A stretch of DNA of 63,708 bases, counting the filler, from Reticulomyxa filosa (Eukaryota; Protista; Foraminifera), in NCBI GenBank assembly GCA_000512085.1. It is 17 parts of 17 records of this genome, joined end to end, with 100 filler letters (N's around TTAATTAATTAA, not from the genome) between each part and the next. Parts side by side here need not be neighbours in the genome. Positions count along the whole stretch, not along the records: positions 32,007 to 51,333 come from ASPP01018909.1; 16 more parts are not named here. One strand, 5' to 3'. Shown in pieces: positions 1 through 63,708 of the stretch. Below the pieces are notes generated by a model, which worked only from the letters and a program-made list of their open reading frames with translations, ran no database searches and was not told the DNA's origin. Both the position numbers and the translations under genes were made by a program. Positions within the stretch are counted from its first letter, which is position 1, and every line of letters begins with the position of its first letter.

Positions 1-99
1 ATAAGAACTGATCTAAGCAAATATTTTATGAGTTCCTCAGTTAACGTTATTCTGGCCACTGCATTTCTTTTTCTGCCTACTTCGTTTGTATTTCCGCAA

Positions 100-620
100 T
101 GTATGGTGTACAAAGACGAAATTCTCATCTGCGGCTGTCTTCCTCAAAGGGAATACTATTCCTACAATTTGATCAAGGATCAATAAAAAAATCTGTGAAT
201 TTCCATTCATACCACAACAATACTGCGTAGTCAATTGTGGTAAAGAGGACAATCAGGTGAAATTGTTGTCCATTGGCAGTTTGCCTAATCATATATTGAT
301 AACGCATAACAAATGCTTTTGGAACAGCGATCCAACACACGTGAACAAATGGACACTCTTTCCGAATAGCTGACTCCTTGGATCAAAATATAAGAATTTT
401 GAAAACGTACATGCATTGTCCAGTGGAACAAAAAATAATTTGTTGTTTATAACAACTGTAAATGAGATTGGTGTGATTGATTTACATACGAATGAATATG
501 CGGCGTGATTAATAATAAATGTTCTAATCTCTCACTTCCATATCATGACAAGAGAGTTCATTGGCGTTCTATTTTGGTTTTCTTTTTGTCCCTTTTCATT
601 GTTTCCATGGGACACACTGT
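100..620 (+). pseudogene. Degenerate Kelch-like beta-propeller gene remnant
   Basis: Manual translation across stops and frameshifts gives KDEILICG...REYYSYNLIKDQ*..ICEFP..YCVV..VKLLSIG and ..GTKNNLLFIT..IGVIDL, the repeat signature of an expanded protist Kelch-like family. Multiple in-frame stops; boundaries approximate. Confidence 0.55.
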
Positions 621-2449
621 ACATTGAACACGTTTCTTTATGTATCCTTTTTGTCGGTGAAAAAAAAGCAACCCTTTTCATTCGAACTGTAATGAGCTTA
701 GTCGATATCAAGAAAAGTGTAAACAGAATAGAAAAGTGACTTGGAGGCGCTTTGAAATCTTTTTAAAGAAATATTATATCTGATAAGCAACACAAAGAGG
801 CGCTATTCACTTTACATAAACGATGGCAAGTTTATAAACAGTTTCTGCCTAATCTTTTAGCGATTTGAGTTTTCGATTGGTACGGTGTATACATTCGCTA
901 ACAAAAATAATGTACAATCATCTATTCCTTGGTGGAGAAACATGAAAGTTTGATCTTCAATTTTAAGATTAAAAAAATCTCAACCACAATTAAAAAAAAA
1001 AACAAGAGAAATCGATCACATTTAATTTCTCGAAAAAAAAAACAACAATGTTCAAAACAAACATATTTGTCATCAACCACGAAGAATAGCAAAAAAAGAA
1101 GATGACATTGATTAAATAAAATTTTAAAAAGGTTATTGTTGATCTGCATGTTCATCTTGCAAAGAACAATGATGATAGAAGTGAAAAAACCCTGAAGAAT
1201 AAGACTGTGTGGCCAAGAATGGAAGCAGATCTATTGGATGTTCGACGATCTTTTTTATTGAGGGAGGAACCCATGGATATTGGAATTTCTCTTGTCAATG
1301 AACATTTTTCCACTCTTCACAGTGATGTTCATTGGACTCAAAGTCATAGGTGTCATCGTGATAAAAAAAACTCGCATGAACGAGCGTCCAGTTATCCCAT
1401 ATATTGTTGGCAATCTCGTTTTCTTTTCAAATGTTTGCTGATAGAAGAATAATTTTTTGAAAAAGAATTGCGAGCGTCATGGATGATGCTTATTTGCGAG
1501 ATCTTCGCATGCCATGTCTTTTGTGTTTGGAATGGGATATGCATTGACTGCCCATTTGGGCTGAGTCCAATTCCCTTTTTTGTGTTTGCTATTTTTATTG
1601 TTGTCAGCATTTTCGTACTGTCCATCGACATCATCACGAAGCCCATTATTCGTTTGACTCTGACTTTTCTCATCATTTTCTTTCTTATTCTTTTCTTTAC
1701 TTTCATTTTCATTGCCATTCTCATTCTCATTGTCATTTCCAGTCTCATTGCATTTATACAATTTATCTCCAAGACCTCATAACCAGCTACCATTATTCCA
1801 TTGTTTGTAAAGCGAGTATTGTCCCATCTCAAAGGCATTAATCTTACCTTCGCTATTGTTATTAACCAACATCTCAACACGTTTCATTTCAGGTAGAGGT
1901 CTTATACAAGTGATTCAGCACTTGCATCATTTGCACTTGTGACAATACCAACTTATACATGCACACATACAAACAAAACATTTAAAGTCTTGTTTTACTA
2001 TTCATATTATCATCTTCTTCTGCCTTTTTTGGAATTTCAGAGTCCTTTGTTCATTTTCATGGACAAAGAACTTGCACATCTTCTCAATTTCCAATCACCA
2101 ATATTACTGCTATTTTTGTTATCATTGGCTTTATTGGATTCAGATTCCACTTACTCTTTTTCTTTATCGTCTTTTTATTTCTTTTTCTATACGTATTCTT
2201 GGCAGCAAGAATAGATTCCTATTTTGCACAATCAATGCTTAAGTGTGGCTCTTTTAGAGCACTTGATATGAATTGAACTATCTAATATTATTTTTTTTCG
2301 GCACCAACTCTAAACAATATGAGAGTATATTCCATATTATCATCTGCAATTAATTCCAACTATCAGTTTTTTCAAAGACATAAATGAAAACCAAATCGAA
2401 TCTATCTGCATATTTTTGACTTTCTTTTAGATTTAAATATTAAAATTCA

Positions 2450-5400
2450 ACCACCACTTTCCAATGTTCGATAAACATGTATTGTATTCTTTGGAAACCT
2501 ATGTTATATGTGTATGTATGATGACCACACATGTTTCAAGTGTTTTCTAATCACATTATAAAAAAAAATTATAACTTGGAATACAAGTTGCATAGCTCAA
2601 TACTTTCAATCAATCATAAGCACATCACACGAATATGGACTTTCATTTTTTTTCCAAATTATACGTTATTCAACGTACAATACCATGATCCATGAGCGAT
2701 TTACGCCGTTGCGATTACCATTATCATTTTTGCTGGGATTCACTTCAGCGGCAACAACAATGTTAACAGCAACAATTTGTCCTCCATTTATACACCTTCA
2801 AATAGCTATTCAAAAATTTCAAACAATACATAACACGCATATATATTAAATATGTACATATAAAAAAAACTTTTTCAAGCAATGGGTCCAAGAACGAATT
2901 ATAGCATCAGATAACAGGAAAGAGAATAAGCGCACAATAACCAATTAAATAACAACAGTTCCTTGAGTTTCTTGTGTTGGAATGAGCGTATTGATTTCAA
3001 TGATAATGCCTTCGTCAAGTATTCCATTATTTTGGACAATTAAAATGACTTGGGGGAAGCTATTATCATTGAAAGGCTCTTTCCCTAGAGCTATTATTTT
3101 TTTTGAGTGGTAATCTTGTCAATGGCAGACCATTCCACTTTTTGAAATCGAGTTATTCGGTTTTTGGTAACCCAAAAATTTGTTCATATCCACAGCGCCG
3201 ATTTCTTTGAGATAAGAGATAAGACAGAGGGGGAGGGGCCCCGATTGCTGACATAAAATATTGCCCAAATATCCACTCAGCAGGACCCAGCGCCACCAAT
3301 AATTGCCAATATCCAAACTTTTGATTTGCCAAATAATGGATCCACTTTTGAGTCGTCCATCCAATTATCAATTGACTGGCACGACATTGTTGTTTTTTGT
3401 AATAAATGAATGACACACAACAACAGCAACGGCATCCAATATTGGCCACACAGCATCAGTTCAATATATGAAGTAATTGACAATGAATAGATGAGAACAT
3501 GGACTGCGCTTCGTGGTCGTCACCACTATCATGGCTGGCACTTAGCTTGACATTGTCACGTCCATCCAATCAAAAATGCGCAAAGTCGCTACTTGTGTAT
3601 GTAAAGGGCCATAACCAAAGTAACAGTGGCAAACTATCCTCTTTTTTTTTCTTTTTAAAACATATCCAACGATGGTATGGCCTTGGAGCTTTCTTTTTCT
3701 TCCTCTTTATCATCATCTTCCTCATCTTTATCTGCTTACTCGCTGATGACCTTGATTTGAGTTTCGGAAAACTCATCCACCAAATTGAGCCACGCTATCG
3801 GAAGAATAGTTCAATGTGAGAGTGGCTCACTCAACAGCCATGGTGTGATTATTTATTTCACACAATGTTGTCTTCCATTTCTTCGGCCAAGCCAGTCACT
3901 GCTGTCCTTGCGATACTGCAATGTCAATATCGTTTCCATTTTGTGCGATATTATCGCTTTTTTTTTCTTTCTTCTTGACAGACTCGCATTCGTGGTCGGA
4001 CAGCAACAAGATCCAGATCGCCCGCGATATGGGAAGATAGTCCACGTCCGTGAGTGGCGACTTTGCGCTTTCCCAGGGATAAAGAGCAAATCCAACACAA
4101 TCTTTTCTTCTCTTTATTCTCATTTCTATCTTCTTGATTGTCGGTGTCTTGATGCGAGTATCGCACACAACTCTTTCACCGAATTGAGTCAATGTCATAC
4201 GGAATCATAGCGCTTTTCTCGATTTCTTTGTGAATTGTTTTTTAGCATCGTCCGTGCTCTTTTCGAATCGCCTTCTACTTCTCCGCCTAAGTCCAGTCAC
4301 TGTCGCCATTGCGACACCGTCGTGTTGATATAGTTTTTACTATGTGCGATATCGCCGTCTTCTTTTCATTTCTTCTTGGCGAGCTTGCTTTCGCATTCAG
4401 GCAGCACCAAGATCGAGATTGTTTGGAATTGGTCTGGGACAATCTTGTCCCACTGTCCCATTGCCACCATATAATGGACGTCTTCCAACTACGAAATTCA
4501 TCAAACCTCTTCGCTCTTGTGATGAGAGATACACACTTTGGCATTGGAATAATATGCTCGTTATTGGAAACGTTCGCATCATCGACATACGCTCATTCGA
4601 CAATGTCTGGATTGGCGATCCAATGAGATAGAGTGATATTTTTCCCTTTCTTTTTCATTATTGGACGTATTCCTTGTTTCTATTCTTTATGCATTTCTTG
4701 CGTGACATGATTGAACGTGACTTTTTGAGTACGACAAGGGTCACTACTGCTTCACAAATCAAAACTGCCGATTCGCATCCAACTCAAATGAATACAAATT
4801 GGTGACTTCATTGCCCTCCAATTGCTGGGACAATTCAACGAATACAAAGTATTGCGTCGCATCCAACATGCCTCCTGCATTCCACAGTCGATCATTGGAG
4901 ACAATGTAGTAATGATAATTGGCGCTTGTTCGAAGCCAGGAAATGCGGCTAGTTCTATCTTTCTCCACCGATCGTCAATATCCAAAATCCAATGCTGCGG
5001 ATATGCGTACGCACATAATGAGTTTTGATTGTTGTTTTGTACTAACAATATTTCCATAACGACGAGTTTCCCTGTCTTCTTTGGCGATTTGCCTCGCCAA
5101 GAGTTATCCTTATAGACTTGTGTGCACCTACGTTGACAGCAAACAAGTTCTTTCCAATGTTTCGTGCTGCCATTGCTAAATATTGTCGAATTTGTTCAAA
5201 CTTTTCCATTGATGCGCGATACGAGAATGTAGTCCACGCCCGCAAGTGGCGACTTTGCGTGTTTCCAGTCGTGAATCAAGGTTTCATCACCAAACTCAGC
5301 ACAGCATAACGACGTGTTTTTTGCTTTTAAAAACAAGTCAAATGCGATATACTTGGAATACGCTTTCTTTTCATTAACATCATCTTTCTATTCTTGATTG

Positions 5401-5680
5401 ATAATGTCTTTGCAAAAATTCTCAATAAACTTGAACCAATCTCACATCGAACGATTCTCCCAACTTAATGGTTTGCTTGCTCCAATGTGGATCCTTTTCT
5501 AACAGCTGACTCGTCCATTTCTTCAATCGCCTTCCACTTCCCCGTACGTCCAGTCGCTGCAGCCTCTGAGATACTATAATGTCCATATCTTTTTTTCACT
5601 TTGCGCGATATAACTGTCTTTTTTTTCTTTTTGATTAGCTCGCTTCACATTCTAATGGCACTAAGATCTATGTTATTCGC
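2450..5680 (-). repeat. Copy 1 of a dispersed, decayed coding-like repeat family, with internal tandem re-duplication
   Basis: Colinear similarity seen by eye to 27890-29480 and 18540-19320. The internal block CCAGTC(A/G)CTG...GCGATAT recurs at about 3892, 4292 and 5550. TAGTCCACG.CCG..AGTGGCGACTTTGCG recurs at about 4038 and 5230. Confidence 0.75.
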
Positions 5681-6447
5681 AATTGATCTAATTATACCAT
5701 TCTTTTTTTTCTTTGCTGGACGTATTTGCTGTTTTCCTTCCTAAATTTTTCTTTGGAGGGAACGTATAATTTATTTTGTTTTTTTGGACAGAGGGCTGCA
5801 GCTGTAATTGAAAAAGCACATTAAATTGATTATGCCAATAAAAAACTAAAAAAAATAGATATAACAAACCATATTTTCTCATTGCGGAGACGAGGGGCCT
5901 TGCCCATTTTCTTTTTTCTTTTGTTGAAGGATGCAAAGCATCCGAAAAAAAAGCTATGTTTTTTTAAAGTGGACTGCTGTTAAACAACACCACTTTTCTT
6001 TTTTAAGTTGAAATTATTTTAAAAACAAACAAAAAGGTATACCAGTGAAAGAGGGTTCAATCACCCTAATTACGAGTTGGTGCGACGACATAGACACGAC
6101 CAAAAAAAAAAGACCTTTTTTCCTTAATTAGGACATAACGTACAACTAATAAATGTTTACAAAAAAGATGTAAATTTGTAATTTTTTGACATTTTTGAGA
6201 AAACTACTTTAAAAAAGAATTGTTAAAATTTTTGTATTGTATTTCTACAAGCGTGATTCCAAAAAATAGATTAATTCAGAAAATTGAAAATTAAAATTGT
6301 TTTTTTTGAATGATTAATTATTTTTCCTTGAGTAATGATTTTTCTGTTGAAGAGAAAAAGTTTTCCCTTTCTAGAAAAAACTCTCTTGGACATTACAACT
6401 GGTTTTGGCTCTTCTCTTCAAGCAATCTAACAGCAAACTTTTATAAC

Positions 6448-7960
6448 ATGGAACTCGTTCTTGAGAATTCCTTCACCAATGCTCTCCCTGCAAAATGCAA
6501 CAGCTGCCGAAAAAGAAAGAGAACAATCAGTGTAAATCCAATACACCAAAAACAACACTATTCAAAAAAAGGTGCTATCATCACAGTTCAAACAAATACG
6601 CTTGCCTATTATGGTCTCTCCTGACATTGGCAACATGCAGGTTGACGCTGTACATCTATCTTCACAGTCGAGAGAGGGCATCCATTTTTTTGCTGTTTCA
6701 TTCAATCTGTTTGGCAGGGTCATGTTTTTATGTATTTTTTATCGCATTATTGTGAAAAAAAATAAATACCGCCATGGAAAATCTATTGAACAAGAAAACA
6801 GACTCATCATTGTCAAAAAGTATGCAGTGGCTGTCTTACTCAATCTTTTTTGACAGCAAAACTAAGAGAGCATTACATGGCAATTTTGAATGACTTGGCA
6901 GCAGGTGGTCCGAAGGTACATCAAGAATTCCTGGCCTCTCAACACAAGACTTATATGGAGTCGAGAGAAAGAAAAGATGAACAAGTGCAAGAGATAAGTT
7001 ACAGCGAGCAAAAAGAAAAGCACAAACAATATTTGTGAAGCCAATAAAAGAGGTGGAAGATAAGATATACTTTGAAAATTAAAGTAAAAATGGTGAAACC
7101 ATTTCAGAACATAAGTGCAAATACAAATGCTCTATTTCAAACATAAAACAATGGAGCCTGTTAATGTTCAAAGTATTCTTCACAGTCCCAATCTTGTCCA
7201 AAATATTTATGTTCCTTTCCAGTTCAGTATTTTGCTGGCTGAAAAGGATCATTGTGCGTATAATACACATATAAACATAAACATAAATATATTTCTATTT
7301 ATATATGTGCGTGTGTACACTCTTGCTTTTTTTAAAATAAATAAAAAGGAAGTCTTGATTGCTGGGGCGTTGAACAACTTACACACTGACACCTATGTGG
7401 CTGTAAATCGATTTTCGCTGTTCGAAAAATCTGTCATCGAAATGATCTTAAAGCAAATTGAAAAAAGAGAACATATCCAATTTCAACGAGGTTCTGATTT
7501 TACTCATCCTAAATAAACAAATTTCAAAAAAAAAGAAAGAGCTTCAAACTTTTAAAAAATTGTTTGGCTTATATTTGAATGGATGGGTTGAACTATTGGG
7601 GCAAATATAGATCGTACAATTCTGGAAAGAAAGAAATGGTTTGAACTCGAAACTCCAAAAACTTTGAGAGTGACATATCCGGCTATACCTTCAAAGGAAA
7701 TGCAAAACGAAGGGAGTGACACAATATTTTCGACTTACTCCAAACACGAGAATAGGGCCATTGAAGGTAAGGCAGCCCCAATAAATAACAGCTAGTATTT
7801 ACTTGCCATTGGAACAGAATACCGCTACGTTGGAATTAATGGCTAACCAGGTGCACATGATCAATGCTATGAGCCTCTGGATATCTTTTGATCAAACCAT
7901 GTGGATGTCAATAGCGACAACATCAAGTCCATTTTTGCAATGAAAACACGGTTGAGATGA
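6448..7960 (+). pseudogene. Fragmented gene remnant of unknown function (weak RasGAP/IQGAP-like flavour)
   Basis: Chain of short same-strand protein-like ORFs (PIMVSPD.., AKLREHYMAILNDL.., EVLIAGALNNL..) broken by stops and intron-like AT tracts. PIMVSPD only loosely recalls the RasGAP P(A)IV(S/A)PD motif. Confidence 0.25.
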
Positions 7961-8684
7961 TGCCGCAACTTTACAAATGTACAGCAACAAAGCATCTCAA
8001 AATTATCAGCAAATGTTGTCTATTTTTATCCAATAAACACTAGAAATATTTCATACTTTGATAATAAAAACCTTACTACAAAACTAAAAATAATTTTTTC
8101 GACAAAAAGTGTGCGATTCACATAATATGATAATATTATGTATGTTAATTTATATGATTGCATACATAAATGAAATAAGGTCCTATTGACTACGAGTAAT
8201 CTAAGATTTTCCAAATTCAGAAATGCTAAGTATTCAACCATTGCAAACAGTTTTGTTGTCAGTACGTAAGGACCAAAAATAAAAATCCCCCTTTTCTTTT
8301 AGTTTTTTCCAAAGAAAAAGGGAAATAGTGTTTTGGAGATATTGCTATAGCTAATTAATAATAAATTTTTTTTAAAAAGGTAAACATAGTGAACACTATT
8401 GTTATGCATATTCTTCTTTTCATTTACTCCTACATGACACTGAAATCTTTTTTACCAATAGTAGCAAGAATAAATTCCTATAGCACACTTTCTTTCAGAT
8501 TTAAAAGATTAATGTTCAGAAATTATTGAGAAGAGTATAATTTGATTAAGATATCAAGTGAGATGTGAAAACTATCACTAAAAGAAAAATTAAAAGAAAG
8601 TGCAATTCACAAAAAAAAGACAATTTTTTCAATCAAGCAAATTTGAGATCAAATATGCCAAATATTTGGTGTTTTTGCACTTCA

Positions 8685-8788
8685 CATCACTCTTGCTTGA
8701 CACCGCAACCACAACAGAGACTTTCCAATTTCTTGATAGATATTGTACACTTTGGAGACCTATGTTATATGGTATGTATTGTTATAAA
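8685..8788 (-). repeat. Fragment of the same dispersed family (cut by contig end)
   Basis: ..CTTTGGAGACCTATGTTATATGGTATGTATTG.. matches about 2490-2520 (CTTTGGAAACCTATGTTATATGTGTATG) and about 27963-27995. Confidence 0.6.
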
Positions 8789-8888
8789 NNNNNNNNNNNN
8801 NNNNNNNNNNNNNNNNNNNNNNNNNNNNNNNNTTAATTAATTAANNNNNNNNNNNNNNNNNNNNNNNNNNNNNNNNNNNNNNNNNNNN

Positions 8889-9737
8889 AGATATGTTTTA
8901 TGCGTTCAGTTTTCTTTGCAACTTACTGTATTATAAAAGTATCTAATTCATTATTATAATGCCATTGTTGTTGTTATTCATTTTTTTGATATATATTTTT
9001 AATAAATATTTTTGGTTTATTTAAAAATATATTTGTAAATAATTCTTGTACTTTTTTAAATAATTTATATTTATCATCATCTGATGTTATTAATATGTCT
9101 CCTCTTCTGATTTTGTATTACTATGACCACACCATATAAATATCAATGAATCATAATTTTTTTCTTTATTATTTATACAATGTTGCTTTAAGAAAAGGTC
9201 AAATTGATTTAATGTTAATAATTCAGTTTCAGGTTTATTTTGATCATAAGTAGAATATACTTCATATCCATATATTTCTTCAAATAAATTTCGAAACATA
9301 ATTAAATCTGTTTTTACTTCAGATAAATAATCTAAATTATTATATTTTAAAGCTCCAGTTAACAATACTAATGGATTCATAATATTGTAATATTCATAAT
9401 TTTTTTTCATCATTGTCATTATATATTATATCAATTAATTATTATTTTTAAATTAATGAACAAAAAAAAAAAGAGAAACAAAACTGTTAATAGAATAAAC
9501 AAAAAAGAAAACAGGTCGAGTTTCAAATGAAATCTTTAATTGTCGATCATTTGTAATTTCTTCATTATTATTATCAACAATCTTAAAATAAGTCATAAGA
9601 TTTCTTATTTTGTCATTATCGTTTTTGGCGTTAACAATTTTGAGTACTTCTTCTTCCAAGCTTTTTAAGTTCAGAGAAGTAAGTGTTATTTCATGCGCTT
9701 TTCCTTCAAAGTAGACAAAGGTATTGTAAGACGACAT
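8889..9737 (-). pseudogene. PB1-like domain plus caspase-like (peptidase C14 fold) protein, disrupted and 3'-truncated
   Basis: Exon 1 reads FKIVDNNNEEITNDRQLKISF (PB1-like acidic motif). Exon 2 reads NPLVLLTGALKY..DL..FRNLFEEIYGYEV..YDSLIFIWCGH. After a frameshift near 9105 it reads GDILITSD..NKPKIFIKNIYQKNE*. The intron acceptor lacks AG. Confidence 0.65.
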
Positions 9738-10519
9738 TCTTTATCTCAAGTGAGTTATTAAAACTTGGAAAAAGTTTCAAGTTTTTAGTATCAAAAAAAG
9801 TATGAAATTTTTTTATTATTTTCAATCCTTCAATAGTGATTTATTGACAAGATTTTTTTTGTCCTTTATTCAATTGTATTGGACAATAAAAAGAAGAAAA
9901 TTTTATTCATTCTACACCAAGTTTATCAATTTTATTTAAGTCACTGAATAATAAATAGGCAAGTATGTCTCATATCTTTGTCTTGCTTACAAAAAAAATA
10001 AAAAACATTGATTCGATCTTTGAATTTGTTGTTTATTTGAATAACTTTTTTCGTTTTTTCAAAAAGATTATATAAAACCCCTTTTTTTAAAAAGTTAACA
10101 ACTACTTAAAAATTCAGTAACATGGATAATCAAGCAAAGCTCACTTTCAAAACACTGCACAAGACACTTTAAAAAATACAATTTGAAGGAACTCTAAAAT
10201 TCAAACTCTGTTCCTTAATAAATATTATTTTACTATACTATAATAGTATTTTTTCAACAACTCATTTTTAATTGTTCATTATATACGAATGTATAATTTC
10301 ATTGTTCAAATAATTGTAAAATAAGACTTGTTATAGATATTTTCTTTGTTCAAATATCCAAAAAAAAAAAAATTTATCTTACCAAAACATGTGATATTCA
10401 TTTGAAAAATAGTGACATCCCAAATTTAACATAATTAAATTGAAAAAAATCAAAAACTTTTTATATACTTTTCAATTCACAAAAAATAGTAGTAATTTAA
10501 AAAAACGTCATTCACATAT

Positions 10520-10947
10520 TCATCCCCAAACATGAATTAGACCTTTGATTGAACCATAACATAAATTAACACAGCCACTACCGTTTGATTTTTGTCCATT
10601 GTTACATTCATTCTTTTTCAATTCTATAAATTTAAGACATGTTACTCCTCCTTTTACTTTCATCTTATACAATTCATTCCTATTTAATCGAATATCCCAA
10701 AATCGGATTGTATTATCACGTGATCCAGAACATATCATATTTGAATTACTACTATTCTTTATTACAAATGGTGAATATTCAACAGCATTCACAAAATGTA
10801 TATGCTCATTGAACGCTTGAATTTGTTTACCAGATCGAACATCCCACAAACGAACACTTTTATCATCTGATCCAGATAATACTGTATTTAATAATTCATT
10901 TGATCCATATTTTACACTTCTAATCCAATCTTCATGTCCTTTGAATA
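10520..10947 (-). CDS. WD40-repeat protein, C-terminal fragment
   Basis: FKGHEDWIRSVKY..ISGSDDKSVRLWDVRSGKQIQAFNEH..CSGSRDNTIRFWDIR..GLIHVWG*. The 5' part is lost at the contig edge. Confidence 0.9.
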
Positions 10948-11499
10948 NNNNNNNNNNNNNNNNNNNNNNNNNNNNNNNNNNNNNNNNNNNNTTAATTAAT
11001 TAANNNNNNNNNNNNNNNNNNNNNNNNNNNNNNNNNNNNNNNNNNNNACCAATATTGTGTCATTCACACATCGTGAATCTTTGCCTTGCAATTCGTATAA
11101 TCCTGGTCTAAAGTTGCATGTCCTTTCAAAGCCAACTCAACATATTGACACTTTGCCATGAGTAACTTCGACTTCACAGACCCATCCTCGGTCTATTTCA
11201 GTTTTGAATCCATCAGGATCCATCATGTCTTTGGTCACAAAGTCAATGCACAAGTCACAGTTTCAAGTAATTTGTAAAAACAATTTCTTCAATGGCGCTG
11301 GAACTTGGGTTGGATTGTTGTTCAAATACTGACTTCTCGCATATACACAGACTTAGTATTGGATATACCTATGATCTTTGGAAGCTTTAAACTCATAATC
11401 AATCAACTCCAATGTTCATTCAGCTTCGTCATTGTTCACATTGCATTTGGGCACAGAAATATGAGGATGATATTAGTCCAACGGGAAATCCAACAGCTA

Positions 11500-14331
11500 C
11501 AATTTGCTGAAGGTAGGACTGCTTGTTTGATGATAGGTTGGTTTGCTTGTGTGGCTTTGTGTTGAATGTTGGACTATTGATGGGCTATACGTTGGAGAAT
11601 CTGTACGTTTGTTGGACTTTATGTCGAATAGTAAGTCGGACTATAAGTAGGTGAATACGTTGGACTATACGTTGGATTATATGTATGACTATAAGTCTGG
11701 CTCCCCGTAGGACTGAATGTCGTATATACATTGGCGCATTTGTTGGACTGAATGTTGGGCTATGTCGAACTGTTGGTAGGAGCATTGGTTGGTCTTGGCG
11801 TTGGACTGTAAGTCGGTGCATTTGTTGGATTTAGCGTGGGGGATAGGTTGGACTTTCCGTTGGGCTGTATGTCGGACTATATATTGGTGAATATGTCGGC
11901 AAATACGTCAGGTTGTGTAGGAACGTCTGTTGAACTTAGAGTTGGACCGCAAGTAAGTGTGTTCGTTGGACTGAAAGTAAGTTCATTCGTCGGGCTATAT
12001 GTTGGTTGGCGCATTTGTTGGGCTGTAGGTCGGGGCACCTGTTGGAGATTAAGTTGGTGCATTTATTGTACTATAAGTCGGCGCATTGGTTGTGTTTGGA
12101 GTTAGACTGTTTGTGGACTAAAGTTGGGCTCTCTGTTGTACTATATGTCGGACTGTCAGTTGGATAGTAAGTTGGATATCACCAGTTGGCGAGTATGTTG
12201 AGGAATGTATTGGAGAATAGGTCGGACTGATTTATTGGTGGTGGAGTCGGTGAGTCAGTTGGAAAAAATGTTGGAGCACCCGTTGGTAAGTAGGGGAATA
12301 CGTTAGTGCTTGTTGGCGCGTTAGTTGGTGACTCCGTTGGCATATTCGTTGGACTAAATGTCGGCGCCAGTTGGAGAATATGTTGGCGCATTTATTTGAT
12401 TTGATGTTGAGCTGTTTGTTAGACTTTCAGTTGACTATGATTGGTCTGTCGTTGGAGCGTTTGTTGGCTCTCCGTTGTGCTATATGTCGGACTGTCGGTT
12501 GGAGATTAAGTTATTCGTTGGTGATGGATTCATTGAGTCAGTTGGAAAATATGTTGGCGAACACATTGGAGCACCCGTTGGCATATGTTGACAAGTAAGT
12601 TAGTGATTGTGTTGGAGGATTCGTTAGTGACTCCGTTGGATAGTTTGCTAGACTGTACGTTGGGGCGTCAGTTGGTGAAAAAGTCATTGATAAGTTGGGC
12701 TGCCCGTGTGAATGTAAATTAGACTATAAGTCAGACTGTTATCGTGGAATATGTTAACTAGTTGGCTGGATATTACGTTGAACTGTATGTTGGAGAGTCA
12801 ATTGTAAATATGTTGGATAGTATGTCGGACTGTCTGTTGGAGCACCCCGTTGGTGAGTATGTTAGTATCTCCGTTGGAATACTCGTTGGCGCATCCGTCG
12901 GTGAATAAGTTGGTGAAAAGTCGGCGAGTAAGTTGGGAGAATGTTGGTGCGCCCGTTGACGAATATGTTGGTGATTGCATGATTGTATTGGTTGACGACT
13001 CCGCTGGCGCATTCGTTTGTGAAAAATTGGCGAGTATGTCGACTATATGTTGGAGCTCCTGTTGTGGAATATGTTTGTAAAGAATGTTGGCGCATCCGTT
13101 GGGACATTCGTTGGTGAATAAGTGGGACTGAATGTTGGTACATCTGTTGGAGAATACGTTGGAGAAAAGGTCAGACTTTGTGTTGGTGCATTCGTTGGAG
13201 AATACGTTAGTGAGTAAGTTGGTGAAAATGTCGGCGCATCCATTGGCGAATATATTGGATAAAAAGTTTGCGATTGCGTGTGTACATTGGTCGGTGACTC
13301 CGTTGGCGCATTTGTTGGCGAATAAGTTGGAGAATACGCTGGTAACTGTGTTGGCCATTCGTTAGACTAAATATCGGGGCAGTTGAGAAATATGTTGGCG
13401 CATTTGTTGGATTTGGTGTTGTGCTGTTTGTTGGCTTTCAGGACTATATGTTGGGCTGTACGTTGGAGCGTTTGCTGAAGAGTAAGTGGAAGCATTTGTT
13501 GGACCAAAGTCGGATTGTATGTTGGACTATAAAAGTTTAGCTTTCAGTTGGACTGTATGTCTGACTATAAGTCGGACTGTAAGGGGAACACCAGTGGTTG
13601 GAGAACATGTTGGACTATTCGTTAGTGATTAAGTCAGTGAGTCAGTTGGAGCAAGTTGGAAAATATACATTGGAGCGCCTGTTGTGAGTAAGTTGGGGAA
13701 TATGTTGGCGAATATGTTAGCGAGTAAGCTGGTGATTGTGTTGGAGCATTTATCAGTGATTCTGTTGGAGAATACGTTGGATTGTCGTGGGGCGCCAGTT
13801 GGTGAAAGTCTGTTAATAAGTTGGACTATAAGTCTGGCTGTCCGTCGGGAAATATGTTGGCAAGTTGGTTGACGAGTACGTTGGCGTACGTTGGAGCGCC
13901 GTTGGTGAATACCTTGGAGAGTAAGTCGGTCTGTTGGTGATTGTATCGGAGCGCTTGTTGGAGCACTAGTTGTGGAAAATAGTTTGACTGAATGTTGGAG
14001 CGCCTGTTGGAAAATAAGCTGAAGATACGTTGGACATCAGTCGGTGACATGTCTTGGCATTTATTGGAGAATACGTTGGTGAGTACGTGGTGCTGTAGTT
14101 GGAGCCTCGTTGGAAATAATGTTAGTGACTCCGTTGGAGCATTCGTTGGTGAATAAGTTGGCGAGTATGTCTGACTAATGTTGGAGCTCCTTTGGGGAAT
14201 ATGTTGGAGAGAATGTTGGCGCGTCGTTGGGGCATTCGTTGGAAAATAAGTTGGAGCACCCGTTGGTGAATACGTTGCAAATACCGGACTGAACGTCGGG
14301 GATTTCGTCGGAGAAAGTTGGAATGTTGGTG
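11500..14331 (-). pseudogene. Decayed Pro/Thr/Ser mucin- or adhesin-like repeat gene (SPTYSPT / NAPT / GAPT units)
   Basis: About 2.8 kb of quasi-periodic GTTGG-rich sequence. Minus-strand frames give DAPTFSPTYSLTYSPTNAPT and similar, but the frame switches every few tens of codons. Confidence 0.8.
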
Positions 14332-17300
14332 NNNNNNNNNNNNNNNNNNNNNNNNNNNNNNNNNNNNNNNNNNNNTTAATTAATTAANNNNNNNNNNNNN
14401 NNNNNNNNNNNNNNNNNNNNNNNNNNNNNNNAAAACAAATTTTTCATTGGTATTCAAAAGTTATATGTCTTCATTTTTTTTAACATGATAAATAAAGTAT
14501 CCATCAAAGAAAAAATATCTTCTTTGAATGTGAGTTAAAGTAATAATATGTTTAATGTAAAATTTTTATTTATTTATCCTAAGTTATGCTTTAAAATATC
14601 CTGTGATGAAAGGGCTAACGATAGCATTTTCTTATTCTCAATTTTTGAATTAAATATTTGCTTATTTTTTAAAGTTTTTTAAATGGAGGAAAAGTAAATG
14701 TTGGGATATCATACCTTTTGCATTAGTTATTTATTCTCACATTTGCATTTTTATTCTCCAGTTAACACAAAATAATGAGGTGTGCCGACGTAAAAAATAA
14801 AACAAAAATATATATCCAGTTACCTCTATAAATATGGTTACTTTATTTGTTAGAAATAGTGTTGTCCGTCATAATGCAATGTTTTTTGTAATGATCAATG
14901 AAAAAGGTAATAATTATTTGTTTTCTGTTTTTACAGTTTAATGGGCTTTAATTTTATTTTACATTAATTAATTATAAACAATTTATAATCACAATTACAA
15001 CCGTAGCTGACACACGCTGAAAAAAACTTTCAAATCACAACCAACAAAGCCCAGTTTTGCTAGCAGATCAACATGTTGTTGGCATCTCTGATTTGAATTT
15101 CTTATCATCACATTCCTAGCTCTATTTTTTTGGAAAAAATGTATTTATTTTATTTAGTGAAATTGTTGTAAATGATATCAAGGTAATGTTAGTGCTCTTT
15201 CACTTCTGCAAGTCAATGTTTTTTTAACGCAGCTTGGATTATTCTTTCAATTGTTCTAAAAATTGCCTTTTCTTTTAACTTGTCTAAGTTGGTGCAAGGG
15301 CAACGTTTTACTCCTTTAACTTAAGTAAGACATGAAAGAAAAAAAAAATGGAGCTACCCCTTTTTAGAACACTTTGTTGATATTTCAAATAAATCAAATA
15401 AAATCATTTTAAAACAACTTCAAATCTTTTTTTAACGTTATTTTTGCATACAATTTTTTTAGAGTTAGTTGACTTAAAAAACATATCCAACTATTTAAAA
15501 ATGTGTCTTGAATGTGCTTATTTCTGAACATATGATTATTTATTAAAATAATAAATATATATTTATTTAAAGAAATTTAATGTACGAACTGATGTTATAT
15601 TCATTTGTGATATGAAAAAAAGAAAGTTGAATTACTAAAACAAAAAAATTCACAAAAATTTGTTGGAATAAAAATATGTTAATGAAATGACTTGTCTTCT
15701 TTGTTATTTGCATGAACAATGTTCAAATTTCGTAATAAGAATCAAACCTTTGTTGCAAAAAAGTTGTCGAAAATTTTTTTAAAAAAGTGTTGTTCATGTA
15801 CTTATTTTTAAACATATCACTTTATACATAAATGTCATTTTTATATAATTTAACCAAGTGCAATCTTTTACTTTCGCTGTAATAATAGAAAAAACTTATG
15901 CCATGAAAGAAAATGTGTTAAATGAGAGTTTATTAATATCACACACCAATTCAAAAAAATCATTAGGTGATTTCAAATTATTTCTTACTTTATGTCATTT
16001 CATATCATAAATTATAGATCGACATAATTAATTACACATTTGATAAATTTAATTATATCATAAAATATTTACAATTTGAAGTTGCCAATAATACAGTAAT
16101 TCTACAAGTACAAACATCACCAAACAAACAATTATTCTTCTTTTTGAGATAATGATTAGAAATGTTCAATTTTTTCTACATATGACTTTCTTTCTATTAT
16201 CCATTGTATTCATCCTCTTATAATCACTCGAAAATAAATATTATATCAAAAAAGATGAAGATAACACGATGCAACTAAATTGTCACAGTTCATAATTGAA
16301 ATCGTGCAATAATTGTTCAAAAAACTTGATCAAATATATAACTTGTACTAAGTTCGAAAATAAGCACATTGACCACACTTTTTAAAATTTTTTTATTTAG
16401 CATTTTTATTTTTTTTTTTTTGTTTGAACAGAATTTTTTTGCACATGAAAACAACAAAATGAATTCGGGTAATCTTCAAGAAATATATTTTCTAACAAAA
16501 GTTTTTAGAAAATTTATTTTGATATTTCGGATTATGTATTGCAACTATGTTTTTTTCAAATCACAAATGAATATTTACAAACTCGGAATAAATTTATTAT
16601 ATTTTCCTTTGATTAAATTGATGTAATTTCTGTAGAAAAATATATGTTTATTTTAAGTAAACATATGTCCGGAAAGTAGCATATTCAGGACACATTTTTT
16701 AAGATTTTTTTTTTTATTCAACTAACTTTAACAAAAAACAAGTTATAAAAGAGGTTATGAAATTTGCTGTAGAATTGATTGCATTTGTTTTGAAAATATC
16801 AATGACAAAACTAATAACTGGACTACATTTTGTTTTTTATTTTATTTAAATATGAGATGAATAATAAGCATTACACTGTAATAAAGATAAAAAAAGCTTT
16901 GTGACATATGTTTACTTTTTGCAACATATTTTCTGAACTACTCGTTAAATTTTTTAAAGATACATATTTTCAGCGTTTCGGCAATCATGATGTAATGACA
17001 CATCAAAAGAATTAATATCAGTTTGTTTCATTTAAAAATCCGAAAACGAACAAATACCAAGGGTCACTGCATAGCAACAAAAGTGTTGATGATAAAATAA
17101 CAAATTAGCATATGGTTTTGTGTGCTCATCGTGCAATAATTCAATTTTGATTAAATGCTAGAGCAAATTGGTGAATGGCATGAAAAAAGTATGTCATTAT
17201 TGCATCCACGAGATTACTAGTAGAAAAATGAAAATGATAAAAGATCTATTTTTTAAAACATATATTTGTGGCAAAGATAATTATCCCAAAGATAATGAAA

Positions 17301-18539
17301 AAAAAAGCACATTGTGTAAGAGTCTGTCCATGTGATGTTTTTTTATCCACGATTTTATAATTAATCATTTCTAATTTTATTCTCAATTTCCTAACCTTAT
17401 TCAAATAGGATATGATCCCTCTGAAAGAAACATGTTCCAATGGATAACTACTTTATCACTTGAAATGTAAAAGATAGGTCAAGTAATGATTATAGATTGC
17501 AAAGACTGAATTTTGAAATGTGATGTTGATCAAATATGTCCCTACAAAATGTTTTTAAAAAGAGGTATTGAAAAATACCACTATGTGCACATTAGTGATT
17601 GACTGATCACAATATCTACATGTTTGCCTAAGATTAATCAAATCAGAAGTAGAAAGCCTTGCACAATGAATGGATCATGAGATGTGTTGTCTGACATTGA
17701 AAAAATCTAAATACAAGATTTTTGTATTTATCTAATTGGGGCAATTGAAGTTGCACACTTAAACTGGATTCTGATGTGTTATCAACTGTTGGATGCTTTA
17801 ACGATCGTTGCCAATATTTAGTATGTCGGCGAGCTTTAGTCGGTAGGTTTGATCGACTCAGGACAGTGTCAAAAGTCAGGGCCAAAGCAAGAGGACATTG
17901 ACTGATACTTTATGTTTGAGAGGTAGAAAGGCCAAAACAGTCATATTTATCAAGTGTTGCATCTTTGGAAAAAAAAGTCTGAAAAGGGGAACTGGTTCNN
18001 NNNNNNNNNNNNNNNNNNNNNNNNNNNNNNNNNNNNNNNNNNTTAATTAATTAANNNNNNNNNNNNNNNNNNNNNNNNNNNNNNNNNNNNNNNNNNNNTA
18101 AGGCCCCCCGTCTCCGCAAGGAGTAAACACGGTTTGTTAGACATATGCACATATATACATTTTTATATACTCAATTGTCTGTGTTTTTAATAACAGCCTC
18201 CACCCGTCTAGCAAAAAAAAAAAAAAATACGTACACACCACATCCACTCCAAAGAAAAATTTCGGGGTTGAAGCCACCCTGCGTTTAAAAAAAAATGAAA
18301 GAGTTGAATTTTTTATTATTTTTTTTATTTTATTATAAAACGTTTGTTTGTTTTGTTTTTGTCAATAGGCATGCAAACCTCCACCCCCCAAATTTGTTGA
18401 ACCCCCCCTAATGTGACAAAAGAAAAAAAAATAGGGCTCTACACGGCGTGGCAAAGCAGCAAAGAGAGCATACAACTGGATCTGTCGGCGCCGACGAACA
18501 AGAAAAACTCGACCGTTGTGAAAATTGGCGCTAGTTTAT

Positions 18540-20201
18540 GAATTCGAGGGCGTGCCGATTACTTTCGCTGGACTGTCTCCGAGATCGGTTATGTACTGAC
18601 AGACGACTTGTGGATGCGACTCAATACTTGTATTCGTTGCATTGTCCAGCACTTGAAGAACGACGAATACGTCCAAGACCGAAGAAGAAGATAATAATGG
18701 TACTATCATTGGACTGCCAATTTAAACGCCGGACATGGCCGTTAGTGGAAATGCTCGCACTCATGACCATGTGTCTATCATCACATGGCGACTGGAGCGT
18801 ATGGAATTCGTATTGGAAAGCATATACTGTGATATGGCATTGGTACAGTTGGACAAGATTTTTTCAAATAAAATTCGAACGACCTTGATTTCGTAGTTGT
18901 AAGGCATCAAGAAGTTTGCCAAGATAAAAAAAAAAGAAAACGTAATGATTCGCGCAAATGAACATTACAATGTCGCAACGGCGGCAGCGATGGAATTTAT
19001 CGAAGAAGTAGAAAAAGACGTGTACGTTGTTACATATGGCGACCGAGCGAACAGTTGCATGGTAAGAATCTTTCAATGTTCGAATGGCTCAATTTGGTGT
19101 AGGGTTGATGAAAAACTCAATCAAAAATTACCAGCAAATAAGAAGATGATAATGAGAAAGAGAATAAAGGCAGCTCAAAGACTCTGGGAGGGTGGGACAT
19201 ATACCGTTGAATTTGTTTTTTTTTAAAAAAATAGTTGTCGGCTTTTCGACGTTTAGTTATGAATGGCTCTTTACGTACGCAAGTAGCGACTTTGCGCATT
19301 ATCGAGCATATGCTCAGCAGTCGAGTGTATTACTCCACCACGCCTCCTCCCCTCCCGAAGATGTTGCTGCTATGATTACAAATCGTTCGAATCATTCGGA
19401 TTCGCGAAGTGGAGGGATCTCTTATTGGCAAGGCCTTTATTCAAGAAATGGTACAAGCCTTTCAATGCTACCAAGTCCGTTCAATGATCCAACATAATGG
19501 AATACTTGATGGGAGCTGATTGTTATCATGGATTATATATACAGCCTATGTCTCAAGTTATAATGTTTCTTTTTTTTAATGGAAATAAAAACAAAGGAAA
19601 TTTGAAAAAAATACATTACAAATTGTTCATTCGCAATAGCTCAAACATTTGGATTGGAAATGAATACATTGCTTTCGGATATAAAAGAAAAGAAGAAGTG
19701 GACAAAATAAGACAGACCAAAACGCAACAGATAGCAAGTGCAATTCGGCTGCAAGAATGGAGTTTTGTGTGGAAGAAATTGAAACAAGCGACAGAAATAA
19801 TTCAAAGATGCAATGAATATCAAACATGGTAGATATTTGAACAAACGTTAACCGATTGACTAATAGGGTAGACATTATGTTACAGAAATTGCAAGAGAAA
19901 AAAAAAGTGGAGATTAGAGGACACAGCGGAGTTATATGATGCCAGCGTCAAATATGGGATGGGTGTGGTCTGACACATATTGAAGTTGGAATTGATTATT
20001 GAAAGCGAAGACAAGTTCAAGGAATTTGCGGCGAATGAATTGTTTATGGACATGGAAAAATTTGAAGACGTTGGAGGGGTCTCGACAAAAGTATCGTCCA
20101 GACGAAGTAGAGTATACGATCGATCGATTGACGCTTGGATTGAAGGATGAACAAAGACAAAACATCGAGTCCATTGTTTTTTGCAATATGGTATCTGAAA
20201 A
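18540..20201 (+). pseudogene. Another copy of the dispersed decayed family, extending into further coding-like sequence
   Basis: GGATGCGACTCAATACTTGTATTCGTTG (~18612) matches the reverse complement of ~4835-4866. GGCTCAATTTGGTG (~19086) matches rc ~3779-3792. WLFTYASSDFAHY here corresponds to WPFTYTSSDFAHF in copy 1. Confidence 0.7.
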
Positions 20202-20301
20202 NNNNNNNNNNNNNNNNNNNNNNNNNNNNNNNNNNNNNNNNNNNNTTAATTAATTAANNNNNNNNNNNNNNNNNNNNNNNNNNNNNNNNNNNNNNNNNNN
20301 N

Positions 20302-22567
20302 GTCTCATGGGCATAAGCGAGCATTTCTTGGAACCAGCGATTGACATTGGCAACTTCTTGTTCGTCTCGAACATTGGCACCGGCTTGCAACAAGCCCAAC
20401 GCCATGCCAGCGGCTTCTCCGGGGACAGCTCGATCGTTATAAAGGATATCTTTAACAGCGGTCATGAATCGTTCCTCTTGCAAGCCCAAGGCGGCCAATG
20501 CCAATCCCAAACAACTGCCGTGTTGCAAGATTTCATTCGACGCTTGGATCAATTGTTCCAACAGATATTCCCTGACTTTGAAACAGGTATTTGGATTGCT
20601 ATCTCCGCAATGGATCATTCCGAGTGCGTATAACGATCCTCCCTCTTGATAAGGACCTCCACCACTTCCAGGCAAATAGCGTTCCAAGATTGTCATCGAC
20701 GATTTGATGTGATGTCGATGGATCATTCCCAAGGTCGCCACGCTGGCGAACTTGGCCCAGTGTGCACTTCGACTCATCCATTCCAAGTTGTCACGTAAAA
20801 ACTGGTCGATCGTCGTTCCGCTGTGCGTCAGTCCATTGCAACATACAACGCGTTATTCTTCACAGAGTCTCTCTCCGATATCGCCTCTTTCATCTGCTTC
20901 AATACCAATAGATCGCTATGGTTGTTGCGGAATAAAAAGTCCAGTTTCAATGGTATCACCCCGATTCCTAATAATATCGAACGCAATTTATCCCATCGCT
21001 TCAACAGCTCTTCTGCCCATGGCTCTCTTTCTTCTTCTTCCTTCACTTGGCCTTGATCTTGACCTTGGTCTTGAGGTTGTGCCTCTGTTCCACCTTCGCC
21101 TTCATTGCCTGCTGTTGCACTTGCACTTGCATTTGCATTTGTATTTGTATTTGTATTTGCATCACTTGAAATCGGCTTTTTGGGAACGGTGGTGATCACG
21201 TCTTCCGGACGCTGCGAACGCGGTGGTTTGGGAATGTGATCAAAGATCGCTCGTTCTGATATTCCGCCAAGTCAAAGGCCACTTGAAGCGCTAGGCCTTC
21301 TTGTTCTTTCTTTTGACACAGTGCCCATAACACTCGAGATATCTCTTGTGGCTGTCCTGTTTTGTTTTATTTTTTATCGACACATAATAACATATGCAAT
21401 ATATATACATATATATATATATATTGCATATGTGTATAAAGACCTAACCTAAATAAAAGTAGCAACGACAAAGATTAGAATAGTTGACAGAGCTTTGTTG
21501 CTCATACAATTTTGCCAATTCGACCAATACCTCTCCACGAAATATTTTTGATGTCACCACTGTCTCACACAAATTGAAACAGTGATCGATCATCTCACTT
21601 GGATTATCTGTTTTTGTTATTAGTATTATTCTCACTATCATCAATTGATGCTTTGCTTTGTCTCATTGCATCACTTTCCATACATACACACATATGTTCT
21701 TTCTATTGATTATGTTGTAATGTTGTACTATTGTAATATTGTATTGCACTGCATTGTTGTGTTATAAAAATGGACAACTGGAAGAATGAATGGCCTTCAA
21801 GATATGGTCCATTCTTCTCAATTCCAAAGCTATTCCGAGAGCATGTTTGCTATCGCCCACTTGGTAGCAGTAGTTTAACATGCGCTCCACAATTTCTATC
21901 AATCGTCGATCAATTTTTGTTGGCTCCGTCGTTGTCACTCTTCTTTTTTTTTTTTTACAAAAAAAAAATACTGATATTGTATAGTAATCAATCTTTTTTT
22001 AAAAAAAAACAAAAACCTTTGTCAAAAGCATATTGCACTTGAGCATAAAAGCGATAGCTGTCAATGCATTGTTCCGTAAGTTTTTGGACATATTCACTGT
22101 GCTCATCAATTTGGAATTGCTCTCCTGCAGATAGTGCATGATGCAATGCATCTTCGTAGCTTTGCATATGAAAGAATACCTTTGATGCTAACAATGATGC
22201 CGACTTTGCATACGGTTCATTCGTTTTCTCCGATAATTCTTCACTTTTTATTTTATTATTGTTATCATTATTATTATTATTTTTTTTTTGAAACAAATAA
22301 ATAACAAATAAGGAAGATAAAAAACATTTTGGAAAGTCGGTCTGCAATTTCAGCCCAGCTGTGAAAAATCAATTCATGCAAGGTCTGCAATGCACTTTCT
22401 ATCACATTGGGATCATTTTCGTCCAAATGTGTTAATATGCCTGGATGCATTCACACAATCAAATAGATATTCAATCCCTTTTTTATTATTTTGGCTAGTC
22501 AACGTTCTTTACTTTTACTTGGCCACAAACTTTCTGTACTCACAAAGGAGTCCAATAACAGGGTCAT
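20302..22567 (-). CDS. RPN2: 26S proteasome regulatory subunit RPN2/PSMD1 (multi-exon, 3'-truncated, two apparent frameshifts)
   Basis: ILTHLDENDPNVIESALQTL..WAEIAD; ASLLASKVFFHMQSYEDALHHALSAG; GIALELRRMD; FLFRNNHSDL; GTTIDQFLRDNLEWMSRSAHWAKFASVATLGMIH; YQEGGSLYALGMIH; HGSCLGLALA; GEAAGMALGL. Confidence 0.95.
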
Positions 22568-22871
22568 CTCTGATGTGTTAGGATATCACTTGTTTGTATT
22601 TTATATTTTTTCAGAGAGGATATTCAATCTTCTTTCAAAAAAAGATGATAGTATTTTTTTTTATTAAATTCTCTACTACGTTCAGCTCTTTTTACTCACA
22701 AAACAAAACGAACGAAAAAAACCCCATAAACAATGCGTAAACACCTTCAAGAGAAGGAGTTTTGTGAATCTNNNNNNNNNNNNNNNNNNNNNNNNNNNNN
22801 NNNNNNNNNNNNNNNTTAATTAATTAANNNNNNNNNNNNNNNNNNNNNNNNNNNNNNNNNNNNNNNNNNNN

Positions 22872-23170
22872 GGCATTTTAGGTGTCAACTTTCTTTTTTA
22901 TCTTACTGTACTTTTCTTATTATTTTTTTTCTTTTCATATTAATAAAATTTTTATATTTCTATTTTCTTTTTTCATATATTTTCTATTCTATTCTTTCTT
23001 TCTTAATAAAAATTTTCATTCTTTTTTTTTACATTATATTTTCTTTTTCATTCTTTTCTTAATAAAAAATTTTCATTTTCTTTTTACCATGTTTTTTTTC
23101 ATTATTATTTTTTTTATTATCACTTTTTTTTTCTTCATTATTATTCATTATTTTTTTTATTAATATTCCC
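22872..23170. repeat. Low-complexity T-rich tract
   Basis: Almost entirely T/A with short repeated TTTTCATT motifs; the Phe-rich ORF here is spurious. Confidence 0.8.
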
Positions 23171-24099
23171 CCTTACTTTTTTTTCAAATCATTTAAAAAA
23201 TATATACACTTTTTGGACCCTGGATATCTATACGTACACATTCAAACAAAATTATTTTTTAATTTTTCTAAGAGCAAATAAAAAAACATAACTAGACAGC
23301 GTAGTCGATCTCCAATTTCAATTTTTTTTTCCCTTTAAAAACACCACAATTTCTTTTTTTTGTTTTTTGGTATGTACAATAAAAAAAAAATTTATGTATA
23401 CATATTTCTCTTTGTGTGAATTCCTATTTTACACGCACAATCAATCACATTATATAACAAAAGAAAAAATGAACAAATAAATATACAAACCTTATTTTGT
23501 TTTTTCGGAAGCATGTGTGGAGTTCAAACCCATTATCTTTTTTGGAGTATGTTGGGAAGGTGAACTATAACGGTGGGCAAATCTTTGATGACCGTAGATT
23601 ACTGTATCACATAAAATAAGTTAATGTATTTTAAAATATATTTATATAAACAAACCAATTTCTCTACTTTCGGAAACGATATATCATCTTCTGCATCGTT
23701 GTACTAGTGATTATTGATGTTAGCACTATGTTGTGCAACTCACTAGAATACTTCCAATAAATTTTTTCAAATAATATATCACATACTATATACATTAACA
23801 ATACATATTTTTAAAAATATCACCAAAAACAAACTATATACATCTAATTATTTATTTATACACATTTTAAAGTTAGTAACATATATGACAAAAGGACCAT
23901 TTATAACTGGTGAGTATTATTTTGCACACTGACAATTCAATGGACGACTAGTCGTGTACAGTCAGTTGAGAAATTTTTTGTAGTGGTCCGCTGGCGCTGT
24001 TACAAGAGTTGTGGCGTCATCATGTGAATTATCATTGAAAATACAGATTACACCAACTCAATGCTCCAGCATTGACACCAAATAAAGACAACGCGTTCA

Positions 24100-24560
24100 T
24101 CGACTGTTTTTTTTCTTTGGGACTTTCAGCCCAGATGCGATAAGGTGTTGATGGACTTGGCTAACGTGTTAGTAAATTGTCGCACGAGATATCTCCAATT
24201 ACGAAATTGAGTGCGCGTTAATTTTTCTTTGTCACGATTCTCAAATCTTCTCGGTGATTTACTCTTGAGCGTCCATTCCACAACTTCAAATAACGTATCA
24301 ACCTTGCCCTTTATTGTCCTGCAGTCGTCCTGTAGTTTGTTTTAATGTGATGTGTTTTGTTTTGTTTTTTAGAAAGTTATATGCTAAACGAATAAACTGG
24401 TTCTGTTTAAAATTCCCAGCGCCAATCCAACAGCAAGTTCTCGGAATTGATCACAACATTATCTTCGAAATCAATTAATCTCACCATGTGCACTGCACGT
24501 CGTTTCCTCCTCTATCCAAAATACCGAGTGCCTTAAACGTTCCAAAATTAAAAAGGATAC
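24100..24560 (-). pseudogene. Possible decayed EF-hand (calcineurin-B/recoverin-like) gene
   Basis: Broken frames give ..FRELAVGLALGIL.. followed by TIKGKVDTLFEV, resembling the IDFRE...L...GT.EEK....F pattern. Confidence 0.3.
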
Positions 24561-25435
24561 TTTTCTCTTTTCTTAAAAAAGAAACACACAAACGAATAAC
24601 AAAAATGTAACAAACGTGGATGCAAATGTACCAGGCCACACTATTTTTGCAAGTATATGCATACACATTTACTTGTCATTTGCTTTATTGCAAATTTTTT
24701 TCAAAATTTTTATCTCGGCTGCTCTCTTGACAAATAAGAATAATCAAAACAATGTGATTGTTATTTGCAAGTTTGTAACAAAGTGCAAAACAGCAACTTC
24801 AAAGTAGTGACGGACGCATGAAAAATTTGGAGCTTACTAATATTTAGATTAAAGTTTTTCAATTGTAATTTCAAATAAATACGCTTACAATGCAAATTAC
24901 ACGTTAACAAATTCTTTTTGTTGAACATTGCATTCGATAAATATTCCTTGTTATAGTTTAAGAATCATCACAATGTAAAAACTAAAAAAATGTTACTTTA
25001 TGCTTTCTTATTTCTGGATTAGTTTATATTATTTTTCAAAATGACAAACAATTTGTGTTTATGTTTTAGCTATTTTTATCTCACTTGTTTTGGTTTGACG
25101 ACAATGAAACGAACATGCAAATATTTTTTTCTGTTGCTAAATCTAAAAACTTGTTATATATTCACTTGAAGGAATACACACAAGTGTTGATAGCTAATCT
25201 TTTTCTCTTTCTCTTCTGTTCCCTTTGATTTCTTCAAGAATATAGAAGACTTTTTCAAGATGATGAGTGTATGTTGTTAGATCTTTCACAGTACAAATGT
25301 TTGTATGGACAAGCGATAAAGCAAGTAAGTGCAAATCGAGGTAATATCTCAAAAAAAAGGTTGTGACTTATCCACAAAAATTGTATAATTACACCTCTTT
25401 TTAGAATGGAAAGAAATAGGGATAGAAAAGAAAAG

Positions 25436-26353
25436 TTATGGTTGAAGGAGTGCTGCTTGCCAAGATTCTTTGTCAGTTTGCGTGTGATTTTGCCGAGTGA
25501 AGACAACCCTGTGGTGAAATCTGTATGGTCCACTTTTCCAAAATTCAATTTGAAGTGCAGTGACATAAAACCCTCCCCAGTGCTTTGGCCGAGGCACTTT
25601 TTGATCCTGTTCACATTTCGTATTTAGCTGTTCAAGTTTTTTTTCCAACTGGCCCCTATTCTCAACTGTACGACTCTGTTCGCTCACTGCACTGCACAAT
25701 TGCGACTGATAAGGTCTTGAATTCCAATATTCGTCCGAAACCTGGTCACTCGTTTTTTCGACAACGCCTTGCACACGCACCGCCGCATGTAAAGGCTCCC
25801 AATAAAACAATAGACTGCACTGCGGATAAGCTGTCAATTGTTTTCCTTTGTTCGATTCGTAATTTGTGAAAAATGTGAAAACGCCTTTGCTGTTGTCTCG
25901 GCCTTTCAACAATACGAAGCGCGAATCTGGAAAAAGCAAAGACTTGGCCGATTTATCATCACCAGAGCTAAGATTTTTCGTTGATATTGTTGATATGCAC
26001 ATTGCATTGGGCTCGCCTATCCAAGGGTGCTGTTGTGCAATTGAAAACCACTCTTGGAACCATGACATTATTTGATTGGTTGATACTTGTGACAATTCCG
26101 CAACTGTCGATTCAATGTTTTTTATGTTTCGCAGTAATCGATCTTCCAAATCTTGCGATGGCTCTTTTACTTCTTTTTTTTTGCTTTGAAGGGCTTTTTT
26201 TTTTCCCGCGGGAGGGTTCTTTACCAGGTCGTTTTTCATTGACAAATATACGTCATTACGCAACACCTCATTTTCTTCTTTCTTGGACAATTGTTCAAGC
26301 AATTTTTCCAGACGAAAAGTCATTCTTTCCCAATGTTTTCTTGAAAAAAACAA
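25436..26353 (-). CDS. PNPO: Pyridoxamine/pyridoxine 5'-phosphate oxidase (true start probably in an upstream exon)
   Basis: FQEWF..A..EPNAMCIST; PDSRFVLLK; FFTNYESNKGKQL; LFYWEPL..VRVQGVVEK; YWNSRPYQSQL; PRPKHWGG; IEFW..RFHHR; W....LQP* C-terminus. Confidence 0.95.
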   Translation of the reverse strand: MFFSRKHWERMTFRLEKLLEQLSKKEENEVLRNDVYLSMKNDLVKNPPAGKKKALQSKKKEVKEPSQDLEDRLLRNIKNIESTVAELSQVSTNQIMSWFQEWFSIAQQHPWIGEPNAMCISTISTKNLSSGDDKSAKSLLFPDSRFVLLKGRDNSKGVFTFFTNYESNKGKQLTAYPQCSLLFYWEPLHAAVRVQGVVEKTSDQVSDEYWNSRPYQSQLCSAVSEQSRTVENRGQLEKKLEQLNTKCEQDQKVPRPKHWGGFYVTALQIEFWKSGPYRFHHRVVFTRQNHTQTDKESWQAALLQP

Positions 26354-26786
26354 AGAACTAATTTGTTGAGAATATTATTTTTTTTATTAAAAAAAAGGGG
26401 TACACTGGAAAACAGTTCTTACACTTCTCTTGATGAGGCCAGCAGTTTGGAGATTTTATTGCTTTTTTAAGGTTTGGAAAACACTCTGTATTGCAATTAA
26501 TAGCATAAAAGCATAAAGTCAGTTAAAAGTTTAAACCACTTTAAATTTAAAATTATGAAAAAGATGCTTCTTCACACCCCCAAGGAAATTTGCAAAATCC
26601 ATTTTTGAAAATTTTTTCTTTATCGAAGTGGATTCCATAAGAGTGGTTCACAGCGGATAAAACTTTAAGATACGTTTATGCAACGTAAGTGTTTAGATGT
26701 GAAGGGTCCAAAACAACTACGTTCAAAAGAGTGTTTTTTTTAACACGTCTTCAGCCCCTGAGAAAAAAAGTAACGTGTGATTGAGA

Positions 26787-27150
26787 TGACATCTCAATTT
26801 CATTCCCTTGCTCTTGAGCTGGGAGTTGACGAGGTTAATTTAGGGTGTTGGGTATTCCTTACACATGTTGATTGTGTATAATTTTTGTTTTTTGTTTGAA
26901 TGAAAACTGTTTTGAAGCAAGTGCTGAAAGACGCCGAGTCGTTCATAACAACAGAATTACGGAATAAAATGACAGTGACTCTGTTTGATTTATTGGACCG
27001 CTTTGATGTAGACACAAGAGTAGCAAAGCTTCTAATGAATCGTTTTGAAAAACGAACAAATGGTAAATTTTTCCTTTTTTTATTTTTATTTAGACACACA
27101 TATACACAATATTTTCATTCAAATTAAAGGATGGATACATACAAAAATGT
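26787..27150 (+). CDS. Hypothetical protein, 5' fragment with introns
   Basis: Protein-like exon VLKQVLKDAESF..LFDLLDRFDVDTRVAKLLMNRFEKRTN followed by a GT..AG intron; cut by the contig end. Confidence 0.35.
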
Positions 27151-27152
27151 AC

Positions 27153-27192
<40 letters not shown>

Positions 27193-27889
27193 NNNNNNNN
27201 NNNNNNNNNNNNNNNNNNNNNNNNNNNNNNNNNNNNTTAATTAATTAANNNNNNNNNNNNNNNNNNNNNNNNNNNNNNNNNNNNNNNNNNNNAGAAGAAT
27301 TGATTATGTTACTTCCCACATGAATGCATCCAATCTCACAATGACGCCTGAATTAATCTGTCATATGGACTGTCAAGAGAGAGGATTGATGGGTGTTTGG
27401 TAAATCTTTACTGACTATCAAAGAATCCCCTGATTTGTGGAATAATTTTAACACAACAATTTCATGTGTAGGGGTGGTATCTTGTTCGCTGTCATTGCTT
27501 CTTCACACCATTTCAATATTTCTACAAAATTTGTTACATTTGATGCAACCAAGCGTGCTTCTCACTAACGACGTGTCCCAATTACATTACAACAAATATT
27601 GGTGATGATGAGTTTGATGAATTGTTCATTAAATTAGGTTGATATCGGTCAGTGATGGATAATATTTTTTTTTATACATTTCTTCAAATCGAATTTATTT
27701 GCATCTTTTCTACTGCTTTTAGATTTAAATCAAAAATTTTTTACGATGCGTATAATTTGAAAAGATTCAGATGAGCTTTGAGAAGTTGAAATTATTATTA
27801 AAAAAAACTAAAAGAAACCACAATTCACAAAAATACAAACATTTTTAATCCAAAAATTTGAGTCAAGTGTTAAATACTTGCAACCGAAT

Positions 27890-29480
27890 ATGCACCAGCT
27901 TCACTTTATCTTTGCATACTGGCACTGCAACCACCACAGTCACTTTCCACAGGTACTGTATTCTTTCGAGGCCTATGTTATATACGTGGTATTGATCATA
28001 TATATTTCAATTTCAATCACATCACAAAAAAACATTATAACTTGGAATATAGGTTGCGCATATGCTCAACATAATAACTAGATCACCACTTTCAATATAT
28101 CATGAGCCATATCACATATGGACCTTTACTTTTTTTTTTCAAATTGTACGTATTCAAAACGCAAACCATGGCCCATATTGGACGCACGCCGCCATTATAG
28201 ATACTTGTTCATAACAAACAAATAAATGTATTGGAAAAATGGCAGGCGCGTGAGTTGTAGTGCAGCTTCAATGATTTGACATATTATGTTTCTTTAACAC
28301 AATTCGACAATGAGGTTACCACTTTTCCATGTATGCAACACTCGATATTGTTGTGGTTGCTGTCACAGTTGCCATTGTACTGGGAATTCGCTGCAACACA
28401 AATGGCAATGTAAATATGAAAAAAAGTGTTTATCCACATTACAAAATTTCATTGATACAAATTGGAATATCTATTAAAAAATTTCAAGCAACACATATCA
28501 CATACATACAAATAAATAATCAATATACGTATAAAGATGTTGCCATTAGTTTGAACATGTACATATAAAAAAAAAAATTGTACATATAAAAAACTTTTTC
28601 AAGCGATGGATCCAAACACAATTATAACAGGTAACAGGGACTTGGAACAGGCGCACTAAATGACCAACTAAATAACAACAAGCCAGTGTCGAAGGAGGGG
28701 CTCGACTGCTGACATAAATGTTGTCCACACATCCATCCAGAGGCCCAGCGTCACCAGCACATTGACAATATCCACAATTTTTTTCTTGATTTGATAAGTA
28801 ATGGACCAGTTTTTGAATCGTCCATCAAATTATCGACTGGCACGACGTTGTTCCCTTTGTAACAAATTTGCACAACATTAGCTCTTCAGTGCATACCAAA
28901 GCAAGTCGTGGAATATGGCATTGGCACTCAAATATTGGTGCAACCAACATCAATCAACTGCATTGAACAATTGACAAATGCCATGGACTGCGTTTTGTCG
29001 TCGTCGTCGTCATTACAGGTATCACTGACGCCGCAATTGGCATTGTCACAAATGTCAAGAAGTTTCCATTGGATGCCGCATTATATGAAATCAGTTCATG
29101 CATAAGAATGCGCAAAGCCGCCGCTCGCGGATGTGAATCCATTTTAATAACGAAAGTAAAATCGACACAATATCTTTTTTACTTTGAAAAAAACAAATTC
29201 AACGCAGTATTCTCGGAACCTTCGTTCTATTCATCCTCATCCTCCTATCTTCTGGTTTGATGGTGATGTTGGCTTGAGTTTCCACTAAATTGAGCAACGA
29301 TATCGGAAGGATAGTTCCATGTGAGAGTGGCTAACTCGATCGTCATGTGCGCTTATTTATTTTTTACAACGTCCGTGCCATATTCTCCTTTGTCTTTCAT
29401 TCCTTCTACCAATCCAGTCGCTGTTGTTGTTGTTGCAAGCAATTATCGATACGTTTCCATTTTTGAGCGATATTATCAAA
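27890..29480 (-). repeat. Copy of the dispersed decayed family, colinear with 2450-3960
   Basis: TTATAACTTGGAATA occurs at ~2570 and ~28036. GTACATATAAAAAA(A)CTTTTTCAAGC.ATGG.TCCAA occurs at ~2854 and ~28580. TGCTGACATAAA and GACTGGCACGAC are also shared. Confidence 0.8.
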
Positions 29481-29515
<35 letters not shown>

Positions 29516-29615
29516 NNNNNNNNNNNNNNNNNNNNNNNNNNNNNNNNNNNNNNNNNNNNTTAATTAATTAANNNNNNNNNNNNNNNNNNNNNNNNNNNNN
29601 NNNNNNNNNNNNNNN

Positions 29616-30530
29616 ATCCATCGCCACTCCTTCTAATACACAAAAATGCAATGCTCATCCATGACTTCTGATGAGGCTTGGTCACACATATCACCGAAGA
29701 GCGCCCACACAAAGCAGATAACGGCGCACAATCGCTCATGAAAGATGATGCATCCACATTGACTAATCGCAAATCGACGAAATTGGTCCATTGTCGATAT
29801 CCTCCATTTGTGCCAAAAAAGTAGAATACGCCATTAAAGTTCATTCATTTCGAATACTTGAATGTTCGTTTGTTGCCTTCAGGACCATCGTCTTCGCCGG
29901 TGAGTCGGCTCCAGATACAATTGTACTATAAATTCCGAGTCCATGACATTGCAAATAGTGATATGAATTCGAACTAGGGCCAAATTTGAACAATCGAAAT
30001 TTGCTGAAAGTTTGATTCATTACAATGTTATATGGGATTGTCCATGTATGCGTCGCACCCTTTCGACTCGGCGACTGGTCGTTGTTGTTAGTAATAAGGT
30101 CCACATATTGCCCATTCACATCATCCGTGCTATTATCACTTGCTTTAAATTTCCAATTGCGCAAGCATTCGTTATCAAATATAATGAAGTATCTTTTTTT
30201 ATATGTAAAATTATTTAATTAAATTATTCATTGGACGACATACAAAATAAAAACAAATAAAATTAGTCAAAACTTCAATTGGTAATTAGCGGGAATAATA
30301 TTGATATTTTTAAAGTGAATGACAAACCATGGAAATCCCTTTGGATCTTTAACACAACGAGCAGGCTTGTTGTCTGCGGTGAAAGACGAATACAACACAA
30401 GAATGTGTCCACACAATGCCCGACTTTGACACGTATCCACTCCTTTGCTCATGCCCAATCGATTGCAAACGCCATTTGTATCAAAATCGCATGAATAAGC
30501 AAATGGTAGCGATCCTTTATGTAGTGTCCC
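29616..30530 (-). pseudogene. Tandem HECTD1-type SUN/galactose-binding-like domains, degenerate
   Basis: First domain: DFDTNGV...LG..; PWFVIHFKNINIIPANYQL; LRNWKFKAS..NDQS..KGATHTW..FRL...GP..YHYLQCHGLGIY. A second domain begins FNGVFYFFGTNGG..W.N..LVNVDASS..LCGR..CVTKP...SWMSI. Frameshifts are present. Confidence 0.7.
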
Positions 30531-30922
30531 AGTATTTGCATTTCAACACAATTAAAAATACAACAACAAACAACTATTGTATTATTGTAAATGTGTTAAT
30601 TGTTATTTGTTTATTTATTTAATTAAATTGAAATAAAAAAAAAGATTTTATACAAACCTTTGCTTTTGTGTTGCAACACTGGTTCTTGAAGCTCACCATG
30701 TATTACAAATTCTGATATTGCCAAAAACTATCATTGTTATTATTATTATTATTTTAATTTGTCATTACCACACACNNNNNNNNNNNNNNNNNNNNNNNNN
30801 NNNNNNNNNNNNNNNNNNNTTAATTAATTAANNNNNNNNNNNNNNNNNNNNNNNNNNNNNNNNNNNNNNNNNNNNTATATATATATAATATATATATATG
30901 ATATTGTTTGTTGTTAAATAAG

Positions 30923-31906
30923 ATCACTTGTCATTCCGTATTGCCAAGACAGTGCACTTTAGCGTGATAGCCTCACCAACGTATCAAACTGGTGAGGACT
31001 ACTCGAAACAAGTGTCCGAGTACTTGTTGTCCAATAACGTGAATCTGCGCAAAAGCGTGCGGTATCACCAGTGCACGTGGAAAGGGCAAATTGTCGCCAT
31101 CCCCATCACACACTCCACATTGGCGCATGACTTTGGTCATGTGAGCATTGACGGCAATGGCGATCGAAATGGAATGCATCACCATCAGCAGGGCAAGAGA
31201 GACTCAAAGAAGACGCTCGCAAACAAGCCGATGCGGTGTCACGCCTCAAACATTTTGGCCAATTTCTATGAAATGAAAAAGCACTTTGGTCACGGCGGTG
31301 AGCACATCAAAGGTCATTTGAAGCGGCAAATGCAAACCATCAAGCATTGGTTGTACATTGTCGTGGTCAAGGTCGATCCAATGTCGAGTGAGCTCACTAG
31401 CAAGTCGTCTGGCGCAAAGGAGGTCGAGGAGGAAGGTAATGATGACGACGACGACGACGACGACAACGATGATGGTGATGATGATGAAGAAGGAGAAGAA
31501 GAAAATCACGCCAAGTCTATCGCAAAGCGCTACTTCAGAATGCTACCTACGGTCACACATTTCGAGCAAGTGAGCCAAGGTGGTGTATGTGTATACATTT
31601 GCTGTTTTTTTTTTTTTACAATAATATATATATATATATATATACATATATGCATATATGTATGCATAGTGTCAAATATGAGACATCCTCGCATATTGGA
31701 GTACTGCACCAGCCCGGCGATAATGGAGTCGTTTTTTAATCCGCGATATGCGCGCAGGAACAAACTGATGTATCACAATTTCAACCACATGTCTCGACTG
31801 CCTCCATTTCTCCAGGAAATTAACGAGACGTTGCTTGCCTCTTTCGTGATGCAAGACGCAGGGGGTGCCTCCACCATCACCACCACCACCACCACCACCA
31901 CCACCA
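30923..31906 (+). CDS. Hypothetical protein, internal fragment (one TA-rich intron at about 31582-31668)
   Basis: GC-richer open frame with an acidic (GAC/GAT)n tract and a poly-Thr end; no recognisable domain. Confidence 0.6.
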
Positions 31907-32006
31907 NNNNNNNNNNNNNNNNNNNNNNNNNNNNNNNNNNNNNNNNNNNNTTAATTAATTAANNNNNNNNNNNNNNNNNNNNNNNNNNNNNNNNNNNNNN
32001 NNNNNN

Positions 32007-32041
<35 letters not shown>

Positions 32042-32044
<3 letters not shown>

Positions 32045-34436
32045 GAAACACAAGCAGATGGTGGACTTGGCGCGTCACCTACATCCGGACCGTCGGGAAC
32101 AACATTGCAGTTTGGATTGCAAATGGGACAAGCAATGGGATTGAACAATGGTGGATCACAAGGAAGCGGAGGAGGAAATGGAGTACGAATAGGAGGAGGA
32201 GTAGGGGGAATAGGAGGAATAGGAGGAATAGGAGGAATTGGGGGAGTAGGAGTAGGAGTAGGAGTAGGAGTAGGAGGAAGAAGCGGCGGTGGAGGTGGAA
32301 GCAACGCGACAGTGAATAACGGACTACTGCTAAATGGAATGCCCACAGTGTCTGGGTTTTCTCCGATCCCGACGATGGTGAATTATGACAGCGGTGGCAA
32401 TGAAATGACTATGATGGACCCCAAGGCATATCCGTCCGACTATTGGATGCAATCGTCCTTCGCGATGCCAATATCGCAATACATGCCCATGGACTTTGGT
32501 ATGCAAGGCACCGGCGGCATGTATCCCACGGACACGTCGGGGCTTTACGGCATCAACTCGTACACGACAACAGATGACGTCATGTCATCACAGATGGCCA
32601 TGGGCGATTACAACAGCATGTCCATGATGTCCTCCGGAGGAGGAGGAGGAGGAGGCGGAGTAGGCATGGGTATGAACATGGGTATGGGAATGGGTATGAA
32701 TATGAACATGGGTATGGGCATGGGTATGAACATGGGATGGGCATGGGAGGAGTTGGAGAAAATGGGATAATGGGCCTTCGGACATGGGCAATCAGCAAAC
32801 ATCAGCATCGGGAAGACGACGACAAAAACAGCCTGGTGGACAGCGTATTAACTCGTCTACACGTAACTCTCGTCGTGGCAAGCAACATCAACAACAACAC
32901 CACCACAACCACAACCACAACCACCATCATCATCAACAACAACAACAACAACAACACCATCATCATCATTCCTCTTCTGGAAACGCCGGTACATCTTCCA
33001 ATCCCAATCGAAATGAGTCATCATCATCTTTGGATAGACATCCACACAAAGGACAGAACCAAATGCAAGTGCAGGGACAAGAGGGCCAGGGCCAGGGCCA
33101 CGAACAGGACAACGGACAGAATGTAGAGGCCAGTGACATGGGCATGACATTCGAACGGGAAAATGTGCCGCTAATGGACTTGGTGAAGAATGAGCTAATC
33201 GAAAAATGCGCGCGTGATCAACATGGATCGCGCTACATTCAAAGGGCTTTGGAAACGGCCACATTGGTGGAAAAGTCGGCCGTGTTCAAGCAGATTGAAA
33301 AATGCGCGCTCGGACTATGCGAAGATGTGTTTGGCAACTATGTCATTCAAAAGTTCTTTGAACATGGCACGGACAACCACAAAATCACATTGGCCAAGAT
33401 GCTCGTCGGACGAGTGCTGCCTTTGACCAAGTCCATGTATGGGTGTCGTGTCATTCAGAAAGCCTTGGAGTCGGTCGACCAGAACTTGCGAATTGCTTTG
33501 GTGAGCGAGTTGGATGGGCATGTGGAAGAGTGCGTGCGCGATCAAAATGGAAATCATGTCATTCAAAAAGCTATTGAGGAAGTGTCCCCGGAAAACTTGG
33601 ACTTTATTGTCAATACCTTCCATGGCAAGGTCTACGATTTTAGCACTCATCCCTATGGCTGTCGCGTCATCCAACGCTTGCTCGAACGATGCACTCTGGA
33701 ACAAAAGGAACCCTTGCTCCACGAAATCTTAAAACAGGTGTCCACATTGAGCAAAGATCAATACGGAAATTACGTCGTTCAACATATGCTGCAACACGGA
33801 ACCCCTAAAGTGCGCGCCACCATTATTGAAATTGTTGCCAACAATATCATCTCCATGTCGCGACAAAAATTCTCAAGGTATCTCAGAACATTTATATTTT
33901 CGTTCACAAACTTACTTATTTGTGTGTTTATTTATATATATGTACATATATAATACATACGTATATATAAATCTTTCAGTAACGTGGTTGAAAAATTGTT
34001 CACTCATTCCACTGATGAAGAAAAAGACTTTTTGATTGAACATATCATGGGATTCCAAAGCGAAGCGTTTAGAACTTGTTGTTTTTTTTTTTTTTTTTTT
34101 TTCCTCTCATGTTACTACTGTTCTTCATGAATATTACATTGATTTTCACACACATATATGCACAAAAAAAGACCTCCTATCGTTCAAATGGTAAGGGATC
34201 AATATGGCAATTATGTGATCCAAAAAATCTTGGAGGTTGCAAGTCCGCAACAGAGAAACAGATTAATCAACCGAATATTTGAACTTGTGCCAAACCTACG
34301 CAAACTTATGTTTGGTAAACACATTATCAACAAAATTGAACGTATTACTGGAAAGTTGAGTGATCCACAAAGCACTCCGGAAGAAGGGAGAAAAAAGAGA
34401 CACGTCAAAGAAAAAAAAATGCCAAAAGCCACGTAA
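32042..34436 (+). CDS. PUM: Pumilio/PUF RNA-binding protein; low-complexity G/M/Q/H N-terminus; introns 33878-33979 and 34067-34171
   Basis: Eight PUF repeats: DQHGSRYIQ, DVFGNYVIQ, YGCRVIQ, DQNGNHVIQ, HPYGCRVIQ, DQYGNYVVQ, KFSSNVVEK (spliced) and DQYGNYVIQ. The GT-AG introns restore the frame. Frameshifts near 32740-32785 in the repeat tract are probably read errors. Confidence 0.95.
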
Positions 34437-35223
34437 CGAGTGACAAACAAAAAACAAAAAATGAAAAAATGTGAACATGCAAAAATGAAAAGTTAAAACA
34501 AAAAAAAAGAGAGAATAATTGTGTGTTGTATATATAGCCAGTACAAATGAAGAGGAAAAAAACCATCGGTACAAAAGGTGTTTGTTTGCTTTTCTTTTTT
34601 TTTTGTTAGAGAATAAATGGACCTTGTCTCAGCTGGTTTTTTTCTTTTACCAAAATTAGAGCGCATACACTTTTCGTAATAAAATTTTTTTTTTTTTTTT
34701 TTTGTGTTGTTATGTTTTCGTGTATCAAAGCATGTTTTGTGAGAACTATTGCAATAAATTGCGTGTTTATATGTGCAACCCAGTAATATTTTGTATATGT
34801 GTGTAAAAACAAAGCTGTTGATCTAAGCATCTCTCGGTTAAATATTTGTATTTGTTTTTGTACTTTTACAAACAAAAAAAATACGGTGTACTTTGTCCAC
34901 ACTGTGATATGATTCATGCTTCTTTCTTTTTTTTTTTTAGTTCATTTTGTTGTGTTGTCTGGATGAGTTTTCAAAATTCCCTTTCCTCCCATGGCAAAAA
35001 GCAAAAGTGACTAATTTTTCATTATCACAATAAATCCCATTTTTTGTTTTTTTGTTGTCATTGCGGTTATTGTGCTTGACTTTTGAGAAACAGTTTTCAA
35101 TTTTATTCCTTGAAATTGCATCTTGGTTGATTTAAATATTCAATATTGTCTTCAATTGACTCATAAATATTCTCATAAAATCATTCACCGTAAAAGCAAT
35201 GGGGTTCCGATATAAGTGTAATA

Positions 35224-38176
35224 ATGGATACCGCTCTTACTCTCAAATGGCATAAAGATCAGCTGTACCTATTAAATTTAGAGGTAATACACATTGCTAA
35301 CTATGTTTTTATCTTTGCAAAGCATGGTATATGCTTGTTAAAAGTTCGATTCATTGTCTGAAGCCTCAGAGAAACCTGGCAATATGTCAGATTTGCTTGA
35401 TCTTTCTGAAGAGACTGATCAAAGTGCAGAGATTTTAGCCAACTCAAGTTTACTTTATGGCAAAGAAAAGAAGCATAAAAACAAAAGTAAAAATGAAAAA
35501 CAAAATGGCAAAAAATTTTCAAAGAATAATCTTAATTCTACAGGATCTAAATCCCCCCAGACCTCCAAATCGCAAGTAAAAGAAGGTAAGATGAATACCC
35601 AAAGCATTCCATCGAAAGAACTTGACGTGGAAAGTCCTCAAGGGGCCATCTTCAATCTCCAAAAAGATGAACTCAGCGAAGAGTTTAAAAACTTAAATAT
35701 TAACAAAGAAAGCAAATTGAATGCAACAGATAGTGCAGTCAACAATGATATAACAGCACTATCACTCTCCCAAAACATCTCAGAAAGTTTTGAGACCTTG
35801 TTGGCACAAATACAGAAGATGGATCACTCAAAGCCGTCAAGTAAAGAGTCGACACAATCACCAAAGCAACAATCTCCACATTGCACTCGAGCTATTGCAG
35901 AAACAACAAAAAAGTTAAATGACCTGTACAACTTCGGCTTGAAGAATTCGAACAAAAAGAGTGAAAAAAAAAGTAACGTTGCTAGTCAAATGAAAAATGA
36001 ATTTACCGACAAAAATCAACAAGCTTTATTCGAAACTATGGAGCCAGTAACAAACAGAGTAATTTCAGAGTCCCCTGCAAAAAAACAGCGGCAAGACAAC
36101 ACTAAGGGAAATAAATCAAATGTTGTCGATTTAAAGGATATCAATAATGGTAAAGCGGCAGACATCACTGTTGAAGAAAAAAAGATAGTGATCGAGGAAA
36201 GTAATTTTGTGTCACTTGAAAACTTGGACCTGTATATACACAATGCTCTATCAAGTGCATTACATACTTACCAATCAAAACTTTCAAACACTTGTCCACC
36301 GTTGGTGACCTCAAATATTAGTGATGGTGATTTTTGTCCCAAATCAAATAATCCTCCCTTGCTCAATCCGTCACTAGTGAACGCTGAGACAAGTTGCAAA
36401 ACTCAGACTAACCATTGCAATGTTAATCAGTCTCAAGTTCGAACAATGGACAATGAATTCCTTGACATTCCTATTCCAGTTGATCATCGCACAAAACTGT
36501 GGAATCACAAATTAGAATGGAACATAAATTTAATCAAGTCCAAAAAATGCATGATTGGGGGCGACCTGGCAAGGGCGTGTTGTGAAACGACGCGTTTAGA
36601 AAAAATGCTTAGCGAACAAAAATTGTTTCTACAAAATTCCTTTTTTTGGAACACTGAAAATCACAAGATTGCAGATTTTTTAAACGATTCGTGTTTATCT
36701 TCACGGACAACTGGTGTCAAAAACAAGCCTAATGTATTTGACGCATTGCATGCACAAGCACAAACTCTTCGCCGGTTTCAGACTAACAATAAACAAATTC
36801 CAAAGAACTACGGACTTCCTTCAAACGAGTATGTTGAAAAAATAGATAGTATAAAAGTACCACTTGGAACAAAAAGAAGGAGATCGCTACAATTAGTACG
36901 TTATTTTTATTTACACTTTTGAACTTCAATTTTTGCTTTTCCCTCTTGTCTTGTTGTAACAGTTTATTGACAACAATAAAATTTTCAGTTGTATAATATC
37001 TTAAGTCGTGGCAGTCAACAAATAATTGAAGAAGAATTTGTTAACGCGCTGGAAGAATATGTTTTAGCAGGTGTGAGTTTTACTACCAATGCTCGATACA
37101 GTACAAATAATTAGAAAACAAATTTAAAACAGAATTTGAAATCGATGAAGTCGACGTTTTAAAAGGATATTTACCAAAACTTTGGAATATTATTTTACGT
37201 TATGCACGCTATCATGAAAATTCTTCGCGGACCATTACATTTGCAAACTTTTCAAAGTTAATTCTACGCACAATCTCAACTTTTCCTTTGTCAAAAAAAA
37301 AAGGGGACATTGCATTATATATTGTACAATCTTGAACACAAGGCACGTTGCATTGGTTTTATATCGTGATTATTTTCTCGTTTTGTGTCGTAGCTACTGC
37401 AAATTTTTGGAAGGCTTGTTACAACCTTCTTCAAACGACGATGTTACAGTAATTCAATGTATGGACTTGCACGTGTATGCGTACTTGATATATGCTTGGC
37501 AAAAACCTCCTTGCATTGTGCAACAACAGATTCTGTGAACCCTGATGCATTTCGACTCGCACTAGTGCTACAAAGTCACATTGTCAGGACATATTCGCAC
37601 TGTAGAAAAGCAACAAAATTAGAAAGAGCTTCACAAAGTTCGAGCCGAAGTGCAAGGAGTGATGTTTTTAAAAACGACTCAAGCAGCAGTAGCGCAACTA
37701 CTATTTCTTCTTCTCCTCGCACAATAAATACCATGGAATCACAAAATACATTCGCATCGAATGACTTAGTATTTTCACGGTATAATCAACAAAAAAAACC
37801 ATTTCATTTGACATTTTGAACTTTTCAATGTTGCAATATTACAACAATCTGCATTTATTGTAGATTATATGAGCGAGGGAAGACCTTGCAAAAGAAGAGA
37901 GAAGAAATGATGCTGAAACAACTTCAACGCAGGGACGAAGACAAAGAATGCACTTTTCAGCCAAATATTTCTAAAAAATTAGTACGTTTCTTTGTTATTT
38001 AGGGAACACCAAAAAAAAAGACCAAACAAAAACAAAATTGTGCAAAACATCTAACATAACAGAAAAGTGCTAGAGCCAAACCAGGGAAGTATAGACCTTT
38101 GCGTATAAATTCAATATCTTCAAATAGCTACGCCAACAGATATAGTTTGTGCAACAGCAGTGTTAGTACAGTTTAA
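35224..38176 (+). CDS. Multi-exon hypothetical protein (low-complexity N-half; C-terminal ECTFQPNI motif, possibly cytoskeletal)
   Basis: ATG at 35224 and intron 35284-35344 join the 522-aa ORF in frame. Later exons read LYNILSRGSQQIIEEEFVNALE and YERGKTLQKKREEM..DKECTFQPNISKK. Later exon boundaries are approximate. Confidence 0.7.
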
Positions 38177-38565
38177 ATCGGACTATCGATAGACATTTTC
38201 AATCTTTTAACTCTGTAATAATTGCAATCCCAACTTCTTATTTGTCCAAAAATAATTTCTTATAGCCTCTAATTGGTTGCTTTGTTCATATCAAATGCAA
38301 AACAAGAAAACGCAAAATTTTGTCTTAAAACTATATTTTTGATCACTGTATCGATTGTTGCGTTATTAATGATGTCAAAAAAGGCATAAAAATTTTTCAA
38401 GCAATAAAACTAAATAAAAAATTGATTGAAGTGAACAGGAGAGAAGAAGAAAAAAAAGGGGACAAACAATTTTCAGAAAATTATTGAAAATGAACAAAAA
38501 AAAAAAGAAACAAAAGGTGAAGCATTTTATTTGTTAGGATTTTTAAGAAACGCCTCTACAAAAAT

Positions 38566-38635
38566 CACATGCAAATAGATCACGAAATTTCAGTTCCAAG
38601 AAAAAGTTCAAGGAAAAAAACTTCGATCATATGTG
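38566..38635 (-). promoter_or_regulatory. Candidate SECIS element in the 3' UTR of the selenoprotein gene
   Basis: Minus strand reads CACAT-AUGAU-CGAAGUUUUUUU-CC-UUGAACUUUUUCUU-GG-AACUGAAAUUUCG-UGAU-CUAUUUGC-AUGUG. This gives helix I, an AUGA/UGA non-Watson-Crick quartet and helix II, about 250-315 nt after the stop codon. Confidence 0.7.
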
Positions 38636-38880
38636 TTGAGACGAGTTCAATTTATCAAAGTCATTTTTTTTTCCAAAAAGTTGTAAAAAAAAAAGACAAA
38701 TAAAAACCCCAACAAAAGAGAAAATGCATAAACCAAAATATTCCTTTTTTTTTTAATAAAAAGTATGTACTTTTTTAATGGTGGGCATCCGATGTTGACA
38801 AGACATCTCTTAACCTATAAAAAAAGGACAATTCCCCAAAAAAAATCCCCTTTAATAAAAGTTCATTTTTTTTTTTAGAG

Positions 38881-39635
38881 TTACCTGGATCGGTGGATAA
38901 ATCGTTTAATCAACGGATTGAATCGACTACAAAGGTAAACGACTACCAAAAATATAACAATCTGCAAAATAAAAGTGGCATTGATCCAGAGATTAGAAAC
39001 TTGTTGGGTCCGGGTTTTAGACTCATTGATCAACTTATCTACAAAATTTGCTTGCGGAACAGTGGGCACTTTTTTTTCGTCCACGTTCCGTGCAACAATG
39101 TGGTTGATTTCTTGGCCTTCTTTTTTGGGTTCTTTCTTTGGAAAGTATTTGGAAAACAAGTCGTGCAATTCTTTTTGTCCGCTGCTATGTTTTGCCAAGT
39201 CGATTGACTTACCAACTTGATTCTTCATTGCAGCGTCTGAATAGAGACTGACAACCAAACAAATTTGATTTTTAAGTGGATAGTTTTTTTCAAAAAAAAG
39301 GGTTACATTCACCCCCTTTGTCTCTCCAAAAAAATTTGTTTTTTGTTACGTTACATGAGCTCTGGATCGTGCCCACCAATCCACTCTATGGTTACGTGGT
39401 CGTATTTAACGACACCTTTGTCTCCTTTGAGGAACGACCGAACCTCCGGGAGACGGTTCAATCGTCACCCTGGACATGACTTAATCTTTCCGTAGTACGT
39501 GGTACTCGCACCACTTTGATTTGCGCCCTCACTTTCACCATTAACGAGTGGAAGTTGAGACAAACAAAGAAGGAATAGAAATAGAGTGTATAACACTCCA
39601 ACAAGTCTTGGGGCACATTGCAAATGCCCACTCAT
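38881..39635 (-). CDS. SELENOM: Selenoprotein M / Sep15 family protein, 215 aa, Sec at codon 57 (TGA 39467-39465); exons 39635-39355 and 39247-38881
   Basis: Hydrophobic signal peptide, then GKIKSCPG-U-RLNRLPEVRSFL..VTIEWIGGHDPELI/LYSD..SIDL, matching the SelM CxxU-xLNRLxEVxxF and GxDPEL motifs. A phase-2 GT-AG intron keeps the frame (281+367=648 nt). C-terminal hydrophobic helix ATFILQIVIFLVVVYL. Confidence 0.9.
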
Positions 39636-40311
39636 CTTTCCCAATTCTACCCCCTTTCTAAAAAAACGCCTAGCTTTTTCCCAACTGCAGAAACACTTGT
39701 AACAAAAATTTAGATCGAATGCCAGTATCTAATTTGCCCTTTTTGCAGTTTTTTCTTTTTTGATTTTGAGTACTTATCTAAAAGATCAACTTCCTTCGTT
39801 CATTTAATATGAATAACAAAAGAAGTACAAAAATCGTTGTCAGATATACAATTTGATTTGATCATTTTGTTGGCATTAATCAAATTTTTCTGGATGTTAT
39901 AACATATGCGGACAATAAATTAAGTGTTTATTCATTTTCAGTTATTCATATCCTTCATAATCGTACAACAGCAAAAATTTATTACATTCTATTAATTTGA
40001 ATATAATTTTGTCAAAAGCATCAATCCATACTAATTTTATCTTTAAAGTTTGAATCCAATGTTGAATAACAAATTTTATTTTATTTTTTGACTGTCATTG
40101 TTTATTATAATTCGATCAAATAAGAATGAATTTTATGTGGTAATAACATATCCTAAATTTCTACAATTAAAAAAAAAGAGAAAAAGCAATAATGATAGTT
40201 GTGTATTAATTTGTGTTATCTCTTCTCTCATCAAATAATTTTTAATTTTAATTGAGAACAAAGTATTCAACAAAAATACTTAAAGATGAATTTTATTCAC
40301 AAATAAAAAAA

Positions 40312-43300
40312 TCAAAATTTTCCACCACGTTGTTTCGCAAGCAATTTTTGTTGACCTTCCAAACCCTTTGTGTTCTTCCAAATGCTGTCTTTCATTGATA
40401 GACCACTTTGAATGCCTACTCTCCAAATATTATCAATCACGCTAGCTTTAGTAATATCATCAATTTTACCATTATCACTGCGCCATAGTCGAATTGTTTT
40501 ATCACTAGAACATGACACTAGTTTTGAATCATCGTGTGATAAACATATAGCATTGATACTCCCATTATGTCCTTCTAATGCTTGAATTTGTTTTCCTGAA
40601 GACACATCCCATATTCGAATAATTTTATCTTCTGAATAAGAAAGTAGTTTAGAACCACCTAATGAAAATTTTATTTCTCGTATAAAATCAGAATGTCCTT
40701 TAAGTATTTGCATTTGTTTTCCAGTCGATATATCCCACAGTCGAATTGTGGTATCTTTTAAACAAGACGCAATTGTAGTACCGTCCGGAGAAAGTAGCAT
40801 TTCATTTATATTCTTTTTATTTTCTTCTAATAATAAAATTTGCTTTCCAGATGATATATCCCATACAATTATCTTTTCCCGTGAACATGATACAAATTTA
40901 GAACCATCTGGAAAAAGTTCTATTCTAAATATAAAATTTTTATGTCCTTTAAATATTCGAACTTGTTTCCCAGATAATGCATCCCATAATCTAATTGTAT
41001 AATCCTGTGAATGAGATAGAATTTTATTTCCATCTGGCAAAAACTGTGCGTCAATTATCAACTCTGAATGTCCACTCAATAATTGAATTTGTCTTCCTGA
41101 CGATATATCCCATATTCGAATTTTTTTATCATATGAACATGACACAAGTTTGGAACCATCTGGTGAAAATCGCACTTTATTGATTGGCTCTGGATGTCCT
41201 TCCAATAATTGAAGTTGCTTTCCTGGTAATACGTCCCATAATCGGATTTTATCCAATGAATATGATACAATTTTAAAACCATCTGGTGAAAATGATACTC
41301 CTCCTATATAATCGGAATGATCTTCAAGTACTTGAATTTGCTTTCCTGATTGTACATCCCACAACCGCATTGTTTTCGCAGAAGCTGATAAAATTTTAGA
41401 ATCATCAGGAGAAAATAATACTGTTGTTATAACATCTATATATCCTTCTGTTAATTGAATTTTTCTTTCTAAAGATATATCCCATATTCGAATAGTACCA
41501 TCATTTGAACATGACAAAATTTTGGATTCCCTTGGAAGAAATTCCACACCAGTAATATTTGCTGAATGTCCTTCTAACATTTGAATTTGTTTTCCAGACG
41601 ATATATCCCATAGTCTAATGGTACCATCTTGTGAACCGGATACAATTCTAGAACCATCAAATGAAAATTTTGCTGTACTTACAAAATTTGCCTCTTCTAG
41701 AACTTGCAGTTGTTTTCCAGACAACAAATCCCATATCCGAATTGTTTTATCTTCTGCATATGACAACATTCTTGAATCATCTGGTAATAATTGAATTCCA
41801 CGTACATAATCTGTATGACCTTCAAATATTTGAATTTGTTGCCCCGATAATGTATCGTGTATTACAATAGTTGTATCTCCTCCGTATGATACAACCTTTG
41901 ATCCATCGGATATTAATTGCACTCCTTTCAGTCCATATTCATGTCCGAATGATAGAATTTTTGTTCCAGAAGATGCATCCCATATAATGCATTCACGCTC
42001 TGAACATGAAAGAATTTTAGAATCATTTGAAAAAAATTTCGACATTATGAAAAAATCTGAATGTCCATAACATGATTGAATTTTTTCTCCAGAAGATACA
42101 CTCCATATTCGGATAATATTTTCATTTGAGCAAGATACAACTTTAGAAGCATCTGATGAAAATTCTGCTGAATTCACAGCCTCTGGTAGTCTATCAAACA
42201 ACCGAATTTGTTGACCTAATAATACATCCCATACTTGAATAGTTTTGTCCAATGCACACGATACAATTTTAGAACCATCATGTGAAAAATGAACTTTCTT
42301 TATTGGTGCTGAATATTTCAGAACATGGAGTTGTTTTCTTGATGATGTGTCCCATATTCGAATTGTTTTATCGATTGAATAAGATGCAATTTTTGTCCAA
42401 TCGGGTGAGAATATAATACCAGTTACTTCATTTGAATGTCCTTCTAAATGTGCATATTCTCCAAAGTAAATGTTATTCATTGATGCATTTGTAAAATTGG
42501 CCTTGCTCAAGCAAGTTTGATAAAAACGCACATTATCCAAATTTGCATTGCTAAAATTAGTTCCTTCGAGAAATGCATGGTCCAAAATTGCATAAGGGAT
42601 TTTTATATTACTCCAATCTTTGGAGTGCATGTTCACATTTGCTGAATTGAGTATGGTAATTGCATTTGCTGCTGCAATACTAACATCTTCACTATTCTTT
42701 GATGCTTCAATGATCCGAAATAATCTTGATTGTAGATTTGTGAATATTGGATTATTGTCATGAATTCTTTCTGCAATAAAGTGAACAATACTTAGTTCTT
42801 CATTTAATAACTTATGGTTGATAGATAATTGTTTAACACATGTTTCAAATTGTTCTTGAAATTGTTGATTATTGACAGTGGCAATATCTGGTTTCCACGA
42901 AAGAATGTCAAATATAATTTTTTGTGCAGCATAATATTCTTGACATGATTTATGTAAAAATTGATATTTGTTATCACCAACTCTTCTCAATACATATTTC
43001 GCAATACTGTCACCATGGAAATATTTTCCCCATGTATCTGAAACTGATATTTTAGTATCATTTACTTTTGCTCTTTTTGATATATTTTCAGCCACATCAT
43101 CACCATAAAAGTATTTTTTCCAGACACTATGTGTTTTTGAAACTGAAGTATCAATTTTATTCACTTTAAATTCTGCTTTATCATCATCATCTTTGATCTC
43201 TCTCTCAATTGTTAAATCCAATTTACCCCAAAGAGTTTCAAAGCTATATCCTTTATAGTCATTTTCTGTTGCAACTTGGTTTCCTTGCATAAACATTTCA

Positions 43301-46180
43301 AATCCTAGATTTTGACAATATTGTTGAAATGCCAATTTGATTTTTTTGGGATTTGTTTGAATTCTTAATTCTGATAATTTATTTGAAATATTTTTCACAT
43401 GAATATCAATCCATTGTTCATTGAATGCTTCATATACTTGTGATTTTGATATTTTAGTTCCAATAGAATGCTGTTTCATTAATGATGGTAATACAGTTAA
43501 TATCATTCGAAGAAAAAATGGTTCTTCCATCATTTTATTCAAATTTGGATAATTTTGCAATGTTTCTTCGTATTGTTTTGTTGTCCAATCCAAATTATCA
43601 GTTATTTTATTTTTGTTATTCATTTTCACAAATTTATCAATGTACCCATTTACTTGTCCTTTTGAAAAAGGCCACAAGTGTATCATTGGTATTGTTGCTG
43701 TTATGTTTTTTGAACCAATTAAAACACGTTGAATATCTCCATCATTTAGTACATGACTTCGACATGTTACCATTATTTTTGCATTCCACTCATTTAAATT
43801 GAATCTATCATAAAAATATTTTTCATTATTATTTTTATCATATTTATCAAATATTTCATCAAATCCATCCAAAATAAATACAAATGAAATATTTTCACGA
43901 ATAACATCCATCATCTCTTTATTGATTTGTTTCATTTGTAGAGCGTGAGAAATGGTTTGTTTTTCATTTAATTCATTATAGCATTTTGGTAATGAAATAT
44001 AAACAGGAATGGGTGTTGTAAAACTATTTACATGTGCTTCCCATAATACCTCTTCCAAATGACGACAGAATAAACTTTTGCCTGATCCTGACTTCCCTTG
44101 TAATATTATCACTTGTTGCTGTTTTTGTTCTTCGCTTTTTTTCTCTTCTTTTTCTTTTTCTTCTGCTAACAAATCAATGATATGTTGATAACAATCATAT
44201 GAACTATTATTTTTATTATCATCATTGTCAGTATATGGATAATTATTTGCTTGTAATGGTATGTACATTTCAAGTGCTTGTAACATTGTTGTATCTTCTT
44301 CTAATTCTTGTTTTCTTGATTCCCTTAATATAGATATAATATCAGCATAGCTTGCTGGATTCTTTTCACCCATAATATGTCTTTTGAAGTATTCAAATAA
44401 AACCGCATAAATAGCTTGTCCTTTCGCTTCCTTTGGATTGAATTTACAAAGCTGATCATACACAAATTTAATCAATTTTAACGTGATATCATTTTTAGCA
44501 TTGACCTCTTCTTCATTTATTCCTTTTAGTTGTGGTGGTTTCAATATTCGAATTTCTGAATGTGGTTTGTAATGATTTGCAATTTTTTTGATTTCTTTTT
44601 TATCAATCCATTCACAAATTATATCATTGATCTTTGTCAATGTTTCGTCACTTGCTTGTTTTAATTCTTCTTCTAATGAGTTATTTGGTTTCCATGCTCG
44701 AATGTATTCATAAAATAAATGACTTAATTTTGGATTTTCAATGACAGTATATCCTTCCAATGTTGTAAAATTCTTCAATGTTGCTTGCATTTCAATATAT
44801 ACGTCATGCTTTGGAACGTATAATTTAATATTATGGAATCGATGATGTGTCTTTGACTGTTTATCAAAGAAGTCTTTATCTTCAGACACAATTAAATTGA
44901 ATTGTTCTGCCTTTTTCATCACTGCAACTGCAGTTTGTAATTTAGTAGGATTATCACATAAAATAGTAAATCTTCCAATATCAAACGCTTGATTAAAATC
45001 ACCACCATAATCTGCTTGAATCTTTTCCAATAATCTTTCATTCCCTTTCAAACTTGATGGTTTCACGACTGTAATTTCATACTTTTGTAATTCAGTCACT
45101 AAATTTTTTATTTCAATACTATTCATTGCATGTTCACTCCTTTCTCTCAAATCTTCAATACTCTGTGCATGTTGTCTTATTTTGTTTGCCTTCAATTCAT
45201 ATGACAGTCCAGATTTGATTGTATACGAACATTGATAGTTATTGTCCTTCACAGGTATTAAATCACCACTTGCACAAATGGAGTGTTCCGAGTTATAAAA
45301 CATGGCTTTGACAATTAGATTGACAGTTGATTTCTTGCAATCAGGACAGCTAAATAATGCTTTGTCTGATATAAATGTAGTATTGCCAAATCCAACATTC
45401 ACCCATACTAGTAATTTGGCTTTTGATACCAAACAGATTTCATTGTTGCAATATCCTTGCAAATTAATTCCCGGTTTTGTTTCTCCAACTTCTGTTTTTT
45501 CCGCTTCCTTTTGTACGCTTTTATTATTTCCATTAATTTCATTCACTACATTTCCTTGTTCTTGTTTCTATTCATTATTCAAACAAACAAGAAAAAAGTA
45601 AAATTGAATGTCATGAAACAGACAAATAAAATAAATTTGTTATTACCTGTTCTACATTCTCCAATTTATTATTGCTTTTGTGATCTGTTTCTAATTTATC
45701 CTATTTTTTTTTTTGTAGATTAATACAAATAGAATGAAAGAGCATATTGTATATGTGCATATTTATTATTATTATTTCAATACCTCTTTTTCGACAAATT
45801 GTTGGACAATTTCTTTAATCACAAATTCAATATTTCCGTTATGATGTACTATTTTCTTTTGCAACTCTTCTCCATTAATCGCATCTCCAAACAACCGCAC
45901 TAATGTTTTTATTTCCTTTACATATTTTCGATCTTTTTCGTCCGTGTCATTGTAATTGTTGTTGTTGTCTTGCATGCCCCCGTTGAATTTTATCTTTCCT
46001 ATTGAAATACAGTTTAACAGTAGTTCTTTCGTTTCATAAAATATATATGTCATCATAACTTGTATTTTGAGAATAAACAGGAAATATTCCAAGTGGTGCG
46101 CCACTGTTAATATCTCCGTGATATCCTATCGAGTCTACTACCATTGATAGCGTAGCGAAAGGATGAACATCATTTGCCAT
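40312..46180 (-). CDS. STAND/NLR-like protein: CUE/UBA-like, 4-Cys domain, RelA/SpoT-like nucleotidyltransferase, NACHT, pentapeptide repeats, 16 WD40; exons ~46180-45784, 45700-45647, 45567-40312
   Basis: Walker A ILQGKSGSGKS, Walker B FILDGFDE, sensor-1 IMVTCR, winged-helix FLHKSCQEY, pentapeptides AFLEG TNFSN ANLDN, and 16 WD-type repeats. Two phase-0 GT-AG introns (45568-45646, 45701-45783) extend the 1744-aa ORF upstream. One frameshift near 46040. Confidence 0.93.
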
Positions 46181-47767
46181 TATCTTTTTTTTATTTTGTG
46201 ACAAAAAAAAGATATAAGAATACAAATTTTTTTTTTTTCCTTTATCAAAAAAAAAAAAAAAAGGCATGGATTCATAAACCAAAAAGTGAAACCAACTTCA
46301 AGGCATTTCATCTTGTTTCCTTTGCTGTATCACAATTACGTAGCTTTCCTAAAAATAGTATGTACAATTTTTTGAAGGGCACAAAGAGGGGTGAAAAAAA
46401 ATCATTGCATATTGGGTACAATTTCACGAGAGAGCTAAAAAAAAAAAAAGGACTTTCTCTTTGCCAAATCTCGAAATGAATTTGGTTTCTTCAAATACCT
46501 ATTGTAAACAAGGCACAAAGCAAAGCTTGTTTGTTGTGTTTTCTTCAAATTTACAAACAAGGGTAAAAGAGCACGTCCTATGAAACTGTCCGTTTTTTTT
46601 AAAGCGTCAAAAGGCAGGGAAAAAAATACAGAACAAAGATGCTCGTTGTAGTAGTGAGCTGACAAATGCGTTAAGACACACAGAATAGCAGGTATCTTGT
46701 ATGCAAGTAGCAAGAGATTGATTTGAGGACGCAAAACTGCCCACAAAGTTCGAAAAGGGAGAAGTTACATACAAACTGAAAAAAACACGTTCTTTCTTTT
46801 GTTTAGAAAAAGGATATCACGAAAATCAAATGTACGAATAATTCGGTTATTTAGAAAAAAAAAAATTTTTCCCTTTCGATTATTTCATCAAAAAAAGTTT
46901 CCTTTGGACACAAATAATCCGAGATTATTCAAAACAAATCAAATCTAACAACAATTTACAAAATCAAATTTTTAATATTTACGCTAATGAGTTTATAATT
47001 TTAGTCTTGAAATGTACTTTTGCTCACTATTTTTGTTAATGTGTATTTGCACATAACAAAAACAAAGCGGGCAAGTTGCAACTGTGTACAACATTTTGAA
47101 AATTAGAAAATAGCTCCATTACTTTGAAAAAAAAATAGATTCAAAGAAATTTCACTACCATAAAGGGCTTCATTTGAAATTCGTTGTTCCTTTATAACAA
47201 AAAAAAACACTTGAAGCATTTTTACTTTCTTATTTTTTTTTGCTCAAAAAATTACACGAATTATTTTACATTATTTAGTGTTGCAGTAGTTATTGCTTTT
47301 GGTTACAGATTGAAAAATTTCTTTCTATTCTAGAGTCATGGATGCATACTTGAATGCATTGCAATACTTTTAATGAGCTAATTTAATTTTCTTGTGAAAC
47401 AAAAAAAAAATTTTCTCACGCAGATTGTGTACATACAATAAAATGCAGTTAAAAGAATAGCAAGTCCAAACAATTATCAAACATTGAACTCGAATATTAA
47501 ACATTAAATTAGGATGGATCCAGGATTTTGACATACTTATTGTTAAATATATTAGCTTATCTGTTTTTATTTTATGTAATAAAAATATTTATTTGCTTCT
47601 TACAATTTAATACATGCAATTAGCTTTTTTATTTTTGAGATGTTTCGTTCAATGTTAAAAAATATTAAAAACAACAAATTAATATTTATGTACATTTTAT
47701 CAATTAAATATTCGCAAACAAATAAAGAAAAAAACATAAAAGAAAAACTTAACATTATTTTTTTTTT

Positions 47768-50700
47768 GTTCAAGGGTTGGTTACCCGTTGGAGGCGATAC
47801 GGATAGCGTGGGGCCTTGGTGGCATATAATACACATCAAATATTATTTAAAAAAATAAAAATAAATAAAAAAACTTAACATATTATTCTTTTTGTTCAAG
47901 GGTTTAGGTACCCGTTGGATGCAAAGCGAAGTCGTTGGTGCCTTGGTGGCCTGTAAAACAAATCAAATATTATTTAAAAGATAAAAAAAAAAAAATAAAG
48001 ACTTAACATATTTTTTTTTATTGACACAGGTTGTCACCCGTTGTAGCGCGCACGGTGGGCTGTTGGAGCTAGATGGCCTATAAAACATACAAAAAATTAT
48101 TATAAAAAGAAAAAAATATATACCTTTTTTTTGTTTACTGGTTGGTGCACCCGTTGGAGCATCGGCTGGCGTTGGTGAGCCTTGTTGGATATACAACAAA
48201 TTAAACATCATTAATAAAATTAAAAAAACATGAAACAAAAGCATATTTTTTTTTTCTAATGGACACGGGTTGTGCACCCGTTGGATGAGCTTTGGGCGTT
48301 GGGCCTTGGGGCCTACAAAACACATCTAACGTCATAAAAAAAATAAAAAAAATAAAAAAAAAACTTAACATTTTTTTTATTTTTAGTTCAAGGGTTATTT
48401 ACCCGTTGGAGCAGCGGCTGGAGTTGGTGGGCCTTGGTGACCTATAAAACAAATTAAATATTATTTAAAAAAGAAAAAAAGAAAAACTTAACATTTTTTT
48501 TTTTTTTGTACACGGGTTGGGAACACGTTGGAGCTGTGGTAGGATGTGGTGGTGCCTTGGCGGCCTATAAAACACAACAAGCGTCATTAAAAAAATAAAA
48601 AAACAAATAAAAAAAACATAACTTTATTTTTTTTTAATAGACACAGGTTGGGAGCGCGTGCGGTGGGCTTTGGGGTCTAGGTGGCCTATAAAATATACAA
48701 AACACCATTAAAAAAAGAAAAAAACAAAAAAAAAAACATAACATTATTTTTATTTTTTGTTCACGGGTTGGTGCACCCGTTGGAGCAGCGGCGGGAGTTG
48801 GTGGGCCTTGGTGGCCTATACAACACATCAAACATCATTAAAAAAATTAAAAAAACATAAAACAAAAACATAACTTTTTTTTTAAAATTGACAAGGGTCG
48901 GGAACCCGTTGGAGGATGAGCGGTGGGCATTGGGGCCTCGGTGGCCTATAAAACAAATCAAACGTCATTAAAAAAATAAAAAAATAAAAAAAAAAAACTC
49001 AACATCATTATTTTTTTTTTGTTCACGGTTGGGTACCCGTTGGAGGCGATGCGGAGTGCGTGGGGTCTTGGTGGCATATAATACACATCAAATATTATTT
49101 AAAAAAATAAAAAAACATAAAAAAAACTTAACATATTATTTTTTTTTTGTTCACGGGTTTAGGTACCCGTTGGAGGCGAGGCGAGGTCGTTGGGGCCTTG
49201 GTGGCCTATAAAACACATCTAACGTCATAAAAAAAATAAAAAAAAGAAAACAAAGACTTAACAATTTTTTAATTTTTAGTTCACGGGTTAGGTACCCGTT
49301 GGAGCATTGGCTGGAGTGTGAGTGGCCTTGTTAGCCTATAAAACATGACACCATTAATTAGTAATACAAATAATATGAAACAAAACATACTTTTTTTTAT
49401 TATTGGACACGGATTTGGACCCGTTGGATATTGAGAGGTGGGTATTGTGACCTTGGTGGCCTATAGAACAAATTAACATCATTAAGAAAAATAAAAAACA
49501 TTTGAAGTAATTTAACTTTATTTTTTTATTTTGGTCCACGGGCTTTGGTACCAGTTGTAGCAGCGGCAGTAGCGGGGTAGGCCTTGGTGGCCTATGAAAC
49601 ACAAAAATTATTAAATGAAAAAAAATATAAAACAAAAACATACTTTTTTTCTATTGTGTACACGGGTTGGGTACCCGTTGGAAGAGTTTCGTTGGTCGTT
49701 GGTAGCCTATAAAACATAACAAACGTCGTTAAAAAAAAAAATTATAAAACATAAACATACCTTTTTTTTTTTAATGGATACAGGTTGGTGCACCCGTTGG
49801 AAATGGAACGGTTGGAGTGGGACCTGCTTTGGTTACCTATAAAACATAACAACCTTAATTAAATATTTAAAAACATATAACAAAACATACTTTTTATTAT
49901 TATTATTGACACGGGTTTGGTCCCCGTTGGATGAGGAGCGGTGGTCATTGTGAATTCATTGGCCTATAGGACAAATAAACATCATTAATAAAAGAAAGAA
50001 ACTTAAAAAAAAACTTAACATTATTATTTTTTTTTGTTCACGGGTTGGGTACCCGTTGGATGCAATATGGGTTGCGTGGGGCATTGATGGTCTATAAGAC
50101 ACATTAAACGTCATTAAAAAAAATACAAAACATAAAAAGAAACTTAACATATTATTTTTTTTTTGTTCAAGGGTTTGGGTTCCCGTTGGAGCAGCGGCGT
50201 GAGTGTGTGGGGCATTTGTGACCTGTGCAACAAATCAAAAATTATTAAATGAAAAAAAACATAAAACAGAAACATACTTTTTTTTTCTATTGTATACAAG
50301 TGTTGGTTACCCGTTGGAAGAGTAGCGTTGGTCCTTGTTGGCCTATAAAACAAATCTAACGTCATTTAAAAAAATATAAAAAAAGAAAACAAAAACTTAA
50401 CTTTTTTTTATTTTTGTTACGGGTTAGGTACCCGTTGGAGCATCGTTGGTAATGTGATTGGCCTTGGTTGCCTATGAAACATGACGACCATTAATTAGTT
50501 CTAAAAATAATATGAAATATAGCATACTTTTTTTATTATTATTGGGCACAAGTTTGGACCCGTTGTATATGGATGTGGTCATTGGGACCTTGGTGGCCTA
50601 TATAACAAATTAAACATCATTAAGAAAATATAAGACATGAAAAGGAAGTTAACTTTATTTATTTATTTTGGTCCACAGGTTTTGGTACCCGTTGTAGCAG

Positions 50701-51195
50701 CGGCAGTAGTGTGTAATGTGCCTTGGTGGCCTGTAAAACAAATCAAAAATTATTAAATGAAAAAAATATAAAACAGAAATATACTTTTTTTTCTATGGTG
50801 TACACGGGTTGGTTACCCGTTGGAAGAGTTGCGTTGGTAGCCTATAAAACATAACAAACATCATTAAAAGTAAAAACATAAAACAGAAACATACCTTTTT
50901 TTTTTTAATGGACACGGGCTGGTGCACCTGTTGGAGAATGAGCGTTGGTAGCTGGGCCTTGGTGGCCTATAATAAGCATCAAACGTGATTGGAAAAAAAA
51001 AAAAAGCATAAATAAAAAACTTAACATTTTTTTTTATTTTTGTTCATGGGTTGAGTACCCGTTGGAGCAGCAGTAGTGTGTTGTGATGGGTGCTTGATGA
51101 TCTATGAAATGTTGCAAACATCATTAAAAAAGAAAATGACAAAAATAATGCTAAACTTTTTTGACGGCCATATGCCGGCTGCTGCTCGTTGGAGC
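47768..51195 (-). repeat. Tandem array of 27 (plus 1 degenerate) ~125-bp units: a GC core of about 36-55 nt plus an AT-rich intron-like spacer
   Basis: Plus-strand consensus is GTTCACGGGTTGGGTACCCGTTGGA-[~17-22 nt variable]-GCCTTGGTGGCCTATAAAACA..CATTA(A)n..CTTAACA/CATAC(T)n. Units start at about 47768, 47894, 48022, 48133 ... 50910, 51042. Confidence 0.95.
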
Positions 51196-51879
51196 GTGTT
51201 TTGATCATCGGTGTTCATTAAAATAATGACCCCGATTTAACCAATGCATTGCATTGATTGGTCAGACCCCGGTTTCGTGTTCACTGGGGTCGATTTGTCT
51301 GGCTCCTGTAAATTCACACACATTATTTTAGATNNNNNNNNNNNNNNNNNNNNNNNNNNNNNNNNNNNNNNNNNNNNTTAATTAATTAANNNNNNNNNNN
51401 NNNNNNNNNNNNNNNNNNNNNNNNNNNNNNNNNACTTTGAATGCAAACTGACTCAATAGTGAAAACGCGTGCAGAAGAAACAGCCCGAAACAATATCTGA
51501 AAATCTGGAAATGGCATCCTCCCCCCCCTCCCTCCATCCTTCTTTGAATTATCAGTCGATGAATAGATCGAGCATGGTGATTATCGAAGACACACATGCG
51601 CAAGACAACGAGTTTGAATTGAATCATCGGTTTACCGCCATCAGTAAAGATTGAAAAAAAGTTGAAATCAAAACGAGTTGTTGATATGGGGAAGCATTAT
51701 CGTGTTGAAGTAGCTGTAGAACGAACAGGTTTATTTTAATTATCATTTATCATTTATAAATGGACAAATGACATAATAATAAAATATATGCATATATATA
51801 TATATATACATATATGAAAGTAATCAATAGAAATGAAAGTATTGGATAAAGTACTCGCTCAAGGCCATGATAGCAAAAG

Positions 51880-52720
51880 CAAGGTTTGTACGAGACGTGG
51901 CTGACGATGAAAGACATTGACAAAGTATTCCTACAATTATCCGAACTGAGCTTGTTACGCAGCGATATGCAGTCGAATTGCGAATTTGTGGTCGTCCACT
52001 ACATGAGACCTTTGATGGAATTGAAAAAGGACCAACAAAGACTCTCTTGGAGTGGAACTGGACGAGTGGGATGCCAATGCTATGGTTCGGGACATTCAAA
52101 GGACGTAAGTTCCGATAGAGGAGCATTTGTCCATTGATCTCAAGCAATCAAATGCTACGACATTATTGGACTTTAGGACGCATCCATATCGAGGCTTTTT
52201 TTGTGCATGTCAAGGCATCTCATCGAAAACTTGGGGTTCGATCATCAATGAGTCATTCAACATGGCGCTGCGAGCCAATAGCATCAAGTACAACACCTAC
52301 TTGAATGTCGAAGATCATATCCTGTTGGCAGAAGGAGACACCGGTGTTGTCAAATACATTGGCAACGACTCGAGTGATCCCCAATACTAACAATGGAACA
52401 TTTGATGGACAAACCAAAAGGGAAAGAGACGACAATCAGTATTCCACGTGTTGTCGTCCAAGTCCGACGCAGAACTATTGTTCAAAGAAAAAAAAGAAGA
52501 AAAAGAAGAAGGAGATCACGTTTTGTCGCATTCGAGCGAAGAAGAAGGTTTATCACATTGGTCGACGTGAAGTGAAACTTGTACAAACATCAGACACCAT
52601 TGTAACAAGAATTGCTGAAACATCTGCGTTGTTGATGCGAGGACGGACTGGCAAGGTAAAGTACATTGACCCTTGTGAGTGACGGATCCTAAAATTATTG
52701 GTATCAAAATGGAACTCATA
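51880..52720 (+). pseudogene. Degenerate multi-CAP-Gly domain gene
   Basis: GVELDEWDANA...RGAFV; LNVEDHILLAEGDTGVVKYIG..DPNTNNGTFDG; RGRTGKVKYI..IIGIKMEL. Many stops and frameshifts. Confidence 0.65.
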
Positions 52721-52932
52721 CAATCTCAATTAACACAATTAACAAAAAGGTATTTTTACTGGCTCATATTTTACAAATTACTCCAAAGTCATTAATCATA
52801 TCATATTGCAGCTTACTTGGAGCAATCACAAANNNNNNNNNNNNNNNNNNNNNNNNNNNNNNNNNNNNNNNNNNNNTTAATTAATTAANNNNNNNNNNNN
52901 NNNNNNNNNNNNNNNNNNNNNNNNNNNNNNNN

Positions 52933-54524
52933 TCTAATTGCTTTTTGTGGATCTTGTGTTAAAATACCAGCAGCTAAACCAAATTTAGTATGATTAGCTC
53001 TTTGAATAACTTCAGACTCTGTTTTAAAAGGTAGAATAGTCATAACAGGACCAAAGATTTCTTCTTTTACAATTTCAATATTCTGTTCAAAATAATTAAT
53101 ATCAGATGATTTGTTAGAAGCAATAAAAACAGTAGGTTCTATAAAACAACCATCTTTTAATTTATTTTGATATCCATTATATTTATTTCCACCATAAATT
53201 AAATGAACAAAATTATCTTTTTTTGCTCTTTGAATAAAATCAAGAACTTTTTGAAGATGATTTTTATGAATAAGAGGTCCAATATGAGTATTTAAATAAC
53301 ATGGATTATCAATTTTTAATAATGATATTTGTTGTAATAAATTTTCTAAAAATGAATCTAAAATATCATAATGAACATAAACACGAGTACCATTACTACA
53401 AACTTGTCCACAACTATAGTAATTAGCTAACATAGCGCAGGAAACAGCATCTTTAATATTAGGATAATCATCAAATATTATTAAAGGAGATTTACCACCT
53501 AGTTCTAATGTTGCAGGTAATATTCTTTGATTATAAATATTGGCCATCATATTATGAGCAGTATGTTCAGATCTGTGTATGTGCATATACACATATACAT
53601 ATATGTAAATGTATAGTATATATATACATATATGTATATATAAATATATAATATATTATACCACCTATTAACATATACACACATACCCTGTAAATGTTAT
53701 CTTATCTATTAAATTATTCTCTGTTAATTTTTTACCAATTCTTCCATCACCATAAATTATATTCAATACACCTTCTGGCATTCCACATTCTTGGGCAATT
53801 TTTCCCATTAAATGAGTTGTAAGACATGTATGTTCTGATGGTTTATATATAACACAATTACCCATTAATAATGCAGGAAATATTTTATATATTGCTATTT
53901 GCAAAGGAAAATTCCATGCACCAATAGAAGCAATAACACCATATGGTTCTTTTCTTATTATGTTGTTGTTTATTTTTTCATCCTTTATAATATTGTCACT
54001 TATCTCTATGTAATAATCTATTATATCGCATGCAAATTTTATATCATTTATACTTTCCCATATTGGCTTACCACTATCTATTGCTTCCCAATAACTTAAT
54101 GATTTTTTTTTGTTAATTTAATTTCTTTTATATCATCGTCATCATCATAATGCATATTATTCATATCTCCTAGTTCTTCTCGAATCCTTTTTATACATTT
54201 TGATATTATTTCTTTTCTTTCCTCTATTCTTGTTTTTTTCCATTGATTATCCCATACTTTTTTTGCACTTGTTATACACTCATTTAATAATTTTTCATTA
54301 CATATTTCAAATTGTGCAAATTTCTTATTATTTGAAGGATTTATTGCTGATAAATAATTTATTTCATTTTTATCATTACTAAATTCTTCTTTTCCATTTA
54401 TAATACTACCAAATGTTGGTACGTTATCCTTCTTTGTTACAAACCGTTTTCTTTGCAAAATCATATAACTTCGACTAGTTAAACCTTTCAAAGTTGTCAA
54501 AGTTGAGTTCAGTTTCAGTTTCAT
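52933..54524 (-). CDS. ALDH9A1: Aldehyde dehydrogenase, ALDH9/betaine-aldehyde-dehydrogenase type (intron 53573-53686; 3'-truncated)
   Basis: EAIDSGKP; EPYGVIASIGAWNFP; YKPSE; TFTGS (spliced); LELGGKSP (catalytic Glu); ANYYSCGQVCSNGTRVYVH (catalytic Cys); EEIFGPV; FGLAAG. One frameshift in an A-run near 54100. The basic N-terminus resembles a mitochondrial presequence. Confidence 0.9.
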
Positions 54525-55199
54525 GTTCAATAAGGTAAGTTTCAACAAATAAAATAAGCCAAAACTAAAGCGTTTTCAAAGATAGAAAAACTCCGTTTTT
54601 GAACTGGTTCACCCCTTTTTTTTCTTTACCCAAAAAAAATTTCCGATGTTGCAGTACAAAGGTATTTAGTTTTTGAAAGTTTTTTAAATGAAATAAAAAA
54701 AAGTGTTGCTCTTTTTAAAACGGAAAACAACAGTAAGAAGATAAAAGAGTCTCTCTCAGAAACAGAAAAAAAACTTGCTATAACTTACGAAAATCACAGC
54801 CAACTTTAGTTAAAAACAAAAATAACAAAAATGCAACAACAGTAACAACAATTCTCACACTATTATTTTCATCAGGTCACTACAGCGCTAAAAATCAAGA
54901 TATTCCGGGAACACAACACAAGTATCAATCAATTACGAAGACACGCCCCACAACGTTTATACGAAATAGAACTTAAGAACACAAAAAAGAATAGAAATTG
55001 GTATTAAAGCAACAAGACCAATGGTATTTTCCAATTTTGGAAAGTCCTAAATTCCAACCACATTTAACAGTACTGCATTTATCATAGCGATCATGCCATT
55101 CGCCTTTCACATTCAATGAAACACGAAATCGAGTATTGCACTTTGTGCAAATTTTCCAAATTAGTTTTTTAGAGTGTTGTGCGATTTTTGAGAAACGGG

Positions 55200-55960
55200 T
55201 TTGAATCCTAGTTGAGGATGAGGTATTCTTGTTTCAAGGTATCCCAAAGATGGAATCATCAAAGTACCATAAACAGTAATATCATTAAAGATTGGAGGCA
55301 TACTTACTAATTTCTACAATTCATTACTGTTTGCACCCAATTTGTTTTGTTCGAGCAATTCGAGCAATCGTTTCTTTACATTACGTCTTCGACTGATCGA
55401 CCACATGATGTTATCTTCTTGTTTATTGGATCAATGATCTTTTTTAATTCATACAGATAAAAATTACATAAAATGGAAAAAAAACAATAAATACATACAC
55501 ATATACATATATATGTATATATACAAACCAATATTAGTTTGAACAATAAAGAGTGTTTCATCAGTGAAGAAATAATGTTGTTTATTTTTGGAGTGATCAC
55601 GAATAATGATAATGGCCTGACCCAGACGACTTCTAGCAATAGTAAAGTACACAGGCTCAACAAACTCTGCCATTTTCAGGGAGAAAATAACGGAGTCAAA
55701 CAATTGATGTGGCGTGGTCAACAAATCCATCAGTTTGAATTCAATGGGCCAACTACCACTTAAAATCTTTGTAAGGTTCGTCCAATAGCTTGTTCCTGTT
55801 ACACTAACGCCGATACAATCAACGGACTTGGAAAACTCGGAGTGGTTAAAATGGAGTCCCGTCAAAATATCAACATTTTCTGCCAAGTTGTGCAATGACA
55901 GATCACTTGACTTTGGAGTGTGAACTGAATTCCAATCGTTAAAGGCTGCAAAAACTCCAT
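55200..55960 (-). pseudogene. Acid ceramidase / NAAA-like Ntn-hydrolase, degenerate
   Basis: ILTG...FS..; KILSGSWPIEF; EPVYFTIA...AIIIIRD; FIVQTN(D); PPIFNDITVYGTLMIP. The upstream part is broken by stops. Confidence 0.7.
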
Positions 55961-57331
55961 TTTCCGATCCATCGCTCGTATATGGATTGGCTTGCTTTTA
56001 TTCTTTCAATCAATTATTACTATGCTTGTACACAATACCGTTGCTTTGTATATTAATTGTATCATTATTAATTTATCTTGCATGTGTTGAATATATCCAT
56101 ATGAATTTGTTTGGATTTGTGTGTTGTTCAGTCATTGTTTTGTATGCTGTGATTATCTCTTTCCAACAAACAGAGGGATCTGCATCCGGGGTCACTGTAA
56201 AGAGCAAAACTTTTTCACATTAACATTAGCACTTCTGGCTCAGCTATTACGAGAAGATTTTACCATTTTTTTACACGTTGACCAAGTTCAAAAAACAAAA
56301 TTGAAATTGTTCATGCAATCAATATCAACTTTATTTTGTTTAATATCTGTCTAAAAAGAGAGTGTGTTTTTTTCGTGAAACAAGCAAAATCAACAGTATA
56401 GTACAAATCGCTCTGGCAACAACGAAAGTCAGAAATAAAGCCCTTTTTTTCCTAAAAATCTTACTTCTTTCGCTCGTTTTCTCTTCTTGTCTTTGCCTTT
56501 GTCATTTCATTTCTTTGAATTAATATTTTTTTACTTTTTTAAATTACCCAAAAGCACTATACTCTTATTACACTTTGTGCAAGTCTTCAGTAGGTCTCTC
56601 ACAACAGGAATCAATAAATGAAAAAACAAAATTAGAAAAATTTTAAGCGCATACTTGTTACCATTGCAAAATTATTAATTTCTTTTGTGATGTGTAATTA
56701 AATATTGAACGGCAGCAATTGAAATTAATTACAAATAAATAGGAAATGCAACTACAGTAAGATAAAAAAGAAAGTTGAAACCTAAAATGCCACCTTATGG
56801 GGATGATTGTGTTTCTCCATGAAAAAACGACATTTAATCAAAATTTTTTAAAAAATATCTACAAATCTTGTATTATTTAAATATCATTTTGGTTTTTTAT
56901 TAAGTCTTTCTAATTTTTTNNNNNNNNNNNNNNNNNNNNNNNNNNNNNNNNNNNNNNNNNNNNTTAATTAATTAANNNNNNNNNNNNNNNNNNNNNNNNN
57001 NNNNNNNNNNNNNNNNNNNTTTTTTTTTTTTTTTGAATGTCATTGTTCTTTTCTTTTCTTTCACATACATTCGCGAAGGGAAGGCTGGATATCTATTTTG
57101 AGACATGGCTTCTTTGTGGAGTTTACTTTATTCAAAATGCTGATTGACCACCCAAAAAAATTTTTTGGAAGTTTTTGGCTTGCTCCTTCAAAAAAAAAAA
57201 AATTAACCAGTAAAAAAAAGCTGACACAAGAGTACACTAGCATTTTACAACAGTCCATTTTGTTTTTAAAACAGCTACAAGATTGTCATCTTTACTGCTT
57301 GTCATTGATGTTTACTCAAAATTAATAACTA

Positions 57332-58268
57332 ATGGACAAACTTTGCAAAAAAAAATAAAATTGATTTAAACAAATTGAGAAGAGTAAGTACTAGTTAATG
57401 TAATACAGCTGAAAAAAATAAAAATTATAAAGTGTTTAAAAGTTTGTCTTAATTTTCTTTGAACAATTTGGCTTTTTTCCCCCTTTTTTTCTTTTAGTGG
57501 CGCATAACGGTCGGAGCGCAGTAAACTTGTCGAATTTGATGACATCACTTAAGGATACAGATCAAAAAGCGCAAACTCGAAATGACTTTAACATTGAAAA
57601 TCTGAAGAATGCAAAGTTTGAAGAGTACTATACAAAGCAAAAGATAATAACGGATAAAGACGAATGGGATTTGTTTTTGAATTATTTGCGACGAGAGCTG
57701 CCGACCACCTTTCGCATCAACGCAGTGTCACCATTGAAGGACATTATCCGACAAAAATTGAAAGACGACGTGTTTAACCTGAAAAAGTCAGTTTATTATT
57801 ATTTAAAAAAAAGGAACATTTTTTTAAAACCCCCTTTTTTTTTAAAAAAAAAAAAAAAAGACTCGAAGCAGCAGAAGTAAGTTGTAACGGGCTAAAGTTC
57901 AAAGCGCCAACACCGCTGTCATGGTACGGGGAAGACGGGATGGCATGGGAGTGCGACTTTCCGAAGCGGTTCTTCCAACGACTGAAGGACGACTACCCAG
58001 AGATTGCGCAGTTCCGCGAGTTTCTGGTGGAGTACTCGGAGGTGGGCGCCATTTCCCGACAAGAAATGGTTTCGATGGTGCCCGTGCTGTTCTTGGACGT
58101 GCAACCCCATCACATCGTCTTGGACGTGTGCGCCGCTCCTGGCAGCAAAACCGCACAAATCTTGGAATACATTGCGTCCCCTTCCCCTTCTCTTTCTTCT
58201 TTTCCTTCTTCATCTTCTTCATCCTCCTCTCATCCTACCACTAGTTCTGTCTCTCAAATGGTTAGCTT
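57332..58268 (+). CDS. NSUN2: tRNA m5C methyltransferase NSUN2/Trm4, 5' fragment
   Basis: NAKFEEYYTKQKII..EWDLFLNYLRRELPTTFRI; PLSWY...AW; FREFLV...VGAISRQEMVSMVPVLFLDVQPHHIVLDVCAAPGSKTAQILE. Start position approximate. Confidence 0.93.
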
Positions 58269-58368
58269 NNNNNNNNNNNNNNNNNNNNNNNNNNNNNNNN
58301 NNNNNNNNNNNNTTAATTAATTAANNNNNNNNNNNNNNNNNNNNNNNNNNNNNNNNNNNNNNNNNNNN

Positions 58369-59421
58369 CCATCACATACACTTTCGTGAATTGTTCACAA
58401 GCATCTTGATGAGAGATCTCTGTTCTATTCACATTGCATTCCAACACCTGTTCTTTTCATTCAACAGTGTCCACTTCTTGTATGTGTATACAATATATAT
58501 ATATATTTGTAAAATACTTATAGAAGTATAAATTATTATTAATTATTATTTATAGTTTTTCTTTTTTTTTATTTAAAAAAAAAATGAACATTATTTTTCA
58601 CATTCTTTCAATCACCTTCTGAAAGTCGATATTAACTTTTCCTTTGATTTTTAATCTAAATTATTCCGCACGCTTAATGCCGTACATAGCGACCTTGCAG
58701 CTTTCAACAAAGCCTTGCTGGGTATAGTCACTGTTTAGGAAGTCTCACCGAACATATATCTTCGATGATCGCCTCTTTGGCTTTTAAACCTGCTGCATCA
58801 GCTGCATTCAATAAGCAACTCGCACTTAATCAATTTTTTTTTTAATACGTATACAAAAAATGTTTTTCCAATTAAAAAAAAATATTAAAATATCAATGAC
58901 GACAATGTCGCATTTGCCCTTTGACTTAAGGGAAATCCACTTGACTGATGGACATTATCTAACAGCTCGGTAAGTTTGGCATTTACAACTTTCAACAACA
59001 GTTCTTTGACTTTGGCTTGCAAGTTGATTCGTTTCTCGGTTTGAAACAGCACGGGAACCAATCTCTCCAGCTCCAGTCTTGCGAGGTCTAATCGTTTTTC
59101 TCTTTTTCGCCGTGGCTGATTTCATCTATTACAAAACGATAATGCAAGTTGCCATCTTTGAAGCTGTGATCTTTTATACGTGGCAAAAGACGTTCAATGC
59201 AAATATCAAATTCTCAAGTTCCACTGCTTGTTCGCGTGTCTTTGCTACACCTGAGCTCACAGGCAGTGACACTGCCTCCTCTCCACAAAACAGATTTTGT
59301 ATGCTGTTAGATACCATTTACAATCTTTTATTTCCAGCTGTTCGCGAAGTAGTTTTGTCACTGCTTCCAATTGATTTCCTTCTTCCACACTATTTTGCGC
59401 CTTTAATTCCTCTTTGGACAT
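58369..59421 (-). pseudogene. DEP domain fused to a mercuric-reductase-like pyridine nucleotide-disulfide oxidoreductase, degenerate
   Basis: DEP part: IKDCKWYLTAYKICFV-GEEAV..TREQAVEL..FCHV.KDHSFKDGNLHYRF. Oxidoreductase part: LLDNVH; AAGLKAK.AIIE; IPSKALLKAA; NIDFQKV; RTEISHQDACEQF. Confidence 0.65.
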
Positions 59422-59640
59422 TTTTTTTTTTATTGAATGATTATGTGCGGGCAAGGGAGATATAAGTTGAAGTTGTTTAAAAAAAAAAAAGAAAAAAAGA
59501 ATAGCTTGAGAATATGTGCTTAACAAAAAAAAAAAAGTGACAAATTATAAAAATATTTTAATTTTGTTTGAAATTTGGTACGTTGAGTTTTTTGCTTGGT
59601 TCAAAAAACCTTGATACTTACCTTTTTAAAGTTGAAGATA

Positions 59641-60979
59641 ATGACTGAGAAGCAATCTTCCCGGCCGAAAACTCCACATGATAGTGGCAGATCAACATCT
59701 TCCAACCATCATAAGTCTCATAGAAGCTGCAAAAGCTCAAAGCTGAAGTGTATAGAAGAGAACGTCGATGTGAAGACACAGCATGGCGAAAGCGGAAGCC
59801 TTGAGAAAAAAAGCCAAAGCCAGCACATGAAGTTTCAGTTGCGATCGAATATAGAGATGCTGTTAGGAGAGCACCCCACAAAGGCATAATTCTAACGGAT
59901 TTTATCTATGATGATGTATTGGCCGCCAAGTTGGTGACTAAATTTGACTATCAATACCTAAGAGTTGATACGCATATGCATATGTATGCATATATATGTA
60001 TATACTGTTTTTGTAAAAAAAAAGGGGGGAGGGGGAAGTGTGCACATAATTCCATCCAACAACAAACAGTTGCAAATCAAAAAGTGGAATCAAAGACAAT
60101 GTGAAAATATTTGGATAATTTGAATTGGCAGCAAATACTAGTTAAATGAAGATATAAAGGAGGAGTAGATGAAGGAATATACAAAGATATTGTGATAAAC
60201 ATTATAAATGTATAAAGACATAAAATGTAAAAAAAAAAAAGATGATATTTTCGCAACGGGTGAATGAGTTGTATCAACTGAATTAGTGATAAAAGCGTCC
60301 AAATCAAGAGCATTGCGCTTGTGCAAGAGCATAAGTGAGATAATAGAAATCTCCATTGTATTATATACAAATATATAAATATGCACTTGTGTTTGGCTCT
60401 ATCTTTTGCAGTTCTAACAATAGTATTCGACAACCAAAACTTGCTGCTTTATCGCCCGTCGGAAAAATCGCATGAGCAAATGAACACGTTGTTTTTGGAC
60501 GCGGCAAAATAACACAAATGTCGCAAGATAGCCAAGCGGACCAAACGATCCCGAGTGACAACATCACCCGAAGGAGGACAACTCCCATTAAACCGGTCAC
60601 CAGGAACGCACATTCATTTGCATGATATTCCATCCGGGAGTCAACATCAAAGAAATGGGCGAAAAGCGAATAATAGATTATTTGGCGACCATGGAAAGGC
60701 TCCAAAGTCACAGAAGACATTGACACCAATAGTAAATGTGATGTGTTGATTGAGCATAAGAACTACAAGTCATACAGATCCATCAATGGAAAATCACCGA
60801 CGATGTCTTCTTCACCACATAAAACAACAATTGCTGCTCCAGTCACAGAGTTGACTCAACGATCAGTAGTCTCCGAGTCGATAAAGTCAGCGATAAAGAC
60901 ATTGCCTTACAATAAACATGCTGATTGGCAAACCATAGCAAAAAAAGAGTATGAAAAATATATTGTGAAACCATTATAA
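59641..60979 (+). pseudogene. Fragmented hypothetical gene
   Basis: Same-strand protein-like pieces separated by TA-rich introns and premature stops; no recognisable domain. Confidence 0.4.
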
Positions 60980-61562
60980 GTCAATTGCATATCATTCGAT
61001 TTTCGGATTTAAAACGATAGTATTCAAATGAGGAAATTGCTCAATAGACATTGACATAAAGGTTATCCCAAAACACAGAATTGCAAGTACTAATTTTGTC
61101 ATTGTACAAACAACTTGAAATAAATGATGAAACGACTCCATTTACATGGTAACAGGTGAAAATNNNNNNNNNNNNNNNNNNNNNNNNNNNNNNNNNNNNN
61201 NNNNNNNTTAATTAATTAANNNNNNNNNNNNNNNNNNNNNNNNNNNNNNNNNNNNNNNNNNNNTATGCAGTATAATGAAAGATTGCAAAAATTGTATTAT
61301 AAGATTATTACTTGCGAATAAAAGTCCAAGATTCTAAAATATCCATTTTTTTTGTTTGCATCATCGAAAGATTGATTCCAAAATGACAAATAAAAAAATC
61401 AACACAAAAGCGGAATGGATTAAGTAGGTTTGAAATTTCTTTTTTTTCGAAGCGAAGTAGTTTTTTTGGATAGAATGTTTAATTTTTTGGATTTGACCTA
61501 TTGGAGGACGAGAAGATTGTGACAAAGTCTTTTGGGTCGGAATTGATCTCGACCACAATGTC

Positions 61563-62406
61563 TCATATTTTCACCCGTAGCCTTTGTCCACTTGCCTTGG
61601 CTACATCAATACTTTTCTGCCATGTCACACGTGATTTTTTAATGGCAAAAACATCCTTACTATTATTCAATTGATAATATTTCTTATGTTTCTCTTTGTT
61701 ATAAATATTGGGAACAGGTTGATCATTATATGTATCGGGTCGCAACGCCGTCAGCCGATCAAACTCAAACATAAATTTGTACACTTGTTGTTCCATTTCG
61801 GTCAAGTTCTTTGGACGTGAGTGTTCATATTCGGACAATATTTCTATTAAAAAAAAAAAGTTCATAGTTATATATTTGTACATATATGTATTATGTGTAT
61901 GTAACTCTGTTTTTTTAAAAAAACAAACAAACTGTCTTTTGCTAATAAAATGGACCCCCTGATAAAAGGGCTGCACAAAAGTGGACGAGTCAAAATACAT
62001 CGCAACTCGAACAGACTTTGATGATGTGAAGACGAGGACGGCGAAGCGATCCAAGATGGACAGAGCAGTGGAAACATGGTCGGTGTGTCGCTGTTGGAGT
62101 TGTCATGTAAAAAAAAAAAGAAGGTGTCTTTTTTTTTTTTTAACATAGCGAGCCCCCTTTTTTGCAGTCGCACGACCTTTCTTGTCGGATCTGTGATTTG
62201 GTATCTGCTGACCTCGCCGAAACAGTTGAACACGTTGTGCACGTCTTGGTCGTTCCACGATAATGGCATGTTCCATATGCGAAAGCTTTTGCAGTTGTTT
62301 AGCATCACGTGCACTCACTTTACTTGGCTTATCTTGCTTTGCTGCTGTGCTTTCAAGCTCTCCAATCGCGGTATTGTCTCTCCTTTCTTTATCATCTTTG
62401 GTGTTC
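61563..62406 (-). CDS. RRM-like protein, possibly RRP7-related (5'-truncated, spliced)
   Basis: FRIWNMPLSWNDQDVHNVFNCFGEV (RNP2/helix A) and FAVLVFTSSKSV (RNP1-like). EYEHSRP..EMEQQVYKFMFEFD resembles the start of the RRP7 C-domain. Confidence 0.45.
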
Positions 62407-62609
62407 NNNNNNNNNNNNNNNNNNNNNNNNNNNNNNNNNNNNNNNNNNNNTTAATTAATTAANNNNNNNNNNNNNNNNNNNNNNNNNNNNNNNNNNNNNN
62501 NNNNNNATTGTCGTTTTTTTTTTTTTTTTTTTTTTTTTTTGAATATTATAATTATAACATTAGTATGTAACTATATCCTTGCACAATAACAATGGGGAAA
62601 AAAACACCT

Positions 62610-63636
62610 AACATTGTACACGTAAAAAGAAGAGTTGGTAGCGACAAATACATAGCCAGAAATGGTTTGCAATGCCAATGGTACCCTTTCTGTCCCAACA
62701 AAGAAGCGATCCACACACCAGCAACGGGCCTCATTGCCAAGCCTTTGTTTCATATCATAAACCAATAGTTCGCCTTGGCTTGTGCCAATGTACAGATAAT
62801 TAGTAAGGGTTTGGTCCGCCGCGACACTACTTACATCTGTGATCTCATCAAATTCACAAAACGTGGAACTTTCCCGGAACCTGGGGATGCGCATCAACTG
62901 CCATCCGAACTTAGTCACAAACGCAACTTCCAACTTGCGGAATGCTGGGTACACATGCAATATTGGCGTGTCGCTAGCAGTGCTCGAGTTTGTATACGAA
63001 TAAGAATAGTCTTCTTGCAACACGTCGCCACTGCCACTTACACGATAATCGTACATGCGGCCTTTGTTGGTCCCTACTATCACATACTTTTGCTTGTGAT
63101 CACGATAAAAGTGAATACTAGACACATAATGACTGCTATGCGCTTTTTCAACGTCACTCTTACACCTTTGTCCGTATTTCATACATAACACATACACATA
63201 CATATATGTATACATTTATATATGTGTAGATATATAAAGAAATTTTTTGAGGTTGAAACTCGATTATGTGCTTAATTTCTTTTCCAGTTGGGTCAATCTC
63301 TTGTTGAGTACAGATAGGTGGAATAGACACGGTTTTGGACAATGTAATCTTCCCATAAAGGACAGAGCGGTTGTAAATGCCATCGAAAGGACTTTGATAC
63401 TCCCCTATATTTGCTCTCTTCACTGTTATTGCGTAGTAATTGAAGAACGGAGCATCATCCCTTCCCAGCACCAGCCATGTGCCACCTCGGCTTGGCTCGT
63501 GATAAATATCGCTTACAACTCTTATATCCGTGCCCTTCTTTTCCGGCCAATAATGTCCCTCTGCTTCAAGAGAAGATAGCAGTAATCCATATTCATCCCA
63601 CATCTTTTTTTCCCCAATCAGCCAAACATTCAACAC
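62610..63636 (-). CDS. Hypothetical beta-propeller-like protein, internal fragment (intron about 63170-63235)
   Basis: YVIVGTNKGRMYDY, VAADQTLTNYLYIGTSQGELLVYD and YVFVATNSSFYVYN resemble propeller blades. Confidence 0.55.
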
Positions 63637-63674
63637 TCATTTTCAAACCAATCAAAAAAAAGTCCTTTCGTTTT

Positions 63675-63708
<34 letters not shown>

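Follow-up and report, generated by a model that had tools for sequence, protein, structure and literature searches.

A predicted Tas1/Apk1-like RelA/SpoT-homologue domain at the N-terminus of a NACHT-WD40 protein family in the foraminiferan Reticulomyxa filosa

The window analysed here, i.e., the whole stretch of 63,708 nucleotides of Reticulomyxa filosa DNA, contains between positions 32,007 and 51,333 the 19-kb contig ASPP01018909.1, on which the gene RFI_21712 is located (Table 1). Its product (P0002) is a protein of 1842 aa encoded by three exons. The first-pass annotation was based on a 1744-aa open reading frame (ORF), which is indeed present and corresponds to the last exon; the GTG codon at its beginning is however not the start of the protein, as P0002 adds two short upstream exons. 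Residue numbers given below are those of this ORF. The remaining ORFs of the contig are a PUF-repeat gene, which adjoins RFI_21712, and unassigned ORFs. Bacterial contamination was considered and discarded, given the GT-AG introns, the PUF-repeat neighbour on the same R. filosa contig and the many members of the family found in this organism.

Table 1. Features of the RFI_21712 locus; positions count along the window.
Feature	ORF residues	Position	Strand	Basis or remark
Gene RFI_21712 (P0002)		40312..45975	-	100% match to P0002
Exon 1		45975-45784	-	translation mapped against P0002
Intron 1		45783-45701	-	translation mapped against P0002
Exon 2		45700-45620	-	translation mapped against P0002
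Intron 2		45619-45568	-	translation mapped against P0002
Exon 3, stop included		45567-40312	-	translation mapped against P0002
1744-aa ORF		40312..45546	-	ORF listing
Cys-rich all-beta (Cys4) domain	20-125	45172..45489	-	CX4C...CX2C at C33, C38, C67, C70
RelA/SpoT-homologue (RSH; toxSYNTH-like) pyrophosphokinase domain	120-340	44527..45189	-	Pfam RelA_SpoT, AF2, VIA-align, Foldseek, profile
RSH motif block of the first-pass annotation	166-283	44698-45054	-	motif location
Asp of FDIGR	Asp189	44980..44982	-	equivalent to Mg-holding catalytic Asp (FaRel2 D90; Tas1 chain position 306)
Beta3-beta4 acceptor loop ('G-loop')	His234-His235	44842..44847	-	replaces Gly-Tyr of other RSH enzymes
ExQ motif, strand beta5	Glu252-Met-Gln254	44785..44793	-	aligned to Tas1/YwaC EIQ
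Linker RSH-NACHT	341-478	44113..44526	-	no Pfam family matched
NACHT NTPase	479-639	43630..44112	-	Pfam NACHT 37.6 bits vs cut-off 26.7
Walker A GKSGSGKS		44074-44097	-	motif location
Walker B VFILDGFDE		43855-43881	-	motif location
Pentapeptide-repeat stretch	988-1020	42487..42585	-	Pfam Pentapeptide 31.5 bits vs cut-off 20.2
Sixteen WD40 repeats	1025-1689	40480..42474	-	Pfam WD40 E 5.8e-113, 15 stretches

Downstream of the RSH domain, the ORF contains a NACHT domain, with both its Walker A and B motifs intact, then a pentapeptide-repeat stretch and sixteen WD40 units of 41-42 aa each, a number sufficient for two beta-propellers. The mean identity between WD40 repeats is 42%, and the repeats vary mostly at their positions 14-21 and 34. 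The series of NACHT, pentapeptide and 16 WD40 repeats, placed by the first-pass annotation behind a domain in effector position, is thus borne out by the Pfam scores and by the count of repeats. Upstream of NACHT, a dN/dS of 0.30 is observed over residues 301-480, which include the linker.

At the other end of the ORF, the Cys4 domain lies directly N-terminal of the RSH domain, an arrangement observed in all the 59 copies recovered. In an alignment of 48 copies (A3), C14, C19 and C51 are invariant and C48 is present in at least 90% of the sequences. The AF2 model of this domain is a beta sandwich (pLDDT 92.1), for which Foldseek returned nothing at E<=0.001 and VIA-align gave at best a Z of 6.2 among PDB entries, with generic beta sandwiches and cupins; in Pfam, only sub-threshold zinc-ribbon matches were obtained. 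In view of these results, neither a zinc-ribbon nor a cupin assignment was retained. The RSH domain holds, together with the Cys4 domain, a fixed place ahead of an intact NACHT domain and sixteen WD40 repeats.

The motifs on which the RelA/SpoT assignment was originally based are found where the first-pass annotation placed them, and profile alignments to solved RSH enzymes position them in the same order. LKGNERLLEK is aligned with the basic donor-phosphate helix of these enzymes, FDIGR with their Mg-binding Asp motif (KDLAR in Tas1), KDFF..THHRFHN with KDYI..GYRSLH, IEMQ with the EIQ of both Tas1 and YwaC, and SHLFY with the H..Y motif. When searched against the Pfam family RelA_SpoT (PF04607), whose gathering cut-off is 27 bits, RFI_21712 remains below this cut-off, scoring 17.4 bits with its N-terminal 480 aa and 21.0 bits (E 4.3e-4) with the domain alone. 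The same family is however matched at E<=1 by 45 of the 46 paralogous copies, with a best E value of 4.2e-7, and one paralogue (P0001) passes the cut-off with 30.2 bits. Distant relatives recovered by an exhaustive HMMER search also pass by themselves (40.6 bits for P0101, 30 bits for P0113), and further ones are the C-termini of eCIS-core, MuF and DUF4781 proteins, a layout typical of polymorphic toxins. PADLOC yielded no defence-system family for the N-terminal 480 aa. A single weak family of unknown function was obtained in PHROGs, and nothing meaningful was matched in NCBIfam.

The closest solved relative indicated by profile searches is Tas1/Apk1 (PDB 6OX6), a Pseudomonas aeruginosa toxin that belongs to type VI secretion and synthesises (p)ppApp. 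A profile built from the paralogues only and searched against the PDB places Tas1 (6ox6) first, with an E value of 0.0048, as its sole significant match. When the family profile is extended through distant homologues before being searched against the PDB (bridged profile), Tas1 is matched with an E value of 4.5e-28 (101.7 bits), followed by YwaC (3.1e-11), YjbM (6e-8) and RelSeq (7e-6). With both profiles, the RFI_21712 domain is closer in sequence to Tas1/Apk1 than to housekeeping small alarmone synthetases (SAS) or to long RSH enzymes.

Structural comparisons are in agreement with these results. The AF2 model of the RSH domain, built without templates (pLDDT 85.6), superposes on solved RSH synthetase domains. 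The best Foldseek match is Tas1 (8.5e-8), all the 50 matches listed, down to 3e-4, being RSH enzymes. With VIA-align, Tas1 comes first (Z 13.1, 172 residues, 20% identity) and is followed by SAS2 (12.8), SAS1 (12.6) and RelP (12.2), so that no more than 1 Z unit separates Tas1 from the SAS enzymes, which make (p)ppGpp. Eleven RSH entries have Z values of 13.1-8.5, versus 8.1 or less for the best non-RSH nucleotidyltransferases. Pfam, the PDB profile search, Foldseek and VIA-align all match RSH enzymes, well above what chance would give, and in the two structural comparisons Tas1, SAS1/2, RelP and Rel are at the top. Taken together, profiles and models show the RSH fold and a homology closest to Tas1/Apk1, and the overall proposal of the first-pass annotation, a RelA/SpoT-like effector on an NLR-like receptor, is supported by profile, structure and residue conservation.

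The donor-ATP and catalytic residues, whose roles are known from the structure of FaRel2 (PMC11782079), are highly conserved. They comprise basic residues that contact the triphosphate, the Asp that binds Mg, an Arg stacked on adenine, and the Glu and Gln of strand beta5. K167, R171, K175, D189, R192, E252 and Q254, which are aligned to counterparts in Tas1 and YwaC, are retained in 45 or 46 of the 46 paralogous copies, and in 44 to 46 when Y279 is included; in a wide alignment of 31 sequences, the corresponding residues (K48, R52, K56, D70, R73, E133, Q135 and Y160 in domain numbering) are all invariant. The two acidic residues expected to bind metal, which were predicted to be kept among paralogues, are indeed conserved. 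D189, equivalent to the Mg-holding catalytic Asp, D90, of FaRel2 (PMC11782079), is present in 46/46 copies, and E252, like Q254, in 45/46 copies; in the wide alignment, none of the three varies in any of the 31 sequences. As judged from these alignments, all the donor-ATP and catalytic residues of the Tas1/Apk1-like clade are retained. Moreover, dN/dS in the RSH core is 0.145, the lowest of six regions (seven paralogues, dS ~1.1), showing that the RSH domain is under strong purifying selection.

The acceptor loop differs from this picture. THHRF is set against a family consensus of GYRD (alignment A2), and position 235 of the loop is His in 40/46 paralogous copies and Tyr in 4/46. Two alterations had been pointed out in the first-pass annotation: the change of Gly-Tyr to His-His proves specific to R. 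filosa, but Arg-Thr after ExQ is missing throughout the Tas1-like clade. In FaRel2, crystallised as the Y128F variant, and in alarmone synthetases, the acceptor-loop Tyr touches the acceptor base (PMC11782079). As this Tyr is a His in RFI_21712, the activity or the acceptor may differ, and the His-His pair leaves the predicted choice of acceptor open.

RFI_21712 is not an isolated case in R. filosa. A count of paralogues, as suggested by the first-pass annotation, gave at least 56 proteins (959-1990 aa) sharing the N-terminal module at 33-100% coverage, a multi-copy and diversified gene family such as is found for NLR/STAND receptors. Dozens more R. filosa relatives are fragmentary predictions. 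P0050 was not retained as an architecture devoid of NACHT, since its gene stops 27 nt short of the end of the contig and is probably truncated. The metagenomic relatives P0101, P0102, P0126, P0123 and P0142 are STAND/TPR-linked. A homologue search with one of them, the Ank-RSH-NACHT protein P0126, returned only itself. None of the 91 HMMER matches, whose origins were partly checked, was identified as fungal.

The effector position of the domain ahead of NACHT and WD40 is the same as in a published class of fungal NLRs, RELA_SPOT-NACHT-WD40 (Dyrka et al. 2014, PMC4986451; PMC12258605). In both cases, an RSH-type enzyme domain precedes NACHT and then WD40, and the proteins form multi-copy, variable families in filamentous or syncytial organisms. 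The R. filosa family differs from the fungal one by its lineage (Rhizaria, Foraminifera), by the extra Cys4 beta-sandwich domain before the enzyme and by its abundance, the RelA_SpoT effector representing <1% of annotated fungal N-terminal domains (PMC4986451) as against at least 56 R. filosa paralogues. In fungal NLRs, this effector has been listed since 2014 and is biochemically uncharacterised (PMC4986451). In the collection of papers searched, nothing joins Reticulomyxa with NACHT, or NLR with 'RelA SpoT' and ppApp. The RSH-NACHT-WD40 domain order is known in fungi and, as far as this collection goes, is not described in the foraminiferan protist group.

SAS and long RSH enzymes use guanine acceptors. 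RelQ/SAS1 (YjbM), RelP/SAS2 (YwaC) and Rel/RelA/SpoT share their fold and catalytic motifs with the R. filosa domain (Z 12.8-8.5, profile E 3e-11 to 2e-3), but their GYxSxH and ExQxRT motifs are absent from it, and the R. filosa protein has neither the tetramer-forming C-terminal helices of SAS nor the HD, TGS and ACT domains of long RSH enzymes. CapRel(SJ46), a tRNA pyrophosphokinase of the fused toxin-antitoxin type, detects phage capsid in abortive defence. Like RFI_21712, with which it is matched structurally (Z 10.4), it combines a toxSYNTH domain and a sensor part in one polypeptide; it has however no sequence relation detectable at profile level, it acts on tRNA, and a small pseudo-zinc-finger domain serves as its sensor instead of NACHT-WD40. 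Tas1/Apk1, the closest solved relative by both profile and structure, shares with the R. filosa domain a compact D-x-x-R, an ExQ without Arg-Thr after it, H..Y..R and a small helical region past the core. The differences lie in the acceptor loop, His-His instead of Gly-Tyr, and in the context. The R. filosa domain is fused in cis to Cys4, NACHT and WD40 in a eukaryote, and neither a toxin delivery domain (PAAR, MuF, eCIS, LXG) nor a separate cognate immunity protein was found among the domains of the protein and the ORFs of the 19-kb contig.

What the RSH domain makes, and to what end, can be read in several ways. Instead of being a suicide device, it could make a nucleotide, either (p)ppGpp or another one, for use as a signal or a weapon, activating a downstream effector or interfering with eaten or hosted bacteria. 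Manipulation of prokaryotic signalling has been suggested by Dyrka et al. for the fungal RelA_SpoT domains (PMC4986451), enzymes specific for (p)ppGpp as well as promiscuous, dual-specificity ones are known among Apk1 homologues (PMC12691689), and in structure Tas1 is level with SAS1, SAS2 and RelP. In sequence, however, the domain is far closer to Tas1 (4.5e-28) than to (p)ppGpp synthetases (3e-11 or weaker), its nearest relatives are toxin-type C-terminal domains, and no partner receptor or hydrolase gene was found within the 19-kb contig, so that we regard such a role as unlikely. A slightly lower probability is given to a tRNA 3'-CCA pyrophosphokinase of the CapRel/FaRel2/PhRel2 type, whose activation would stop translation and not deplete ATP. 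CapRel is also matched in structure (Z 10.4 with 178 residues aligned, Foldseek 8e-6), tRNA-targeting toxSAS have the same core fold and also an adenine acceptor (PMC11782079), and an altered acceptor loop would permit a non-nucleotide acceptor. FaRel, on the other hand, reaches a Z of only 5.8, and neither a CapRel nor a FaRel2 chain is matched at E<=1 by the family profile that retrieves Tas1 at 4.5e-28. The control in cis of CapRel by its pseudo-zinc-finger is reminiscent of the Cys4 domain adjoining the enzyme in the 59 copies recovered, but Cys4 is an N-terminal beta sandwich for which no related solved fold was detected. Finally, the relatives whose activity was tested, Tas1/Apk1 and the MuF-fused Apk2, are (p)ppApp synthetases that deplete ATP (PMC10083569).

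The domain could also be a catalytically silent relic, serving merely as a scaffold or an oligomerisation module, as might be proposed from the replacement of the acceptor-loop Gly-Tyr by His-His and from the score of the RFI_21712 copy under the Pfam cut-off. This is the least probable of these alternatives. Although the rest of the domain diverges to 59% identity, the donor-ATP and catalytic residues are still present in 44-46 of the 46 copies, and dN/dS is lowest precisely in the catalytic core. In addition, four paralogous copies keep the loop Tyr, and His could presumably also stack on a base.

All these results lead us to consider as probable that RFI_21712 is a STAND/NLR-type protein whose N-terminal effector is an RSH pyrophosphokinase of the Tas1/Apk1 clade, with a putative adenine acceptor and a putative role in death through (p)ppApp synthesis and ATP depletion. 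By analogy with other NLRs, from which oligomerisation-driven activation and a role in defence or allorecognition are carried over, the WD40 propellers would bind a ligand and the NACHT domains would then oligomerise, bringing together or releasing the RSH domains. These would move the beta-gamma pyrophosphate from ATP onto the 3'-OH of an acceptor, most likely an adenine nucleotide. (p)ppApp would then be formed and the ATP pool would collapse, and the affected cytoplasm would be arrested or killed in a defence or allorecognition response, an outcome parallel to that of NLRs with NADase or pore-forming effectors. The most likely product predicted is (p)ppApp, with depletion of ATP; membership of the clade does not fix it, however, as (p)ppGpp makers and promiscuous enzymes also occur among Apk1 homologues (PMC12691689). 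The suggestion of a non-GTP acceptor made in the first-pass annotation fits with a (p)ppApp synthetase being the closest solved relative. The enzyme activity, the activation by a ligand and the role in non-self recognition, also proposed there, are likewise putative. A more specific and tentative possibility, to which we give less credence, is that foraminiferal NLRs use a domesticated Tas1/Apk1-type toxin domain as executioner, acting on adenine nucleotides or on a new acceptor selected by His-His, with Cys4 as a new cis-regulator.

Across animals, plants, fungi and bacteria, NLR-type receptors draw repeatedly on a small number of death effector domains, many of which are common to bacterial toxins. 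The RSH-NACHT-WD40 architecture is now placed, in at least 56 copies, in a distant eukaryotic supergroup, the Rhizaria, which raises the question of whether the fungal and foraminiferal fusions were inherited or independently assembled. The RelA_SpoT effector of NLRs is, moreover, tied specifically to the Tas1/Apk1 toxins, whose chemistry is known ((p)ppApp synthesis and ATP depletion). This link provides a concrete hypothesis for the function of RelA_SpoT NLR effectors, and suggests that cell-autonomous defence in eukaryotes may make use of alarmone-type nucleotide chemistry. If the domain does act as an executioner, (p)ppApp-type chemistry and ATP collapse would constitute a eukaryotic mechanism of immunity or allorecognition.

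Four concurring lines of evidence, from sequence and from a predicted structure, indicate that the N-terminal domain of RFI_21712 (P0002; RSH domain, residues 120–340 of the 1744-aa ORF) is a RelA/SpoT-type enzyme by fold and homology, which supports its reading in the first-pass annotation. The best Pfam match of the N-terminal 480 residues is RelA_SpoT (PF04607), at 17.4 bits (E 0.0055), below the cut-off of 27, and the RSH domain alone reaches 21.0 bits against the same cut-off. Among 46 paralogous domain copies, 45 match the family (best 4.2e-7), the paralogue RFI_08856 (P0001) being above the cut-off with 30.2 bits. A profile made of R. filosa copies only (alignment A1) retrieves a sole significant chain from the PDB, Tas1 (6OX6; E 0.0048), over a stretch spanning the basic helix and the Asp motif. 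With a profile of 31 sequences, from R. filosa and distant (A2), the matches are Tas1 (4.5e-28), YwaC/SAS2 (3e-11) and YjbM/SAS1 (6e-8), then more weakly RelP (3e-7), RelSeq (7e-6) and E. coli RelA (about 2e-3).

An exhaustive HMMER search with A1 among 1.84 billion cluster representatives gives 91 matches, and the strong ones whose source was checked are mostly R. filosa proteins. Of the distant ones (E 1e-9 to 1e-3), some independently pass Pfam RelA_SpoT (P0101, 40.6 bits; P0113, 30 bits), and others are C-terminal domains located behind eCIS-core, phage MuF, DUF4781 or DUF285 N-terminal parts, the arrangement by which bacterial polymorphic toxins are built. Two close homologues, P0067 (ENA contig of 1581 nt; 234 bits) and P0083 (NCBI WGS record AAFX01; 104 bits), lie outside the R. 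filosa assembly and may belong to other foraminifera or environmental relatives.

The template-free AlphaFold2 model of the RSH domain, based on the paralogue alignment, reaches a mean pLDDT of 85.6. When it is compared to the PDB with Foldseek, all 50 matches listed are RSH enzymes, Tas1 coming first (8.5e-8). A second, Foldseek-independent structure search also places Tas1 at the top (Z 13.1 over 172 residues, rmsd 3.8, 20% identity), followed by SAS2 (12.8), SAS1 (12.6), RelP (12.2), Rel (11.7), an exported Streptomyces synthetase (11.1) and CapRel (10.4), and non-RSH nucleotidyltransferases score no higher than Z 8.1. Atlas searches likewise indicate bacterial clusters bearing RelA_SpoT; beside these, unannotated giant-virus (Nucleocytoviricota) and diatom clusters are found in the ESM Atlas at TM 0.62–0.65.

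The columns invariant in A2 are K48, R52, K56, D70, R73, E133, Q135 and Y160, corresponding to K167, R171, K175, D189, R192, E252, Q254 and Y279 of the ORF; E55, Y61, G63, K105, H157 and R164 are nearly invariant. Both acidic residues thought to bind metal are indeed kept among paralogues, as are further residues of these invariant columns: D189, R192 and K167 in 46/46 R. filosa copies, and E252, Q254, R171 and K175 in 45/46 each. Roles for the equivalent residues come from the FaRel2-APCPP structure, in which the donor ATP is gripped at its triphosphate by basic residues, Mg2+ is held by an Asp, two Arg stack on the donor adenine, and a Glu and a Gln of beta5 read it (PMC11782079). The Glu, described as metal-binding in the first-pass annotation, touches the donor base in that structure; the residue is kept in either case. 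Concerning the motifs described as altered, the Arg-Thr missing after ExQ is also absent from Tas1 and the whole Tas1-like family, and is hence not special to RFI_21712. The replacement of the acceptor-loop Gly-Tyr by His-His (H234, H235) is R. filosa-specific, the second position being Tyr in 4/46 copies. As the Tyr replaced here contacts the acceptor base in alarmone synthetases and FaRel2 (PMC11782079), the acceptor or the rate may differ from those of known enzymes.

A quick maximum-likelihood tree built on A2 recovers the R. filosa copies as a single clade (SH-aLRT 99), which joins the metagenomic proteins P0101, P0102 and P0126 with moderate support (SH-aLRT 87), bacterial toxin-type domains lying outside; as the tree is unrooted and includes short sequences and several long branches, it is a lead only. 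P0101 joins its Tas1-like domain to TPR repeats, and P0102 and P0126 to ankyrin repeats and NACHT. Such metagenomic fusions are seen in P0126 (record L001, 2745–6257), P0102, P0101 (L002, 508–2025), P0123 and P0142, with either ankyrin repeats and NACHT or TPR_10/TPR_12 repeats as partners, and in one case a C1 domain too.

The domain order proposed earlier is also found. The RSH domain is followed by a NACHT (Pfam 37.6 bits, cut-off 26.7; Walker A GKSGSGKS, Walker B VFILDGFDE), a run of pentapeptide repeats (31.5 bits) and then 16 WD40 units of 41–42 aa each (residues 1025–1689). Whereas some fungal NLRs carry near-identical WD40 repeats, these are on average 42% identical to each other (range 24–62%), and their variability clusters at unit positions 14–21 and 34, in the loops that follow the GH dipeptide and precede the Asp. 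The N-terminal module is common to 56 R. filosa proteins of 959–1990 aa, along with many further fragmentary predictions. In 59 recovered copies, the RSH domain is directly preceded by a Cys-rich domain of ~100 residues (Cys4; CX4C...CX2C, alignment A3), modelled as an all-beta sandwich (pLDDT 92), for which no convincing relative was found in the PDB (best structure-search Z 6.2, no Foldseek match). By language-model features, the Atlas clusters closest to it consist of hypothetical proteins from eukaryotes, rotifers being the most common source (score 0.94; a lead only). P0001 contains the module twice in tandem (residues 20–340 and 402–722) before its NACHT, both domains each time, so that Cys4 and RSH duplicate as a single unit. 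In P0050 ('vcbs repeat-containing protein', record L008, 3001–6054), the module lies at residues 600–927, behind a region of ~600 aa without Pfam matches; its NACHT part is probably cut off, as the gene stops 27 nt before the contig end.

Features of the Reticulomyxa filosa contig carrying RFI_21712 (window positions)
Feature	Position	Strand	Remark
Contig piece	32007-51333		19,327 bases
PUF ORF	32784-33953	+	389 aa
Further ORF	35354-36922	+	522 aa
Long ORF	40312..45546	-	1744 aa; identical to C-terminal 1744 residues of RFI_21712 (1842 aa)
WD40 repeats	40480-42474	-	n=16
RSH domain	44527-45189	-	
RelA/SpoT motifs	44698-45054	-	residues 166-283; first-pass observation confirmed
Cys4 domain	45172-45489	-	
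RFI_21712 exons 1, 2	45975-45784, 45700-45620	-	annotated gene; ATG at 45975
RFI_21712 third exon	begins 45567	-	annotated gene
Region of the two introns	45568-45975	-	83 and 52 nt

The GTG of the ORF is not the true start, RFI_21712 being annotated with two short exons upstream and two short, AT-rich GT-AG introns. The annotated exon 2–3 junction may be wrong, because exon 2 contains a further possible donor (CAG|GTAATA). The 389-aa neighbour encodes an RNA-binding protein with Pumilio-family (PUF) repeats (Pfam PUF, 2.6e-61) and is located at a contig end richer in G+C (44–49% vs ~30%); the 522-aa ORF has no family above threshold and a weak putative aminopeptidase match (18.5 bits).

By analogy with other STAND/NLR proteins, a ligand on the WD40 propellers would permit NACHT-driven oligomerisation, which would switch on the RSH domains. 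As Tas1-type enzymes do, these would then consume ATP in pyrophosphorylating an acceptor, for which adenine nucleotides are the most likely candidates; the ATP pool would collapse, with arrest or death as the local outcome. Tas1/Apk1 pyrophosphorylates AMP, ADP and ATP and kills via ATP depletion, and the MuF-fused Apk2 acts in the same way, more mildly (PMC10083569). The closeness of sequence to Tas1 favours this adenine-nucleotide reading, while leaving room for tRNA or guanine acceptors. Among the Apk1 homologues there are also exported enzymes that are (p)ppGpp-specific or promiscuous (PMC12691689). We consider it unlikely that the RSH domain makes (p)ppGpp or another signal; a CapRel-like pyrophosphorylation of tRNA 3' ends appears slightly less probable still.

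That the RSH domain could be a silent scaffold is the least probable, being countered by the conservation of the catalytic residues and by low dN/dS. Pairwise Nei-Gojobori comparison of the window gene and six paralogues with fetched DNA (dS about 0.8–1.5) gives a median dN/dS of 0.145 for the RSH core (residues 160–285), 0.18 for the RSH region (120–300), 0.23 for the Cys-rich domain, 0.26 for NACHT, 0.28 for the region after it and 0.30 for the linker, figures that are rough because several saturated pairs were excluded. Even so, the enzyme core is the most constrained part of the protein's N-terminal two thirds.

The N-terminal effectors of fungal NLRs fall into twelve categories, of which RelA_SpoT is one; the authors class this domain with enzymatic direct effectors and describe it as previously known from bacteria and chloroplasts only, and RELA_SPOT-NACHT-WD40 proteins are listed in Gaeumannomyces graminis (PMC4986451). 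The architecture is therefore already known. In Sordariales, the domain counts as canonical yet rare (PMC12258605). In the searchable literature, we found neither this architecture in Reticulomyxa nor a connection of NLR RelA_SpoT domains with (p)ppApp synthetases. RFI_21712 varies from the known kind by its Cys4 companion domain and its His-His acceptor loop. It puts the RelA_SpoT-NACHT-WD40 architecture into a new eukaryotic lineage, and offers a specific, testable connection to (p)ppApp-synthetase toxins.
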